From the IMG/VR virus record IMGVR_UViG_3300009701_000005, positions 15,126 to 79,125 of that record: DNA of 64,000 bases, one strand, 5' to 3'. The number at the start of each line of letters is the position of its first letter. Position 1 is the stretch's first letter. Both the position numbers and the translations under genes were made by a program. This stretch comes from a virus (lineage: Duplodnaviria > Caudoviricetes). The notes beneath the pieces were generated by a model. It saw only the letters and a program-made list of their open reading frames with translations, was not told the origin of the DNA and searched no databases. Below, one piece after another: positions 1 to 64,000 of the stretch.

Positions 1-86
1 TCTTCCTATTTATGAATCTATTTGGCTAGGTACGGAAGGCGAGAAAGTGAAGTAAAATCTTCACACCTTGCCATTTCACCGATAAA

Positions 87-413
87 TTGCGAACTTGTGG
101 TATAAGAGTATTACAAATAAAGCATAGGTTGAAAATGGAAGATAAAACCATAACTGAAGTAATAGGGGCTATTCTCTCTATATTATGTTTAGGGTCAATT
201 GTTTTACTGGTTGTTTTATGTTTACGTTCTTGTGATAAAACTAGACAAGAACCACTTTCAGTATTTGACAAATACCTATTGGAACATAAATGCGAACCTT
301 TTAGTGTAGAACCAACTGGTAATAAAGTTTATTGTGGTAAAAGTTGCATGAGAGATGAACTTAGACATGATTATCTATGTGAAAATGGTAAGCATTTAAT
401 AAAGGTAGATTGA
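87..413 (+). CDS. hypothetical membrane protein
   Basis: ORF with one hydrophobic segment (VIGAILSILCLGSIVLLVVLCL); the true start may be the ATG at 135. Confidence 0.6.
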   Translation: MRTCGIRVLQIKHRLKMEDKTITEVIGAILSILCLGSIVLLVVLCLRSCDKTRQEPLSVFDKYLLEHKCEPFSVEPTGNKVYCGKSCMRDELRHDYLCENGKHLIKVD

Positions 414-541
414 TGAACTTTAAACGTAAGAAATCCAAACGGAATGTCAAATGCACTATTTGTACAAAATTCCGCTGGTTAGGTAATACCAAAGGCAAAC
501 GCCGCATCTCCGATCAACGTAAAATGCAGGAGGCGGAATGA
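413..541 (+). CDS. small basic Cys-containing protein (42 aa, below ORF-track cutoff)
   Basis: MNFKRKKSKRNVKCTICTKFRWLGNTKGKRR...; start and stop overlap both neighbours. Confidence 0.65.
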   Translation: MNFKRKKSKRNVKCTICTKFRWLGNTKGKRRISDQRKMQEAE

Positions 542-708
542 ATATTATTGAACGTCACCCTATAGCGATGAAAAATTTAAGGCATACTATTAAATCACTT
601 GGCCAGTCGACTAAGTTAACTGCTGAGCAATTAAAATGTAGCGGTTTTTCTTTTGAAGCAGCCCATTACTTAGTAACAGGGTATCTTCCCAGGAAATGGA
701 CTACATAA
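538..708 (+). CDS. hypothetical protein (56 aa)
   Basis: ATGA-coupled ORF filling the gap up to the 710 gene. Confidence 0.55.
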   Translation: MNIIERHPIAMKNLRHTIKSLGQSTKLTAEQLKCSGFSFEAAHYLVTGYLPRKWTT

Positions 709-709
709 A

Positions 710-1249
710 ATGGCAGGTAGTCCTAATGTATTCCTTATTTCAGATACTCATTTTAGACACGCAGGATCAGTAAAGTGGTTGGAACCAGATGGTTCTAAGA
801 CTCGTGAATTCGAAACTTCTGACGAGGTAGACGAATTGATGATTAAAAATTGGAATAAAACAGTTAAGCCTGTAGATAAAGTGTATCATCTAGGGGATGT
901 GTCAATGGGTACTAACTCAGCAGTTTCCGAAATTCTTAAACAATTGAACGGCACCAAAGTACTGATTAAAGGCAATCATGATATCGGTAAATTGTCATGG
1001 TATGCTGAACATTTCAAAGATGTGAGGGGTAGTTGGCAATTAGGGGATTATGTATTGACCCACATTCCAGTTCACCCCGGTTCTTTGTTTAGATGGCCTA
1101 AGGGTAATTTACATGGACACTACCACAAAAATCGTGTAAAATTAGAATCTGGTGAAATTGATCCACGCTACATTTGTATGAGCGTAGAGCAAATTAATTA
1201 CACTCCTTATCCATTTGAAGGACTTAAAAACTTAACACCGCGGGTATAG
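710..1249 (+). CDS. calcineurin-like metallophosphoesterase
   Basis: motifs SDTHF, YHLGD, KGNHD, THIP, HGHYH. Confidence 0.9.
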   Translation: MAGSPNVFLISDTHFRHAGSVKWLEPDGSKTREFETSDEVDELMIKNWNKTVKPVDKVYHLGDVSMGTNSAVSEILKQLNGTKVLIKGNHDIGKLSWYAEHFKDVRGSWQLGDYVLTHIPVHPGSLFRWPKGNLHGHYHKNRVKLESGEIDPRYICMSVEQINYTPYPFEGLKNLTPRV

Positions 1250-1312
1250 CACAACTGGTTAGTGCAACTGCCTTCCAAGCAGAAGATATCAGATCATACC
1301 TGATTACTCGCT
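1240..1312 (+). tRNA. tRNA-Gly(TCC) with atypical T-loop
   Basis: acceptor GCGGGTA/TACTCGC, D-arm GCAC..GTGC, anticodon loop containing TCC, T-stem ATCAG/CTGAT with loop ATCATAC instead of TTCGAAT; no encoded CCA. Confidence 0.7.
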
Positions 1313-1333
1313 CTCTCCCTCCAAATTAACAGT

Positions 1334-1364
1334 AACGGCTAAAAGATTAGCCGTTTTTTCTTTT
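1334..1364 (+). terminator. intrinsic terminator
   Basis: AACGGCTAA..TTAGCCGTT followed by a T-run. Confidence 0.8.
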
Positions 1365-1372
1365 AGTGACCT

Positions 1373-1816
1373 ATGAATATTGCAGAAAGAATTGAAGCTT
1401 TCGATAAACTCAAACCTGAACTTAAAAAGGAATTTGAGGAATACGTACGTAATAAAACTATTCCGTTGGATGAACGCTGGAAGGTATATCTAAAATCCGG
1501 TGGTCAATTTAGCCGTACAGAAAGTAGTATATACCACGGATTGGATTTTATCTTCGGAGAGAGTATTGATAGTAATGGCTACGTCCGCAAGCATCTCTGG
1601 CACGAAGACGAACAATACGATAGATACCGAACTTTAAGCATGGTTGACGTGGTGAGTATGTTTAAAGGTCAAATAGCTTACATAGCAGAAGGTAAGATCG
1701 ATAAATATAGTAAGTATTTAACGGAATATCAATGTTTCAAAGAACCAGATATCCTTTATAGAGTTAAAGAACAAATCTTGGAAGATAATATCTGGGCATT
1801 CGTGTTTGATTGGTGA
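1373..1816 (+). CDS. hypothetical protein
   Basis: 147-aa ORF in a tightly packed operon. Confidence 0.75.
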   Translation: MNIAERIEAFDKLKPELKKEFEEYVRNKTIPLDERWKVYLKSGGQFSRTESSIYHGLDFIFGESIDSNGYVRKHLWHEDEQYDRYRTLSMVDVVSMFKGQIAYIAEGKIDKYSKYLTEYQCFKEPDILYRVKEQILEDNIWAFVFDW

Positions 1817-2255
1817 GATAAAAATGGGTGATAATTTAATTTATAAAACCAAATTTGCAATAGGAGACTGGTCCTATGACGATCATGGCCGATCCGACTG
1901 GTTTCTAGTAAGTAGTAATAAAACTGTTGAACAATTACGGGAAGCGCATTTCAAGGCTAAAGAGGTAATAGGTTTTGATCCGGGAGCGATGTGTGGGAGC
2001 TATGAGGAATATAGTCTTTCAAAAGAGCACATTGAAAAGCTAAAGGCGGCAGGAGTATCTTTAGAAATAGATGGGACGCCCGAAGCGCCCTCTACCACTT
2101 ACTTATTAATACTTTGGCTGGAATGCCTACGTGTAGCAGAGCCGGACTTGTTGTACATAATCCACGATGATGATGAGGTTCCTACTATGCATTTTTACGG
2201 GGTGGATGAAAAAGGTAGGTATGTGAATGTTCCAGGGTATGGGCTGTTATCATGA
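1806..2255 (+). CDS. hypothetical protein
   Basis: ORF overlapping its neighbours; the true start may be the ATG at 1824. Confidence 0.75.
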   Translation: MIGEIKMGDNLIYKTKFAIGDWSYDDHGRSDWFLVSSNKTVEQLREAHFKAKEVIGFDPGAMCGSYEEYSLSKEHIEKLKAAGVSLEIDGTPEAPSTTYLLILWLECLRVAEPDLLYIIHDDDEVPTMHFYGVDEKGRYVNVPGYGLLS

Positions 2256-2518
2256 TCGACGTAGCCGGAACAGTTATTCAGGAAGGTGACATAGTTGCCG
2301 TTACTAGAGTAGGATGCCCCGAATTAAGAATGGCAGTAGTAATTGGATTTTCTGCTCAAAAGGTTAGGGTGAGATTAGATCCTCCGTATGACTATTATGA
2401 GAAGAAAAATGAAAAGAATAAGATTGCTACCAAATTTAGTAATCAGGTAGCAGTAGTTGTAATCAAGCATCGGGGTAAATTGACAACAACTGGTAACAAA
2501 AAGGCGAAGCTCAAATGA
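2252..2518 (+). CDS. hypothetical protein (SH3/KOW-like)
   Basis: D..G..I.EGDIVAV pattern typical of small phage beta-barrel proteins. Confidence 0.65.
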   Translation: MIDVAGTVIQEGDIVAVTRVGCPELRMAVVIGFSAQKVRVRLDPPYDYYEKKNEKNKIATKFSNQVAVVVIKHRGKLTTTGNKKAKLK

Positions 2519-2829
2519 GTAAAGCAAAACGTGAACTTCAACTTAAACAAGAAGAAGATCGGCGAGAAAGAGAATCTCAGCATAGAATACATAGAGAACG
2601 GGAACGTTTTCGAAAAGCGTTATATGACACCATGAACGGCTCTGCTCGTCGTGCAGCAATAATGGAGTGGCTAACCAAAGAATATTCCTCCGGTCTAGTA
2701 GTAAATCGCAGATACCACCTGCAAGTCAAAGAGGATAGGGATCTTCAGAGGTTAATTAAAGAAGGTAAATTAAAGTTGACCAGAAATGGCCGACGTTATT
2801 CTAAAATTTCGTATTTAGTAAAGGCATAA
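2515..2829 (+). CDS. hypothetical basic protein
   Basis: ATGA-coupled ORF. Confidence 0.7.
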   Translation: MSKAKRELQLKQEEDRRERESQHRIHRERERFRKALYDTMNGSARRAAIMEWLTKEYSSGLVVNRRYHLQVKEDRDLQRLIKEGKLKLTRNGRRYSKISYLVKA

Positions 2830-2830
2830 A

Positions 2831-3223
2831 ATGATTTCAGCTAATCAACGCAGTGTAAATGTAAACAGGCTCCAACTTTTGGAATGCTTGAAAAAGAACC
2901 TGGAAATCCATAAGAAGGATTACCAAGAAGCTCTCGTAGGATATAAGATCAAGCTAGAAGCCGATTTGGCAGGTGCGCTAAAAAGACTATCTATGTTGAA
3001 GGAGACCGAGTTAGAAGGATTCAATGTATAATTTGATCATCCCGTAAGTTATGAAAATTCATATGTAGACGTAATTGAAATGATGGAAATGTCTGTAGAT
3101 GAAAATATCAATCTCGACAGCCAATCCTTCAAAGCTTTTGTGAAAAACGAATGGGCATGGTCTTATAACTTTGCTAAGACTACAACGCTGTACAAATCTT
3201 TTGCTGCAAGTTCAGCGGGGTAA
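2831..3223 (+). pseudogene. phage protein gene interrupted by an in-frame TAA (3029-3031)
   Basis: the frame continues after the TAA as FDHPVSYENSYVDVIEMMEMSVDENINLDSQSFKAFVKNEWAWS... to TAA 3221-3223. Confidence 0.7.
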
Positions 3224-3236
3224 TTGGAGAAATCAA

Positions 3237-3662
3237 TTGAGCCAGCTTAAATTAGCAGTAGTTGATACTAAATCTACGAGAGTTTCAAGTTATACTGGTA
3301 GAGTTAATACCGGTATTTTCAAATTAGAGATAGATCAAAATACTACTCCTGAAGGTCTTAGAGAAACGATAGAGGAAATTCGTACTACTTCAAATGGGGA
3401 AGCGGAAAAACCTGTCGAGACCAGAGGAACAGAGCAAGGTCCTCATTACGGGCCAAGTTGCAATTTAGGCTGGCCCGATGGAATTCCCGCCCCAGTATTT
3501 CACAGTAATTTCAAATTCCCAGAAAGTGGATCTAAGGAATTGGGGATTATATCTAAAAACTTCGCTCAATACCTTGCCCAAAAAACAGTCGAGAATAGCC
3601 ATTCCTTAGCCAAAACACCAGAGACCGTAGAAAAGGATGAAGAAAATGACAACGAACTTTAA
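3237..3662 (+). CDS. hypothetical protein
   Basis: TTG start after GGAGA; 3' part of track ORF 3171..3662. Confidence 0.6.
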   Translation: MSQLKLAVVDTKSTRVSSYTGRVNTGIFKLEIDQNTTPEGLRETIEEIRTTSNGEAEKPVETRGTEQGPHYGPSCNLGWPDGIPAPVFHSNFKFPESGSKELGIISKNFAQYLAQKTVENSHSLAKTPETVEKDEENDNEL

Positions 3663-3852
3663 ATTAAATGTAACACATATTATGCCGGGAACTCATATCG
3701 AAGTAACTCCTATCGATCCGGTTACGGGGGTGCCTTACCCAGAAACTTACGTGAAAAAGGTTACACAAAAAGGAGTAGCGGAAATTGATTTTATGATTCA
3801 TGACCAGATGGCTTTGGTTATTTCTGAAGTTAAGAATGAACCGACAGCTTAA
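3637..3852 (+). CDS. hypothetical protein
   Basis: ORF preceded by an AAGGA ribosome-binding site. Confidence 0.65.
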   Translation: MKKMTTNFKLNVTHIMPGTHIEVTPIDPVTGVPYPETYVKKVTQKGVAEIDFMIHDQMALVISEVKNEPTA

Positions 3853-3937
3853 TTTGTCATAAACTCCCCCTATATTTGGTATAAGATAATTGAGTTAGAA
3901 GTACTTAACTTTTCTATTAACCAATTAGGGGGATGTC

Positions 3938-4384
3938 ATGAAATACATCAAAGGTGATCTGTTGGCAATGGCTCGCAATGGGGATTTCAATGCTATCGTT
4001 CATGGCTGCAACTGTTTTCATACCATGGGTGGAGGCATTGCCGCGCAAGTCAAGAGGCAATTCCCAGAAGCATATCAAGCAGACCTCAAAACCCGCCTAG
4101 GGGATAAGAGGAAAGTAGGGACGTATTCTCTCGCAAAACTGGATAACGGCGTCGTAATCATCAACGCTTACACTCAGTATGACACGAGTTCAGGCGAAGA
4201 CGTATTCGAATATGAAGGATTTCAAAAGATTCTGAATCAATTGAAAGAGTTGAAAGAGCACGGTATTAAAACCATAGGTTTTCCACTTATCGGTTGTGGT
4301 TTAGCTGGTGGTAACAGGGATCGCATCATGAAAATGATCGAAGATACTCTCGGAGATCGAGCAACAATCGTAGAATTCGGATAA
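3938..4384 (+). CDS. macrodomain (ADP-ribose-processing) protein
   Basis: KGDLL..., IVHGCNCFHTMGGGIA, NAYTQY, FPLIGCGLAGG. Confidence 0.9.
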   Translation: MKYIKGDLLAMARNGDFNAIVHGCNCFHTMGGGIAAQVKRQFPEAYQADLKTRLGDKRKVGTYSLAKLDNGVVIINAYTQYDTSSGEDVFEYEGFQKILNQLKELKEHGIKTIGFPLIGCGLAGGNRDRIMKMIEDTLGDRATIVEFG

Positions 4385-4551
4385 TGGAACCAAAATCGAA
4401 CTGTCCAAACTGTTTGAATAACCCTTCCGGTAACATAACTCCAGAGGGGCTATTTGAAGCTATTAAACATGGGGATCAGGCCCATCAGGATTGGTTGCGT
4501 GAAGCTATACAATCATTCTGGAAGGGTCTCCCTATTCCTAAGCAAACTTAA
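4384..4551 (+). CDS. small hypothetical protein (55 aa)
   Basis: coupled ORF containing LFEAIKHGDQAHQDWLREAI. Confidence 0.65.
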   Translation: MEPKSNCPNCLNNPSGNITPEGLFEAIKHGDQAHQDWLREAIQSFWKGLPIPKQT

Positions 4552-4560
4552 AAGGTAGTT

Positions 4561-4722
4561 ATGGAAATTACTGAACTGCCCTACGAATACATTCCCAAAT
4601 TTGTCGTATCTGTAGATGATGTATTTACAACATTGTGGAATACCTTACCCTGGGAACGCAGGGAAGGGACTCCCCGCATTAGTTTAACTTTTAGAGGGTA
4701 CGCACTGGTACAACCAATTTAA
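4561..4722 (+). pseudogene. alkB: internally deleted AlkB-like 2OG-Fe(II) dioxygenase remnant
   Basis: N-terminal Y.PKFV..D.VF..LW..L.WERREGTPR joined directly to the C-terminal signature RISLTFRGY; the HxD catalytic core is absent. Confidence 0.6.
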
Positions 4723-4734
4723 TGGAGAAATGAA

Positions 4735-5280
4735 TTGGCTAATGCCTTAAAAATTGAAATAACCTTTGGGGAGTTTATAAAATCTGCGAAACCTAAGGAG
4801 GTAAAGGGGATAAAAGATGGAAAGTTGAGATATGATGTTTTATCTGTAAAAGAAGTATTATCTCAACTGGAGACTCAGTATTTAAAATCTCCCAGTAGAC
4901 AGGTGGTAGAAATAGGCGAGGGATACAAGGTAAAATTTAGACTTAAACTCTTGACATTTTTGAAAAAAGGTTGTTTTTGCTATAAATGTAATCTCAAAGG
5001 TGAATATTTTGCTATAGAAAGAGATCAGATACACGCTTTAGATGAACCTAGATATTTTCAATTAAATATGTATAATGGGGACGTTTTATTTACCCATGAC
5101 CACATAAAAGCAAGGTGTTTCGGCGGGGTAGACGATATAGGTAATACTTGCACGATGTGTACTGATTGTAACAGCAAAAAAGCTGAATTTGAAGGCCTAC
5201 ACTTTAATCGGCTCAAATCCCTTGTTAAATATGAAATTGCTTTGGATAAATTAAGAGATAAGTACAAATGCAAACCTTAG
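4735..5280 (+). CDS. HNH endonuclease-domain protein
   Basis: CFCYKC...THDHIKARCFGGVDDIGNTCTMCTDCNSKK. Confidence 0.85.
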   Translation: MANALKIEITFGEFIKSAKPKEVKGIKDGKLRYDVLSVKEVLSQLETQYLKSPSRQVVEIGEGYKVKFRLKLLTFLKKGCFCYKCNLKGEYFAIERDQIHALDEPRYFQLNMYNGDVLFTHDHIKARCFGGVDDIGNTCTMCTDCNSKKAEFEGLHFNRLKSLVKYEIALDKLRDKYKCKP

Positions 5281-5445
5281 ATTCAACATCTTCAGGTATT
5301 TTGGTATAATATATCTGTGGTATGATTTAGGTTAACTTGCAATGTAACAACTTTATATCCCCCTTCTAATCAAAGAGGGATTTTTTTAGCTTGCAAAAAT
5401 TTTTGCATTGCATTAAAATATGTACTCTACCTGGAGATAACATAA

Positions 5446-5985
5446 ATGAGTAGCATAACTGATCTAGCTCAACTGCTACGAAATGATAAGAGAAGCGAAG
5501 ATGACTTACTAAAGGAAGTTCTTCGTGCAGAGCTAGAAATAGAAAAGCAATTACGTAAACGAGATTTGATTTTAGAATTTCTCGTGACAATCGGCGAAAA
5601 AACAATTAAAATAAAAGAACAAGGAGATTTTACAATGTCAAACCAATTACAAGACAATCAAGAAGTAGTTCTAACCGCGACCGTTCTGGATTCAGAAGGT
5701 AAGCCCGCAACTCTAGTTGCTACCCCTGTTTGGACAGGTTCTGATCCAACTGTTGCTACTTTGACTGCCAATGGCCTTACCGCTACCGTAGTTCCAGTCA
5801 GCACTGGTGCTTTTACGGTAACGTTTAGCGTGGATGGCGTTACGGCAACTTTTGAATTGACAGTTACAGGTGGTCCAGCAGCTACTGCAACTATCACTAT
5901 GGGCACTCCAACTGCAATTCCTGCGCCAACCCCGGCCTCGGCTGCTCCCGCAGAACCAACTGAGCCAACTGCTACTTCGAGTTAA
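5446..5985 (+). CDS. Ig-like domain protein with Pro/Thr/Ala-rich tail; probable internal start at 5635
   Basis: Thr/Val-rich beta-sandwich pattern (VWTGSDPTVATLT..GLTATVVP); AAGGAG precedes the in-frame ATG at 5635. Confidence 0.7.
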   Translation: MSSITDLAQLLRNDKRSEDDLLKEVLRAELEIEKQLRKRDLILEFLVTIGEKTIKIKEQGDFTMSNQLQDNQEVVLTATVLDSEGKPATLVATPVWTGSDPTVATLTANGLTATVVPVSTGAFTVTFSVDGVTATFELTVTGGPAATATITMGTPTAIPAPTPASAAPAEPTEPTATSS

Positions 5986-6020
5986 GAATTAATAAATAGC
6001 TTCACAAGAGCTAAAACCGA

Positions 6021-6053
6021 GCCCACAGTAGTCAAAAGCTCTGTGGGTTTTTT
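6021..6053 (+). terminator. intrinsic terminator
   Basis: GCCCACAG..CTGTGGGT followed by a T-run. Confidence 0.75.
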
Positions 6054-6074
6054 AATACCTAAAAATTTGAAACC

Positions 6075-6347
6075 ATGATAGACATATTCAATACTTGCTG
6101 GGAACTTGGCTTTATAATCGTAATGCTGCTGAATATTAAAAGACTATATCTGGATAGAGATGTTAAGGGCGTCAGCGTACCTGGATTAACTTATGGATTA
6201 AGATATGCTATTTTCTGGTGCTACTTCTGCTTTACTTTGCACCAACCCTTTTCTTGTATAGCAGGTATAGTGTATTCAACATTAAATGCTATTTGGATTG
6301 GCATGATGTTTTACTTTAAATATAAATCGAAAACCTCAACTTCCTAG
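6075..6347 (+). CDS. PQ-loop/SemiSWEET-like membrane protein
   Basis: three hydrophobic segments with the pattern NIKRLY.D..VKGVS. Confidence 0.65.
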   Translation: MIDIFNTCWELGFIIVMLLNIKRLYLDRDVKGVSVPGLTYGLRYAIFWCYFCFTLHQPFSCIAGIVYSTLNAIWIGMMFYFKYKSKTSTS

Positions 6348-6411
6348 ATCTCACTCAATTACCCCTCCTAAATTTGGTATAAGACAGATACAATAACTAC
6401 GGGAGTTGTAA

Positions 6412-6723
6412 ATGTCATATGAAACCCAAAGCTCTGGTCTTGCTAAGTATACCTTGCAAAACATAGGGTTAAGAAACGCCATGTGGCCCCACGTCTTTAC
6501 TGAACCTGTTGATAACGAACTGAAAACGCTTAAAGTAGGCGACATAGTAACCCTCAAATTTGACAATGAAAAACTACCAGTTAAGATCACTTCCCTAGAA
6601 AAGCTTGGGAAATTAACTGGTCGGGTTTTAACCCCGTCAACTACTATACTTAATCTTGGCGAAGGCCACGAGGTTGTATTTGTACGCGACAACATCTTAT
6701 CAATATCCGAAAGAACTCTATGA
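6412..6723 (+). CDS. hypothetical protein
   Basis: GGGAG ribosome-binding site; lies downstream of a TGGTATAAG motif. Confidence 0.7.
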   Translation: MSYETQSSGLAKYTLQNIGLRNAMWPHVFTEPVDNELKTLKVGDIVTLKFDNEKLPVKITSLEKLGKLTGRVLTPSTTILNLGEGHEVVFVRDNILSISERTL

Positions 6724-6935
6724 ACGGACCTACGCCTAAAAATCCAAACAAGAATCGCAAACCCGTCAGGGATCTCCCCTGGCATGGAGAAGCTTTGGAG
6801 AATGGGGTCAAGAAGAAAGTTCTTCCAGATGGCAAAGTCGAATATTCTGGACAGGGCATTATCAAAATGCCAGATGGCAGTACTTGGATAGCAACCGGAG
6901 TAGGTGCCCATATAACCTTTGAGGAACAAAAGTAA
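6720..6935 (+). CDS. hypothetical protein
   Basis: ATGA-coupled ORF. Confidence 0.65.
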   Translation: MNGPTPKNPNKNRKPVRDLPWHGEALENGVKKKVLPDGKVEYSGQGIIKMPDGSTWIATGVGAHITFEEQK

Positions 6936-7014
6936 TTTCAATAATTCCAATTCAAATTGGTATAAGGGGAGTGTAATGAAAATTACACTTCTTCTTTAGT
7001 CAACGGGAGTTTTC

Positions 7015-7227
7015 ATGTCTGCGCCAAAAAATAAGAAACAATCTTCGTCTCCTGCACAAGTTGGTCAAACAGGTCAAATCCATAACGTGCTTGTTGGCGG
7101 AAACAGCATCGGTTTGACCCCGGACAGAGCCACTGCCGAATCCTGGGCTCGCAGCAGTATGAGTAATCTTAAGGTTCAAATCCATACTGTAAATCATACT
7201 ATCGATCCAAAGTATTTTCAGGATTGA
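7015..7227 (+). CDS. hypothetical protein
   Basis: GGGAG ribosome-binding site. Confidence 0.65.
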   Translation: MSAPKNKKQSSSPAQVGQTGQIHNVLVGGNSIGLTPDRATAESWARSSMSNLKVQIHTVNHTIDPKYFQD

Positions 7228-7248
7228 TTTTTTTGAGAAAAGCAGATA

Positions 7249-7301
7249 GTGAGGTGGGCCCTAGTTTAAGGGCAGCAATTAAACATACTGACCTCGCCGC
7301 A
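7249..7301 (+). ncRNA. truncated tRNA-like element (acceptor stem and D-arm, no T-arm)
   Basis: GTGAGGT/ACCTCGC 7-bp stem enclosing GCCC-TAGTTTAA-GGGC. Confidence 0.35.
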
Positions 7302-7463
7302 GCATCCTCTAAAAGCCTCTAAACGGGCCTCAGAGGCATTCTCTCCTTACGGCTGGCCTTACCCCCAGCCCAAGTACTATAGAGCCTTCTAGGCCTTCCT
7401 AGAGCGTTCTAAAGGGTAAGAAATTGGCCGTACGACATTCTAGACCTCGTACACTGTGGCCCA

Positions 7464-7533
7464 AAGCAAATAGCATAGTGGTTAATGCATAGGGGAGTGC
7501 CCAAAGACTCAGGTTCGAATCCTGATTTGCTTT
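7464..7533 (+). tRNA. pseudo-tRNA with shortened anticodon arm
   Basis: acceptor AAGCAAA/TTTGCTT, D-arm GCAT-AGTGGTTA-ATGC, canonical T-arm TCAGG-TTCGAAT-CCTGA; anticodon arm about 3 nt short with a 5-nt loop. Confidence 0.65.
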
Positions 7534-7682
7534 GTATGATTATTACAATGAAACCAGTAATTCAGTTGGTAGAAGTGCTGCCGATCCAGAGTCTTCCTCC
7601 TCTCGGTGAAGTGGCTATGTCGCTGGTTCGAGCCCAGCCTGGTTTCCCCCTCCTCTCTCATTTTCTCAACAGGAGTATTAAC

Positions 7683-7871
7683 ATGGCTAACTTTCAAAAC
7701 AAGCATTTCGTTCAAGTCAAAGCGGACAACGGTGAATTCGTTGATTTGTACGGTCCCTATGACAGCAGTGACATTTGCAAACGTAAGCTCCACGAAGTTA
7801 AAGACAAAGTTCATAATGCTGGCGGCAAGAAGTTTGAATTCAAACGCGGCTGGCATGAAGTAGAGGCTTAA
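7683..7871 (+). CDS. hypothetical protein
   Basis: AGGAG ribosome-binding site and ATG at 7683; 3' part of track ORF 7485..7871. Confidence 0.7.
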   Translation: MANFQNKHFVQVKADNGEFVDLYGPYDSSDICKRKLHEVKDKVHNAGGKKFEFKRGWHEVEA

Positions 7872-7872
7872 T

Positions 7873-8148
7873 ATGTCTTTTATCGAAAATAGAATCGATA
7901 CTAGAGAAGGGTTGGATAACGCCCCTTTTCAAGTCGGGGAAAAGATTGAGATAGCAGAAGGAGTGTTCACAGAAGGCTCAATTTTTACCTGTTACGAAAT
8001 TGATGCTTACGGAATGGCGGATGTGAATTACAATTACACTGCATTTCTACAAGAGGAAGACTCTGGGAAATGCATTAGAGTTGTGTTTAACACTTTGAAA
8101 TTCAAACCGGTACAGGAGCCGACTTTATGGGGTTTATTCGGAAGATAA
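7873..8148 (+). CDS. small beta-barrel protein, paralog 1
   Basis: shares K(I/V).(I/L)...G.F..GSI with the next two ORFs. Confidence 0.7.
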   Translation: MSFIENRIDTREGLDNAPFQVGEKIEIAEGVFTEGSIFTCYEIDAYGMADVNYNYTAFLQEEDSGKCIRVVFNTLKFKPVQEPTLWGLFGR

Positions 8149-8396
8149 AACCTATTGATCCAAGAAAGTTGGATCTCAATGATAAGGTGCGTTTGTCTGA
8201 GGATGTGGATACTGATGATGGAACTTTTACTAAAGGTTCTATCATGGTTTGCACGGACATATTCTATTCAAAAAATTCTGATCAAGATAGTCATGCAGTA
8301 TTCAGAGACGTGGAGTCTATAGAGGATTTAATAGTATATTTCTCCAGTATACCCCGTGTTATGACTACTTGCGGTAACGAGGGGGATAAATTTTGA
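8127..8396 (+). CDS. small beta-barrel protein, paralog 2
   Basis: DKVRLSEDVDTDDGTFTKGSIM. Confidence 0.7.
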   Translation: MGFIRKIKPIDPRKLDLNDKVRLSEDVDTDDGTFTKGSIMVCTDIFYSKNSDQDSHAVFRDVESIEDLIVYFSSIPRVMTTCGNEGDKF

Positions 8397-8875
8397 CTTT
8401 CGTACCTCATCCAAAAAACCCTTTTAATGAAGCAGAGAAAGGGGGTCAGAAAATTCGTTTGAAAAAAGATATCACTACCACCAAAGGAACTTTTCTAACC
8501 GGAAGCATATTGACGTATGTAAGACCCCTTACCATCCGCGGTAGAACCCTTGGGGACCGTGGCTTAGTTTTTAAAGATGATGAATCTGGGGAGGAAGTTC
8601 TTATACGTCGACACAATTTCCCAGAGGATGTGGAGCTTATCAAAATGCCTGAAAATAAGCCCAGAAGAGTTTTGTATTACAATCATAAACCTCTTACGCT
8701 AGATGGTAGCCCCGATGTTCCCCGAGGGCAATTCTTCGAGATGGTAGGAGTTTTGCATCTTGGAATAGGGGAACGCTTCACGCTAATCCCTTTAAGTGGG
8801 GATTTTGATATGAAGGTAACGAAGCAATTCCTCGAAGAAAATTTCACTCAAGTTCAAGATATTCTTGTTCAATAA
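8393..8875 (+). CDS. beta-barrel protein, paralog 3 (two modules)
   Basis: QKIRLKKDITTTKGTFLTGSIL; TTG start. Confidence 0.7.
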   Translation: MTFVPHPKNPFNEAEKGGQKIRLKKDITTTKGTFLTGSILTYVRPLTIRGRTLGDRGLVFKDDESGEEVLIRRHNFPEDVELIKMPENKPRRVLYYNHKPLTLDGSPDVPRGQFFEMVGVLHLGIGERFTLIPLSGDFDMKVTKQFLEENFTQVQDILVQ

Positions 8876-8979
8876 CTCTCCCTACTCTTGGTATAAGTAA
8901 GTTGTAGGGACTCTACAAGTGAACGCGAAAGCGGTCTATTTCAACCTTTGAGTTCCAAAACTTTTAGCCGGGAGATAGA

Positions 8980-9372
8980 ATGGAACAATTGTCAGGTCAA
9001 GAGATTTACAACACGGTGCTGTTTAAACTCCGTGAGCAAAAGGTACAGTCGTATTCCCATTGCCTTGAGGGCTACTCTTGTCTGTATAGGGGGCCAAATG
9101 GGGTTAAATGTGCCCTAGGCCACCTGATCAACGATGAGGAATACGTACCTGAAATGGAGGGCAAATCTGCCGATTGCTTAGCAAGAGAATCCTTTATGCC
9201 AAAAAGGTTATTACCTTATCTTGGGCTAATCGCCGGTCTTCAAACCGCTCATGATGATTGCATGCCTCGGTCAACCCAGGGCAGTATGGACTTATGGGAA
9301 CAAGGAATGAAGAATATTGCTGAACAGTTCCGCCTGGTCTACACCCCACCACAAACTAATAATAAGGAGTAA
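8980..9372 (+). CDS. hypothetical phage protein
   Basis: CLYRGPNGVKCALGHLI.D..Y..EMEG pattern. Confidence 0.75.
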   Translation: MEQLSGQEIYNTVLFKLREQKVQSYSHCLEGYSCLYRGPNGVKCALGHLINDEEYVPEMEGKSADCLARESFMPKRLLPYLGLIAGLQTAHDDCMPRSTQGSMDLWEQGMKNIAEQFRLVYTPPQTNNKE

Positions 9373-9374
9373 GT

Positions 9375-9662
9375 ATGTCAACAATTCAAACACTGAACGA
9401 TGCGGAACGTAATGCACCGAAGAAAAGCCCTTTCAAGAGTTCCGACTCTGCCAAGGCTCGTATGGCACGTATTGGTAAGACTAAAAAGGATCGTGCTCGC
9501 GGTGCAGCCCATAAGAATGAGCAAAATCGTCAAGCCCGCGCTGCTTGGCAAAATGATTCGAAATCGACTTTCCCCACATCGTCCTGTAACGGCAAGAAAA
9601 ACCGTTATCAGGTTACTGGTAAGGACGGTCAAACTGTTTACGTTAGAGAGAAGCGTAAATGA
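9375..9662 (+). CDS. hypothetical basic protein
   Basis: AAGGAG ribosome-binding site. Confidence 0.7.
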   Translation: MSTIQTLNDAERNAPKKSPFKSSDSAKARMARIGKTKKDRARGAAHKNEQNRQARAAWQNDSKSTFPTSSCNGKKNRYQVTGKDGQTVYVREKRK

Positions 9663-9961
9663 AGTACTTCAAAGCCCTGAATGCATTCATGGTAATAGCG
9701 GGGGCTATAGTTGTTTATGGGGCGAGTTATGATATTCTTCAACCCCAATCCTGCATAGCTAATCAGCAAGAAATAAGCGTTAAAACACAAAGAGTTATAC
9801 TCCGTTCCAGCAATGGTGATATAATGTCAGTTTGGACCTCCAGAGGCAATGTTATAAGAAAAGGGGATGAGTATGTTTTTCTGGATAATGAAAGTGGTAA
9901 ACGTGTTAACATTGACCTTAAAACTGGTGGAGGTGTTGTTCTGGTAATTGTAGATTTGTAA
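9659..9961 (+). CDS. hypothetical membrane-anchored protein
   Basis: N-terminal hydrophobic helix. Confidence 0.7.
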   Translation: MKYFKALNAFMVIAGAIVVYGASYDILQPQSCIANQQEISVKTQRVILRSSNGDIMSVWTSRGNVIRKGDEYVFLDNESGKRVNIDLKTGGGVVLVIVDL

Positions 9962-9975
9962 TAGTAATAAACATC

Positions 9976-10051
9976 GGCTCGTCAGCTCACTTTATGAGAG
10001 CAATCAACTCATAATTGATAGGGGAGGGAGAATAACCCTCACGAGTCACCA
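9976..10051 (+). tRNA. tRNA with CAT anticodon (Met or Ile2) and non-canonical D- and T-loops
   Basis: GGCTCGT/ACGAGTC-A-CCA; anticodon arm ATCAA-CTCATAA-TTGAT; D-loop lacks GG; T-loop is AGAATAA. Confidence 0.75.
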
Positions 10052-10081
10052 AATCCCCAATAAAATAAGAGGTTACACCTC

Positions 10082-10411
10082 ATGACAAGAAAATACCTGG
10101 CTGCAATCGTGGCACTATCATTGATCCTGGTATCGTGCTCACCAGCCCCTACCCCTCCGCCTCAACAGACTTACGTCGAACAGTCTCAACCAGTTCCGGC
10201 ACCTCAAACTGTTGTCGTAGCACCTCCTTCGCAAGTTCAAACAGTCGTGGTTCACGACCATGACAATTCTGGACTGGTTACGGGAATGTTGATTGGTAGC
10301 GCTTTGAGCACAGGCAGAACTACCGTTGTTCACCATACGGTAATAGTTCCTGCTAGACCTGTGTACGTAGCTCCTCGCAGGGTTTATGTAGTAACTCGGT
10401 TACGTAAGTAA
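10082..10411 (+). CDS. putative lipoprotein, Pro/Val-rich
   Basis: signal-like N-terminus ending LVSC; V/P-rich low-complexity body. Confidence 0.65.
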   Translation: MTRKYLAAIVALSLILVSCSPAPTPPPQQTYVEQSQPVPAPQTVVVAPPSQVQTVVVHDHDNSGLVTGMLIGSALSTGRTTVVHHTVIVPARPVYVAPRRVYVVTRLRK

Positions 10412-10479
10412 ATCTCCTGGTGGTAAATGTAACTGTGCCTTGAGTTCAAGGTGATCCTTTCGAAAGACTCCTAATAGAC

Positions 10480-10508
10480 TTGACACAATTTCATGTTTGT
10501 AGTAGAAT
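10480..10508 (+). promoter_or_regulatory. sigma70-type promoter
   Basis: TTGACA-17 nt-TAGAAT. Confidence 0.8.
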
Positions 10509-10586
10509 ATGAAATCTGCACTAAACAAAGTCCTTATCCAGAACTTTCTCCGTGGTTACAGCGGACTTCTTGGTAAGGCACTTTTT

Positions 10587-10671
10587 GGGACTGTGGCGAA
10601 ATTGGCAGCCGCATCAGGTTTAAGCCCTGACGCCGCAAGGCGTACCGGTTCGAATCCGGTCAGTCCTACCA
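10587..10671 (+). tRNA. tRNA-Leu(TAA)
   Basis: canonical type II cloverleaf; TCAGG-TTTAAGC-CCTGA; variable arm with GCAA loop; TTCGAAT; encoded CCA. Confidence 0.95.
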
Positions 10672-10706
10672 TTTATCCAACAATCATTCGATGTATCGAG
10701 GTTCAA

Positions 10707-10976
10707 ATGAAACTCATCACCAAGGCAATTCTTACCGGCGTAATTCTCAGTGCTGGTGCCGTAGTTGAAAAGCTATTAACTCCAGCAGCAGCATTAATAT
10801 CCAATAAGACGACAGTTTCACAGTTGGATAATAGTGATGCAGCCTACCTAGCAGTAACCTACCTTGGTAACGGGTCTGTTCTAGTAAACATCCTTGTTAC
10901 TGCCGTGGCTTCTTTCTTAATAGTCCGGGTTTGGACTCGTAAATCTAAAAAGGTTGACAAAAATGAAGATCAGTAA
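10707..10976 (+). CDS. membrane protein, SPFH operon partner
   Basis: GAGG ribosome-binding site, ATG at 10707, two hydrophobic segments. Confidence 0.75.
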   Translation: MKLITKAILTGVILSAGAVVEKLLTPAAALISNKTTVSQLDNSDAAYLAVTYLGNGSVLVNILVTAVASFLIVRVWTRKSKKVDKNEDQ

Positions 10977-11901
10977 AATTCGTTTCCTCATGGCCGCGGC
11001 AGTTCTTTTCACAACACTTTTGGCAGGATGTACTCAGCCAAAAGCCGTTGATGAAATCAAGATCATCGGCCCTTCTGACACAGCCTTTCTGGTTGCTTTG
11101 GATGGCGACACGCTGAAGAACCAAAACAGCATGAAGTCCGCTGAGTTCCTGGAATCGGCCAAGATCAGTGCAAAACGCGTTTTGATCCCTCACAAGATCA
11201 TCAACACTTGCCCTGACTGTAACGCATGGGATTACAGCCATTACCTGGACGTTCCAACTGCTCAATTGTTCACAGTTAGCCGTGCCCCAGTGGCAAGGTC
11301 TTGGACAAGTTCAGCAACGACAGGCACAAGTGTAAAGAACGAAGCTTTCTCGGTTGAATCCAATGAATCCATCGATTTTGATATCGGTGCAACAATTATC
11401 GCTCACGTAGCAGAAGCTGACACGGCAAAGTTCCTATACTTGCATTCGGGAAGTCAACTGGAAACAGTGATCGACGGTCAAGTGCGTAACTACGTTTCGT
11501 CAATCTTGTCCCGTGAAATGGGCTCCCATAACATTGACTGGGATCGTCAAAATAAGAATGCTGTGTTCACTACGGCTTTCAACGAAACCAAGACCTTCTT
11601 TGCAGCACAAGGCATTACAATTGACAGCCTTGGTTTTACTGAAGGCATGACTTACCATGACGCGGCAATTCAAAAAGCCATCAATGCTAAGTTTGCTGCT
11701 GACATGAACGTGCAAATTGCAGAAAAGACTCTGGAAGCGGCCAATCAATACGCCCAGGCCAAAGACGCAGTTAAGGTTCAGCAAGATATCGAGAATCGTA
11801 AGCGTGAACTCGATTTACAAGCAGCGGCTATTGCCCGTTGGGATGGAAAATTGCCGACTACCAATGCAACAAGTTCATTACCATTCTTGAACTTGAAGTA
11901 A
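10954..11901 (+). CDS. SPFH/Band-7 (prohibitin-like) lipoprotein
   Basis: lipobox LAGC; central VESNESIDF..GATI.A.V, GITIDSLG; C-terminal coiled coil ending RWDGKLP. Confidence 0.8.
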   Translation: MTKMKISKIRFLMAAAVLFTTLLAGCTQPKAVDEIKIIGPSDTAFLVALDGDTLKNQNSMKSAEFLESAKISAKRVLIPHKIINTCPDCNAWDYSHYLDVPTAQLFTVSRAPVARSWTSSATTGTSVKNEAFSVESNESIDFDIGATIIAHVAEADTAKFLYLHSGSQLETVIDGQVRNYVSSILSREMGSHNIDWDRQNKNAVFTTAFNETKTFFAAQGITIDSLGFTEGMTYHDAAIQKAINAKFAADMNVQIAEKTLEAANQYAQAKDAVKVQQDIENRKRELDLQAAAIARWDGKLPTTNATSSLPFLNLK

Positions 11902-11948
11902 ATGTAGTTCGTTCAGCTAATCAACTAACAACCAAAGCGAGGTCCTTT

Positions 11949-12155
11949 ATGCTTAGGAAAAGGCCCAGGTTTAAAAGTAGGTCTGGCACCGAGGGGCGCT
12001 CTAGATCAAGATCTGGAAAATTTTTTGGAAGAACCTATAACGGCAGCACGTCTAAAGATATCAGCATTTCTTCTTCGGGATGGAGCGTTGCCGGCTGGGG
12101 ACGTTTTGTAAGTCATAGCGGTGCCCCCAGTAACACTTATTCCTCATCGGGGTAA
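11949..12155 (+). CDS. basic SxSG-repeat micro-protein 1
   Basis: GAGG ribosome-binding site; 68 aa; KSRSG, RSRSG, SSSG, SHSG, SSSG. Confidence 0.75.
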   Translation: MLRKRPRFKSRSGTEGRSRSRSGKFFGRTYNGSTSKDISISSSGWSVAGWGRFVSHSGAPSNTYSSSG

Positions 12156-12160
12156 CGGAT

Positions 12161-12373
12161 ATGACCGTGTCTAGATATAGGCGAAACTACGTACGAAAAT
12201 CCAAATCTGGTATGTGGAATAGGACGTATTCCATCTCCAGTATTATATGGAAAACGGTTAGTGGGGGACCACGAGGGCACGGTACCTCAACTTCGAATTT
12301 CTTCACTTACACCACTTCAGGGCGATACTCTCGAGGGATGTCCTTTCTGAGATCTGGAGATAATGCACTATGA
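12161..12373 (+). CDS. basic SxSG-repeat micro-protein 2
   Basis: 70 aa; SKSG, TVSG, TTSG, LRSG. Confidence 0.7.
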   Translation: MTVSRYRRNYVRKSKSGMWNRTYSISSIIWKTVSGGPRGHGTSTSNFFTYTTSGRYSRGMSFLRSGDNAL

Positions 12374-12600
12374 TTCCTAAACACAGAAGAGATTACGCCA
12401 AGAGTCAATCTGGGGTCAGAACTTACAATATAGGCTATCAATATACCTTGGCAGGTTCTGGAATGCTCATGAGGATGAGGTCAGAATCTGGTGAAAAACT
12501 CCCCGGGCGCATAGCGTGTCGTTATGTGTCAAGATCCGGGAGCCGCAGTAAGCACCTCACTCTTTCAGGTACATTTGATCAATTTGTTTCCTGGAGGTAG
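12370..12600 (+). CDS. basic SxSG-repeat micro-protein 3
   Basis: GGAG ribosome-binding site; 76 aa; SQSG, AGSG, SESG, SRSG, TLSG. Confidence 0.75.
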   Translation: MIPKHRRDYAKSQSGVRTYNIGYQYTLAGSGMLMRMRSESGEKLPGRIACRYVSRSGSRSKHLTLSGTFDQFVSWR

Positions 12601-12605
12601 CGGAC

Positions 12606-12839
12606 ATGCTAAACAGATTTAGAAAAATGCATGGCCTAAATAGAACCTTGAGCGGGCAGAGATCGAAAAAGTATTCCAAATCTGGTGGACTTTCCAAATA
12701 CATTTCCAGTAGCGGAAAACCTACCTCCTTTAATTCCCTGTCAGGCCTCATCAATAAAGCAGTATCTAGGTCCGGCGAAATCAGGGATAGGTACTACTCT
12801 TATTGTGGAAGACTAGGCCACGTTAAACAAGTTCAATAA
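12606..12839 (+). CDS. basic SxSG-repeat micro-protein 4
   Basis: GGAGG ribosome-binding site; 77 aa; five SG units at exact 10-aa spacing. Confidence 0.8.
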   Translation: MLNRFRKMHGLNRTLSGQRSKKYSKSGGLSKYISSSGKPTSFNSLSGLINKAVSRSGEIRDRYYSYCGRLGHVKQVQ

Positions 12840-12848
12840 GGATTTTCC

Positions 12849-13077
12849 ATGTTGAATAAGATTCAAAGTACGCGTAGTAGAGGCCGATCTTGTATTCATC
12901 CTCAGCCCAGGGGAATTAGTAACAAATCATTATCTGGGCAAGGCAATGCAGCCGTATCCCGCAGAGGATTAATACCTACAAAAGGATATTCTTTTGGGTA
13001 TCTATCCCTCTCGGGGGGCTAATTATAGAGCGGCCTCAATGTCAGGCCCAAGAAGTTTTACAAATTCCCGTTTATAG
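12849..13077 (+). pseudogene. basic SxSG-repeat micro-protein 5, frameshifted in a G6 tract (13013-13018)
   Basis: 57-aa ORF ends at TAA 13020-13022; removing one G extends it with ANYRAASMSG... to 75 aa. Confidence 0.6.
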
Positions 13078-13141
13078 TATTTCTAGCAGTCCCAACCGGG
13101 CAAATGCCCTTCTCTAACCTAAATTAAATTGGAGCAATACC

Positions 13142-13453
13142 ATGTTGAAAGCACCTCCTCAAGCACAAGTCATTGATGTTCCTAACGAAGGCTACATCAA
13201 ATTTCTCAACAAGCAAGTCGAAATTCGTTGCAATGTCTACATTTACACCGGCATTCTGACGGGTGTAAATGAAAAGATTCTCGAGTTGGAAAACCCTGCA
13301 ATCGTATACGAAACTGGCCCTCACGGCGACTCCAAGTACAAGGATGTGCAAGGCATTCCAGGGCCAACGTTCATCAATATGGGCTTGATCGAATCGGCTA
13401 GTTTGTCGTTTAAGACCTACGAGCCATTCAAGGCCAAGCCCGTTGCTCTGTAA
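13142..13453 (+). CDS. Sm/LSm-like (Hfq-fold) protein
   Basis: FLNKQVEIRCNVYIYTGILTGVNEKILELENP resembles Sm1; TFINMGLIES resembles Sm2. Confidence 0.6.
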   Translation: MLKAPPQAQVIDVPNEGYIKFLNKQVEIRCNVYIYTGILTGVNEKILELENPAIVYETGPHGDSKYKDVQGIPGPTFINMGLIESASLSFKTYEPFKAKPVAL

Positions 13454-13456
13454 CAT

Positions 13457-13681
13457 ATGGCCATGTTAACCAAACGAGCTACGTTGCTAATGTGGAGGTC
13501 CTTTTCTGGAATTCACTCTAAGAAATTTAGTGAGACAGAGGGTAAGCTAGGTAGATGTGCGCACTCTACCTCTGGTCAAGGGGACATATATACCTCTCAT
13601 ACGCGTAAATCTGTTAGCGGCGGGACCCCCTCCACCTACCCAAGGGTTGGCGCAGCTTGGTCTAGTAGACGTAGAGGATAA
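13457..13681 (+). CDS. basic SxSG-repeat micro-protein 6
   Basis: 74 aa; SFSG, STSG, SVSG. Confidence 0.65.
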   Translation: MAMLTKRATLLMWRSFSGIHSKKFSETEGKLGRCAHSTSGQGDIYTSHTRKSVSGGTPSTYPRVGAAWSSRRRG

Positions 13682-13698
13682 TAAAGAAAGGTAGTAAA

Positions 13699-13917
13699 AT
13701 GGGTCAAGCAAATCAACGGGGGACGCCCGAACAACGTCGAAACTTGGCAATTGCCAAGAAGGCTGAGGCACCTGCTAGCATTCCTCCTGCCACAGTTCGT
13801 CACTTGAAGGCACAAGAAATTGCCAGTTGGAATTTGGCAGTGGATAAGAAGAAGCAGGCCAAGGCAAGTCTTCAAATCGGCAGTAATATTGCCAAGAAAA
13901 AACCAGCATTATCGTAG
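13699..13917 (+). CDS. small Lys/Ala-rich basic protein
   Basis: AAGG ribosome-binding site; 72 aa. Confidence 0.7.
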   Translation: MGQANQRGTPEQRRNLAIAKKAEAPASIPPATVRHLKAQEIASWNLAVDKKKQAKASLQIGSNIAKKKPALS

Positions 13918-13944
13918 TAACAACTAACCCATAATGGAGTAAGT

Positions 13945-14277
13945 ATGACGGACACAAGGAAGTTTTGGGCAATCTCTAATACAGCAATCGTTGCTGGCGT
14001 AAAAACCGAACTCAAAATTCAACGGAAGGGATTGAACTCGGCCGCGGGCGTTGACGAAACAAAGACGTCACCGGACCAATGGCCTTACCGAGTCATTAAA
14101 GGCCCTGACCATCCGAGTATCAAGCCTTTCTTTCGGGAAATTGTAATTCACTCTCTGTTCCGTGTGGGAAAGAAGGTGTTCAAGAAGCTGAACGTTTTTG
14201 AAGCTGTAGATACCAATCCAGAGGGCCTCCCGATACCACAACGTTTTGAAGCAGAAGATCAGTTTCAATTGGCGTAA
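13945..14277 (+). CDS. hypothetical protein
   Basis: GGAG ribosome-binding site; 110 aa. Confidence 0.7.
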   Translation: MTDTRKFWAISNTAIVAGVKTELKIQRKGLNSAAGVDETKTSPDQWPYRVIKGPDHPSIKPFFREIVIHSLFRVGKKVFKKLNVFEAVDTNPEGLPIPQRFEAEDQFQLA

Positions 14278-14288
14278 ATTGAAGTAAA

Positions 14289-14363
14289 GGGAACGTGATG
14301 GAATTGGTAGACATGCCGGGGTTGTACTCGGCCTTACAGGTTCGAAGCCTGTCGTTCCCTCCA
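14289..14363 (+). tRNA. pseudo-tRNA with a 6-nt anticodon loop
   Basis: GGGAACG/CGTTCCC-T-CCA; Leu/Ser-type D-arm; loop GTTGTA; short variable region; T-loop TTCGAAG. Confidence 0.7.
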
Positions 14364-14399
14364 GATTTCAATTTTTGTAATTGTAATTGGTATAAGAGT

Positions 14400-14940
14400 T
14401 TTGTAGAGTAGGTAGCTTATTGTTACCGATATCTACATGTAGAAAAGAGATCATCCCCTCTCTATTTCTACCCTTTGTGAAGTACAGGCAATTCACAAAT
14501 GTAAAGTCGGGTTACCGACTGCCAGATTTCTCAGTTCTTAAATGAACAAAGCTCAGGTGCATTCGGCATAGAGTTTAGAGAAGTCTACTGTTGATGACAT
14601 GGTAGTTCATCCTACAGTCCCTTTAAATCGCCGCGCACGACCCTTGGCAGATAACATCGCAGCAGTAGGGTCACCCTCTACGTTCTACAGTTCGTAGAGA
14701 TTTTCTTAAGTCCACACATAACCCTGACGAGGGAGTTGAGATGCTGCCTTTCACCTAGCTACTTAATTGAATAGAGCCACTGGGGGCTCTTAAATAGCAC
14801 CAGATTTATGATCGCAAGAGGATCTGTTCGGCACTTCGGTGGCAGATTAACAGTTGATGGAAATCGTTCCTCAGCTAATTTGGACTCAGGGGTTGATGCC
14901 AGAAATGGAATACACATCAACCCTTGTTTTATGTAGAGGA
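14400..14940 (+). ncRNA. candidate large structured ncRNA
   Basis: no ORF of 60 aa or more; follows a TGGTATAAG motif; at least seven stems including a UUCG tetraloop. Confidence 0.55.
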
Positions 14941-14946
14941 CTTAAC

Positions 14947-15025
14947 ACCACAGTATCTCAACGGGCTTCTACCCCGTAGCCGAGTAATTGGATCAATGGG
15001 AGTTCGAGTCTCTCCTGTGGTGCTA
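14947..15025 (+). ncRNA. D-armless tRNA-like RNA with TCT at the anticodon position
   Basis: ACCACAG/CTGTGGT acceptor; 7-nt linker replaces the D-arm; ACGGG-CTTCTAC-CCCGT; variable hairpin with GTAA loop; GGGAG-TTCGAGT-CTCTC. Confidence 0.65.
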
Positions 15026-15064
15026 AGTTTTTTATAATCCTTCTTCTAATATTCCGAGAGTAAA

Positions 15065-15832
15065 ATGGCTAAACTTCACGAACTCCTAGCAGCAGAAAAA
15101 ACAGTTCTGGCTCAATCCGCTAAACTGTTCACAGAAACGACGGCTAAACTTGGTAAGTCTCACTTTTGGGAAGGGTTCAACAAGACCCTGACTCTGGTGG
15201 CCGACAGCCCGACCAAGGCTGCAATTGAAGAAGCGGCAAAAGAAGTTAAACTCCTGCCTACAAATGTTGCAGATACTTTGGCGTATTTCGTCAACTTTTG
15301 GTCAAAATCAGAAGACCTGCTGTTTTCCAAAAATGTCAGCAATCAGTTTGCAAAAGCTGATATAATTGTTAACGGAATCGTTTTGGTCACGGATGTTCCC
15401 GTTGACGAGTTGATGGGTCTTGAGCATCGCCTGGAAGGTTTGCGTCAAATGTTGGCACAAATGCCGACTCTGGATGCAAGTAAGACTTGGAGCAAGGCCG
15501 AAGACCTGGGGCCTAATATTTGGCGCTCAGAGCCTGAAGTAACAATCAAGACTGACAAGACAGTGGACGCGGTAGTATTGTATCCAGCAACTGACAAATT
15601 CCCTGCCCAGGTGAAGGAATTCAGCAAGGATATTACCATCGGATCTTTTAAGTTGATCCGTACCTCTGGCGCGGTTACCTCGGTTGCTAAATCAGACATA
15701 TTGAGCAATGTTGACAACCTCATCATGGAAGTCAAAAAAGCGCGTACAAGAGCGAATGACATTGAAGCAAAATCCCGTCAAATCGGCAAGACTTTGATGG
15801 ATTTCATCCTTGCACCGTTGTCTGCGGAGTAA
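15065..15832 (+). CDS. helical hypothetical protein (MAKLHELLA... type)
   Basis: 255-aa ORF with a GAGAG ribosome-binding site, flanked by structured RNAs. Confidence 0.85.
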   Translation: MAKLHELLAAEKTVLAQSAKLFTETTAKLGKSHFWEGFNKTLTLVADSPTKAAIEEAAKEVKLLPTNVADTLAYFVNFWSKSEDLLFSKNVSNQFAKADIIVNGIVLVTDVPVDELMGLEHRLEGLRQMLAQMPTLDASKTWSKAEDLGPNIWRSEPEVTIKTDKTVDAVVLYPATDKFPAQVKEFSKDITIGSFKLIRTSGAVTSVAKSDILSNVDNLIMEVKKARTRANDIEAKSRQIGKTLMDFILAPLSAE

Positions 15833-15899
15833 AGAATTGGGTTAGTACAAGTTAGTGGTGCGTCATTGTAGTTGTAATCCCTGATTAACAATAACTAGT

Positions 15900-16075
15900 T
15901 GAATTTGCGCAAGCGTATTGGTTCGAATCCAGTCTTCCCGATTGAAAACACAAGATCTGAAAATATGTATACGGCCCTTGGGTCCGCCGTTTTAAATTCA
16001 GATTTGAGAGAAAAGGCCCTGCTCTTTCAGGTGCTTTCAATCGGGAAGTGCCGAAATTGGTAGACGGAAAATTCA
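15900..16075 (+). ncRNA. circularly permuted tRNA-Leu-like domain (3' half 15900-15941 precedes 5' half 16042-16075)
   Basis: CTTCCCG pairs with CGGGAAG; TGAATTT pairs with AAATTCA; Leu-type D-arm, variable arm and T-arm. Confidence 0.75.
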
Positions 16076-16175
16076 TATACTATTTTGAAGATCAGGCTTT
16101 ATTATCATCGTTATCGTATTGCCACTATTCGTTGATAATAAGGGTCCTGCATATCGTGTTCGGAGTATATTAAAA

Positions 16176-16310
16176 AATCAATGGGTCTCCAGTTCGAATC
16201 TGGAACGCCCTTTTAGACCTCCAGACCTTTAACACGCATTACACAAGTTAAAGGGTAATATTTTGCTAGGGGTCTAAGAGGGCGGTAGCTCAGGGGTAGA
16301 GCAATTGACT
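16176..16310 (+). ncRNA. circularly permuted tRNA-Lys-like domain (3' half 16176-16211 precedes 5' half 16279-16310)
   Basis: ACGCCCT pairs with AGGGCGG; TCAAT pairs with ATTGA; TAGCTCAG..GGTAGAGCA D-arm; GGGTC variable loop; TTCGAAT T-loop. Confidence 0.75.
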
Positions 16311-16550
16311 ATAGTCATCATTATTAAATACTGGTGAAACACGAATGTGGGATGTGTCGAAAGCACGAAGAAGCCCAGACTAGTCAGGTATGACGGCCTG
16401 GGTTCTTTCATTCAAACGCAAGGTTAGGCTTCTTATAGTACCTGCTTCATGCACAGAGTCGCAAGAGACAAGTGCAGTCATGCGTCAACATGGCAAAGGG
16501 CCTTTGACGGGGTCTTGATCGAAGCAGGTACTATAAGAGGCAAAACCTAA
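16311..16550 (+). ncRNA. structured 3' domain with a 21-bp stem
   Basis: 16428-16448 pairs with 16521-16541 (one G-U); 16369-16378 pairs with 16398-16406. Confidence 0.55.
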
Positions 16551-16557
16551 TTTTCAA

Positions 16558-16890
16558 TTGGGGAATCCAATGAATTACATGACAAACTTTAAACGTATTC
16601 TTATTTTTTTAGTAACTTTAACCGTTGCTAGTTGTGCAATGGAACCCCAACCAGCTTTTGCTATTACCGGTAACTGGTACTCTGAGCCCGGTTATAAATT
16701 TGTACCTTATTGTAATGTCCGTTTAGGAGATACCGATCTTATCAATACTAACCAGATTGTTGGTATAAGCATTGTGAAAACGACTGTTATAATATCGTTG
16801 AAAGACCGGGCTCATACAATAATATTCAAGAATCAACAAAAAGCCTTTGAATGGGTGCAGGAATTGTTAGATGGAAAGAAATGTACCTAA
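16558..16890 (+). CDS. hypothetical exported protein
   Basis: signal-like N-terminus; start uncertain (ATG at 16570 or 16579 is plausible). Confidence 0.6.
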   Translation: MGNPMNYMTNFKRILIFLVTLTVASCAMEPQPAFAITGNWYSEPGYKFVPYCNVRLGDTDLINTNQIVGISIVKTTVIISLKDRAHTIIFKNQQKAFEWVQELLDGKKCT

Positions 16891-17059
16891 GCCGAAATGC
16901 ACCAAACTCCACTTGATCCTAGTAAGTAAAGGGTCTAGTGGAAGTTCTGGTAGGCATCTTACTATCAAAAGTAAGCACAAGATTAAGAAGATAATGAAGC
17001 AGTTACATAAAAAGGGGTTTTACGAAGTATAAACTACTTCGTAATTTTTAGGGTAGAAA

Positions 17060-17614
17060 ATGACAATACTAACTATAGATGAACAAGTCCAATTCACTAC
17101 AGAATGGTGGACTAAGCTCTGTAAAGACGATGAGAAAATGGTTAAATGGCTGCAGAAACTATACCATACAGAGCTTGATGGATTTGTAGATTGGGGCGGT
17201 TTAGAAGACGCCTTTAGTTACCAAATTACAGATAGGACTAGAGCCATTCTCACTAACATCGCTAATGATGAACTAAAGCATAGCGGTATCATAAAGGAAT
17301 TATTGTATGATAGAGGCTATTCCACTATTGACAATGTGCCTAAGAGTCAGTACTGGGACCAAATGAATACTAACATAGTAGATTTAAATACTGCATGTGC
17401 AGTAAATTACTATGGAGAAGCCCTCGCCGCCTTTAGGTTCGAAGTATTAGTGGAACATCCAGATACTCCTAGAGATATTAAGAATGCTTTGGAAATCATT
17501 CTTCCTGATGAGCAGTTTCATAGAGAGACTTTGAAACGATTGGCTGGAAATGAAGCACTTGCTAAACTACGAGAAAAACATGATCAAGCGATGGCTAATC
17601 TACGTAGAAATTAA
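17060..17614 (+). CDS. ferritin-like (di-iron four-helix) protein
   Basis: two E...DExxH units (TEL..ANDELKH; GEAL..PDEQFH). Confidence 0.8.
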   Translation: MTILTIDEQVQFTTEWWTKLCKDDEKMVKWLQKLYHTELDGFVDWGGLEDAFSYQITDRTRAILTNIANDELKHSGIIKELLYDRGYSTIDNVPKSQYWDQMNTNIVDLNTACAVNYYGEALAAFRFEVLVEHPDTPRDIKNALEIILPDEQFHRETLKRLAGNEALAKLREKHDQAMANLRRN

Positions 17615-17631
17615 CATAAAAGAACTAGAAA

Positions 17632-17955
17632 ATGCATAAAGAATTTATCCACATTGGAACAGTAGAAGATCAAGCAATTGAAGAGGCTGCTGAACTTATT
17701 TTAGCTATTCAAAAAGCCAAACGCTTTGGTTGGTATAGCCGTTATAAAGAAGAAGACCTGCTCAATTATCAACAGGTATTGAATGAGTTGAATGATTGTA
17801 AGGTAAAATTTGAACGGTTACAACAATACCTTTTGACGACAATTCAAGGGTCGGGTTTAGAATATACGACCAATACTGGAACAGCCGTAGATCCAAATCA
17901 AAAAGAATTAGCTACAGAAACTATTTTGAAGATTGAAGGGAGTTTGTATGAGTAA
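17632..17955 (+). CDS. MazG-like nucleotide pyrophosphatase
   Basis: EEAAELILAIQKAKRFG...ELND. Confidence 0.65.
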   Translation: MHKEFIHIGTVEDQAIEEAAELILAIQKAKRFGWYSRYKEEDLLNYQQVLNELNDCKVKFERLQQYLLTTIQGSGLEYTTNTGTAVDPNQKELATETILKIEGSLYE

Positions 17956-19024
17956 TTATGAGAATTTAGGGTGGCCTTCTGCCAAAGTTATTAAAAAGAG
18001 TACCTATATAACCTTCAATGCAGATGGTACAATTAAGTACAACACTATTTGCACCTTTGAACTTCATTACCCCCGTTTAGTATTGTGTGAATTCAATACT
18101 CATCGGGCGTTCAGTAGAAACGCGGCTTCTAGCCGAGCCATACCATTTGTTAAAATGGTTGAGCAACTGAATGGCCGGCCGGTACGCTTTGGCGTTAACA
18201 AGGCAGGTATGGCTGACGGCGGCCCCCATGATGCCTTAGTGAAAATGCCAGGTACTAACGTTGATGTAACCCCTGAAGAATTATGGGAGAAGGCCCGAGA
18301 TAACGCCGTTGAGTATGCAAGTGCATTGAACGATGCAGGCTACCATAAACAAGTAGTAAACCGTCTGACGGAGCCTTTCCAGATGATCAAGGCTATTGTC
18401 ACCTCTACTGAATGGGACAATTTCTTTTGGCTAAGATATGATGAAGCTGCTGACCCTACGTTGCAAGAGTTGGCTAAGGAAATGCTTAAGGCTTATCTGG
18501 AAACTCCTGCTAAGTTACTTGGTAGCGGAGAATGGCATTTACCTTTTGTGCATACCTGTCGGGAAAATGACGTACAGAAATTCTATATCAACGACCCCGA
18601 AGATGGAAGTGTACGTATTTACTTGAGTTTAGAAGAGGCTCAGAAGGTTTCGGCAGCAAGATGTGCAGCTGTTTCTTTCCGCCGAGTAGATTACACTCTG
18701 GAGAAATCTGTAGAAGTTTACAACAAATTGGTAGGTGCTGAACGTAAACACGCATCTGCATTTGAGCATCAAGCAAAGGTTCCCGAAGACGACGGTGCTA
18801 TTAATGTTAAATGGGATCCTCAAACCTGGGAACCAGGTATTAGCCACGTAGATCGTCATGGTAACTTGTGGTCTGGTAATTTCAAAGGTTGGGTACAATT
18901 CCGTAAATTGATCCCAGGTGAAAACTATACAGAGTTCGATTACGACGCCCAATTACCTACATTATTCCCCGAAGAAGCTTTGGTTGAACCGGAACCTGAG
19001 CCTCAAGAATATTTGATAACTTAG
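17948..19024 (+). CDS. thyX: flavin-dependent thymidylate synthase
   Basis: EFNTHRAFSRNAASSRAIP (RHRxxSxxxxS-type motif) and HASAFEHQA; start refined to the ATG at 17948. Confidence 0.9.
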   Translation: MSNYENLGWPSAKVIKKSTYITFNADGTIKYNTICTFELHYPRLVLCEFNTHRAFSRNAASSRAIPFVKMVEQLNGRPVRFGVNKAGMADGGPHDALVKMPGTNVDVTPEELWEKARDNAVEYASALNDAGYHKQVVNRLTEPFQMIKAIVTSTEWDNFFWLRYDEAADPTLQELAKEMLKAYLETPAKLLGSGEWHLPFVHTCRENDVQKFYINDPEDGSVRIYLSLEEAQKVSAARCAAVSFRRVDYTLEKSVEVYNKLVGAERKHASAFEHQAKVPEDDGAINVKWDPQTWEPGISHVDRHGNLWSGNFKGWVQFRKLIPGENYTEFDYDAQLPTLFPEEALVEPEPEPQEYLIT

Positions 19025-19129
19025 ACAGGCTAACTTTACTCTGTAAGTAACCTCTGCTAAAATTAAAAATGAGGGGTGAAGGAAATTGATTTTACCCTTC
19101 ATTTATACTTTAGATAAAGGAAAAACAAT

Positions 19130-19333
19130 ATGTCAAGCTTTGATAAAAATTATCCAAATCGTAAGGATCACGTAGTACAATACTACGATCATCGTGCTGA
19201 AACACCGTCCTGCCGTAATCACGGTAATTGCGAGAAATGCAAGGGTAATAGAACTTTTAATAAGGCTAAGTTAAAAGCAATAGCTGAAAGTGATATGAAG
19301 GAGCTTGACACCTTAGCGGTAACAGGTCTATAA
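19130..19333 (+). CDS. small Cys/His protein
   Basis: CRNHGNCEKCKGNR. Confidence 0.7.
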   Translation: MSSFDKNYPNRKDHVVQYYDHRAETPSCRNHGNCEKCKGNRTFNKAKLKAIAESDMKELDTLAVTGL

Positions 19334-19340
19334 TTAACTC

Positions 19341-19658
19341 ATGACCTCTTCAAAAGATATTTCCAACACCCATTGCCCTCACGGGCATCTTAACGATGAT
19401 GTAGCTAGGCTTGGTAAAAAGGGCTGCACACCTTGTTATGACGAAGCTATGACTATTCTTGCTAAATCTACGGTCGTAGGGCATTTGTTAAGAATGTTGT
19501 GGGATATCTTTAACTTTGAGTTTATATCGGCTTTTGGAGATCTGTATTTGGCATATATGAGATTGACTAGAAGTGGTTGTTATGATCCAGAAGGTAAAGA
19601 CGAAACAAATTTTTACGCTTCAGGACATTTGGAGAGGCCGGAGAAGAAGAAAAAGTAG
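19341..19658 (+). CDS. hypothetical protein
   Basis: ORF with CPHGH..CTPC. Confidence 0.65.
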   Translation: MTSSKDISNTHCPHGHLNDDVARLGKKGCTPCYDEAMTILAKSTVVGHLLRMLWDIFNFEFISAFGDLYLAYMRLTRSGCYDPEGKDETNFYASGHLERPEKKKK

Positions 19659-19693
19659 TATTGTAAGTAGTTGCACATAGTAGTCCCTTTCTT

Positions 19694-19718
19694 CCCAGCT
19701 TCGGCTGGGTTTTTATTT
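19694..19718 (+). terminator. intrinsic terminator
   Basis: CCCAGC-TTCG-GCTGGG followed by a T-run. Confidence 0.85.
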
Positions 19719-19735
19719 ATGTATCGAGAAACGTA

Positions 19736-20176
19736 ATGTCATTGTTAAATAAGATCAAAGAGGCTTCTACAGAAGCTAGATTTAAAGCAATTCAAGATAA
19801 AACTAAATGTGGCCTAGCCTTAGTTTTGACTACTCTGTATGCTGAAGCTGCTAGAGTGGGCAAAGACAGGGGTAATCGAGATAGTACTGACGAAGAAGTA
19901 ATAGCTGTTATCAAGAAAAACATTGCAGGTGCTGAAGAGTGTTTAAAAGTAGCTCAGCACAAAGAAAAGTACGAATTTGAAATAGAAGTCCTTTCAACTC
20001 TTTTACCTAAGCAACTCACGGAAGAGGAATTGAAGGCTAAAGTAAATGAGCTTATTGCTGAAGGCGTTAAAAATCTTGGACTAATCATGAAACATTTCAA
20101 AGAAAAATACGCAGGGCTGTATGACGGTAATAAGTTGTCAGGTATTGTTAAGCAAGAACTTTTCAATATTTCATAA
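19736..20176 (+). CDS. GatB/YqeY domain protein
   Basis: TDEEVIAVIKK...EIEVL..LLPKQLTEEEL...LGLIMK...YDG..LS..VK. Confidence 0.85.
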   Translation: MSLLNKIKEASTEARFKAIQDKTKCGLALVLTTLYAEAARVGKDRGNRDSTDEEVIAVIKKNIAGAEECLKVAQHKEKYEFEIEVLSTLLPKQLTEEELKAKVNELIAEGVKNLGLIMKHFKEKYAGLYDGNKLSGIVKQELFNIS

Positions 20177-20265
20177 ATCCTTGGTATAAGGTTGTTGCAG
20201 GGATAAATGCCTGTTTCTTTAGCTAAAGCAACACACATAACAAATTAAAATTAAAAGAGAAAATA

Positions 20266-20526
20266 ATGAGTAGCTTCAATTTGGTCAAAATGGGACATAT
20301 TTTTGTTCAGAATGTGGTTAAACTGCAATATGCAGTCGGCTTGAATCAGCGTGATTTCGCAGCACATATTGGTGTTAGTGAATCTACTCTTCGCCGTATT
20401 CAACGTCACCACCTTCAAAAACTTGGCTACAGTCCACAATTCGGAACTACTGCCAAAGCGGCACTATTTGCTGGAGTATCAGTTGACGATTTGATGAAGA
20501 CACGTCTCAATTTCGTTAAGCAATAA
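20266..20526 (+). CDS. XRE-family helix-turn-helix regulator
   Basis: GLNQRDFAAHIGVSESTLRRI. Confidence 0.8.
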   Translation: MSSFNLVKMGHIFVQNVVKLQYAVGLNQRDFAAHIGVSESTLRRIQRHHLQKLGYSPQFGTTAKAALFAGVSVDDLMKTRLNFVKQ

Positions 20527-20572
20527 AGTAGTAGCGGTAAACTTGTAACGTTAATTTCACGGGAGAACATCG

Positions 20573-20785
20573 ATGAAGATAGGTGCAGAGATTATTAACG
20601 TAACGGAATATGAAGAAGGTTTTGCAATTCTTCAAGACAACGCAGGAAAATTTTTATACACCAAAGACAATCCAAACCCAATTCCATTACCGGATTGGGA
20701 AGAACAGGACCTTATAACAAAGGCCTGGTTTGGCAATAAAAATCCCTGTGCCTTGTTGCAAAGCAGGTCAGCTATGTTGACTTAA
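20573..20785 (+). CDS. hypothetical protein
   Basis: GGGAG ribosome-binding site. Confidence 0.65.
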   Translation: MKIGAEIINVTEYEEGFAILQDNAGKFLYTKDNPNPIPLPDWEEQDLITKAWFGNKNPCALLQSRSAMLT

Positions 20786-20789
20786 GAAA

Positions 20790-21910
20790 GTATTAGGGTT
20801 CGGAGCCACCCTTTCAGAAGGCTCCCACGAGATCAGTATTTAGTATAAAACTAATGAAGGCAGCAACTTCCTTCTTTAATTTTCTCCCAGATGGTGAGTA
20901 GAACCAGTGGACTTCCACGGATCCTGGCTGGAGCTGCAGCTGAACTAGTATTGTGCCGGCGGCCAGGCGCTCCAACGAATCATCGAGTGACTCGTAATTT
21001 GTATTGGATTGAGACTCCCTTCAATCCTTCATGACTTAATGTATTAAGACCTTCTTTGCTATCGAAAATGAGATTGTAGAACGGTCGGCCAATTGTAACA
21101 ATTGGCATAACGTCCCCTCGGCCGGTGGCCAAGGAAAAGAAAAGGACATGAATCTAGAGTCCTCAGGTGGGACCATTTAAAGCCCTTTAAATGAATCCTG
21201 GATCCTGGAGACGTAACGCGCATGAGATTAAGTTAAATACCTTTAGTATTCATAGCAAGGCATTAAATTTGCAACTGATTAGATACTTTTCAGTGTATAC
21301 TTGTTATACTGCGTGACATCGCTCCGGCAACAAAGTCCTGACTACGCTTATCGCTTCGTTCAGGACTTTGCGGCCGACGCTCTGTCACTCCCGTATAACC
21401 AGGAGATGGGGGTGAGCCCATCGAGTAAAGGTATAGTTTTAAGTTTTAAGCTTTAGTATTTTGAAGTCAGAAGTCAGTCGCGCTGACTGGGAATTAGTTA
21501 CTTTTTCCTAACATTTTGTGCTACGCACGTACCAAAGTGGTATTAGGCGGAGACGACAGGGCACCAGAATTATAAGTATACCTTACTTATAATAATTTAG
21601 GATCCGCGGGCCCAGTACACGTCTCCCAGATGCCACGAGTAAAGCTTATAGTTGTTGCGATTCAAGTTTTAGTATCATTGTTGTATTAGTATCAGTGAAT
21701 AGTTACTGTTCACACATATTATAGCCTTTTCAAGGAGTTCTCGTCTCCGATTGTCGACTCGAACCCTTTGCAAGGCCTACGGACTGGGGATGACATCTCC
21801 ACGAGTAAAACTTGAAAATTTGATTATTAATACCCAGGGTTAATGCGAAATCGGTACGCAATTGAAGATATAAAAAATCTTTTCAATCACCCTGTTTTTT
21901 TAGTTTTTAA
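20790..21910. other. 1.1-kb hairpin-rich intergenic region (candidate origin, packaging site or ncRNA)
   Basis: no ORF of 60 aa or more with a start codon; many perfect inverted repeats; repeated CGAGTAAA. Confidence 0.45.
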
Positions 21911-21921
21911 AAGGATATAAA

Positions 21922-22230
21922 TTGAATCTTAGTCTTGACTATGACGATACGTACACTCGGGATCCTTCTGCTTGGGATGAATTTATTGAGCTGATGCGAC
22001 GTAAAGGTCATAAAGTTTATTTAGTAACTTGGCGAAAGCCTGGAGAATCTGCAGAGGTCTATTTGCAATTACAAAATAAAGTAGATGGCATTTATTGTAC
22101 CAGCAGAGTGGCTAAAGAGAAATATATGTATTCCCAAGGCATTAGGATAGATGTATGGATTGATGACATGCCTTTCACGATTTTGGAGAGCCAAACTCCT
22201 ATAATTACTTTTGGCGGACAAAGCAGTTAA
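21922..22230 (+). CDS. HAD-superfamily-like protein
   Basis: SLDYDDT (DxDxT) at the N-terminus and WIDD near the C-terminus. Confidence 0.75.
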   Translation: MNLSLDYDDTYTRDPSAWDEFIELMRRKGHKVYLVTWRKPGESAEVYLQLQNKVDGIYCTSRVAKEKYMYSQGIRIDVWIDDMPFTILESQTPIITFGGQSS

Positions 22231-22262
22231 AATATTATATAATACAAGGAAAATATTAACAC

Positions 22263-22442
22263 ATGATCAACTTTAACATTTCAATTGACCCGACTAACGC
22301 TGCTGCAGCAACCTGGGCTACAGGACTGATTAGCGCTATTGCTGCGTATTGTACAGCTAACCCAGTAGGCGGGACCGGAGCAGGTACAAATACAGGTACT
22401 ACAACCCCGACCCCTACTCCGTCAAATAACCCTTTGCTATAA
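22263..22442 (+). CDS. small Ala/Thr/Pro-rich protein (59 aa)
   Basis: AAGGA ribosome-binding site; MINFNISIDPTNAAAATWATGLISAIAAYC... Confidence 0.6.
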   Translation: MINFNISIDPTNAAAATWATGLISAIAAYCTANPVGGTGAGTNTGTTTPTPTPSNNPLL

Positions 22443-22443
22443 T

Positions 22444-22773
22444 ATGAAATCTATAATTGCTCTTTCATCATTAGTTCTTTTAACTGGATGCGTCAACTTA
22501 TACGCAGGCATATCTCAATATGAGATTAAACCGTTCAAAGACGAAACGGGGACTGAAATTTGCTGCATGGTAAACGTAATATCCGGCAAAAATGAAGGGG
22601 CGGTTACGGCACATATCCAAAAGAATGGGGATACTTTTGTAATTGATTTAAAAGAAAGTCAAATAAACTCGGCAGCAAGTATTACAGCTGCAACAAGTTC
22701 AGTTTCAGATGTGGCAAAAGCAGTAGATGATACTGCAATAACAGTTCAACAAATAACCAAGAAAGTTCCATAA
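22444..22773 (+). CDS. lipoprotein
   Basis: lipobox LTGC. Confidence 0.75.
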   Translation: MKSIIALSSLVLLTGCVNLYAGISQYEIKPFKDETGTEICCMVNVISGKNEGAVTAHIQKNGDTFVIDLKESQINSAASITAATSSVSDVAKAVDDTAITVQQITKKVP

Positions 22774-22775
22774 AA

Positions 22776-23288
22776 ATGACTATCAAGAAAACACTTTTAG
22801 TTTTGGCAACAATGATCGGCCTAGCAGCCTGCACAACCCCTGTAACTATTAACGGTACCCCTCAAACCCCTGCACAAATCGCAGCTATTGTTTGTCCTAT
22901 CGTTAATTCCGATTTGGCGGCTTTGCAACAGTTAACTGACATTTCTGCATCCGACAAGGCGGCAATTCAAACTAAGCTACAGCCAATTGTAACCGCAGCT
23001 TGTGCTGCAACAGGTACTGTGAATATTAGCAATCTGCAGTCCTTGGCAACTACTGGCTACCCAGTAGCACAATCCTTGATTCAAAATTCCAGTTTGAATG
23101 CTGCGGATAAGAGCAATGCCTTGATTGCATTGAATTTGCTCAATGGCACATTACAGGCAGTATTGGCAGCAGACCCCGCCGCAAACGTTGTTATTGTTCC
23201 AACCCCTGCCGCAACATCGGCTTCGTTGGCGACACCTTTGGTTCCTACAACTCCTGGTGTGACAGCGGCCCCTTCGACAAGTAAGTAA
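22776..23288 (+). CDS. lipoprotein
   Basis: lipobox LAAC; helical body and Pro/Thr/Ala tail. Confidence 0.75.
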   Translation: MTIKKTLLVLATMIGLAACTTPVTINGTPQTPAQIAAIVCPIVNSDLAALQQLTDISASDKAAIQTKLQPIVTAACAATGTVNISNLQSLATTGYPVAQSLIQNSSLNAADKSNALIALNLLNGTLQAVLAADPAANVVIVPTPAATSASLATPLVPTTPGVTAAPSTSK

Positions 23289-23290
23289 TC

Positions 23291-23983
23291 ATGATACCTA
23301 ACACCGATGCTGCATGGTTGGCCTGCATTGCTATTTATGACCCTATAACTCCGAATATTTTTGACCAGATTCTGCGTGTTGAAGATGATGTCATAGGATT
23401 AAAAGTGGTAGGAGACGATATCGTCATCTGCATTGCAGGATCAGAAACTAAAGCCATGTGGAAAGATAATTTGGAGATTTTCCCAGTTGACAATCCGGTG
23501 TTAGGTAAAATGCACAGTGGCTTCTTTAAGCCTGCTCAAGCTATTTATGAGCAAGTGAAACCGTTGATATGGTGTAAAAATATAGTAATCACGGGGCATT
23601 CAAGAGGAGCAGCTATAGCCGGATGTTTAGCTGCTCTTTTTAACTTAGATTCGATGATAGTGTCTCAACTGTTCTTATTTGAATGCCCTAAGTTTTGCTA
23701 CCAGAAAGGCGCGGACTTCCTAGCAGCCAGATTAGCCGATAAAATGATAGGCCAAGTCTTGTCTACTATAAACGGAGAAGATGCAGTTCCTTTCGTTCCA
23801 GACATTATAGGATTCGACTACGTTCCTCCTTTTTTAGCCAGGGTGGATTTACAGCAACCCCCAGGTTCTTTTAGGAAAGATATTGATCCTATAGAATGGC
23901 ATCTTGGGGGAACTATATACGAGGGTGTCAAAAAGCTATGGCCGGGCGAAAAATCCGTAGTTAATAATTCAACCATAGCCTAA
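23291..23983 (+). CDS. class 3 lipase (alpha/beta hydrolase)
   Basis: MHSGF, ITGHSRGAA (GxSxG), DAVPFVP, HLG. Confidence 0.85.
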   Translation: MIPNTDAAWLACIAIYDPITPNIFDQILRVEDDVIGLKVVGDDIVICIAGSETKAMWKDNLEIFPVDNPVLGKMHSGFFKPAQAIYEQVKPLIWCKNIVITGHSRGAAIAGCLAALFNLDSMIVSQLFLFECPKFCYQKGADFLAARLADKMIGQVLSTINGEDAVPFVPDIIGFDYVPPFLARVDLQQPPGSFRKDIDPIEWHLGGTIYEGVKKLWPGEKSVVNNSTIA

Positions 23984-24083
23984 TTTTTGGTATAAGTAAT
24001 GTAGAGGAGCCATGTTTTTACATGGCTTTTTATTTTGTAAGAAGTATATAAGCGGGGAATGGGTAATGCAAACGGGGTAGTCT

Positions 24084-24302
24084 ATGAATACAACTCAAAA
24101 ACAAAAACCGGTACACACGCAGGCGCTTATTGATCAGCAAGAATTCGAGGCGTCAACTAGAACAGCTAAAAAATGGCTGGAACACATTGTCAATGATGTG
24201 AATTGGCCTGAATCTGAAAGGTCTTCGGCTCGAATCCTATTGAAGAAAATTCAAGATAAGGATAAAGAGTTAGCCGCTATCAAAGCTCAAACGGTTCATT
24301 AG
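24084..24302 (+). CDS. hypothetical protein
   Basis: GGGG ribosome-binding site. Confidence 0.65.
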   Translation: MNTTQKQKPVHTQALIDQQEFEASTRTAKKWLEHIVNDVNWPESERSSARILLKKIQDKDKELAAIKAQTVH

Positions 24303-24436
24303 TAAGAGGGGTGTAACATGCGAGCATTTTTCTACGGTGTTAATTTGATGTTGTTGTTGGCAATTGCAGTGACTGCCTCTGCTGTCGAAGAGGCTTATGA
24401 TAAATATCAATTCAAACGCAAGCTAAGGAGAATCAA

Positions 24437-24838
24437 ATGATTATCACAGCAAGTCAAATGGGCTGGACGGTTATGGGCATCGTGGCCTTTATGGTTATCG
24501 CCTCGTTGTATATAGTGGCAACAGCGAAAGTAAGGGATTTTGACGCCCCAGATACTCTTCTAGGAGAGATGAGGGAACCTGGGGGTATCTCCGCCCCTAC
24601 TGAGTTTACTCCACAAGAAATAGAGTTTCTCAAGGAATATGCTAGAATTCGAGGTAAGACTTTCAATCCCGGAATTATGAACCGATATCAAATTGATCTT
24701 TATAAAGAATTGTATAAGCTCGAAGACGATATCTGCAACGAAAGGTTGGGTCGAGGATACTGGTTCTGTCAAAATACTCCAACCCAAGTGTTGCAAAAAC
24801 GCAATCTGGAAATTCAACGGGAACTAGGCTTGCTATGA
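24437..24838 (+). CDS. hypothetical membrane-anchored protein
   Basis: N-terminal transmembrane segment; AAGGAG ribosome-binding site. Confidence 0.7.
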   Translation: MIITASQMGWTVMGIVAFMVIASLYIVATAKVRDFDAPDTLLGEMREPGGISAPTEFTPQEIEFLKEYARIRGKTFNPGIMNRYQIDLYKELYKLEDDICNERLGRGYWFCQNTPTQVLQKRNLEIQRELGLL

Positions 24839-25131
24839 GCATTCTTTGCAAATTATTAGGTCATAAGCCTTTCAGGTATGACAGGAACGAAACTTCTCCT
24901 CACCTATACATTCAGGATATCAATGCACGAGAATGCGAAAAGAAAGATCTGGCAATTTCCTTCAATTCTCTATGTGAAAGATGTGCGGAAAATTACGTAG
25001 TTGGCCACGCCCTCTTTCATAGTGTGGACTTCCGAATGACGGAATATATCAAAGAAAACCCGGATTCCTTTTTAAAAGAATCTGAAAAAGATAAGTTCCC
25101 CCCAATTTTGCCGGAATTATTAGGGAACTAA
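24835..25131 (+). CDS. small Zn-finger-like protein (LCKLLGH...CxxC)
   Basis: MSILCKLLGHK...CERC. Confidence 0.65.
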   Translation: MSILCKLLGHKPFRYDRNETSPHLYIQDINARECEKKDLAISFNSLCERCAENYVVGHALFHSVDFRMTEYIKENPDSFLKESEKDKFPPILPELLGN

Positions 25132-25137
25132 CCCGTC

Positions 25138-25290
25138 GTGTTCAAACTTTTCAAATTCTGCTATCATAGATGGTCTCGATGGGGCTTCTTGTATTATTCC
25201 AATTCCATAGAGAGATTTATAAAGGCAAAATACTGTGAAAAATGTGGGGCAGTGAGGAAGGAGTGTCGCGGAACTTTATCAAAATCCTAG
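25138..25290 (+). CDS. small Zn-finger-like protein (50 aa)
   Basis: GTG start; CYHRWSRW...CEKCG. Confidence 0.55.
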   Translation: MFKLFKFCYHRWSRWGFLYYSNSIERFIKAKYCEKCGAVRKECRGTLSKS

Positions 25291-25300
25291 GGAGTAGATA

Positions 25301-25489
25301 ATGTTTAACGTCTTGGAGATAGCTGAATCAGAGCCTTTGACCAGAGAACATTACGAAAGTACTATTCGTGATCTACGTTTGAAAGTTGGAATTCTGGAGC
25401 GTGAACTTAGTGAACTGAAGGGGCAGCCTGGATTAGGTTTCTGTCAGAAATCTAAGAAAACCCCTTTCAATGTACCTAATGAGCTTTAA
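25301..25489 (+). CDS. hypothetical coiled-coil protein
   Basis: GGGAG ribosome-binding site. Confidence 0.6.
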   Translation: MFNVLEIAESEPLTREHYESTIRDLRLKVGILERELSELKGQPGLGFCQKSKKTPFNVPNEL

Positions 25490-25538
25490 AATAGAAACAC
25501 AGGGGCCGCAGAGCCCCATTTTTACCTGGGAGAAATAA

Positions 25539-26138
25539 ATGAATTGGTTTCAAAAACTATTGGTTTGGATTGGCGGAATTAACGTACAGGAAGTAAAACA
25601 AGTGGAATCACAAATAAAACAACAAGCGGACGAAGTCTTTACAGATGTTGACGCTTTGAAACAAAATGCAATTAATGTCGTAACAGCACCTACTGAAGAG
25701 AACGTAGTTACGGCCAAGGTATCGGCTCAAAAAACCGTTAAGGATTTGGCTGAGATTCGTTCAGACATCGAAACTCAATTGGCTACAGACCCTAATCTTG
25801 CAGGGATTCACAAATTCATAGAAACTGTTAGCAATCTCCCTCGTGTTAAAGACACTGAGGCTAAGTTTTTAGCTGCGGCGGATTTCCTGAAGATGGATGG
25901 TCAAACTCTGGCCGCGTCGGGTCAGGATTTTATCTCTACTCTGAATAAACTTGTAACTGATACTAGTAATGGTGCCACAGACAGCATGGCTGGGGATATT
26001 CAGCAATTGGAGAAAGATTTAGCTACTGCCAAGCAAAAACTTGCGGATCAACTAACTACGATCCGTTCTGCCGGCTCAGCTATTCGTGATGAATTCTCTG
26101 TTATTCTACAAGGCATTCAAACACATATTAAGTCATAA
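25539..26138 (+). CDS. hypothetical helical protein
   Basis: GGGAG ribosome-binding site; amphipathic and coiled-coil character. Confidence 0.75.
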   Translation: MNWFQKLLVWIGGINVQEVKQVESQIKQQADEVFTDVDALKQNAINVVTAPTEENVVTAKVSAQKTVKDLAEIRSDIETQLATDPNLAGIHKFIETVSNLPRVKDTEAKFLAAADFLKMDGQTLAASGQDFISTLNKLVTDTSNGATDSMAGDIQQLEKDLATAKQKLADQLTTIRSAGSAIRDEFSVILQGIQTHIKS

Positions 26139-26159
26139 AACTTGCCTTAAGGGGTAAAA

Positions 26160-26423
26160 ATGATTTATTGGTTTAAACTGTTTTTCAAACGATTTTTCCA
26201 TATCCATGATTATGGGTATTGGGAGATTATTAAAAGCGGTCCTGTAGTAGATACGGAAACTGGCAAGATTGTAGGTAATTACCATGATATTAGGCGTGTT
26301 TGCAAAGATGGTTGGCGTTGGTTTATTCGCCTTTCTAGAAATACGGATAGGCAGAAGAGCATGACCAATGAGTTACGTAAACAAGTTCAGGTGTATTTGG
26401 AATATCCAAAAGCAGGATGGTAA
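26160..26423 (+). CDS. hypothetical protein
   Basis: AAGGGG ribosome-binding site. Confidence 0.6.
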   Translation: MIYWFKLFFKRFFHIHDYGYWEIIKSGPVVDTETGKIVGNYHDIRRVCKDGWRWFIRLSRNTDRQKSMTNELRKQVQVYLEYPKAGW

Positions 26424-26500
26424 GTATTACCAAGAGAAAGGGTAGGGGTTTCAACAACCCTTTCTTTTTTGGTACAAGAGAATTAGGAGGTATCTCTATC

Positions 26501-26707
26501 ATGAAGTTCAAAACGATAACAACGAAAGTTATAAAGTTGAATGAATTATCTCAAGCAGTACTTGACGAGATATGGCCAAAAGGTGAACCTCTTTTTTGGG
26601 TAAAAGTGCCTAAAAGCATCAAAGAAGTCGAGAATAATCCAGAGTGGAATAACGTTTGCAAAGAAGCAGACTTCTCTCCTGGAGAGTATATTCTTATAGA
26701 AAAATAA
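26501..26707 (+). CDS. hypothetical protein, paralog of 26714
   Basis: AGGAGG ribosome-binding site and ATG at 26501; W...C...DF.PGE. Confidence 0.7.
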   Translation: MKFKTITTKVIKLNELSQAVLDEIWPKGEPLFWVKVPKSIKEVENNPEWNNVCKEADFSPGEYILIEK

Positions 26708-26713
26708 CGATAA

Positions 26714-26929
26714 ATGACAAAACGCGAACGCAGATTTTTAAGCTTTAAGGATTTCCCTAAGGAGCTTCAGGATGAACTTGTTCCAGATGATGGGGATAAG
26801 CCATATTTATTTCTTGTCCTATTTGTACCTAAAGAGGGTAGAGTAGATGAGAAAAGGCCTATATGGTCAAAATATTGTTTAGACAATGATTTCATTCCTG
26901 GTGAAGATGTGTTCGCGGATTTTAATTAA
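26714..26929 (+). CDS. hypothetical protein, paralog of 26501
   Basis: WSKYCLDNDFIPGED. Confidence 0.7.
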   Translation: MTKRERRFLSFKDFPKELQDELVPDDGDKPYLFLVLFVPKEGRVDEKRPIWSKYCLDNDFIPGEDVFADFN

Positions 26930-26949
26930 ATGTTGAATAGAAAGTAGAG

Positions 26950-27837
26950 ATGAGTAAAACATATATTTTATACCATTCTCATTGCCTTGATGGTTCGGGA
27001 GCACGTTATGCAGCATGGGCGAAATTTAAAAACAATGCTGAATACATTCCCGTAAATTACAACCAACCTGTTCCCGAGTTAGAGCCAAATTCCAAAATTT
27101 TCATCCTGGATTTCAGCTACCCTAGGAACGTTTTAGAGGGCCTACAAGCCTCTGGACACAGTATCACAATACTAGACCACCATAAGACCGCAGAAGAGGC
27201 TCTAAGGGGCTTCCCCGGAGCTTATTTCAATATGCAAAAAAGCGGAGCGGTTTTGTCGTGGGAGTTCTTCCACCCCAACACAGAAGTGCCTAAACTGTTA
27301 CTGCATATCCAAGATCGGGATTTGTGGAAGTTTAACATTCCTGGAACTAAAGAAATAAACATGGCTATTCCTCTTATGGAAGGGGATATGCTACTATGGA
27401 ACGACGTTGTTATAGCTGATAAAGGGGCAAAATTACCGGCAGAACCTCTGTGGACCCTTGATAAGCTAGAGGCGGCAGGCACCGTTCTGGAGCAATCGAA
27501 TCAGCAAAAAATCAAAGCAGCACTTAAATCCAAGATTAAGATAATCAAGTTCCTTGGGTACGAAATTGGAATTTGTAACACGGGGGAACTCAGCTCAGAA
27601 ATATGTAATGCTATTTGTGAAAGCAAGGATTTGAACGTAGATTTTGCTGCTACGTACTGTATCACTCCAAAAGATGAAATACTGTTCTCTTTACGTTCGG
27701 TAGGGGTAATGGATGTATCCAAAATTGCACAACGATTTGGGGGCGGGGGCCATCAAAACGCTAGCGGATTCAAAACAGATTTACCAACTCTTATAAAAAT
27801 TCTAGCAGGGGAATTGGGTGAAGTGTCAGCATTGTGA
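26950..27837 (+). CDS. DHH/DHHA1 phosphoesterase
   Basis: CLDG, ILDFS, ILDHHKT, FSLRS, GGGGHQNASGF. Confidence 0.9.
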   Translation: MSKTYILYHSHCLDGSGARYAAWAKFKNNAEYIPVNYNQPVPELEPNSKIFILDFSYPRNVLEGLQASGHSITILDHHKTAEEALRGFPGAYFNMQKSGAVLSWEFFHPNTEVPKLLLHIQDRDLWKFNIPGTKEINMAIPLMEGDMLLWNDVVIADKGAKLPAEPLWTLDKLEAAGTVLEQSNQQKIKAALKSKIKIIKFLGYEIGICNTGELSSEICNAICESKDLNVDFAATYCITPKDEILFSLRSVGVMDVSKIAQRFGGGGHQNASGFKTDLPTLIKILAGELGEVSAL

Positions 27838-28015
27838 TAGCAGCGAAGAGGGTTTAGCGTACCGTAAGTATTCATGCTATTATTGTAAGGATACTGGGCA
27901 AGAAATACAACGAGCTATTGTAAGAGAAATAACGGTTAAGCCGTTACAATTGAAATTGAGAAATAGACTAAAAGAATTATTAGAACAACATGACAGAAAA
28001 ACACGAACAATTTGA
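27818..28015 (+). CDS. small CxxC zinc-finger protein
   Basis: CQHC...CYYCKDTG. Confidence 0.6.
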   Translation: MKCQHCDSSEEGLAYRKYSCYYCKDTGQEIQRAIVREITVKPLQLKLRNRLKELLEQHDRKTRTI

Positions 28016-28550
28016 AAAACAACCACTAATTTTTGGGCAACTTAGCTGTGGTATGCCAGGTCTTAATGCGCGTTGGACCCCCTCCGATATGCACCAGGAA
28101 TGTTTTTCTACGCAGAAATGGGATACTGACTGGGATCTAAATCGTAGAGTTCCAGGCACTTCAGACTTCCCTATTTTTAATGAGGATAAGACTCCTCTCA
28201 GCGATATTATCAAAACTGCCATCGAAAAAGCGGTTATTACAAAAACCGCCTTAGATCCCGAACCAGCACATACTTTCCTTGAAGAAGCTGTAACTACGAT
28301 GAAGGCCCGTGCTGCTCTCCGTGACAAGGTGGAGGAGGGGGAGCGTAGTATGGCAACTATCGTCAGGGTTTTCAATGCTCTCACCGGGTTAGAATTGACA
28401 GAAGCAGAAGGCTGGAGCTTCATGATCATTTTAAAGATGGTGCGAGGCCAACAAGGCTCTTATAACCGTGATGATTATGTGGATATGGGTGCGTACGCAG
28501 CTTTGCTGGGGGAATGTGAAAGCAGTAATGCTGCCAGGAGAAAAACGTGA
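27990..28550 (+). CDS. protein with a DUF6378-like C-terminal domain (possible nucleotide hydrolase)
   Basis: ERSM..IV.VFNALTG..LTE.EGW.FM..LK.VR...G.Y..DDYVD..AYAAL. Confidence 0.65.
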   Translation: MTEKHEQFEKQPLIFGQLSCGMPGLNARWTPSDMHQECFSTQKWDTDWDLNRRVPGTSDFPIFNEDKTPLSDIIKTAIEKAVITKTALDPEPAHTFLEEAVTTMKARAALRDKVEEGERSMATIVRVFNALTGLELTEAEGWSFMIILKMVRGQQGSYNRDDYVDMGAYAALLGECESSNAARRKT

Positions 28551-28720
28551 GAGGTGATCCTAATTGGCGAGAGCATCTCAGCGTTGGCAGCATAGTCATA
28601 GCAGGAAATAACGATCATGCCTTCGTCGTAACAGCCATTGATGGTGATACGGTTACGGTCCGTCCCTAGGACGATGAAGATGCAGATACTTTTCAAGTTA
28701 ACATATCGGATTTGAAATGA
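28547..28720 (+). pseudogene. SH3-like small gene with an in-frame TAG (28667-28669)
   Basis: the GTG start overlaps the upstream stop and the distal TGA overlaps the downstream ATG. Confidence 0.6.
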
Positions 28721-29055
28721 TAAACGAAAACCTAAATGTTGTATACGAACCCTTTATCCCGGGAGTAACATTCGACTCAAGACCTATAGAAAATCTGGGT
28801 CAAAACGTTTCCGGTATTAACAGAAATATCTTCCCTAAAGCCCCTTTTTCGGAAGTGAAATGGCGTTTGGAAAATATCCTGGTCGAAGCTAAAAGATCCC
28901 TGGACGTTTTAACATTACACAACCGTATTGTCGGTAAACAGCACCTAGCTTTGAATAAGTTAGGAATGCTCATTATTGACATCAAAGCCACACTGGCCTC
29001 TATCGAAGAACAAGTACAAAAGGAACTAACTAATGACAACGCTAACACAATCTAA
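28717..29055 (+). CDS. hypothetical protein
   Basis: coupled ORF. Confidence 0.7.
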   Translation: MINENLNVVYEPFIPGVTFDSRPIENLGQNVSGINRNIFPKAPFSEVKWRLENILVEAKRSLDVLTLHNRIVGKQHLALNKLGMLIIDIKATLASIEEQVQKELTNDNANTI

Positions 29056-29770
29056 ATTTGAAGAAATGGTGGCTATGCAAGAAGCCATGAACAGTAGGGT
29101 CATTAAAGACTGGCGTAGTCAAAATTATGCCTGGAAAGATGCTATCTGGACCGAGGCTGCAGAGGCTTTTGGCCATTTGAAATTTGAATGGTGGAAGAAT
29201 CAAGGTAGTCCTATTAACTACGAAGCCGTTAAACTGGAATTGATAGATATTTGGCATTTCCTCTTAAGTGAGATTATGTCCAAAGAAGACTTGATTAAAC
29301 AGGATAAAGGGTACGATTCCCTTTACAGTTTTGTTAAAGACGTTATTGAATTTTCGGAATCTTTTAATGAATCACTGTTTAAATTTGACAAACTTGATTT
29401 CCAAAAAAGAGCGCTACGATTTATTGTAGAAGGTGCGGCAGGTCTGGATGGAGAAAAGAGCCCTTCAGGAGGTGTCGGCCACATACTTGGGGGATTCTAT
29501 CTTTCGCTCCGTGCTTTTGACGTTTCTTGGGATGACCTATATAAAGGGTATATCGGTAAAAACACTTTGAACCGGTTCCGACAAGATCATGGATACAAAA
29601 CAGATACTGCCTCTTACAAATCTACGTGGTATCCAGAAGAAGATAACGATCATTTGACGATTATAGTCAACTCCCTGGACGTAGATTCACCGTCTTTTAA
29701 AGAAGACATTTACGCAAAGCTGGAAGATATTTGGAACTATAAAAATGAACCGAAAAAAGCTGTTGCTTGA
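29033..29770 (+). CDS. dut: dimeric (all-alpha) dUTPase
   Basis: Q..MN, TEAAE, KFEWWK, LELIDIWHF, YIGKNTLNRFRQDHGYK. Confidence 0.9.
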   Translation: MTTLTQSKFEEMVAMQEAMNSRVIKDWRSQNYAWKDAIWTEAAEAFGHLKFEWWKNQGSPINYEAVKLELIDIWHFLLSEIMSKEDLIKQDKGYDSLYSFVKDVIEFSESFNESLFKFDKLDFQKRALRFIVEGAAGLDGEKSPSGGVGHILGGFYLSLRAFDVSWDDLYKGYIGKNTLNRFRQDHGYKTDTASYKSTWYPEEDNDHLTIIVNSLDVDSPSFKEDIYAKLEDIWNYKNEPKKAVA

Positions 29771-30026
29771 ACTTGATGTAGATACTGAATCTCTGTGGAG
29801 TGACGATCTTGATGCGGAGGTTTTTATAACAAATTTGACTCACCCTGACCTAGCCGGGTCTTTGAAAATTTCATCCTCTAGCGAGGTCTTGAACATGAAA
29901 CACCTGGAACAGTTAAAAAATACTAGTAGTTCCGCAGCTCAACCAAATCTTATTGATGAAATTATGGGTAAGGCGGGTAAATTAGTTTCTGGCGTTTCAG
30001 AATTGAAACAGGTATTAAAGAGTTAG
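29745..30026 (+). CDS. hypothetical protein
   Basis: last ORF of the + strand block. Confidence 0.65.
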   Translation: MNRKKLLLELDVDTESLWSDDLDAEVFITNLTHPDLAGSLKISSSSEVLNMKHLEQLKNTSSSAAQPNLIDEIMGKAGKLVSGVSELKQVLKS

Positions 30027-30032
30027 CATGAT

Positions 30033-30068
30033 AAGAAAGACTTTGCTAGGCTAGGCACAGTCTTTTTT
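30033..30068. terminator. bidirectional terminator between convergent blocks
   Basis: AAAGACT..AGTCTTT flanked by A- and T-runs. Confidence 0.65.
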
Positions 30069-30071
30069 AGC

Positions 30072-30341
30072 TTAATCACTAAGAACATTTGAACTACCGC
30101 CGGTAATTACTGCCCCACAACCTGCTACGTCACCCACTCTTAGCACATACTCATCGTTTGTTTTAGTAGCAGATGAAGTAGAGGTAACTGCAGTAGTGCC
30201 GTGGCCTGAAATTGGGCACTGGTGAAGATTGCCAGAAACGCAAATAGCTTCCCCATTAGCTTTCCCTAACCCGGTGGCTGTTATCATAACCCCTCCATGA
30301 CTGCTACTATCTCCCAACCGAACCATTCCCAATAACGACAT
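30072..30341 (-). CDS. PAAR-motif spike-tip protein
   Basis: RLGDSSSHGG, CPISGHG, RVGDVAGCGAVI. Confidence 0.9.
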   Translation of the reverse strand: MSLLGMVRLGDSSSHGGVMITATGLGKANGEAICVSGNLHQCPISGHGTTAVTSTSSATKTNDEYVLRVGDVAGCGAVITGGSSNVLSD

Positions 30342-30343
30342 AA

Positions 30344-30808
30344 TTAATCCGAAGTTGAAAGTCCGCCAGCACCCAAATTGTTAGGGTAGCCAGGGTTGGT
30401 AGTGCTGTTGTAAATATCTGGTAATTCTGTATTAGCTAATCTAGTTGAAGAGCGGATAATTGTAAAAAACCCTTTAGCTAACATAATTCTGGCACTGTTA
30501 GGGGCAATTAAAACTAAATTGTATATGCCTTGATGCCAATTAGTGTTTTGAGTATCCGAATACGCTACGTACCAGTCAATGGTGCCCTGAGCGGCTCCTA
30601 GAACTAATCCTCCATCGGGACCACTGGTATATGTGAGTTTTGTACCGGGATCGTTAACGCCTGCATACATGTTGCGAACTTGTATTTCCGCCCTGTAACC
30701 AGTAAGATTCATAGGTAAACTGGTGGAAGGATCATTGTAGATAAATTGAGTAGAGAAATCTGACTCCTCTTGAATTTCTACATTAAAGTTTTGTAAATAA
30801 AAAGTCAT
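30344..30808 (-). CDS. virion beta-sandwich protein
   Basis: P.NLTGYRAEIQVR...GTIDW...YNLVL pattern typical of tail accessory proteins. Confidence 0.6.
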   Translation of the reverse strand: MTFYLQNFNVEIQEESDFSTQFIYNDPSTSLPMNLTGYRAEIQVRNMYAGVNDPGTKLTYTSGPDGGLVLGAAQGTIDWYVAYSDTQNTNWHQGIYNLVLIAPNSARIMLAKGFFTIIRSSTRLANTELPDIYNSTTNPGYPNNLGAGGLSTSD

Positions 30809-30911
30809 ATTCTTTGTTTTGCCCCTGTTCCACCTAATATAATAAAAGCGATTGCCAAGATTAGATTTCTCATGTCTTTTGGCAATCGCCTTCGACTTCG
30901 TGTTTTATTCA

Positions 30912-31430
30912 TTATTCGTTTGTTGCTTCTGCCGCTGCCATTAGTCTATCCACTTCTGCTTTAGCAACAGCTTCTCTTTTTTTAGCTTCTTCATAAGTTT
31001 TACGGTCTTCTTCGGCTTTTGCTTTAGCCATTTCAAGCTCTTGATATCTGCCCTCAGCAGTGTATCTTTTCAAAGCTCCGACTACGGCTTTAAACAGATA
31101 GTCTTTGGATTTTTGTTCAGGAGGTAGCTCGTCGTAAGGTACGCAACAAGGATGGGTTCTCTTTTCTTCATCTTTAACATCCCCATAAGTCCAACCTTCT
31201 GCTTGTTTAACTGCCAACCACGAATCGTGATTAGCTGATGGAGGGGCTTCAGGATTGTTTAAACAAAATTTAACTCCTTGTTTAGCAGAGTGTTTTTGCC
31301 ATTCTGGAGCTGATTCCCAAGTAACTTGACTTACATCTCCAATAGATTCGCAGTAAGATCTATTTACATTATGTGCAACTCGGGCAACTTCTTCGATAGT
31401 CAAATGGATAACAGCATTTTCAGTAGTCAT
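30912..31430 (-). CDS. RyR-domain phage protein
   Basis: HDSWLAVKQAEGWTYGDVKDEEKRTHPCCVPYDELP. Confidence 0.85.
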   Translation of the reverse strand: MTTENAVIHLTIEEVARVAHNVNRSYCESIGDVSQVTWESAPEWQKHSAKQGVKFCLNNPEAPPSANHDSWLAVKQAEGWTYGDVKDEEKRTHPCCVPYDELPPEQKSKDYLFKAVVGALKRYTAEGRYQELEMAKAKAEEDRKTYEEAKKREAVAKAEVDRLMAAAEATNE

Positions 31431-31446
31431 TGTAATAGATTCCTTT

Positions 31447-31827
31447 TCATTTTAAGGTACTATTATCTCCTGCCGCGCCGCTACTGTCAACTCTCTTATT
31501 GAAAGTATCTATTCCTTTATTGACAGAATTTAATCCACCCCACAGCCCTGCGTATATACCGAAATACATCTCAGTTAAACCGTTATGCATTATTAGGTAA
31601 ATAAAACCGAAACTTGTAACGAGCATTGCTACCAACTGACCTAACTTATAAAGACTAGCCCTATTAGTTACTGGGTCCATTAGGAAGTCTTTTGCATCAA
31701 ATAGATTATTGCCTTTATGAGCACGGTAAATAGCCCATAAAAAAACTAGTATCCCCAATAGGAGGAATACTGGGAGTTTTTCCATAACTGTCAAAGGTGC
31801 TAAAAACGCAATTATACTATTAAGCAT
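31447..31827 (-). CDS. membrane protein (holin-like)
   Basis: three hydrophobic segments; adjacent to the lysozyme. Confidence 0.6.
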   Translation of the reverse strand: MLNSIIAFLAPLTVMEKLPVFLLLGILVFLWAIYRAHKGNNLFDAKDFLMDPVTNRASLYKLGQLVAMLVTSFGFIYLIMHNGLTEMYFGIYAGLWGGLNSVNKGIDTFNKRVDSSGAAGDNSTLK

Positions 31828-32272
31828 TTGCGGAGTCCGGGGTACTAAATTCGCCAGCTTCTGCTAAACGTCTACGTAAAAGACCTGCCACTTCCTTGCC
31901 GCCAGCATGGTCCCAGACCTGAAATTGCTCAATGCAAGCCTCAAAATTTCCCGCGTTAAGGTCTTTAAGTAAAGTCGAGGATTCAAAATTACCTTCCCCC
32001 AGATTGAATACGAAGTCCACCAGGGCGTTAAATTCGTTTTGGGTAAGCTGGATTGTAACTAAGCGATTGACGGCGTTTACGGCCGTTTGAACGTCTTCCA
32101 GGAGCCATTGATTGGCTTGGTCTTGGGTGCAGGTCATGCCCATGCTGACACCCTTAGTATGGCCATACCCAATAGTGGGGACGCCTACCGAATCCAAATA
32201 GGCTGAAAGACGAAGTCCTTCGAATTGTTCCGTCAGATTTTCACCCGACTGAGTATATTGCATTTCAGTCAT
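31820..32272 (-). CDS. GH24 lysozyme (endolysin)
   Basis: FEGLRLSAYLDSVGVPTIGYGHT (E-8aa-D-5aa-T); FNLG; GLLRRR. Confidence 0.95.
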   Translation of the reverse strand: MTEMQYTQSGENLTEQFEGLRLSAYLDSVGVPTIGYGHTKGVSMGMTCTQDQANQWLLEDVQTAVNAVNRLVTIQLTQNEFNALVDFVFNLGEGNFESSTLLKDLNAGNFEACIEQFQVWDHAGGKEVAGLLRRRLAEAGEFSTPDSANA

Positions 32273-32661
32273 GCTGCTCTTTCTACTGTTTTAGGCTTCC
32301 ACGTACCTACCCAATATTGGTGAAGGAAATCATGAAGGCTCATGCTTAAACTAAAGACTATTACTGCTAAAAAGATAAAATCTATTGATAACGCGCTAGA
32401 TAGGTATATAGGTAAATCGGATACCATAAGAGTTGCTGATCCTAGAAATCCTATACTTAGCAATGAAAATATATACTTACAAAATATATCTACTATCTGC
32501 CTAGATCTACAAAGATCTATTGCTGATCCTAGTGAAACACATCCTAGAATAGCAAATGTTGCAAAATCTTTAAATAAATTTCCATTACTTAATATGGATA
32601 TAACGTTAGTTAGAATGCTCATCTTTATTAGAATCCGAGTGTTTAGTTTGTTCAGGCCCAA
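32269..32661 (-). CDS. membrane protein (holin or antiholin-like)
   Basis: three transmembrane segments; start uncertain. Confidence 0.6.
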   Translation of the reverse strand: MGLNKLNTRILIKMSILTNVISILSNGNLFKDFATFAILGCVSLGSAIDLCRSRQIVDIFCKYIFSLLSIGFLGSATLMVSDLPIYLSSALSIDFIFLAVIVFSLSMSLHDFLHQYWVGTWKPKTVERAA

Positions 32662-33001
32662 TTGCCCTATCTACTATCCTATCCAACGTAGATACTCCAC
32701 GCTTTTCCAGAAATTGGAAAACGCTTTTTAGTATTGCGACTCCAAAAGTTCCTAAGAACCAAGATAATGCTACAACACCTTCTATACCGGTGATGTTAAA
32801 ACGTTGGGCCAGATAGGGGCCCACGAATATGCTTAATGAAGCCCCTGTTACAGCCATAGATAAAGCGTGTAAAAATGTAATTCGCCCTTTATCAGCTAAG
32901 GCTAATATGGGCACAATACTTCCGGCGATTCCTGAGAAAATAGACCAGATTTTAGTAGCAGAGAAATATGCTGCTACTGAGATAGATGCCGGTTCTGTCA
33001 T
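32606..33001 (-). CDS. holin-like membrane protein
   Basis: three transmembrane segments and a charged C-terminus. Confidence 0.65.
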   Translation of the reverse strand: MTEPASISVAAYFSATKIWSIFSGIAGSIVPILALADKGRITFLHALSMAVTGASLSIFVGPYLAQRFNITGIEGVVALSWFLGTFGVAILKSVFQFLEKRGVSTLDRIVDRAIGPEQTKHSDSNKDEHSN

Positions 33002-33037
33002 TTACTACCCTTTTTCAAAATATACATTTATTTTAAA

Positions 33038-33475
33038 CTAGGCAGGTATTTCCGGCCATACCAAATTCATGGGATCCGCCTGTTTCGTAATATCTCTTAA
33101 TGCTTGAATATATTGTAAAATTGGGACTACGTTTTCCGTAACATTTAACCCTAAAGCGAGCTCGTCATAGTGCCTCTCAACTCTCCACCGTATTTGGCTT
33201 ATCAAGTTATTACGGAATTGTCTAACCTCTTGCCAAACCATGTCTTTCAACCCGTTCTTGCAAACATCTATATCATCGGCCGATATTCCTACTTCTAAAG
33301 CTTGTGGCTCTGTAAGAAATCCTTTATTTACATGGCCTGCCCAGCTCAAGTCGGATAAAGCCTCCCCCATGCCTTCATTCAAACCTGAGATGTTTTCCCA
33401 AGTTTGGGGTAAAGGGCCGATCTGCAAAATTTTCTTTTCTGCTTTATCTATTAAGTAATAAATTGTTTGAGGCAT
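33038..33475 (-). CDS. tail fibre assembly-like protein
   Basis: VRQFRNNLI...W.YIQALRDIT.Q..P..LVWP. Confidence 0.7.
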   Translation of the reverse strand: MPQTIYYLIDKAEKKILQIGPLPQTWENISGLNEGMGEALSDLSWAGHVNKGFLTEPQALEVGISADDIDVCKNGLKDMVWQEVRQFRNNLISQIRWRVERHYDELALGLNVTENVVPILQYIQALRDITKQADPMNLVWPEIPA

Positions 33476-34263
33476 TAATAGCTCTGTACATTGGTAATGG
33501 TTACTGCCCCTCCTGGCGGAACGTTTATAGCAACTCCAGTAGGTGTATAAGAAATAGCTACGGGAGTAGGTTGTACCGTAACTCCAGGTTGTCCCCCAGT
33601 AGTTCCAGGGAAATTAACCCCAAGCACAGTCACTGAAGAACTAGGAGGTCCAACAACAATTGGGGAATACACTGCAACCCCAGGCACAATAGGGGTGTAG
33701 TAAGGTTCCCCTCCGGTTTGCGGAGAGTATACAGCTTTTGCAGGAGTTACCAAGGTTGAAACGTAAGTTCCCCAAGTTTCATAGAAATAGAATGTAACTC
33801 CCGGATACCTAGAATCTGTAAACGGGGTAATAGGAAACGACTCCAGAGGGGACGGGGTGGAATTAGTTATGTCCTGACTGGTGTTATAAGTTTCATAAGT
33901 ATAGGTTAAAGATGGCGGATACGCAAACAACACAAACGGGGAAGTATTAACTCCGTTAACCGCTAAGCTAGGATTACGTCCCCATATTTGGTATTGAATA
34001 CTTACAGTTGTGCTATACACCGCAGGAGTATACGAAATCAATTGTGGAGGAACAATAGGAGTGTACTCTAGATTACCTCCTGTTGAAGGAGTAGTGTACA
34101 AATACTCTCCCCCGGTATTTGCTCCTCCTGGAGCCCCCGTTCCACCTACTAGAAATTTAGTTTTACCGTAAACGGGAACATACGTACTATTTGAATAAAA
34201 ATACACGGTACCCACAGTTGGTGGATTAGTTCTCTCCCTACGTAGAAGTTTTGCAATAGCCAT
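33475..34263 (-). CDS. putative tail fibre or receptor-binding protein
   Basis: T/P/Y/G-rich with internal GG..YTPIVP repeats; located in the tail operon. Confidence 0.6.
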   Translation of the reverse strand: MAIAKLLRRERTNPPTVGTVYFYSNSTYVPVYGKTKFLVGGTGAPGGANTGGEYLYTTPSTGGNLEYTPIVPPQLISYTPAVYSTTVSIQYQIWGRNPSLAVNGVNTSPFVLFAYPPSLTYTYETYNTSQDITNSTPSPLESFPITPFTDSRYPGVTFYFYETWGTYVSTLVTPAKAVYSPQTGGEPYYTPIVPGVAVYSPIVVGPPSSSVTVLGVNFPGTTGGQPGVTVQPTPVAISYTPTGVAINVPPGGAVTITNVQSY

Positions 34264-34280
34264 TAAGCCTCCTCTTCCAA

Positions 34281-35435
34281 TTATTGAGCATTAGCAATAG
34301 CTAAGCTCATTACGAACGTAGTACCACCATCATCAGTATACCCAGTCCACACATCCATAGCATTAGCAGTAGTAGTACGCGGAGGGAGAATGCCTCCGGC
34401 ATATTTACAATTAGTAGGCCATGCAACAGAATATCCCGGAGTAGAATTATTTACAGTTATAACCGTAAACGAGAAAATGTTATTACCCGTAGGCACATTG
34501 GTAAATGAGAAGGTAGTATTGGCAGCAATAGTAACTTTATAGGCACCTGCTACTGACCAATCTAAAGTAGTGGAAGCAGTATTAGCGGAAATAGTGTTTT
34601 TAACATCTATTTGGTTGACCATAGAAATTTGATTGACTGCTAACAGCCCGGTGGCAGTGCCGTTGTTTACGTTAATCTTTGTAGGATCAGATGGGGGTGA
34701 AGTGACTTCCGCCAAAATCTGTGTAAACAGAGAATTATTACTTTGTAAGATTTCAAATTGGTCGCCAACGCTAGGCACAAATGGCAATACTGTTGACCAC
34801 GAAATAGTGTTTGTAGCCGTAGAACTGACCATACGGCAATACCCAGTACATACCCCAGTTGTAAATTGAATAATGTATTCCCCGGGAATAGCTGTTCCCA
34901 AAGTAGTTCCAGTTGCAGCCGTGATGCTGAACGAAGCCACTCCTGTTATTGTTCCAGTGTATTTAGTGGTAGTATGACTTGAAAAACTCCACAAGGAGCT
35001 AGTATTTTTGAATGCAATAATGGGGTTGCCGCCATCGTCGTTAGTATGGCAAATATACGAATTAGCATTGCTGATTGAAGGTGGGCTTAGCACGTCTACG
35101 CTAGAAACATCGTATAAACGATCAATGTACCTTGCAAACCCTGCTAATGTACCAGCAGTAACCCGGCATTCTATAACAGCGCCAACTGGAAAACTACTTG
35201 GAGAAGTATTCTCTTGAGCCCTTAAAATACCAGAGAAAACATTACCCGAAACAGCAGTAACTGCTATAATTTCAGTTAAGCCCGCATAGACTAACGTAGC
35301 TAAAAAGAATTGGCCGGTTCCCGGGGAAGGAAATCCAACCGAACTTGTTACGGTAATAGAGGTGTCTGTGGAACCTACAGCATTAGCAACCGTAGTCGAA
35401 GCATTATTGGCGTATAATTGTTGATAAATAGTCAT
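34281..35435 (-). CDS. putative tail fibre protein
   Basis: N-terminal NNASTT.A..V...T...GFP..EII.VTA; C-terminal WPTNCKYAGG..P..T.AN..D. Confidence 0.65.
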   Translation of the reverse strand: MTIYQQLYANNASTTVANAVGSTDTSITVTSSVGFPSPGTGQFFLATLVYAGLTEIIAVTAVSGNVFSGILRAQENTSPSSFPVGAVIECRVTAGTLAGFARYIDRLYDVSSVDVLSPPSISNANSYICHTNDDGGNPIIAFKNTSSLWSFSSHTTTKYTGTITGVASFSITAATGTTLGTAIPGEYIIQFTTGVCTGYCRMVSSTATNTISWSTVLPFVPSVGDQFEILQSNNSLFTQILAEVTSPPSDPTKINVNNGTATGLLAVNQISMVNQIDVKNTISANTASTTLDWSVAGAYKVTIAANTTFSFTNVPTGNNIFSFTVITVNNSTPGYSVAWPTNCKYAGGILPPRTTTANAMDVWTGYTDDGGTTFVMSLAIANAQ

Positions 35436-35437
35436 GG

Positions 35438-35806
35438 TTACGTTATGTTAGTTATTGTAGTATTGGTTCCAGCAGTTTCAAAAGCTGAGCTTAAAGCTTG
35501 AACTTCAGCAATTATACAATTTTTGACCTGCGTTAATTTAGAAGAAGGTATATTAGATATTACACCTTTAGTATATTTTACAAAACGATTTCCAAATACG
35601 GGGGTAACCGGAGTTCCAGAAAAGGTTTGGAATCGTTGGTATTCTTGTAAATTACAAACGCCTTGATATTGTCCTAATTCTGAAGTACCGGTATTGGTCC
35701 AAGTAAAAATATCCCGAGGTAAAGTCCCTCCGGGCAATAAACTAGCAGTTATTTGCCAAGTTCCATCTGATCCTATATTTTCTACTATTTGTAATGAACT
35801 ACTCAT
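35438..35806 (-). CDS. virion-associated hypothetical protein
   Basis: located in the tail operon. Confidence 0.6.
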   Translation of the reverse strand: MSSSLQIVENIGSDGTWQITASLLPGGTLPRDIFTWTNTGTSELGQYQGVCNLQEYQRFQTFSGTPVTPVFGNRFVKYTKGVISNIPSSKLTQVKNCIIAEVQALSSAFETAGTNTTITNIT

Positions 35807-35827
35807 ATACCTCTTTCCTCGTCTCTG

Positions 35828-36307
35828 TTAAGCTATCTGTATAGTCCAGTTAAAGTACAAAGAAAATTCAGAGGTTTTTGGTATACCCGGAAAAGTCTTG
35901 ATATTAAACATCAATCCAGAAGTTTTAAACAATCCTGCTTCATTAATAAGTGAGCCATTGCCGGTACCTTCATCCAGAGTAGCTAAGAAAGTTACGGAGG
36001 GCACGGAAGTGTTCGTAGTATACGAAGTTGGTACACTTAATAGGTATGCATACAATGCTGATGCTAAATTAGTAGGTGATTTAGGATAAAGCCCCGCCGG
36101 ATCAATTGTTCCGCCAGTTCCTACTTGAAGAGTATTTACCGGATCAGCAGTCAAAGTGTTACTGTAAACCGATTGTAACACCACATTCTTTGCAGCCAAA
36201 GTAATGAGGTTAGGTTCCTCGGTGAAAACAGTTTCCTCAGTACCGTTTTTGTACTTCTTGTATATACTTAAATGGCCTTTTAAAGGCAGTTTGCTTGTAA
36301 TTTCCAT
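35828..36307 (-). CDS. tail/baseplate protein
   Basis: NLIT...GTGG...VTF.ATL...GNG..INEAGLF...FPGIPKT..FSL...WTI. Confidence 0.7.
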   Translation of the reverse strand: MEITSKLPLKGHLSIYKKYKNGTEETVFTEEPNLITLAAKNVVLQSVYSNTLTADPVNTLQVGTGGTIDPAGLYPKSPTNLASALYAYLLSVPTSYTTNTSVPSVTFLATLDEGTGNGSLINEAGLFKTSGLMFNIKTFPGIPKTSEFSLYFNWTIQIA

Positions 36308-36321
36308 GTCTATATTTTAAG

Positions 36322-38568
36322 TTAATTCAATTCCATTTGATGTAGTATAGCAGGTAAATTAGACCCGCGTGTAAACGAAGTAGGCGTAGTATTTAAAGTA
36401 TCTGAATACGGGTTACTAACTACAATAGTTGAATTGAATACCGGACCATCAATTTCATCGCCATCAATTTCTTGATCATCTTGAGAATTTCCTGAATATC
36501 CTCTGCCTCTAAGCATGTAAAATGGTGATCCCATAGGTCCTAAACCTCGACTAATAGTGGCAGTTAATTGTATATTCAAAGGATCGGGATCACTAACAGG
36601 TAGATACCAATCTGGTTGAACCAGAAAATTATTCGTCACCCAATACATACCCACAACGTTACCGTAAATACGAATTCCCAATATGTAATCTCCAGGATTT
36701 ACGTAAGAAGAATTTGGAGGAGCCCAACTTCTCCAGGATTGTTGAGGAGGCATAAAGCTATACAGATATTCTACTTCGGAGCCCCTGAAGAACGCCAATT
36801 CAAAATTCTCTGCTAGAGTTTGGCTCGGATTACCGACTCCGTAAACATTAGAGTTAATAGCAAACGAATCGATAGAATCCGAAGCTGCAGTAGGGTAAAG
36901 AAAAGTAAATGACCATTGCGTTAGCGTCGGAGGAGTCAATAATAAACTATTAAATTTACTAGCAATATCTTGTTGGGTGGTTATATATAAAGGAATAATG
37001 CGCAAATTAGCACCCACCCCAGCCATTTGAGCAACACATTGACTAGGGACGCCATCGTAGTTATATGCAAAGTCTGTAGGATTATTAATACTTCTGTAAA
37101 AGCCTACCCGACTACGTAAACCAGTGTATATTTCATTGCCCCGATCCATAACGGTTCTTAGCCAAGCCCGCTCAACTTCAGTATTAGTTCTAAATTGACT
37201 TACGCCATTAACATATCCCGTTAAAACGCCGCCATTAAAAGAATCTGTTAAACCATTAGTATAGGTATCGGTGCCACACAGCCTTGTAACAAACATAGGT
37301 ACATTCCAACGTAAAAATGAAGGATCTCCTCTGAAAAGAGGGTCTCTAGTATTGTTACGAATCATTCGGCCTATTGGATCCATTACATTTTCAGTGCGAT
37401 TTTGCTGCAAGTTCAACGTTACATCTTCACTGAATGTCAGGGTTTCATCATCCTCTACCGTCCATATGTAAATAGCATATGTATATGTAGGTTTTGCCCT
37501 TTGTATAATATTACCGATTTGTTCAAAAAATTGCTGATCTTCAAAAGTAGTAACATTAACATTGACGAGAAACGTATGGGTCTTCAAATAATTTCTCATC
37601 AAGTAATCGAATTGTGAGCCAGCTAAAGCATAACGACTAGGCTGTCCTGGAGGCAATGAGGGGATGATACTTTCAGGTATCATGAGGTTAATCCACCAAG
37701 CCCCATCACTTTCGTAATCCTGTACGTCAACCCATACCGCCAATTCTTGAGATAAGGTTAGTTGCTGACCTACAGATACGATAGGGGTTAGTCCGTATGG
37801 GATGATGTACTGGTTCTGGTCAGTAATAACAACATACAAATCCGTCTCAAGATAAGTTTCAATAGCTAATACAGTTTCAGTTCCCCTAGATAGTGGCAAG
37901 CCTAATGCAAGGTTTAACCCCTTGCGCATCAAGTCCAGGGTTGGGCCATTGATGTATAGGTAATACATGCCATACACGAAATTATTAAAAGCCTGTGTAG
38001 ATTCCTGAGGACTAATACCTATCATGTTCCCGAAATTAGTCGAAATCCACAACTCATCAATTTCTGTATCTACAAACCAAAGAGCATATTGCGTAGTTGA
38101 ACCATCGCTGAGCAAACGACTACTGAAACCATTCGTAGTCATGTTAGCTGCAAAAGTAATTTGATAACGACCGCTAGAATTTACTGTTAAACCGAAATCT
38201 ACATTTTGTTCTAGCAGAGTGCTTGGCAGCAAAGGGAGGTTAGCAATGTACCTAGCAGAAACAACGTTCTCAGGCAGATAATAGGTATTAACCATCCCCG
38301 GCACTGCGTCGGTATTATTTATAGTAATAAGGCGAAGTGTTTGACCACAAGTTTCCTGAATATTCTCAAGGCTTATATTAGCCGTCATTTGTAAAAATCG
38401 GCTATACACTTGAGAGTACATCTGAGTATCGGCTTCGAGCAACAAATTGATTTTGTCACTATCTGCAAACATTACGGAAAAGAAATCCGATATGCCATAC
38501 AGATATGCCATATTTGTGTTATTTTGCCCTATCGGTAAACCTAGGGTTGTGAATGTTGATCGAGCCAT
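36322..38568 (-). CDS. baseplate wedge-like protein
   Basis: GPTL...GLNLALGLP...I.RAKPTYT; follows the baseplate J-like gene. Confidence 0.6.
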   Translation of the reverse strand: MARSTFTTLGLPIGQNNTNMAYLYGISDFFSVMFADSDKINLLLEADTQMYSQVYSRFLQMTANISLENIQETCGQTLRLITINNTDAVPGMVNTYYLPENVVSARYIANLPLLPSTLLEQNVDFGLTVNSSGRYQITFAANMTTNGFSSRLLSDGSTTQYALWFVDTEIDELWISTNFGNMIGISPQESTQAFNNFVYGMYYLYINGPTLDLMRKGLNLALGLPLSRGTETVLAIETYLETDLYVVITDQNQYIIPYGLTPIVSVGQQLTLSQELAVWVDVQDYESDGAWWINLMIPESIIPSLPPGQPSRYALAGSQFDYLMRNYLKTHTFLVNVNVTTFEDQQFFEQIGNIIQRAKPTYTYAIYIWTVEDDETLTFSEDVTLNLQQNRTENVMDPIGRMIRNNTRDPLFRGDPSFLRWNVPMFVTRLCGTDTYTNGLTDSFNGGVLTGYVNGVSQFRTNTEVERAWLRTVMDRGNEIYTGLRSRVGFYRSINNPTDFAYNYDGVPSQCVAQMAGVGANLRIIPLYITTQQDIASKFNSLLLTPPTLTQWSFTFLYPTAASDSIDSFAINSNVYGVGNPSQTLAENFELAFFRGSEVEYLYSFMPPQQSWRSWAPPNSSYVNPGDYILGIRIYGNVVGMYWVTNNFLVQPDWYLPVSDPDPLNIQLTATISRGLGPMGSPFYMLRGRGYSGNSQDDQEIDGDEIDGPVFNSTIVVSNPYSDTLNTTPTSFTRGSNLPAILHQMELN

Positions 38569-38576
38569 TTATATTA

Positions 38577-40985
38577 TTACAAAACTGCGCCTGTGCTAGT
38601 ATTTATATTTATAGTGCTAGTAGTTACGTTATTCAATAGGAAAATACTGGTTCTATCGTTGGGATCTAGTATATCTGTAATTGTGCCAGTTTGAGGGGCT
38701 AATAAATCTCTTGTATAACAAATATAAGTAACTACTGGTGGATTCTGAATATTTATGATGCCATTATATCTTAAATAGGCAACTAAGTCACTCATTATAA
38801 ATATACTTCCGGGCCCCAGAGTATTTAAATACCCTTGTACAAGTTGAGTAGCTAGTACGCTAGACGGGGCCGTAGTTTCGTAAGACGCTATATTTACAGT
38901 CAAGTAGTAAAAATTAAAACCCCTCGCCAAATAATTAGCACACAATACCCTATTGACCGCATTATTTAAATAGGACTGAACATTATCTAGGTACTGGAAA
39001 TAGTTAATAGTAAAGCTAACTGTACCATTAGCATTGGAGGATCCCATTTCAACAGTAATGTCTTGACTTTGGCTAAAACCATAATCATACTGAGGCTGCA
39101 CATTAGTTATAGTCCCTGCCGTACTAGTTCCGCTTACAGTCGTAGGAGTTGTAATAGAAAATTGTCCTTGATTAATAATATCGGTTATAACCCAAACGCC
39201 ATTGAAAGCTGATACGGTCGAATTGCTAATTTGTACAGATCTGCCAAGAGTATATCCATGTAAAGGCAAAGTTACTGTAATAGTGTTCCCACTACCTGTA
39301 ATAGAGGTTACAGTTTTCGTTTGGTTATAAGTATTGAACCAAGTAAAATCTATAGGTGCCGTAGCAGTGATGGTTCCTAAAACGGCAAAAGTAGAAGATT
39401 GTATTGCATTATATGTAAATGTACTACTGCCTACAGTAAGGATGGGGAATGTACCATTAACCAAGTTCACAGATGCTATCATTGTTCCGCTACCTGAAGA
39501 TGTAATATTGGCAGGAACCACGTAAGTGAAAGTGTTAATAGTTGTTCCAGTAATAGTAAATTGGCCGTTATATCCGGTCGGAGTAACTCCGCTAATAGCT
39601 ACAGTATTACCTACTTGAAAACCGTGATTATTTACAGTTGCTGTAACAGTTAGGCCGGAGCAAGTTATGGAACTTATAGTCTGATTTTGTGTAGCACCAG
39701 TAACCGTTACGTAATCTCCTACTGAAAAATTATGTGGCACCGAAGTTGTCGCGGTAATTAAATTACCCGTAAAAACTATACTAGAAACACTAGAAATGTT
39801 ATCTAAAGGTATAGTATCCGCACTAGCTCCTCCAGAAATAGGGCTTCTAGAAAAACTAAAAATTGGTCCTGTCAAGTGAACATTACCGAAGGGATCGGTT
39901 TCGACTTGTACAACTGCAGAAGCAATACTATTACCGCAGTATACATCTACTTTGCCTCCGTTATGTATCTGCACCGGATTATTTACTGCGGTCACAGTAG
40001 GTAGATTAATTACAACGCCTTGACTACTAGCTAGAGTAAAGGTAAATTGGGTATTACTCAAAACTGTAATAGTATAAGTGCCATTGTACCCAGAAGGATT
40101 ACATCCAACAATGGCTACTTGTTGACCAGAATAGTATCCATGATTGGCTAGAGTAGCTGTGGCAGTGGTACCTGTACTAACCAAGGCTGTTAAGAGTACT
40201 GGGGCTGAAGGATTAGACACAGCCATAATCTGGTCACGAACCATTTCTGGATCCCCAAACCCTATTGGCTGAATCTGGTTCAGATAATTAAACGTCGCCC
40301 CTAAATTTGCTAATATGGATGGATTATTAATTAAATTACGTGTCGATATAGAATTACCGGCACGAGTTACAAATTGGGTATTGCTTTCAGATGCTTGGCT
40401 AATAGAAGCTAAGTAATTTATTTCTGCCCGCAGGAAATACGGGTCAAAACTACTGAAATATAGTAAACTTCCCGAACTGATATTGTACTGAGTACCTTCG
40501 GCAGCAGCAGTAAGTTGGACGTCTATGTACCATTCGCTAGAAGACGAGTCGTAAGTTAACGCAGAAGCTGTATAAGAAAGATTCGATGACGGGTAGTACA
40601 AATTAACGTTATCGGGGGAAAAGAATGTGTTAGTACTGATAGTAACGGGCTTCTGAATAGCAAAATATAAACGAGCACTGATAACAGCCGGGCTGCCGGT
40701 GTTGCGAGTGACAAACCAATTACTCAAAATAGTATTAACTAAATTAGGATCGCTATTATCTGTAATATTGCTTATTGCGGCCTGGGAAAAATAATAGTCA
40801 CTGGCTAATTTTACAGTAGCACATACCAATCCCGCAGGACGTATTAAAGTATCTCTTAGACCCGTTCCTATACGTAAATCTAAATCAGGATAAGCCGCTT
40901 GCAATATTTGCACGGCCATCAGCTCCCCTTCCAACAATTGCTGTTGAGTTGGTTGAATTCCCGGTATAATCGAATATAAATCCAT
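38577..40985 (-). CDS. baseplate J-like protein with four internal beta-sandwich repeats
   Basis: DLRIGTGLRDTLIRP, ESNTQFVTR, GGKVDVY; repeats xHGxxxGxxVxIxG...NGxxxI. Confidence 0.75.
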   Translation of the reverse strand: MDLYSIIPGIQPTQQQLLEGELMAVQILQAAYPDLDLRIGTGLRDTLIRPAGLVCATVKLASDYYFSQAAISNITDNSDPNLVNTILSNWFVTRNTGSPAVISARLYFAIQKPVTISTNTFFSPDNVNLYYPSSNLSYTASALTYDSSSSEWYIDVQLTAAAEGTQYNISSGSLLYFSSFDPYFLRAEINYLASISQASESNTQFVTRAGNSISTRNLINNPSILANLGATFNYLNQIQPIGFGDPEMVRDQIMAVSNPSAPVLLTALVSTGTTATATLANHGYYSGQQVAIVGCNPSGYNGTYTITVLSNTQFTFTLASSQGVVINLPTVTAVNNPVQIHNGGKVDVYCGNSIASAVVQVETDPFGNVHLTGPIFSFSRSPISGGASADTIPLDNISSVSSIVFTGNLITATTSVPHNFSVGDYVTVTGATQNQTISSITCSGLTVTATVNNHGFQVGNTVAISGVTPTGYNGQFTITGTTINTFTYVVPANITSSGSGTMIASVNLVNGTFPILTVGSSTFTYNAIQSSTFAVLGTITATAPIDFTWFNTYNQTKTVTSITGSGNTITVTLPLHGYTLGRSVQISNSTVSAFNGVWVITDIINQGQFSITTPTTVSGTSTAGTITNVQPQYDYGFSQSQDITVEMGSSNANGTVSFTINYFQYLDNVQSYLNNAVNRVLCANYLARGFNFYYLTVNIASYETTAPSSVLATQLVQGYLNTLGPGSIFIMSDLVAYLRYNGIINIQNPPVVTYICYTRDLLAPQTGTITDILDPNDRTSIFLLNNVTTSTININTSTGAVL

Positions 40986-41025
40986 GTTGCTAGGCTTTCC
41001 TTTGATGTGCTTTTATTTTAGCCTT

Positions 41026-41577
41026 TTAGTTGTTGCCGTTCAAAGGCATATCAAGTTGAGGGAATGGTATAGCGACTTGGGCAAATGCTCCAGCAACCGT
41101 AGTCAAACGTAAATACATCAGTACCGCTTCTTGAGATACGTCCATACCTATGATATCAACCGATTGTAATTGAGAAGCCAAATCCGTAGAAGCCCCATTT
41201 AAAATACCTTTGGTCTGGCTTACAGCACTATTTATCTCTGAAACAAGCTCTGCAGTAAATACAGTATCGTTAGAAACTACATTGGCATTCACCGTTAACC
41301 GTTGAAAATTAGTTCCTTGGTTAGGGTATAAAACGTTACTGCCAATATCTGTAAACAATATCTTCAGAAATATTTGCGCAACTTTCTGTATGCCTGTAAT
41401 CTTCTTAGGGTCATCACCTATTTCAAAAGTCAACATGCTATTAGGGAATCCATCTGGAAAACCTATTAGTAAAATATCATAAGTAGCTCCTGCAGGTAAA
41501 TTATAATTAGTCCCTAATCTGCTAGCAAAAGTAGGGGTAGCGCCTGCTGATAAACTCTGCATATTAGAAATACTCAT
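41026..41577 (-). CDS. gp25-like baseplate wedge protein
   Basis: ITGIQKVAQIFLKILFTDIGSN...QGTNF. Confidence 0.7.
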   Translation of the reverse strand: MSISNMQSLSAGATPTFASRLGTNYNLPAGATYDILLIGFPDGFPNSMLTFEIGDDPKKITGIQKVAQIFLKILFTDIGSNVLYPNQGTNFQRLTVNANVVSNDTVFTAELVSEINSAVSQTKGILNGASTDLASQLQSVDIIGMDVSQEAVLMYLRLTTVAGAFAQVAIPFPQLDMPLNGNN

Positions 41578-41969
41578 TGAGGTTCTCCGGTAGTTATGAC
41601 GCCCATAAGTATACTGTTATAAAAGGCAGACATTGCATTCCAATAATTAGAGTCATTTTGGTAGTCTTGAGAAGCATCAGCGTAAAAATTACTTTTAATC
41701 TTAGAGCGTAGGGCGAATTCCCGTTGAATAGCTACTACATTATTCACGTTTTCAATAGCTGCTCCATTTTGAAAACTTGATGCATCAGAAGCACGAGCCT
41801 GGGACATTCCCAATAATTGAGAATATGCTAATAAACTAATAAGGGTAGTTGAACAATTAGGCGGCAAGGTAGCTCCAGTGGGATCTGACACAAAATTATT
41901 CATTGCATCAAAATACGTGGATAGCAGATTATTGTTAGTCTGTGCTTGTGTTAATGTCGGGTCTGCCAT
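41574..41969 (-). CDS. hypothetical protein
   Basis: located in the virion operon. Confidence 0.6.
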   Translation of the reverse strand: MADPTLTQAQTNNNLLSTYFDAMNNFVSDPTGATLPPNCSTTLISLLAYSQLLGMSQARASDASSFQNGAAIENVNNVVAIQREFALRSKIKSNFYADASQDYQNDSNYWNAMSAFYNSILMGVITTGEPQ

Positions 41970-42748
41970 TACATCAATCCTGAGTCTCTGTTCACCATTT
42001 TAATTTTATCTATAAGCTTGGATTTTAAATAATTGAGGCGATTCAAATTGACCCCTAAGCGACGTGACAGTTCAGTAGAACTTAGAACTTTCGAGTTCTC
42101 CAATATAAACTTTTCTTGAGGGTCCAGCTTACTCATTAAATGTTCCATTAATATAACGCTATCGCTAAACTGAGTTACCTCACTAGGCTTATCCGTACCG
42201 GATTCTATTAAGTCGGCATACAGCGAATTCTTAAATTTTATGGTCTTAGGTTTAGACCATCCTAATCTGTTTGCCAACTCTTCATCAGTAGGTTCCCGGT
42301 TTAATTCATCAGTAAGCATAGCTAATTGATGATTGTACTCATTAAATTTCAATTGCATATTTTCTGGCAAGCGAACTGCATTCTGAAATTTGTAATTAGT
42401 ACGCCTAACTCTTTGCAAATACCCTTGAACATGTGTAGACAGAGAAGCTCCTTTAGAAGGATCGTATGTTTGTATGGCTTTGAATGCCCATTTTTTAGCT
42501 TCAGAAGCTAACGCAACTGTCGGTAAAGTCCCTGATTGACGACGAACTTCAGCGTAAATAGGTCCACTCAGGCTTTCAATTAAATTACCTAAATTATGTT
42601 TGCTTGGGTTAGTTTTCCAAGTTTCGTAGAGCTTTTGATCATTTTCACGAAGACTTTTATAGAACTCTTGTTTTTCAGCTAGAGTTTTAGCGTGTTCTTC
42701 GGGATCAACGATTGAGTTGGCGGTAGAGGAATTAGGGTTATAGTCCAT
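41969..42748 (-). CDS. phage sigma-70-like factor
   Basis: KAIQTYDPSKGASLSTHV (region 2), VRLPE, ELNREPTDEELANRLG (region 3), C-terminal HTH-like region. Confidence 0.85.
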   Translation of the reverse strand: MDYNPNSSTANSIVDPEEHAKTLAEKQEFYKSLRENDQKLYETWKTNPSKHNLGNLIESLSGPIYAEVRRQSGTLPTVALASEAKKWAFKAIQTYDPSKGASLSTHVQGYLQRVRRTNYKFQNAVRLPENMQLKFNEYNHQLAMLTDELNREPTDEELANRLGWSKPKTIKFKNSLYADLIESGTDKPSEVTQFSDSVILMEHLMSKLDPQEKFILENSKVLSSTELSRRLGVNLNRLNYLKSKLIDKIKMVNRDSGLM

Positions 42749-42769
42749 AGGCTTATTTTAAGATTCTTG

Positions 42770-43006
42770 CTATTTAAATACAGAGTAATTAGAATAGATA
42801 GAATTGACATACCCTATCATGAAAGCTTGTAATTTACTACTGAATTGTTGGTACACGAAACATTGCCCCGCTATAGATGTGGGCGATATTAATCCTGCCT
42901 CACTGATGTTTGCGGGAATGGCTGTAGAACGTGACATTCCAGGTAGGGCACCTGAATTAGCACTTTGCCCCCCGCCACTTAAAGAAGAAACTGTTGATGT
43001 AGTCAT
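42770..43006 (-). CDS. hypothetical protein
   Basis: coupled ORF. Confidence 0.55.
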   Translation of the reverse strand: MTTSTVSSLSGGGQSANSGALPGMSRSTAIPANISEAGLISPTSIAGQCFVYQQFSSKLQAFMIGYVNSIYSNYSVFK

Positions 43007-43884
43007 ACTTGTTTAACTATTATTCCACTATTACTATTAGGTACAGCATTATTCACAAAATCTGATAATTCTTGATAATCTAAGAATGGGCTTGCGCCTG
43101 GCTCCAATAACGATTGGTTAGTTAATACTTGATTAACATATTGCTGTTGAGTACCGTTATAATTATTAGGAGTCATATCTATGAATTTTATCCCAAATCT
43201 TGCAGCTATACTTTCTTTACTCTCAATTTGCCTAGCTACTAACGCCAAATTACCCACGCCCGTTGTATTCTTATTATTTTCCCCACCATTTGAAGGCTCA
43301 ACTTGTTGAGGTTGGGTTGTTTGTGTTGCCGTAGTAGAACTTGTGTAATGTCTCCCGGTATTGGCATAAGACCATACTCCCGCAGTTCTGGTGATTGCAT
43401 TAGCTGTACCGTTAGTGAAATTATACATATCCTGAGGGTATGCTGCACCGACTCCAAATACTGACATATAAAATTGATCGGCAACAATGATTGCCCTTGG
43501 ATTATTTATCAGAGTTTGAGCAACGTTGGTAACATCTCCTGAATTGGAATCATAACTGGGGTCAGGAGCTAAACCATACATGGTACTATTCTGAGAATCT
43601 TGAATAGGTACGCCAGATTGATATGCTGTTGGAGTAGCTGGAACCGCAGTAGAACTTAAAGACGGGGGAGTAGGTGCCGTCGTGCTAGGTCCAGAAGCGG
43701 AAGCGGTTGGCAACGGATTAGTAGGGGAACTTGCAGAAGGAGCCGATGGTATAGGCGTAGTGGCAGCAGTTATAGGGGATCCGGCAATAACTTGATTTTG
43801 TAAAGGCAATCCTTGGGCAATGTCCCCTAGTGGGGCCAACATTGGATTGGCTGAAGATGCTGGAGTTGTAGTAGAAACACTCAT
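43003..43884 (-). CDS. putative baseplate spike/gp5-like protein with a Pro/Ser/Thr-rich N-terminus
   Basis: low-complexity N-terminus; position downstream of the hub-like gene. Confidence 0.4.
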   Translation of the reverse strand: MSVSTTTPASSANPMLAPLGDIAQGLPLQNQVIAGSPITAATTPIPSAPSASSPTNPLPTASASGPSTTAPTPPSLSSTAVPATPTAYQSGVPIQDSQNSTMYGLAPDPSYDSNSGDVTNVAQTLINNPRAIIVADQFYMSVFGVGAAYPQDMYNFTNGTANAITRTAGVWSYANTGRHYTSSTTATQTTQPQQVEPSNGGENNKNTTGVGNLALVARQIESKESIAARFGIKFIDMTPNNYNGTQQQYVNQVLTNQSLLEPGASPFLDYQELSDFVNNAVPNSNSGIIVKQV

Positions 43885-43896
43885 TATACGTAATCC

Positions 43897-46218
43897 TTAA
43901 TGTGTTGCATATGCTGATCCTAAAGGGGCTGGTTGGTCATCTAACGGCACATCGCTATTAGAAGCATTAGTAGTTCCTCGTTGCACATTGATCATTTTAA
44001 GTGCAGTTTGTAACCAGGGAGAAATAGGTTGAGTAAAATAATTACTTAGTTCAGTATAAGAGGTCGCCGACATAAAACTAATACTTGTTCCTATATTACG
44101 GGGAGTAATAGAGTGAGTCACTGATCCACACAAAGCATGAAAACTAGGTTGTTCAGGGCTACGATTGATAATATCCATCGGGTATCCTGGAACTATATAA
44201 GGGTTAAAAATTCCATCTACAGTTCCTGATTTAGATTGAGTTATTTCCTTTGTATAATCATAGTCTGCAGTAGCAAATAGAATACGTTCAAAATTCTTAA
44301 TAGCATTTAACTCCTGTGTAGCATAAGGGTTTAAAGAGTCCCTATATTGATTCATATTTGCTGAAGAAGGTGTAGTGCTATTATTCACGCCAGTATTGGC
44401 GTAGCCATACCTGTTAATCCAGGCATCATGCAAATCTATAATGTTCTTATACTCCAAGGTTCCAGCGGTTGGGTATAGTTCTTCTTGAACGGAATTGTCC
44501 TTAGAATAGCTGCCCACTATTTGTGTAAGCCATTGAGGGAACTGAATCTTCTTATGTTTAATGCCTCTACCTAATTCGTATTTACCCATGATACCGTAAG
44601 ACGGACCGCTAGTTTCTTTCAAGGTCACATTAGAACCATTGGCTACTTTTTGCCCAATAATAGGTATACCTCTGGCAATAGATTCCCGGATAGATTGAGG
44701 TGCTCTGTAATTCAAACGCAATGCTGCAGAATTAGTAATATTAGGGTCTACCGTACATAGAGCCGTAACCCGAGTCGGGATATCGCTTTCTACTTGATTT
44801 ACCTGAATACTATGGTACATATTTGGCAATACCACGTTACACAAAGGGGCATAGTAATAAGGCAATTGCGGCTTAACAACTGTTTCAACCGCCATACGAT
44901 TAGCATTGCGCCAAGTTTGGGCGTCGTCCAAATTCATTTTGACAGTAGGGTCTACAGGTACGTCGGCAGGACTTGCCAAAGTAATAAGGTCGTATTCCAA
45001 TCCGTAGAAGAAATCATAGAAAAAATTATAGAAATCCATCATCTCATTAGAGAATGTCGATGCCATGGACGCAATGTTGGTAGCTAATGCCATCTGGGCC
45101 GCCCCTGCAATATCTAAGCGACAAGAGGGGGGTAACATTATCAAACTACCAGACATAGGCTTATCTGGAGGACAGGTGTTTTTCTTACTATTTTGTATTT
45201 GATTCTCTAAAAAATAATGCCCAGATGTTCGGCTAAAAAATTGGAGGCCGTCTTCCGCTAAAGGCATATACATCTTGGAAAATATCATATTTTGATTAGA
45301 TATGGAGAATACCTGAATCTTTAGCTGATTCCACATATTCATAATAACTGCTGGCATTCCACTCCACCGATTTTGAAACTGAGACCATTTCTGAGATAAC
45401 AAGGTAGGGTCAGCGTTTATAACTTGTGAATTGGTAGGTGCTATCAAATCTTGAGGGGCCGATTGTATTCCGTTTATGCCTTTAAGGGCTTGTTGCATGG
45501 AATACTGAGAATTAAAATTGAAAGCTTGTACAGTTGCTACTTCAGAATTAGAATCTGTAAAATTAGCTGCTGTCATTGCGGCGTTAGCACCGCCTGCACT
45601 CCATTCCAGAGTTACTTGCTCTAGTAGGGCGTTCTTGTGTTTACATTCAAATGTTACACTTGATTGGCCCGCCATCTGGGATGCTTGATAGGAAACATTA
45701 GTAATGTGCCCATTAAATAAAATGCGGTCTCCCCCTAGAATATTATCTGTGAAAAATATATGCACTTTAGGTTGATAATATCTAGCTATGTCTACTAATC
45801 CAGGCTGATTAGGAATTTCTATCATTGCGGTAGGTACTCTGCCTATTGCCTGAGTTATACTACAATTCACAAAAGGTACCTGTACCCCCTCGATGTAAAC
45901 CTTGATGTCCTGATAGGTTACATCCGTGGTATTAAGTCCTGCAGCAGGAGGTAACGGAGTTGTATTAACATTAGTCACCCCTTCGCCGCCAGAGGTACTA
46001 GATGTACTCGCAGACCCACTAGATGGGGCTGTAGAGCTTAAAGCCGGGGCGGCTGGTGGGGTAGTAGCCTGAGGGGTGGCGGAGGCCGGTAGAGGGCTCG
46101 GATTTGTATTCAGCAGGGATGTTAAAGACGTAGCTGGGGGCAGCAAGGATGATCCCGCGCTAGGAACGTTTATTAAGGGGGCAAATGGGCTTGCCGGGGT
46201 TGTAGTGGATAAACTCAT
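43897..46218 (-). CDS. baseplate hub-like protein
   Basis: KVYIEGVQVPF...KVHIFF...LFNGHI..; FNPYIVPGYPMDII...GSVTHSI. Confidence 0.6.
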   Translation of the reverse strand: MSLSTTTPASPFAPLINVPSAGSSLLPPATSLTSLLNTNPSPLPASATPQATTPPAAPALSSTAPSSGSASTSSTSGGEGVTNVNTTPLPPAAGLNTTDVTYQDIKVYIEGVQVPFVNCSITQAIGRVPTAMIEIPNQPGLVDIARYYQPKVHIFFTDNILGGDRILFNGHITNVSYQASQMAGQSSVTFECKHKNALLEQVTLEWSAGGANAAMTAANFTDSNSEVATVQAFNFNSQYSMQQALKGINGIQSAPQDLIAPTNSQVINADPTLLSQKWSQFQNRWSGMPAVIMNMWNQLKIQVFSISNQNMIFSKMYMPLAEDGLQFFSRTSGHYFLENQIQNSKKNTCPPDKPMSGSLIMLPPSCRLDIAGAAQMALATNIASMASTFSNEMMDFYNFFYDFFYGLEYDLITLASPADVPVDPTVKMNLDDAQTWRNANRMAVETVVKPQLPYYYAPLCNVVLPNMYHSIQVNQVESDIPTRVTALCTVDPNITNSAALRLNYRAPQSIRESIARGIPIIGQKVANGSNVTLKETSGPSYGIMGKYELGRGIKHKKIQFPQWLTQIVGSYSKDNSVQEELYPTAGTLEYKNIIDLHDAWINRYGYANTGVNNSTTPSSANMNQYRDSLNPYATQELNAIKNFERILFATADYDYTKEITQSKSGTVDGIFNPYIVPGYPMDIINRSPEQPSFHALCGSVTHSITPRNIGTSISFMSATSYTELSNYFTQPISPWLQTALKMINVQRGTTNASNSDVPLDDQPAPLGSAYATH

Positions 46219-47078
46219 TAGGTTACGTTGTAGTATATTGTATATAAAGCCAGCATGTACAAAGCTTGTTCTAATAGATCAGAAATCTGAGATGCCCAAG
46301 CCAAATATTCGGATGGTATTTGACTCATTTTAGATAAACTTTGGTTAACTAATTGTAACCTGTTCTGACTTAAAAGTGAAGTTAAATACAGAGATCTTAT
46401 AGGTAAAGGATTGTACGCCAAAGGTTCTAGCCCCAGTAATGATCCCGAGTAAGTAGATGATAGCCATCCTAAAAAAGACGTGTAGTTTTGAGTTACAAAT
46501 CTCAACACTATATTTGCAACACTAGTTGGCTCTACTGCTAAGGTGAGTGAATTCCCTATCAAAGTATAGTCAGTACCGGGTTTTAATAGCACTCCATTTT
46601 TGTAAACATAGTAGTTGCTATAGGTACTTGTATTAGTTACCGTGGCATAGCTAGTAGCCCCTACTATAGTAGCTACAATTTCAGCATTAACAAGATACTC
46701 CGGGGTTATAGTAACTACATTGTTTACGCTGGGCACTGGTTTAGTAGGATACGTTGCGGAATAGCATTTAGAACACACCCCGCCTTTAGCTATGCAACTG
46801 TTGGTATGCCTAACTGCTATAGTATAAATACCTTGCTCTAACAAATTTGTTATAGTTGTTTCAGAAAGTACCAATCCGGTCGATAGATCTGTTAACCCTT
46901 CTGATTGAAAATTAAGTGTTTCAATAGTTCCAAGCGTAGTGCCACAATCAGCCATAGTAACGGGGACACTTGGATTAGTTATAAGTTGGGCCAAACTACT
47001 TACATTAGGATCTGTAGTTGGGGTGTATTGAAATATATTTTGTAGCAGGAGAGTACCTGCGTAACTTCTCATCGTCAT
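46218..47078 (-). CDS. protein with an RpoC (beta')-like Zn-binding segment fused to a virion-type domain
   Basis: DCGT...VRHTNSC...GGVCSKCY; VYKNGVLL.PG.DYTL.G. Confidence 0.55.
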   Translation of the reverse strand: MTMRSYAGTLLLQNIFQYTPTTDPNVSSLAQLITNPSVPVTMADCGTTLGTIETLNFQSEGLTDLSTGLVLSETTITNLLEQGIYTIAVRHTNSCIAKGGVCSKCYSATYPTKPVPSVNNVVTITPEYLVNAEIVATIVGATSYATVTNTSTYSNYYVYKNGVLLKPGTDYTLIGNSLTLAVEPTSVANIVLRFVTQNYTSFLGWLSSTYSGSLLGLEPLAYNPLPIRSLYLTSLLSQNRLQLVNQSLSKMSQIPSEYLAWASQISDLLEQALYMLALYTIYYNVT

Positions 47079-48757
47079 ATAGATGCTCCAGAAAGGGCTG
47101 TATAGGTACTGCCCGAATTTAATAATGCAGATACGCTGACACCGCTTGAATTTGCAAAATTGAGGGCACTATTAGGATTCATATTCCCCGTGCTCATTAA
47201 TCCGCTTATATTAGAGGTTACACTTTGTGGCGCACTTGTAATGCATCCTGAAGTATTTTGTAAAGAACCTATGGTGGACAATAGGCTGGGGTCAGAAACT
47301 CCTGGCACAGCTACAGAAGCCCCCTTACCATTAGCAAGATTAATTATACCAGATGCTTGAGAAGATATACTGGTAGCACCTGCAACTTGGTTTTGAAGTG
47401 CAGTGGGGAAAGTACTGGTAACGCTTGCTGCATTACCTCCAGCAGAAGAGATGAGTTTTGTTAGAGAAGAAACTACTCCTACTACTGGGGAGTATAGCCC
47501 TGCTTGAATACCTGCCAAATTCGAACTTACAGTAGCGAAAATACTGGTATTAGCACCTGAACTGCTCGAAGTGTTAACCGTTCCTCCACCAGTACCGATA
47601 GAATTAGTGCCTCCGAAAAGAGAATTTGCTAAAGAAGTTATGGCAGGTATAGATCCCTTAACCGATCCCGTCATGCTTATATTATTAATAATACCTGGCA
47701 AAGCACTAGCAGCACCGGAAATACCAGATACTGTTCCAATTGAAGGTATTCCTGCCCCTGTAACTTGAGAACCTAATACCCCTACCGACCTCATAGCTTG
47801 CGCTAAAGAACTAACAGAAGTAGTAGGATTCTGAATTGCACTCTGCAAATTAGCTATTAGCTTAGTAGAGTTAACTACAGATTGAGTAGCAAATTGCGCT
47901 GACTGTATTAAATTAGTAGACCCGCTAGACAGAGGTGCTCCCGTTGGTATTACGGGATTTGGAGTAACTGTTTTACACAATAGGGTAAATCTAAAAGGGA
48001 TATCCACGTCACGAGCCGCATTTTGGTTCCATGACATGTTGGTTATAGTTCCAGTAAGTGTTAAGTTAGGGGTGACAATTTTAACCAATTCATAATTACG
48101 GGCTAGCTGAGATCCCCTCAATGCATTTGCGTACATCTCTATCCATTGCAAAAACCAGTTATTATCCGGGGAATCTATCAATACTCCCCCAAATTGCATA
48201 GATATAGGTTGACGGCCAAAATAGTAAGTTACTTCGGCATCCCCGTATACTTCTTGTACCTGCACTTTTTCATCGAAAGATCCCCCGATATCCGTAAGCA
48301 GGAACGAAGCATATCCAAGAGTTGTACTATTACCATTTATAGCATCGGCCAAAGGGCCGCTAGTATTAGTCCCTAGAGATGTTGGAGAATACGTAGCAGA
48401 AGATAGATGTTGCTGAAGCGAAGTAGACGCGTTACTAGTTAGTAAACGTATGTAAGTGTGCTGACCCCTGTTTCCGCCCCCGTTCAAAAAGTTAATATTT
48501 CTACTACGGGTTGTAAATAGTCTTTCTGTTTGATTAATAGTTGGGGGAATGTACTGGCCCAGGAATTGCCCTGCACCAGTGCTATTGGAGATAAGAGGTC
48601 CTGCTGCGCCTGTCGAGCCTGAAAGTCCGGCATTAGGCATAGCGGCGTATGCTGCTTGAGAATCTTGGGCAGCATTGTATGGGTTATTATTTTGATTGGG
48701 TAAAGCGGCGTATGCTGCTTCAGAATCCGCTGCAGTATTAAAACTTGATACGCTCAT
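47075..48757 (-). CDS. tail-tube-initiator/baseplate protein
   Basis: FLLT......EKVQV....GD..V.Y.FGRQP....F.G.L.D pattern; Ser/Gly-rich tail. Confidence 0.6.
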   Translation of the reverse strand: MSVSSFNTAADSEAAYAALPNQNNNPYNAAQDSQAAYAAMPNAGLSGSTGAAGPLISNSTGAGQFLGQYIPPTINQTERLFTTRSRNINFLNGGGNRGQHTYIRLLTSNASTSLQQHLSSATYSPTSLGTNTSGPLADAINGNSTTLGYASFLLTDIGGSFDEKVQVQEVYGDAEVTYYFGRQPISMQFGGVLIDSPDNNWFLQWIEMYANALRGSQLARNYELVKIVTPNLTLTGTITNMSWNQNAARDVDIPFRFTLLCKTVTPNPVIPTGAPLSSGSTNLIQSAQFATQSVVNSTKLIANLQSAIQNPTTSVSSLAQAMRSVGVLGSQVTGAGIPSIGTVSGISGAASALPGIINNISMTGSVKGSIPAITSLANSLFGGTNSIGTGGGTVNTSSSSGANTSIFATVSSNLAGIQAGLYSPVVGVVSSLTKLISSAGGNAASVTSTFPTALQNQVAGATSISSQASGIINLANGKGASVAVPGVSDPSLLSTIGSLQNTSGCITSAPQSVTSNISGLMSTGNMNPNSALNFANSSGVSVSALLNSGSTYTALSGASI

Positions 48758-48759
48758 AT

Positions 48760-48996
48760 TTATTGACCTTTAACTTCAAAATCTACCAGTTGTAAAACTA
48801 CAACCCCTTCTATAACTTCACGCTGACCTTCTATGCCTCCAAGTTGAGGCGGTACATAAGTTTGGACTCCTCCAGCCTCTACTCTGATAGTCTCTATAGC
48901 TCCCTTAACCTGATTAAGATACACTTGGTAAGGAGTCATTGCCGTAAAGGTGGAGATGAGTTTACTAGCATTTTTATTAGGTGTAAGAATAGCCAT
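48760..48996 (-). CDS. hypothetical protein
   Basis: coupled to the tape measure gene. Confidence 0.6.
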   Translation of the reverse strand: MAILTPNKNASKLISTFTAMTPYQVYLNQVKGAIETIRVEAGGVQTYVPPQLGGIEGQREVIEGVVVLQLVDFEVKGQ

Positions 48997-51900
48997 TATC
49001 TACCTCCTGCAGTTTGAGTAGTTTTTTGACCTACTCCAAAGTATTTGTATATTCCATCAAGGGGTCCTACGGCAGCAGGGGATTGGTTACTAGTGCCTCC
49101 ATCAGTAGGTTTTTGATCCGAGACTTTATCCGCCATTTTCTTAGTATTCTCTTCAATCTTTTTCAGGATACCATTGGCCTCAATTTGCTGTATACTTTCC
49201 TTAAACCCGTTTATGTCGAGTAAGTTGCCGTGAAATTTACCTTCCAAATCCAGCTTCATATCGGCAGCCTGTTTATCTATAGCCGTGCCGTTTATAACTT
49301 CATCTCTGCTTAAACTCAGAGCATTTGCCATACCATTTTTAAATCTGCCACCAGAAAGTTCCATGGCCTTACGTAATCTAGCTTCTCCGGTAAGTTCCTT
49401 ATCATCATCTCCTAGCAGGGAGCCTTTCATTATAAGGTTAAACTCTGTTCCTCCAAATTGCTTAGAATAAGCAGCTGCATCGCGTATACGGCTATACAAA
49501 TCCGTATCACTAGTCTTACCTTTTAATCCGGCAGAGATAAGAGAGTCATACTTTTTCAAATCTTCATCTGTTCCTTCAGCACGGGCCTTGGAGAATTCTC
49601 CGACATCACTATACTTTAATGCTAAGTCAGAAGCAATACCCGCCAAAGTTTCGTTTTCTTCACGGTCCGAATCGTTAGTAACTCGGCCAGACATCTTTGT
49701 CAGTTTGTCGTAGTAAGATGAATTGGAAGTCTTCAAAGACGCTACCTTAGCTCCGTATTCTTCTCCAGAAAATTGCTTAGCCCTAAAAGATTTATCCTTA
49801 TTGACTTTAGTTACATCTGTAGTTTTACGACCTATAGCATTTGCCATATCTGACAAACTCCCTAAGTTGTGCAATTGCTCGTTATCATTTCCCAGGTAAT
49901 CTTTTCTAAGGGACGTAAATTCCAATACCTTTTGCAAATTAGTAAGCTTTGTACTACTATTCTTATCCTGTAAATACCTTACAGCCTCCTCATTTCCTGC
50001 CGCATTTTTATCTGAAGCCAAGTCATTTATTTCAGCCATAACTTGTTGATTGCGGTAAACGTCTTTAGCGGCCCCCGGTAAGAATAATCCAAATCCTGGG
50101 GCGTGGCCACGTATTTTATCTGCATTAATGTCAAACAAATCCACATTGTCAGTAACCTTCTTAGGGGCTCCACCCATCATTTCTGAAATTGTAGTCTTAT
50201 CTACTCTAGATATATCAGAGCCGTAAACCAGTCTATCGGTAAATCGGGAAATACTATCCCCGGCTACGCCTACTTTGCTAAGCCCAGAATGGACTAAGTC
50301 AGACCCCTCCGCCATTACGGCTCTTCCGCCTTTACTGAAATTATAAATTGCTGATCCGAATGCTCCATCGTATAATTTGTTATTAGTTATGTATTGGCGA
50401 TATTGTTCCCTAGATTGGGCATCTACAGATTTCATTCCTTGAGCATATGCGCCTCGATCTTGTTCAACAGCTAATTGATTATAGTAATCCTTTATCTGAT
50501 CTATACTAAAACCCATTTGCTCCAAATAAGGAACTGCTTTGGAGTAAGATAACTTATGAGTAACTGGATCTAGAATTCCAGGTTGATTTGCAACTATACT
50601 CCTCAATTGTTCCTGTACTGCCCTGGAACCTTTTTTAGTTAGTTCTTGCCCTGCTAGCTCTGATGAAAATAACTCCATTTCCCCCATAGTTCCAAGCGGA
50701 TCATTAACCATACGACGATTGAAATCAGACACAACATTTACCGTATTACCGCCTTTGGCAAAGCCTTGTCCTCCATGAGCCTGATTCAATAAAGCCATTT
50801 TAGAAAAAGTAGTTTGCATGGCGTTGATTTGGCCTGTCAACGATCCCTGTGTTCCGCCTTCAATACCTCCCATTTTAGCAATAGTTGCTTGACTCAAAAC
50901 GCCCATACGTTGCCCTGCAGCAAAACTAGAATATACTCCAGCAGCGGCAAGTTGACCCATATATGGAGTCATCCCATTGGCTTGATATAAGTATTGGCCT
51001 TGGGCTCCTACGGTGTTCATAATTCGTTGCACACTAGCCCCGGCCATAGACGCAAACATGCCTAACTTTCCGTAGACTCCTGAGGCATTAGTAATTGCTC
51101 CGCTCCCTACTCCAACCCCCATATCATTTAACTTTGCAATTTCGGCAATAGCATCTTTCAACTCAGGCATATTACCTATAGCTTGAATCATTTTGACTTG
51201 CTCCATAACGTCTTTAATACGCTTTGGAATCTGTCCTTTACTGACGTTATCGGTTAAGCCTGAACGCATAATTAAACTTGCGCCTCTAGCGTACTCTCCC
51301 GTAGAGAAAGTCATATCGCTAACGCCCTGACGAGTAATCTCTGAGGCCATGCGGTAGGACTCTTCCATGCCTAAACCACGACCACTAACAGCATTACCTC
51401 TGGCATCGGCAAAAGTCACCCCGGCAAAGTTATCGCGTAAATCTCGTGAGGTTTTGCGCATATTTACGTATGGCTCAAAAATAGATTTTTCCGCACCATA
51501 CATTAATGCTTGACCTAAGATAAGTCCACTAGCTGCACTAGCTGCGGCCCCTACGACAGTGCCCCCAATTCCTCGAAATGCCAAGTTAGCTGCGCCGCCT
51601 GCGCTAATGCCTTCAAACGCAGACGCTGCACCCTCAAAGCCATTTGCAAGATACCCTGCTCTAGCAGCACCCCAAACATCTCTGACCCCCATTGCAGCAC
51701 CGGTAGCGGCATTGATTGGTCTAGCAGCCCCGAAGCCTTCTGCCAACCCCCCTACGAAATTAGCGCCTATGCGAGATCCCGATTTCCACCCTAAGCCTAA
51801 GGCTTTGGAAGTCATATTACCTAAACCGTAAGATAGGATAGGCATACCGATGCGTTGAATTCCCCACATGGTAGCGTCAGCAGGTCTACCAGTAATGTCC

Positions 51901-52220
51901 TCTATCGGTTGACGATTGTGAGATACTGGGTTACCCCAACGCAGATCAGTAGAAAAAGGGCTAAGAGCCCAAGCAGCTTGCGCAGTTGTACGGCGGCCAT
52001 ATAAGTTAGTAGGCTGAGGGCCAGAGTATTGTGGCCTATATCCGGCTTGAAAAGATGGCGTTAGCAAAGAAGGGTCTATTCCCCAACCTGAATTCATATT
52101 CGCCGAATTCATAGGGGAGGCAAAAGAATTGCCATATTGATCCGCTTGACTTTGGAATATGGTATTGCCGTCAGTTACCGGGTTATTACTTAAGTATGGA
52201 TTGCCGAACGCACCGAACAT
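48996..52220 (-). CDS. tape measure protein
   Basis: 1074 aa, Gly/Ala-rich and helical; directly after the tail chaperone pair. Confidence 0.75.
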   Translation of the reverse strand: MFGAFGNPYLSNNPVTDGNTIFQSQADQYGNSFASPMNSANMNSGWGIDPSLLTPSFQAGYRPQYSGPQPTNLYGRRTTAQAAWALSPFSTDLRWGNPVSHNRQPIEDITGRPADATMWGIQRIGMPILSYGLGNMTSKALGLGWKSGSRIGANFVGGLAEGFGAARPINAATGAAMGVRDVWGAARAGYLANGFEGAASAFEGISAGGAANLAFRGIGGTVVGAAASAASGLILGQALMYGAEKSIFEPYVNMRKTSRDLRDNFAGVTFADARGNAVSGRGLGMEESYRMASEITRQGVSDMTFSTGEYARGASLIMRSGLTDNVSKGQIPKRIKDVMEQVKMIQAIGNMPELKDAIAEIAKLNDMGVGVGSGAITNASGVYGKLGMFASMAGASVQRIMNTVGAQGQYLYQANGMTPYMGQLAAAGVYSSFAAGQRMGVLSQATIAKMGGIEGGTQGSLTGQINAMQTTFSKMALLNQAHGGQGFAKGGNTVNVVSDFNRRMVNDPLGTMGEMELFSSELAGQELTKKGSRAVQEQLRSIVANQPGILDPVTHKLSYSKAVPYLEQMGFSIDQIKDYYNQLAVEQDRGAYAQGMKSVDAQSREQYRQYITNNKLYDGAFGSAIYNFSKGGRAVMAEGSDLVHSGLSKVGVAGDSISRFTDRLVYGSDISRVDKTTISEMMGGAPKKVTDNVDLFDINADKIRGHAPGFGLFLPGAAKDVYRNQQVMAEINDLASDKNAAGNEEAVRYLQDKNSSTKLTNLQKVLEFTSLRKDYLGNDNEQLHNLGSLSDMANAIGRKTTDVTKVNKDKSFRAKQFSGEEYGAKVASLKTSNSSYYDKLTKMSGRVTNDSDREENETLAGIASDLALKYSDVGEFSKARAEGTDEDLKKYDSLISAGLKGKTSDTDLYSRIRDAAAYSKQFGGTEFNLIMKGSLLGDDDKELTGEARLRKAMELSGGRFKNGMANALSLSRDEVINGTAIDKQAADMKLDLEGKFHGNLLDINGFKESIQQIEANGILKKIEENTKKMADKVSDQKPTDGGTSNQSPAAVGPLDGIYKYFGVGQKTTQTAGGR

Positions 52221-52266
52221 GAGAGTAGCCTTTTGCTTAGATGTATTGATCTATTTTAGGAGAATT

Positions 52267-52294
52267 AAAAATAAAAAGCCGGGGGATACCCGGC
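52267..52294 (-). terminator. intrinsic terminator
   Basis: GCCGGG..CCCGGC followed by a T-run on the minus strand. Confidence 0.75.
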
Positions 52295-52319
52295 CTAATA
52301 TTTACTGTTGATAATTAAT

Positions 52320-52703
52320 TTATTGATCCGGTTTATATTTAAATAATGTTTCTAAACCTTGTAGAACAACATGGTTTTTCTTCTTGTCGTATTTAACTTT
52401 TAATTTAGCATTTTTAACAAAACGTTGATAGAATTCCACCATCTTAACTTCTTTTTCCGTATGCTCAGGTATTTTCATACCAAATTCTAATTCTAAGTAA
52501 TTACTCCAAGCTTTAGTTATTTTATCAAATTGTTTTTGTGCATCGCCAGTATTTCTAGCGGATACCGTGTTCATTGCCATGAATGCGAGTAAAGAATTTT
52601 TCTTAACTTCCCTCTCAGACTCTTTCACCATGGCTGCCTGCATAACCCTGTCTCTCCTACTCCCTAATTTAGGGGGTTGAATGCCAGACATATACATACG
52701 CAT
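52320..52703 (-). CDS. tail assembly chaperone extension (GT-like, reached by -1 frameshift)
   Basis: lies in the -1 frame of 52727..53287 and is open back through the slippery site. Confidence 0.75.
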   Translation of the reverse strand: MRMYMSGIQPPKLGSRRDRVMQAAMVKESEREVKKNSLLAFMAMNTVSARNTGDAQKQFDKITKAWSNYLELEFGMKIPEHTEKEVKMVEFYQRFVKNAKLKVKYDKKKNHVVLQGLETLFKYKPDQ

Positions 52704-52726
52704 ACGTCTAGAGAAAACAGGGTTTT

Positions 52727-53287
52727 CTAAAAATTTTCTTCACCTAAACGGCAGGCTTCAAAGACTTTTTCATCAAATTTTTGCAAGGCACGTAAAAGGG
52801 CTCCGACCACCGGTACGGGCAATCTGCTGATAAACTTAGCTTTATCTTCGTCTTTAACGTTTGTTAAGTCCCTACCTTGATACTCCACCAATGCATCTTG
52901 CAAAGTTAGCAAAGAACGTTTTTCCGACAAAGTGGATACTAAATTTGCAGAAGTAGAATCCAATTTACGAGTAAGGGCTTCGGCTTGTTCCGCATTGCGG
53001 GTCTTAAAAACTACGACCAATTTACCACGAATTTTAACAGTTTCCCTGTATTCGTTGGTAAACATAATTTCGTCGAAGATTTTGTTCAACTCATCTTCAT
53101 CATATTTAGGTTTTTCAACAGCCGAGCTTGGGGAAGTTTCCTCACTTACTTTATCTTGGGCTGCTCCATAAGGAAAATCCAATTCTTTTGGCAATTCGGT
53201 TTCACGGATAGCTGGAGCCGGGGCAGACACTGCGGCTTTAGCCTTTTTATTAGTTTGTAATTCTTTTGGTAATTCGAAATCGCTCAT
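52727..53287 (-). CDS. tail assembly chaperone (G-like)
   Basis: upstream of the tape measure gene; ends GAA AAT TTT TAG. Confidence 0.75.
   Translation of the reverse strand: MSDFELPKELQTNKKAKAAVSAPAPAIRETELPKELDFPYGAAQDKVSEETSPSSAVEKPKYDEDELNKIFDEIMFTNEYRETVKIRGKLVVVFKTRNAEQAEALTRKLDSTSANLVSTLSEKRSLLTLQDALVEYQGRDLTNVKDEDKAKFISRLPVPVVGALLRALQKFDEKVFEACRLGEENF
52730..52736 (-). promoter_or_regulatory. -1 programmed ribosomal frameshift slippery site A AAT TTT
   Basis: X XXY YYZ heptamer immediately before the TAG; the -1 frame gives EENFLENPVFSRRMRMY. Confidence 0.8.
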
Positions 53288-53326
53288 ATAGTCTCTAATC
53301 TCTCTATTTATCTTATTCTTATAATA

Positions 53327-54979
53327 TCACATGTAATGACTTAAATCAAAACCTTTATTTTCGGAAGGTACATCATCCAGAGTAACGTATTCGTTTCTTA
53401 CAACTTGATAAGCAATGTCCCCGAATACTACAGAATGTAACCAATCGTCACAAAGATCTTCTTCTTTTCGGTATAATCTTTTACCACTTAAGGATTCTTC
53501 TTCATAAACGTTTAAAGCATCGTCCCAGAAATTCGACATCAATTCCCAAGATGGTGTTTCAAATTTAGTCATACCCATTTTAGCTTTAATAATAACCTTA
53601 TCCATAGACATAGTTCTATCAGCTGCAAAGAACAGGCCCTGCTTGTCCCACCGTAATTGGTTCTTGGCGGAAACGTAGTTTACCATAGCCACTTTGTCTT
53701 CACCGATATGTTGTTTGAAAAGCTGTCCTTGTAATACGCCTACACCTCGATCAGAGCCCAGCATTGAGCAATTATACTGATAGTATAGTTGTTCTACTCT
53801 TGCAACTTGTTGAAGTATATCAATACCTTGCATACGTTGACTATACAAAACATACATTTTACCATTATAATCGTAGCCCAATACTGTAGCAACAGTATAG
53901 CTATTTGTAGATCCGCTTACTGACCAATCGACTCCTAATACTGTCAAATTGATTTTACGAGGATCCCCAGAAGGGGGGAATTTATCATCAAATTGGGTAC
54001 GTAAAGGATTACAACACCTCATAGCTTCTTGCAAGTTAAAAATGCGTCCCCCAACTCCGCTAGGTACCCCAAAAACTTCGTTAGCAACTTTATTAATAGA
54101 GTATGAACCCGAGACGATTTTGTTAACTAATTCTTTCCATTTCTTAGGTCTATTTCTAGCAGGGAATATGAGTTGAGGTAAATGAAATCCTAAATGGTCC
54201 TTGTTTTGAGGCTTAGCAGCTAACCACTTGCCAGTGTGCATGTCTATGATAGTTCCGCAATACATACACCCAGGGCCTTCTGGGTTTACCGTGGACATTT
54301 TCATGCAGGAATCAAAATCTATAGGTATGTTATATTTCCCGCATCCCGTACATTTGGTTACCCATTCACACATACTACTACGTTTGAAAATAGTAGTAAG
54401 GGTATTATTTTCAGTTTTAGCGGTACCTGTATAACGTTTAAATGCGTAATCAGATGCCCCTAAGGTTTCATGTATAATAGGAATAGCTTCTAGAGACATG
54501 TCCTGAATTTCGTCATACATGTTAGAATCACTAGCAATACCGCGAATACGGTCGGCATCTTGTTCGGTTTGAGCGTACCCCAGTATGATTCTAGAGCCTG
54601 TGTTTAGAGTTTTTTCAAATACGTTTTTAAGAGAACCTGAGTCGGTAAAATGTCTTTTAACAATAGGGGATTCAAAAAACGCTTGTAAATACGCACTAGA
54701 AAACCGTGAAGTCTGTTGGGCTAAGGGGGAAATAAATAGGGAAGTGAAATGTCTCCGAAGAATACTGTTTGTTAAAATAATCGCACTTAAGCTTACCGAC
54801 TTACCAATTTGTCTACCTGCCATACAAGTAAGCTCTGGAGGAGCTACGTTATATATGGTCTCAAATGGTTTGTAGTCATTGAGATTTAAAGGTTTGCCTT
54901 TGAGTTCCAATATAGCCGTAGCTAATTGACTAGGTAATAATTTCCTAAGGCGATTCGTAGGATCTTCTTTTTTCTTCAT
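53327..54979 (-). CDS. terL: terminase large subunit
   Basis: Walker A AGRQIGKS, RIRG..D...YDEIQD, Zn-finger insert, nuclease LGVDW; start refined to MKKKEDP at 54979. Confidence 0.9.
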   Translation of the reverse strand: MKKKEDPTNRLRKLLPSQLATAILELKGKPLNLNDYKPFETIYNVAPPELTCMAGRQIGKSVSLSAIILTNSILRRHFTSLFISPLAQQTSRFSSAYLQAFFESPIVKRHFTDSGSLKNVFEKTLNTGSRIILGYAQTEQDADRIRGIASDSNMYDEIQDMSLEAIPIIHETLGASDYAFKRYTGTAKTENNTLTTIFKRSSMCEWVTKCTGCGKYNIPIDFDSCMKMSTVNPEGPGCMYCGTIIDMHTGKWLAAKPQNKDHLGFHLPQLIFPARNRPKKWKELVNKIVSGSYSINKVANEVFGVPSGVGGRIFNLQEAMRCCNPLRTQFDDKFPPSGDPRKINLTVLGVDWSVSGSTNSYTVATVLGYDYNGKMYVLYSQRMQGIDILQQVARVEQLYYQYNCSMLGSDRGVGVLQGQLFKQHIGEDKVAMVNYVSAKNQLRWDKQGLFFAADRTMSMDKVIIKAKMGMTKFETPSWELMSNFWDDALNVYEEESLSGKRLYRKEEDLCDDWLHSVVFGDIAYQVVRNEYVTLDDVPSENKGFDLSHYM

Positions 54980-55000
54980 TATAGTATTATAACACAATGG

Positions 55001-55151
55001 AAAATTCAATATTTTGCTATATCGTGGTATAAGCAAATTGTAAGGAAGATATATCTTCCATATCTTCAATTTTCATGTAGTTCCTCCTTGACAAAAATTC
55101 AATATTTTACAATTCTTTGGTATAAAGAACTTGTAAGGAGATAATATCTTC
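55001..55151 (+). repeat. tandem ~58-bp imperfect direct repeat (period 93) containing promoter motifs
   Basis: AAAATTCAATATTTT..TGGTATAA..TTGTAAGGA..ATATCTTC at 55001 and 55094. Confidence 0.8.
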
Positions 55152-55255
55152 TTTACCTCAGTTAAAGCCTAGAGATAATAGCCAATCTTTTAGCTTTGCT
55201 ACAAATTCGCGAAGTACAAAATACCATATTCCTTTATAAAGAAAGAAAATCTTAA

Positions 55256-55477
55256 ATGACTACAGCAACTGTTTTCCGCACCTACATCAACGTTTCTTCG
55301 ACTGACTCGGACTACCGCCTGCCTGGCGACGTTTCTCCAGAAGACTTTGTCTCTGGCTACGCCACTCAAATTCAAGGCTTGGGTAACATGCAAGCAGCAA
55401 GCACTTACGAAGATCGTCCTGGTGAAGGCCGCGTTCGTGTTCTGACGTTCACACCACGTCAAGGTACAAAGGGCTAA
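55256..55477 (+). CDS. ubiquitin-like protein (PRTRC protein C-like)
   Basis: 73 aa ending LTFTPRQGTKG; upstream of E2, JAB and E1 genes. Confidence 0.75.
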   Translation: MTTATVFRTYINVSSTDSDYRLPGDVSPEDFVSGYATQIQGLGNMQAASTYEDRPGEGRVRVLTFTPRQGTKG

Positions 55478-55520
55478 TTTAATTTAGCTAAGTAGTAGCC
55501 ACAACTTCTCCAGGGATCAA

Positions 55521-56498
55521 TTGGAGAGGTTGTTTTTTTTAGTTTTTTGGAGAATGATAACTATGTCTAGCAACGCTTCTATGACTAAACATGTGTCAAT
55601 ATTAGATGCAGTGTCTTTAGTAACCGAATGGCTAAATAGAGCTATTACGGCGAAGCTAATAGCATTTTGTACAAACGCAATTCTGAGCAGCGGATTAACT
55701 ACTAAGTCTGACCCTTTTGATTACACAGTAATTGTAGGCACTCACTCGGTGAACGGTAATGTACGGCGCAAAGCTTATGGAAAGCTAGTGGCTATATTGA
55801 AGAAATTTCTACTAAAAAGTATGCCTTATCTTACATACTTAGAAGGGGATTTTTTACAAGTAGAAGATTATACTAGTATTAAATTGAGTTTCACTTCCCC
55901 TAAGCAAGTAAGAGATTTCGAGAATGGGAATATTTCGGATATAGAAGCGGTTTACAGAGATGCTTCAGACTTAGCTAGAAGTATAAAGGAAGTAAAAGTC
56001 TGGACGCGTTACGTTAAGTATTTAAATTTCCAATTCAGGTATAATTTAATCCCTTTCAAGGCAACTCTTAGCCATAGGTTGGATTTTGATCCGTTAGAGG
56101 TGATGAATGCCCAAGCTATTCTTGATCCTGAAGAAAGGAAGAAATTCAGGATTCGTAATTCTATAAAGTATAACATCCTAATCAGTCCTTCAATCTGGTA
56201 TCTTAGGGCGACTAGTTCTGCCATAGAACTAATCTCTATTGATGAAATACTAAAAAATGAATCCGGTAATTTCACAGAAAATCAGATTAAAGATGCAAAA
56301 GCAAGGTTTGCTACTCTGTGTGCAAAACCCGAAGAATGGCTATCCACCAATTATTATGGATCATCCAGAACTACAGAATATAAAATGGAAAGAATATTCT
56401 TGCATCTCAAGGATTGCATAAAAATATTTAGAACATTAACAAGAAAGTTTAACTATGGATATCAACCATACGTGTTCCGAGCTGTCGAAAGCACCTGA
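55521..56498 (+). CDS. hypothetical protein in the Ubl cassette
   Basis: long ORF; the true start is probably the ATG at 55555 or 55564. Confidence 0.65.
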   Translation: MERLFFLVFWRMITMSSNASMTKHVSILDAVSLVTEWLNRAITAKLIAFCTNAILSSGLTTKSDPFDYTVIVGTHSVNGNVRRKAYGKLVAILKKFLLKSMPYLTYLEGDFLQVEDYTSIKLSFTSPKQVRDFENGNISDIEAVYRDASDLARSIKEVKVWTRYVKYLNFQFRYNLIPFKATLSHRLDFDPLEVMNAQAILDPEERKKFRIRNSIKYNILISPSIWYLRATSSAIELISIDEILKNESGNFTENQIKDAKARFATLCAKPEEWLSTNYYGSSRTTEYKMERIFLHLKDCIKIFRTLTRKFNYGYQPYVFRAVEST

Positions 56499-56721
56499 AG
56501 TCATTGATAACTCTAAGCAGATATATAAGTACGTACATGAGGCGTTAAAGGAGGATCTAGTTACGGCGGAATCCCTTACGAAATTGCTAAATGCAAAAAC
56601 TCGTGTGAATTCCATGATGGATGGCAGACATAGTCGCCCTTCAATTTACGTTCCATTTATTAGAAACGTATTAAGATTAACCCCTCAAATTACTAATAAC
56701 GAAGAGGATTTTTACATATGA
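56455..56721 (+). CDS. hypothetical protein in the Ubl cassette
   Basis: coupled ORF. Confidence 0.6.
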   Translation: MDINHTCSELSKAPEVIDNSKQIYKYVHEALKEDLVTAESLTKLLNAKTRVNSMMDGRHSRPSIYVPFIRNVLRLTPQITNNEEDFYI

Positions 56722-57674
56722 TAGAACACTATGTGGGGACAATGGTAGAAGTTGAAACTACTTCAACAGAAAGTTCTAGACTTCTTGGGAACTTAAAAGA
56801 ATCTTTCGAGGAAACTTTGAGTATAGCTATTGAAAACTTACGGCCTACCGCCGATGATACGATTGCAATTCCTGCTGTCATTTTCCCAGATCATGTAGAG
56901 TTGGAAGTTGATAACGGTTTTAAGAAACGTATCTCTTTTGAAGATTTCAAAAAGATAGTTTTAGAGGCTATGGGGAATAATGAAGAGGAAGAGGAAGAAG
57001 ATCTAATTGGGGTCGTACCTCCGGCTAACACAGTATTCTTTGCCAAATCTAAACTTTCTGTTAAGATTATGTGCTATTACCCAGGAGGTATTAGAATTCT
57101 AAAATACGCTCCTGAAAATAGAGAAGTTCAAGAATTCCCCATCGTTGTTCCTAATATTCTCATCAGTCATACTTTAAACAAGGATAACTCTTCTGAGGAC
57201 TATATTGTAAACGGGTATTCAAAGTATTTCTGTACTCCGTTATCAGCTTCCCAACTGCCAACAAGGTTTATCGAAAATCGTGATTTAGATGCCCGTATTT
57301 ACATGTTGCCCATGACTAATATCTATGAGGGCTCAAACATGTGCTTTGGTAACAACGTAATGCCGGTGAGATTTAAAAATCATAACTACCGAGGATTGGA
57401 TTATTACCACAAATTTATGTGGGAAACTCCATTCAACCAGGATTTAGGTGTTAAGGCTCTTGATAGGTATTGTGCATTCAACCACCCTACTACCTGGTAC
57501 AAGTATCTGAGTTATATTGCCAAGCGCCCTAATCCCGAGTTTCCATATTTTGAATTATCAGGGTATAGGGATGAAGCAGGCAAAACAGTTGGCCCTAACA
57601 GAAGTGAGCTTTCGGAGCAGCAAATTCTTGAAGGGTTGCATATTCGTACCAGTAATACTGCTGGGATTAATTAA
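56718..57674 (+). CDS. prokaryotic E2-like protein (PRTRC protein B-like)
   Basis: IVVPNILI...YMLPMTNIYEGSNMCFG...FMWETPFNQDL with a candidate catalytic Cys. Confidence 0.65.
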   Translation: MIEHYVGTMVEVETTSTESSRLLGNLKESFEETLSIAIENLRPTADDTIAIPAVIFPDHVELEVDNGFKKRISFEDFKKIVLEAMGNNEEEEEEDLIGVVPPANTVFFAKSKLSVKIMCYYPGGIRILKYAPENREVQEFPIVVPNILISHTLNKDNSSEDYIVNGYSKYFCTPLSASQLPTRFIENRDLDARIYMLPMTNIYEGSNMCFGNNVMPVRFKNHNYRGLDYYHKFMWETPFNQDLGVKALDRYCAFNHPTTWYKYLSYIAKRPNPEFPYFELSGYRDEAGKTVGPNRSELSEQQILEGLHIRTSNTAGIN

Positions 57675-57694
57675 CTTTTAACGTAAGAAATCAA

Positions 57695-59071
57695 ATGACA
57701 ATTAAGGCAATAGCCCCCCATATTAGCTGCGTTTGTGATGCTGATGAAATTGAACAGGCAAAGAACGATGGCTATCGTGAAATCTATACGATTACCACTA
57801 AAGGTATTTTCAAAACCCATATTTTACGTGGAGAAAACCGTTGGATCTGTGCAAAAGTTACTGAGATTAAGGGTTACGTTGAGCCCCTGTTCAAAGAAGA
57901 TCATTCCACATTCCTACCTGCCGGTAAAATCCCTTTCGTTTTGTTTCAACAAGTAGAGGCGTTTTTCCGTGCGGTTATTGCAACTAAGGGTGCGGCCCTG
58001 GAAGCAATGATTTTCATCATGTGGAATAAAGACCGCGGATACTATTTGCACGTTCCAAAGCAAACGGTTAGTGGCGCAAGTGTTACTTACGATTACGAGA
58101 ACTTTCCTTCTCAAGATACAACAGTCGTAAATATTCATAGCCATGGGCATATGAATGCATTCTTTAGCGGAGTTGATGATAACAATGACTCCACTAAAGT
58201 TCAGTACTCTGGTGTGTTCGGTAAGTTCCAGGATCCTCAATGCGTAACAGTATGGCGTTTCAATTACTATACTACTAAGTACGCTGCAACTGCTATGGAT
58301 ATCTTTGAAGCTCCAACATCGGCAGAAATCCCAAACGAATGGGTAGACATGGTTGAAGAACGCCAGACTGTAATTCCTAAAGTGTATTCGTATCAGGGCA
58401 ATAATAGCAAGGCGAAAGATAATGGGAAGAATGACAAGGGCGGTAAGCGTCGCCAACAACACTTGACTTTCCAGGGAGAAGAGGATGGCGAGTTTGAAAA
58501 TTTCAATGAGTTCATGGATCGTTATAACGGTTACGAGGGTGCGAGTGTCAGTAGTCCTGCCATAACCCCTTCTCAATCCAAAGCATTGATCACTATTAAT
58601 GGGGAGCCTAATGCCTCAAAAAAAGCTCTGTCCCCTTCTGAAAAGTTCGTTTACGTTGACGGTAGATACCAACTCCGGGAGGGGATTGAAGAAGTAAATG
58701 CGTCAGATGTTGCATCTCTTTCAAAACCACGTGTCGAAGATGAAGTAGATACTGATAGTCAGGATTTTTGGGCTAATCAAAGGAAAGGTTTTGCGTTCTT
58801 AGGGGAAGATATTCCTGGATTGGATGATGGAATTGAAAGTGATGGCCTATATGAAGCTTTAGCTATAAATCATGGTAGGGACGTTGCAGATGCTTGGTTT
58901 GCCATTAATGAAGATATGGTAGTTCTTAATGGTAAAGATGACATTGTAGAAAACCTAGCCCTCGACCTAGTTCAAATGGCTTCAGAAGAAGGTCAGGCTC
59001 GTATTTTCAAGCAAATGTTTGATAATCTGAGTCCTCGTGAAAAAGAGAAAATTCAAACTCTCGGCCTTTAA
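57695..59071 (+). CDS. JAB/MPN deubiquitinase-like peptidase (PRTRC protein A-like)
   Basis: LEAM...PKQTVSGASV...NIHSHGHMNAFFSGVDD (E...HxH..S..D). Confidence 0.9.
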   Translation: MTIKAIAPHISCVCDADEIEQAKNDGYREIYTITTKGIFKTHILRGENRWICAKVTEIKGYVEPLFKEDHSTFLPAGKIPFVLFQQVEAFFRAVIATKGAALEAMIFIMWNKDRGYYLHVPKQTVSGASVTYDYENFPSQDTTVVNIHSHGHMNAFFSGVDDNNDSTKVQYSGVFGKFQDPQCVTVWRFNYYTTKYAATAMDIFEAPTSAEIPNEWVDMVEERQTVIPKVYSYQGNNSKAKDNGKNDKGGKRRQQHLTFQGEEDGEFENFNEFMDRYNGYEGASVSSPAITPSQSKALITINGEPNASKKALSPSEKFVYVDGRYQLREGIEEVNASDVASLSKPRVEDEVDTDSQDFWANQRKGFAFLGEDIPGLDDGIESDGLYEALAINHGRDVADAWFAINEDMVVLNGKDDIVENLALDLVQMASEEGQARIFKQMFDNLSPREKEKIQTLGL

Positions 59072-59142
59072 GACTTTAAAGAACTAGAGTTTTCTTGGTA
59101 TAAGAAGGGTGCTAATACCACCCTTTTTTATGGAGTTAATTT

Positions 59143-60609
59143 ATGTTTAAATATACGCCCGTTTTTGTTCCCTGTAATGTTTTCGTTATCGGGGCAGGTG
59201 GCACTGGTTCAAGATTGATCCCGTTGTTAGCTCAGTTTCTCAGAACAATCACCCGGGGTAAAGGTGAGAATGGTTGGGTTGAAAATCCTACTATTTGGCT
59301 TGTAGATGATGATACGGTTGAAGAAAAGAATTTGAAACGTCAAAACTTCATCCGCAGTGATGTTAACAAGCCTAAAGCCGTAGTGTTGGCAGAGCGCTAC
59401 CAACGTGCGTTTGAAACTCGTATCATCCCTATTACTTGCAAGGTAGATACTGGGGGCGATAACCAGTTCACTAATGTAGTATCTGAAACATTATCTGCTA
59501 TGAACCGAGGTGGGGGAGAAGTGGGTGTTAATGAACTCTTTGCTTCGTCGATGGTTATTATGTGCGTTGATTCAGTAAAAGCCCGTCGTCACATATTGAA
59601 CACGTTCTGTGTCAATTCAGCATATCGCAGCAATACCTTCTTTATCGATGCAGGTAATGAAGACGATTTTGGTCAAGTAAATTTCTTCTCTAACCATATA
59701 ATCGTAGATAACGGTCAGTATGCTGCTTTACCTGAGAAAGATAAGCTTCCAAAAAATATCATGCACAGTCATGATGTTCGTTACATCCCTATGGATTACG
59801 ATTACTATCGAAATCTTAAGGATACTAAATCTACTGCAAGTTGTGCTGATTTGAATCAGACGTTGGCTATCAATAATGTAATGGCTGCTAACATTATGAT
59901 GATAGTTCAAAATTACTATTACCGTAATACGATGACTTACAATTGTGTGAGAATCGATATGAAAGGTGGTAATATGACCGAGTTCAACGACTTTCAAAAT
60001 TTCAAGAACAAGGCAATTGACATTAATCTATTCAGAACTTTACAACGTTATGGGGAACAGGTTGAAGAGGCAGATGGAACTAGCACACACATGAGTTTCC
60101 TCAATTCTACTACGGAAGTGGATTTGACAACTAACGTATATGGACCCTTGAGGAAAAAGGTCAGGGAAGCTGAGATTGCAGAAAAGCAACTTGAAGTAAA
60201 GATGAAGTTGGCTCAAGAAGCTGCTGCTAAGGCCAAGGAAGTTGAGACAGTAAGGGGGGATGAAGAGGATAAACCTTCCGTTACCTTAGGAGAACTACCA
60301 GGACTGCCAACTACTGCTAGGACAGAGGGATCTGTGCCGGATAATGGCAGATTGTATTTCAACGGCATACGCCCCAACCCTGAGACACCTGAAACTATTA
60401 TGCGGCAAGAAATATTGGATCAGCTTTTGGTTTTAAATAGACCTCTCAATCATGTTAATTTTGAGGTATCCGTAGTTCCAGCAGTTGCAAATCTGGGAAT
60501 ACCTCCCGCGCCACCTACCCCTGGGGTTGCAACACTACCGCCTTTGGAGATTATTCCACGGGTTCGTAATGTAGTAGATCTAGCCCCTATTTCAGAACGA
60601 GCAATTTAG
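59143..60609 (+). CDS. E1/ThiF-family adenylating enzyme
   Basis: VIGAGGTGS, DDDTVEEKNLKRQNF, CVDS, IDAGN, SCA. Confidence 0.9.
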   Translation: MFKYTPVFVPCNVFVIGAGGTGSRLIPLLAQFLRTITRGKGENGWVENPTIWLVDDDTVEEKNLKRQNFIRSDVNKPKAVVLAERYQRAFETRIIPITCKVDTGGDNQFTNVVSETLSAMNRGGGEVGVNELFASSMVIMCVDSVKARRHILNTFCVNSAYRSNTFFIDAGNEDDFGQVNFFSNHIIVDNGQYAALPEKDKLPKNIMHSHDVRYIPMDYDYYRNLKDTKSTASCADLNQTLAINNVMAANIMMIVQNYYYRNTMTYNCVRIDMKGGNMTEFNDFQNFKNKAIDINLFRTLQRYGEQVEEADGTSTHMSFLNSTTEVDLTTNVYGPLRKKVREAEIAEKQLEVKMKLAQEAAAKAKEVETVRGDEEDKPSVTLGELPGLPTTARTEGSVPDNGRLYFNGIRPNPETPETIMRQEILDQLLVLNRPLNHVNFEVSVVPAVANLGIPPAPPTPGVATLPPLEIIPRVRNVVDLAPISERAI

Positions 60610-60613
60610 TAGG

Positions 60614-60645
60614 AAAAGAAAACCGGGCCTAAACCTGGTTTTTTT
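60614..60645. terminator. bidirectional terminator
   Basis: AAAACCGGG..CCTGGTTTT with flanking A- and T-runs between convergent genes. Confidence 0.75.
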
Positions 60646-60647
60646 AG

Positions 60648-61055
60648 CTAAGTTAGCTCTCGACTAGCCTCGGTCAAAGTTTCAACCACAGTGTAGTTTG
60701 TTAGAGGAGTACCATCTTGACGTAAAAGGTTAAGTACTCCAGACTGCTTATTCCAAGTCCAGCTACCCAGGGCCTCATCCTCGATATTTTGCAGGTATGA
60801 AATATCTGTACGGGTAAGAACTTGTACTGAAGCAAATATGGAAGCATTTACATGGAAGTAATAACTACCTGTAGCCAATGGGGTATAACTTACAACATAT
60901 ATACCTGTTGAAGGGATTTCCACAATGGTGTAAGTAGGGGACTGCACTAAAGACCCATTGAGTACTACGGAGAAGTCGCTGAAGGAAGTCGCTCCAGTAG
61001 TATACGTAAAAACTAAAGAAAGAGGAGTGTTAATTGCAACTGTTTGATTTATCAT
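60648..61055 (-). CDS. virion-associated hypothetical protein
   Basis: Thr/Val/Tyr-rich beta protein. Confidence 0.6.
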   Translation of the reverse strand: MINQTVAINTPLSLVFTYTTGATSFSDFSVVLNGSLVQSPTYTIVEIPSTGIYVVSYTPLATGSYYFHVNASIFASVQVLTRTDISYLQNIEDEALGSWTWNKQSGVLNLLRQDGTPLTNYTVVETLTEASRELT

Positions 61056-61597
61056 AATTCTTCCATGTGCTTAATGTAGGAACGTATAGCTACTTCTTTA
61101 GCCTTGGTATCTTCGGCTGTTTGACCCTCCGAAAAAACTTCCTTAGGTAAAAAATCAAACGGAGGTAAAGGAACTGAAAACCCATCTTCAATTAGAAGGT
61201 ACTTTATAGCCTCTCCAAGCTCAGTTCCTAAAGAGGGGGCTACGTAGGTATCCCCTAGCAATGCTCGTGCCTCTACGAGCCCGTATGCAAGTTCTAGACT
61301 TGTTGGCATAGGTAAAAAATCCATGTCTGCAACTTTGTTGTTCATAACACCTACAGCATGTAAAAAGAACAATACATTACCTAATAGTAGGGTAGGGTCT
61401 ATAGACAGGGCTTGCAAAATTGCTATCTTATCCCTTAGTAACTCATTTAAAGGTATCCCTAACGTTTCCGTTATAGTTTCTAATTCCCATTGAGTCCAGG
61501 TGTTCTTGCCGTAAATACGATCTAAATTTTCACGGATAACATGTAAAGGGGCTAGACTAAGTTTTTCGGTATTGGTATCAGTATCAGACATTGGCAA
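61052..61597 (-). CDS. hypothetical protein
   Basis: coupled ORF. Confidence 0.7.
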   Translation of the reverse strand: MPMSDTDTNTEKLSLAPLHVIRENLDRIYGKNTWTQWELETITETLGIPLNELLRDKIAILQALSIDPTLLLGNVLFFLHAVGVMNNKVADMDFLPMPTSLELAYGLVEARALLGDTYVAPSLGTELGEAIKYLLIEDGFSVPLPPFDFLPKEVFSEGQTAEDTKAKEVAIRSYIKHMEEL

Positions 61598-62339
61598 TTA
61601 GATTTGAAGCAACAAATTGTAAATCTAGAGGTAAAGCTTCGATAGCTGCTTTGAAAGTCTCGGGACTGCCTTCAAGTTCATCGGCTATGTCTTTACCTAG
61701 ATACTGAGCTAAGCGGTCCTTGCCTAATCGTGCAAATTTCTCATAAGGTACTTGTTTACCTTTAACGCAAATAGTAACGGCGGATTCCTTCTCAAAAGCT
61801 TCCTTTTTAAAATTAAAACCTTTGAATTGTAACCCGTGCTTTTGATCTAGCGCATCAATAGCAGAGGCGATTTTCAACAAGGATTCAGGATCTTTTAGCC
61901 GGGGGTCTTCACGACCTTTGTAAATAGCTTCAGCTACTTTAACAAAACTAGTATCTTTTGTTTCATTATATCGCACCGTCAAGGATTTCAAAGCGGCTTC
62001 TTTGTTAAGCACCCCTTCAAACTTTGTTTCAGGAGCAGTCTTAATATCATGTTCTCTTACAAATTTTTCTTGTGCTGCTTTAATCATTCTCGTAGAGAGA
62101 TCTTTAACCTCTTCACTTACTCCGTATAGATGAACGGCCTTGCCAATCTTCTCTATATCTGTAAAATCAACTGGATGATACGCAACTTTTTCAAAATACT
62201 TCAATTGCAAAGCCGTGGCTATGCAAGAATCTTTGCTATCCAAGGGAAACTCTTTATCTACGCTAGCCTGTTTAACCAGCGGAAGAGCTTCGGGTACAAG
62301 TTCAAGAATACTCTTTAGAGTATGTGCAAGCATTGTCAT
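61584..62339 (-). CDS. hypothetical protein with many K-x-A motifs (possible head internal or scaffold protein)
   Basis: ten KxA tripeptides in 251 aa. Confidence 0.6.
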   Translation of the reverse strand: MTMLAHTLKSILELVPEALPLVKQASVDKEFPLDSKDSCIATALQLKYFEKVAYHPVDFTDIEKIGKAVHLYGVSEEVKDLSTRMIKAAQEKFVREHDIKTAPETKFEGVLNKEAALKSLTVRYNETKDTSFVKVAEAIYKGREDPRLKDPESLLKIASAIDALDQKHGLQFKGFNFKKEAFEKESAVTICVKGKQVPYEKFARLGKDRLAQYLGKDIADELEGSPETFKAAIEALPLDLQFVASNLIANV

Positions 62340-62346
62340 TTTAATA

Positions 62347-63225
62347 TTAACCTTTTTCTTTTAGTTCGTGTAGGGTATTTGCAATCCAATTAGCTTTACT
62401 ATCAAGACCGTGGGTCATTTGTAAATTTGCCATAAATTTAGCCTGCAGGTCTTCCACCTTATCCAATATGTTTCGAGAAGTGACCGGTATTACCCTATCA
62501 ACAATGGAAGTTTTATGTGCCGCAAAATCTTGCATAACCTTAGCTCTAAGTAATTGAGCCTCTTCACTGTTTTGATCAACTATGGCATTAAGTTCTGCAG
62601 AGCCTTTAGGGTGATTCTCTTCATGGCGATCAAAGGTTTTCGCCAAGGTAGCAACAGCGGTTCTATTTTTAGCCCTATTCCATATTTGATCTTTATAATT
62701 TCTATTTAAGAGTTCAAGGGGTTCTTGCATGGCATATCCAGGTTGTAGCTTAGGTAGGGAGCCATTGTGAATAAGCAATTTAATAATATTCTCGTCGGAA
62801 CCGTCTGCTTGAACTTGATCCAACATATCTAAACGAGTACGCTTATTAGAGTTATTAACAAAAGCCCTGAGTGCTGCTCCTGCTGCGCCTAATCCAGCTG
62901 CGGTCAATGCTGCCGTTGCAATAGGTTTAGCGGCTGCTCCAGGGGTATATTTTTCAAAACCTTTGAATGCTTGGTATGCGCCCCAAGCGCCCATACCTCC
63001 CCCCCAGGCTGCACCTTTGCCTGCCGCAAATAGCAGGCTTTTTATATCATTCTTGCTTAAGCCACGTGAGCTGTTAGAAGTTATAATAGACGCATATTTA
63101 CGAATTACACTAACCTTTTTCTCCAACGGTAGTTGCGCAAATAAAGGTTCATTAATCAAAGAGGTTAGATCTAAGCCGTTCTTTGTATAAACGTCTATTA
63201 AGCTTTTAACAAGTTTATCTTCCAC
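62347..63225 (-). CDS. hypothetical protein with a glycine-zipper segment
   Basis: GKGAAWGGGMGAWG..AAGLGAAGA. Confidence 0.65.
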   Translation of the reverse strand: MEDKLVKSLIDVYTKNGLDLTSLINEPLFAQLPLEKKVSVIRKYASIITSNSSRGLSKNDIKSLLFAAGKGAAWGGGMGAWGAYQAFKGFEKYTPGAAAKPIATAALTAAGLGAAGAALRAFVNNSNKRTRLDMLDQVQADGSDENIIKLLIHNGSLPKLQPGYAMQEPLELLNRNYKDQIWNRAKNRTAVATLAKTFDRHEENHPKGSAELNAIVDQNSEEAQLLRAKVMQDFAAHKTSIVDRVIPVTSRNILDKVEDLQAKFMANLQMTHGLDSKANWIANTLHELKEKG

Positions 63226-63252
63226 AAATGTAATCCTTAATCATACTCTATT

Positions 63253-63720
63253 TTAAAGCATTTCGAGCACTTCGGCTCTACGTTTAGAAATAGGTCTATC
63301 ATTTTTTATTAGCTTAATAGCTTCGGGAACTGTTACCCAGATATACTTTCGGGAATCGTTATCGTCTCCTAACTTACTACGATCTATCTTATCGTAATTA
63401 GCAATCATCCATTCGGTTATTGAACCTCGATAATGTAAGTGACGATCATGTTTCTTACCTAAGCCGCCCTCTTCTTTGAAAAATCCTTTGATTGAGGAAG
63501 GTGTTTTAATAGCAACCCCTACCTCTTCCAAGCACTCATTTCGAGCAGCGATTTCTTTAGTTTGATCTTCAATTCCTCCTCCAGGGAATCCATAATAAGT
63601 TTCTCCGGTTTCTTGATTTTTATTTTTTGTTAGTAAAACGGTATCATCTTTTTTGATGACGACCTCCACCCTTTCTCTATAAGGTAGGCTCTCAGCTAAC
63701 TTTTGAAGGAATTTATTCAT
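63253..63720 (-). CDS. Nudix hydrolase
   Basis: FPGGGIEDQTKEIAARNECLEEVG (Nudix box). Confidence 0.9.
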   Translation of the reverse strand: MNKFLQKLAESLPYRERVEVVIKKDDTVLLTKNKNQETGETYYGFPGGGIEDQTKEIAARNECLEEVGVAIKTPSSIKGFFKEEGGLGKKHDRHLHYRGSITEWMIANYDKIDRSKLGDDNDSRKYIWVTVPEAIKLIKNDRPISKRRAEVLEML

Positions 63721-64000
63721 ACATGATTTTAGAGTATCGAGGCATTAATTATTGAACCAACAACAAATTCCCCTAAAAATCACCCTAACTGTCCTAAAAT
63801 TCCTCCTTTTCCCCTATCTTTGGCAAAAGCGTGTCCAACTGCAAAAATCAAAATATCCTTATAAATCAAAGACTTAAGTCATCCTGTCCAGTTCTGTCCA
63901 ATTTCTAAAATAGCTTAAGTGCTTGATTCTATTAAGGAAAGAGGTAAATTTGTCCTGTTTTCCAATTTTCAAAAAAAAATATATATACACCTATCTATTT

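Follow-up and report, generated by a model that had tools for sequence, protein, structure and literature searches.

The segment between positions 11949 and 13681 of the window, by which we mean the whole 64,000-nucleotide stretch of phage DNA analysed here, raises the question of whether a cluster of very small, compositionally biased ORFs around an Sm-like gene represents genuine genes and, if so, what such peptides might do beside a protein of this fold. The source phage comes from a moss metagenome, and the automatic gene caller called none of the microprotein ORFs, leaving the stretch empty. All the features discussed below lie on the + strand. The preliminary description had given the lengths of six co-oriented ORFs as 68-77 aa; the six do exist, but the fifth is only 57 aa long and the range is accordingly 57-77 aa. 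Five of them lie upstream of the Sm-like gene. Microprotein 1 (11949-12155; 68 aa; net charge +11) is preceded by a GAGG box 6 nt before its start, and opens with the basic leader MLRKRPRF, which is followed by KSRSG; it contains five SG units. In microprotein 2 (12161-12373; 70 aa; +11) the leader ends in RRNY and gives way to KSKSG, and the stop codon of this gene overlaps, in an ATGA, the start of microprotein 3 (12370-12600; 76 aa; +10) with its leader MIPKHRRDY. Microprotein 4 (12606-12839; 77 aa; +14) has a GGAGG box 8 nt before its start and displays five SG units at exact 10-aa steps (four consecutive steps), and microprotein 5 occupies 12849-13022 (57 aa; +9). The Sm-like gene at 13142-13453 codes for a protein of 103 aa with a net charge of -1. 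Microprotein 6 (13457-13681; 74 aa; +10) starts 4 nt past its stop, the position at which other phages canonically carry their peptide gene. GAGG, GGAGG or AAGGA boxes 6-10 nt 5' of ORF1, ORF3, ORF4, ORF5 and the Sm-like gene bear out the earlier claim that most of the ORFs have a ribosome-binding site, and the bias towards S, G, R, K and Y with few acidic residues is also as described (S 18.5%, G 12.6%, R 11.8%, K 6.4%, Y 5.0%, D+E 2.8%). An AlphaFold2 (AF2) model of microprotein 1 has a pLDDT of 53 and no secondary structure.

The six ORFs behave as real genes that are selected at the protein level. The five upstream ORFs cover 98% of 11949-13022, whereas in 5000 dinucleotide-preserving shuffles of the region the average cover was 19% and the highest 89%; a set of five or more ORFs that each reach 55 aa turned up in 0.08% of the shuffles. 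Inside the ORFs the SG-coding pentamers are in frame in 24 of 25 cases, and the 24 SG dipeptides derive from 16 codon pairs, with AGC/AGT and all four Gly codons among them. The S-x-S-G unit occurs 18 times where composition-preserving shuffles predict 1.8; Ser-Ser pairs are enriched at lags of 2 and 10 (z 3.9 and 4.7) and depleted at odd lags, and the GS dipeptide is depleted (3 versus 10 expected). Together with the exact steps of microprotein 4, this agrees with the proposal that (S/T)-x-S-G units punctuate the peptides, often 10 aa apart. The label "RS-like" that had been attached to them does not hold, as neither RS (13 versus 9.3 expected, p 0.11) nor SR (11 versus 9.3, p 0.32) is enriched. 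At the nucleotide level TCNGG is 5-fold and TCTGG 7-fold denser than in the window as a whole; the motif positions are spaced in multiples of 3, not 6, and fall in the one open frame. No real candidate among the ORFs of the 79-kb genome is denser in SG than these six.

A tandem DNA repeat was rejected as the source of the pattern, because TRF returned none and a repeat search gave only 10-18-nt families at chance level. The varied SG codons, the in-frame motifs and the frame-keeping indels described below uphold the view that conservation resides in the protein and not in a DNA repeat. A structured RNA or tRNA-like array was rejected likewise: there is no tRNA or Rfam match inside 11800-13800 even at E 1, and the RNA folding energy is no better than that of shuffles (z -0.65 and -0.48). 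An alternative genetic code was also considered, and the long structural genes of the window are open under table 11. Searches of the microproteins and the Sm-like protein against Pfam, PHROGs and PADLOC yielded nothing above threshold, no sequence homologues of ORF3 or ORF4 were found, and the ESM Atlas gave no usable match for ORF3. Exact-sequence and exact-protein searches of viral, metagenome and genome contigs returned the source contig only, blastn of the region produced only a 58-nt tRNA-like match, and none of the sequencing runs listed as carrying the region is on record as RNA.

A phage about 91% identical, recovered from another sequencing run (X3), supplied an indel pattern for comparison. 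Relative to it there are 238 substitutions, of which the 40 listed all fall in the SPFH-like gene. In ORF1 a -1/+1 pair 6 nt apart restores the frame, and in ORF3 there are three indel events (-6; -2 and -1; +2 and +1), each a net multiple of 3, with the stop codon kept; all the indels in these two ORFs are thus frame-preserving. Such indels, combined with retention of the leader, S-x-S-G units, length and charge, point to selection on the protein. Microprotein 5 has apparently been truncated by a surplus G within the G6 run at 13013-13018. In X3 this run is shorter by a single G, which lets ORF5 extend to 75 aa and take in a further S-M-S-G unit; its former tail, out of frame in the window, occupies 13018-13077, and a stray TCAGG at 13042 falls in the frame of this tail. 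In ORF6 the X3 relative has the leader (13463-13520) twice and a body swapped for unalignable sequence, in the midst of flanks that are 91-97% identical.

The preliminary description had recognised an Sm/Hfq-like fold in the 13142-13453 product, and structure modelling supports this in its Sm/LSm form. The AF2 model (pLDDT 89.6) begins with an N-terminal helix (H17-21) that is followed by strands, in line with the Sm fold, which is defined by such a helix ahead of a strongly bent five-stranded antiparallel β-sheet. The top 45 Foldseek matches are all Sm/LSm proteins (best E 8e-4), and in VIA-align 20 Sm/LSm chains cover residues 10-91 with Z 9.9-8.0, whereas Hfq structures score lower, at Z 6-7. 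At the sequence level the relationship is faint. Pfam LSM and Hfq gave no significant match in 20 family members scanned, Phage_Hfq (PF23874) appeared below threshold in two of the 20 (E 0.11), DUF6897 appeared at E 0.017, likewise below threshold, and a profile search against PDB sequences reached only E 0.8, with SmF. By eye, a G-x-L ... N pattern can be made out in the family alignment, but no clear Sm2 Arg-Gly; as the pocket Arg of the canonical Sm2 "RG" is by this reading not conserved, binding of RNA in the canonical pore is doubtful.

The family comprises 57 homologues (E down to 2e-26), 203 members in IMG/VR, and 469 clusters at 50% identity. It is confined to phages and almost only to uncultured ones, with a tblastn search of 50,697 GenBank phage records, aimed at cultured phages, recovering a single uncultured "Bacteriophage sp." Net charge is zero or negative in 95% of the Sm-like proteins (median -2), in comparison to a median of +10 for the peptides. 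Some relatives (P0060, P0069 and P0112) are tandem double-Sm proteins, and their sequences would fit a ring-type oligomer. The long representatives owe their length to a tandem Sm duplication, an N-terminal extension or a chimeric call, and no fusion of an Sm-like domain to a peptide occurs among them or among the loci.

Recurrent linkage of the homologues to SG-rich peptide genes, on which the preliminary description had staked its proposal, was found at 65 of 73 (about nine in ten) IMG/VR loci examined, where a gene for a hypervariable basic microprotein, consisting of a basic leader and a (Ser-Gly/Arg/Trp)n body, starts at most 150 nt downstream of the Sm-like gene, most commonly with a 4-nt ATGA overlap. 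Viewed from the peptide side, an Sm-like gene lies just upstream of 53 out of 105 TCTNGG arrays that had been found independently. The Sm-like gene and the Ser-X peptide gene are therefore linked across phages. No other neighbour is conserved in 84 loci, where the Sm-like gene alone recurs; the cassette sits in variable accessory neighbourhoods, and the peptide genes number from 1 to 6 per locus. The canonical peptide body is encoded by an array of TCN-NGG hexamers. About 86% of units have NGG as the X codon, whose third base is almost always G; a single base out of six varies between units, the other five being fixed, and any one array writes Ser uniformly. Between arrays the dominant Ser codon changes (TCT 61, TCG 16, TCA 13, AGC 6) with Ser being kept. 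The fixed third base and uniform Ser codons leave room for a constraint that may act on canonical arrays at the nucleic-acid level as well. Leaders compiled from 69 distinct peptides are short and Lys/Arg-rich and close with an aromatic residue, after which the Ser units begin. A short-leader HMM run against all ORFs of the genome was uninformative owing to bias correction, and we used a simple leader rule derived from other phages instead, which picks four of the six window ORFs, microprotein 1 among them, and one of 588 other ORFs. A search of the literature, literal repeat strings included, brought up no paper on the two-gene module, and none of the database families searched describes the pair.

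The window locus contains the Sm-like gene of this family, a basic peptide gene just past its stop, and the basic leader, and its peptides resemble the canonical ones in position, coupling, charge and length. They differ in that they are not hexamer repeats, the alternation of Ser being reduced to its surplus at even lags and to S-x-S-G units; in that some of the Trp and Arg has given way to Tyr and Lys; and in that five of the six copies precede the Sm-like gene. As the hexamer body is lacking, the locus is filed, from its sequence features, as a diverged variant of the module and not as a typical member. Its arrays have decayed into non-repetitive coding sequence. Retained are the basic leader with its terminal aromatic residue, the S-x-S-G units, the size (some 70 aa), a net charge near +10 and the scarcity of acidic residues. 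The perfect hexamer arrays of most phages make selection on protein and on nucleic acid indistinguishable. The window is in this respect a natural experiment, in which the repeats are eroded and the frames, leader, S-x-S-G units (in 16 codon pairs), length and charge survive. This survival indicates that the product is a protein and points to those of its features that matter, and the window moreover supplies non-repetitive, synthesisable sequences for biochemistry.

These results suggest, with somewhat better than even confidence on our part, that this locus belongs to a widespread phage cassette, of which it is a diverged form with six peptide copies, and that the cassette acts as an Sm-like hub with detachable basic tails. 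The cassette combines a small Sm/LSm-fold protein with translationally coupled, strongly basic, disordered Ser-X peptides; the mildly acidic Sm-like protein would serve as an oligomeric hub, and the peptides would be its detachable disordered tails. In the infected cell, hub and peptides could jointly bind nucleic acid, with RNA as the likeliest target, and remodel or sequester it, and the fast turnover and multiple copies of the peptides might tune or diversify this activity.

Several other explanations need to be weighed against the hub-and-tails proposal. In one of these the peptides are cationic Arg/Trp/Tyr-rich effectors directed at a host target such as the membrane, the nucleoid, the ribosome or a defence sensor, with the Sm-like protein being only a chaperone, neutraliser or delivery partner and the hypervariability reflecting an arms race with the host. 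The combination of charges from +9 to +14 with aromatic residues would suit such a role, as would the extreme turnover seen in the replaced body of ORF6, the range of copy numbers, the variable neighbourhoods of the cassette and an acidic Sm-like family that is devoid of a significant Sm1/Sm2 sequence signature. We nonetheless consider it unlikely: inspection of the peptide sequences by eye reveals no evident transmembrane or signal segment, PADLOC and PHROGs provided no match, nothing links the module to lysis or defence genes, and the Sm fold in known biology is overwhelmingly an RNA-binding or RNP scaffold. An improbable alternative casts the peptides as substrates, either multi-core RiPP precursors or decoys that undergo phosphorylation, glycosylation or ADP-ribosylation on the Ser of S-x-S-G or are cleaved into units of about 10 aa. 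The look of a leader followed by repeated cores, the exact 10-aa units of ORF4 ending in SG, and the polarity of the over-represented S-x-S-G (with GS depleted) recall such substrates. RiPP precursors are encoded alongside a dedicated maturation enzyme; none was found beside the window or family peptides. Across the 84 loci the module has no maturation enzyme, kinase, transferase or protease as a conserved neighbour, nor a gene of any other kind, and no such enzyme adjoins it in the window, which weakens this idea. The canonical members also lack a 10-aa period. The RiPP reading, like that of a structured RNA, is hence disfavoured.

Two further explanations remain. The hexamer or UCUGG motifs might constitute an array of mRNA or DNA binding sites for the Sm-like oligomer, for instance in autoregulation or as an RNA sponge, with the reading frames being incidental. 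The near-invariance of the canonical units and the enrichment of TCTGG that persists in the window speak for this, yet it appears decidedly improbable given that Ser-Gly in the window is spelled by many codon pairs, AGY included, in one frame and at spacings in multiples of 3, that the indels of the X3 relative preserve the frame, that the Ser codon can switch to AGC between arrays with the residue unchanged, that the start codon overlapping the Sm-like stop is conserved along with the leader peptide, and that the RNA structure is not unusual. Finally, the region could be a tRNA or ncRNA island without coding function, its ORFs having arisen by chance. The silence of the gene caller, the tRNA genes that flank the region and the lack of sequence homologues found are what such an island would produce, but the shuffle test, the in-frame motifs, the ribosome-binding sites, the frame-preserving indels and the family-wide grammar make this the most improbable reading of all.

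Returning to the Sm-like hub with detachable tails, precedents for the combination exist. SmD1, SmD3, SmB and LSm4 join an Sm core to a low-complexity, Arg/Gly-rich, positively charged disordered tail. The phage pair resembles these eukaryotic proteins in having an Sm-fold core, matched directly in structure, and a basic disordered segment. It differs from them in that its tail is a polypeptide of its own, translationally coupled to the core and frequently present more than once, with Ser at every second position (S-x-S-G in the window) and Trp or Tyr beside Arg and Gly; moreover, the phage family has no significant similarity to Pfam LSM, and a fusion was not found. A second parallel is provided by the Sm proteins of Borgs, which are archaeal elements: these retain the Sm1 and Sm2 motifs and bear fused N-termini that are disordered and made of tandem repeats (PMC9879509). 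Borg repeats are perfect tandem repeats at the nucleotide level that evolve fast, have units divisible by three and create disordered regions (PMC9879509). Both cases thus present an Sm protein of a mobile element accompanied by fast-evolving disordered repeats (PMC9879509), whereas in the phages the repeats are separate microgenes and in the window they are no longer repeats. The phage arrangement would be a split equivalent of the Arg-Gly tails of the eukaryotic proteins or of the Borg repeat tails.

Other resemblances are more partial. With Hfq and Phage_Hfq the phage protein shares the small β-barrel of the Sm superfamily; it differs in the acidic character of its family, in sequence matches that stay below threshold, and in the higher scores of Sm/LSm structures. 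SR/RS-domain proteins and Arg/Trp-rich cationic peptides have in common with the microproteins a basic, Ser/Arg-rich low-complexity sequence that mixes aromatic and cationic residues. SR/RS-domain proteins are enriched in Arg-Ser and Ser-Arg dipeptides and usually contain an RRM; unlike these, the window peptides have no RS/SR enrichment and no RRM (no Pfam domain being found in them).

The parallels lead to a more specific, and tentative, elaboration of the hub-and-tails proposal, which we put forward as a speculative possibility. The module might be a split Sm ribonucleoprotein, in which an Sm-like ring and interchangeable, fast-evolving basic microproteins of a "sticker-and-spacer" type (Arg, Trp and Tyr set among Ser and Gly) come together on RNA, perhaps in the form of a condensate or an RNA sponge, and take over or shield the RNA metabolism of the infected cell. 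If so, the repeat-free copies of the window would reveal the essential features of the peptides, and such a two-part ribonucleoprotein would represent a new class of RNA-acting phage factor and a parallel in bacterial viruses to the tailed Sm proteins of eukaryotes. In the window the neighbours of the module are an SPFH-like lipoprotein, small unknowns and DUF7873.

The small, basic, Ser/Gly-rich ORFs that surround the Sm-like gene on the plus strand (ORF1 to ORF6) are genuine microprotein genes, constrained at the protein level. The window belongs to a 79-kb phage genome, present as one contig and apparently from a moss metagenome, that encodes a T4-type terminase domain, ThyX, a ThiF/JAB pair and several tRNA genes. 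Between a SPFH/Band-7-like lipoprotein gene on the left (10954-11901; phrog_200, E 5e-11) and a 72-aa unknown gene on the right (13699-13917) lie seven small co-oriented genes, in which ORF1 (11949-12155), ORF2 (12161-12373), ORF3 (12370-12600, joined to ORF2 by an ATGA overlap), ORF4 (12606-12839) and ORF5 (12849-13022) are followed by the 103-aa Sm-like gene (13142-13453) and, downstream of it, ORF6 (13457-13681). Ser-Gly-coding pentamers are 5-7 times denser at the ORFs than in the rest of the window, 24 of the 25 inside ORFs are in frame, and 16 codon pairs encode the 24 SG dipeptides, with both TCN and AGY used for Ser and all four codons for Gly. The microprotein stretch contains no DNA tandem repeat and no Rfam or tRNA match, and its RNA folding is not unusual. 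Composition predicts 1.8 S-x-S-G units and there are 18; Ser-Ser lags of 2, 8 and 10 are enriched, and odd lags and the GS dipeptide are depleted. The ORFs are the most SG-dense plausible ORFs genome-wide, and their products have 14-26% Ser, very few acidic residues and net charges of +9 to +14; an AlphaFold2 model of the ORF1 product (pLDDT 53, no secondary structure) is consistent with disorder. Most of the preliminary description thus stands: the six SG-rich ORFs, the conservation of SG at the protein level rather than as a DNA repeat, the exact 10-residue spacing (five SG at such steps in ORF4) and the ribosome-binding sites ahead of most ORFs (Shine-Dalgarno-like boxes at ORF1, ORF3, ORF4 and ORF5, and also at the Sm-like gene). 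Its length range of 68-77 aa fails for ORF5, which has 57 codons. On the source contig, no gene was called automatically anywhere in the five-ORF stretch (L085:1760-3001, corresponding to window 11901-13141). Microproteins of this kind are systematically absent from protein databases, which explains their missing sequence homologues.

A relative in a public sequencing run (X3), an 81.6-kb contig about 91% identical over 10918-13510, allowed a coding check by the indel pattern in ORF1 and ORF3. The indels comprise a -1/+1 pair 6 nt apart, a 6-nt deletion, a -2/-1 pair and a +2/+1 pair; every event adds up to zero or to a multiple of three, and with all of them applied both frames and the ORF3 stop are kept. 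At the G6 run at 13013-13018 X3 has one G fewer, which takes ORF5 from 57 aa to a sibling-like 75 aa and gives it an additional S-M-S-G unit (window 13013-13077). ORF5 therefore looks truncated in the window, and this could be a homopolymer slip or frameshift, phase variation or an assembly error. The ORF6 leader (13463-13520) is found twice in X3, followed each time by 134-173 nt that cannot be aligned to the window, and the flank past 13676 is about 97% identical. By this alignment the ORF6 body turns over far faster than its surroundings, and 13463-13676 is a local hot spot of peptide body replacement and gene copy-number change.

The 103-aa protein has 57 homologues in a large protein collection, mostly of 93 aa and none of them annotated, and 203 in IMG/VR; a profile search recovered 469 clusters at 50% identity, and the nearest ESM Atlas clusters are mostly viral (86-100% of members). 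Its AlphaFold2 model, based on an alignment of 20 homologues (pLDDT 89.6), shows a short helix followed by a bent beta-sheet. The best 45 PDB matches in Foldseek are without exception Sm/LSm proteins, and VIA-align gives Z-scores of 9.9-8.0 to twenty Sm/LSm chains and 6-7 to Hfq; there is no significant sequence match to Pfam LSM, Hfq, Phage_Hfq or solved Sm proteins. By its model and structural matches the gene encodes an Sm fold, as had been proposed for 13142-13453. Tandem double-domain proteins among its relatives (P0060, P0069, P0112) would fit a ring-type assembly. The family is mildly acidic, with a net charge of 0 or less in 95% of members, and is thus complementary in charge to the peptides.

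The Sm-like and peptide genes are linked across phages, which bears out the recurrent association anticipated from the window. Scanning 84 loci with Sm-like homologues for SG-rich small ORFs, we found in almost all of them a small ORF directly after the Sm-like gene, whose product has a Lys/Arg-rich leader ending in an aromatic residue and then Ser alternating with Gly, Arg or Trp. Of the loci, 73 extend at least 200 nt beyond the Sm-like gene, and in 65 of these the peptide gene starts within 150 nt of it, most commonly with a 4-nt stop/start overlap; its copy number ranges from 1 to 6. Several contigs end 50-120 nt past the Sm-like gene (L001, L004, L030, L036, L043, L072, L082, L089, L090); short-read assembly probably fails within the hexamer array, and the true linkage is therefore likely to be higher. 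Across the 84 loci the flanks share no further gene family, and the cassette is therefore self-contained. Conversely, among 105 TCTNGG arrays picked by pattern alone, 53 have an Sm-like gene, called after HMM iteration, immediately upstream; many of the others have these leaders too, which makes them probable extra copies. Some arrays with no Sm-like gene upstream sit in much larger ORFs (L137 at ~8341, L162 at ~3766 and L188 at ~625, with frames open for 237-373 codons before the array), and the same repeat may have arisen in unrelated proteins too. At L005:3501-4270 a Ser-X peptide gene lies between two Sm-like genes, the module being duplicated in tandem.

We propose that the Sm-like protein is an oligomeric hub and that the peptides would act as detachable basic disordered tails binding both hub and nucleic acid; the existence of several divergent copies and their fast turnover point to tuning or to an arms race. 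The package of module and mechanism appears probable to us, with most of that confidence belonging to the identification and far less to the mechanism. It is conceivable, if rather unlikely, that the peptides act as cationic effectors, with the acidic Sm-like protein as their chaperone. That they are modification or RiPP-type substrates is improbable, as no conserved enzyme lies beside the module in the 84 loci. Chance origin of the ORFs is extremely improbable: ORF1-5 fill 98% of their 1074-nt stretch, against a mean of 19% and a maximum of 89% in 5000 dinucleotide-preserving shuffles.

Alternatively, an array of binding sites on RNA or DNA could be the functional element. In canonical arrays, built of TCN-NGG hexamers, five of six bases are constant within an array, and the varying base is the first of the NGG codon (GGG 757, TGG 568, AGG 413, CGG 127). 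This could reflect nucleic-acid-level constraint, or the arrays could be so young that nothing but selected Gly/Arg/Trp toggles has spread in them. Protein is favored over nucleic acid because the Ser codon differs between arrays (TCT 61, TCG 16, TCA 13, AGC 6) while Ser is always encoded, and because the loci share a conserved leader peptide and a conserved start codon that overlaps the Sm-like stop. The clearest evidence for protein-level selection comes from the window, where the arrays are eroded and synonymous sites randomized. Open frames, leaders (the leader rule is passed by 4 of 6 microprotein ORFs versus 1 of 588 other ORFs), S-x-S-G units, length (57-77 aa versus a family median of 63) and charge (family median +10) have survived. 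With the in-frame SG pentamers, the 16 codon pairs and the frame-preserving X3 indels also against it, the binding-site reading is at least as improbable as that of modification substrates.

SmD1/D3/B and LSm4 carry Arg-Gly tails, of which the phage peptides, as proposed tails, would be a split analogue. A further parallel is offered by Sm proteins of archaeal Borg elements, which bear tandem-repeat disordered extensions (PMC9879509). Neither the Sm fold nor the pairing of an Sm core with a basic disordered tail is thus new; the novelty in phages is a hypervariable microprotein partner that is split off and translationally coupled. Our literature search found no paper on the pair, and neither partner falls within a family of Pfam, PHROG or PADLOC. 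The window module is a further variant, repeat-free and six-copy with five copies upstream of the Sm-like gene, and adds both evidence of protein-level selection and non-repetitive sequences fit for experiments.

As to the surroundings, a DUF7873 protein gene (15065-15832; E 2e-68) lies 1.4 kb downstream of the module, and other phages conserve neither it nor the SPFH/Band-7-like gene next to the module. Two aberrant tRNA-like genes follow shortly after the module, one at 14289-14363 with an undetermined two-base anticodon (ARAGORN) and a weak one at 14947-15022 (Rfam, 34.8 bits) unreported by ARAGORN. Farther away, adjoining genes for a JAB-domain protein (458 aa) and a ThiF/E1-like protein (488 aa) at 57695-60609 look, from their domains, as expected of a ubiquitin-like conjugation cassette in a phage.
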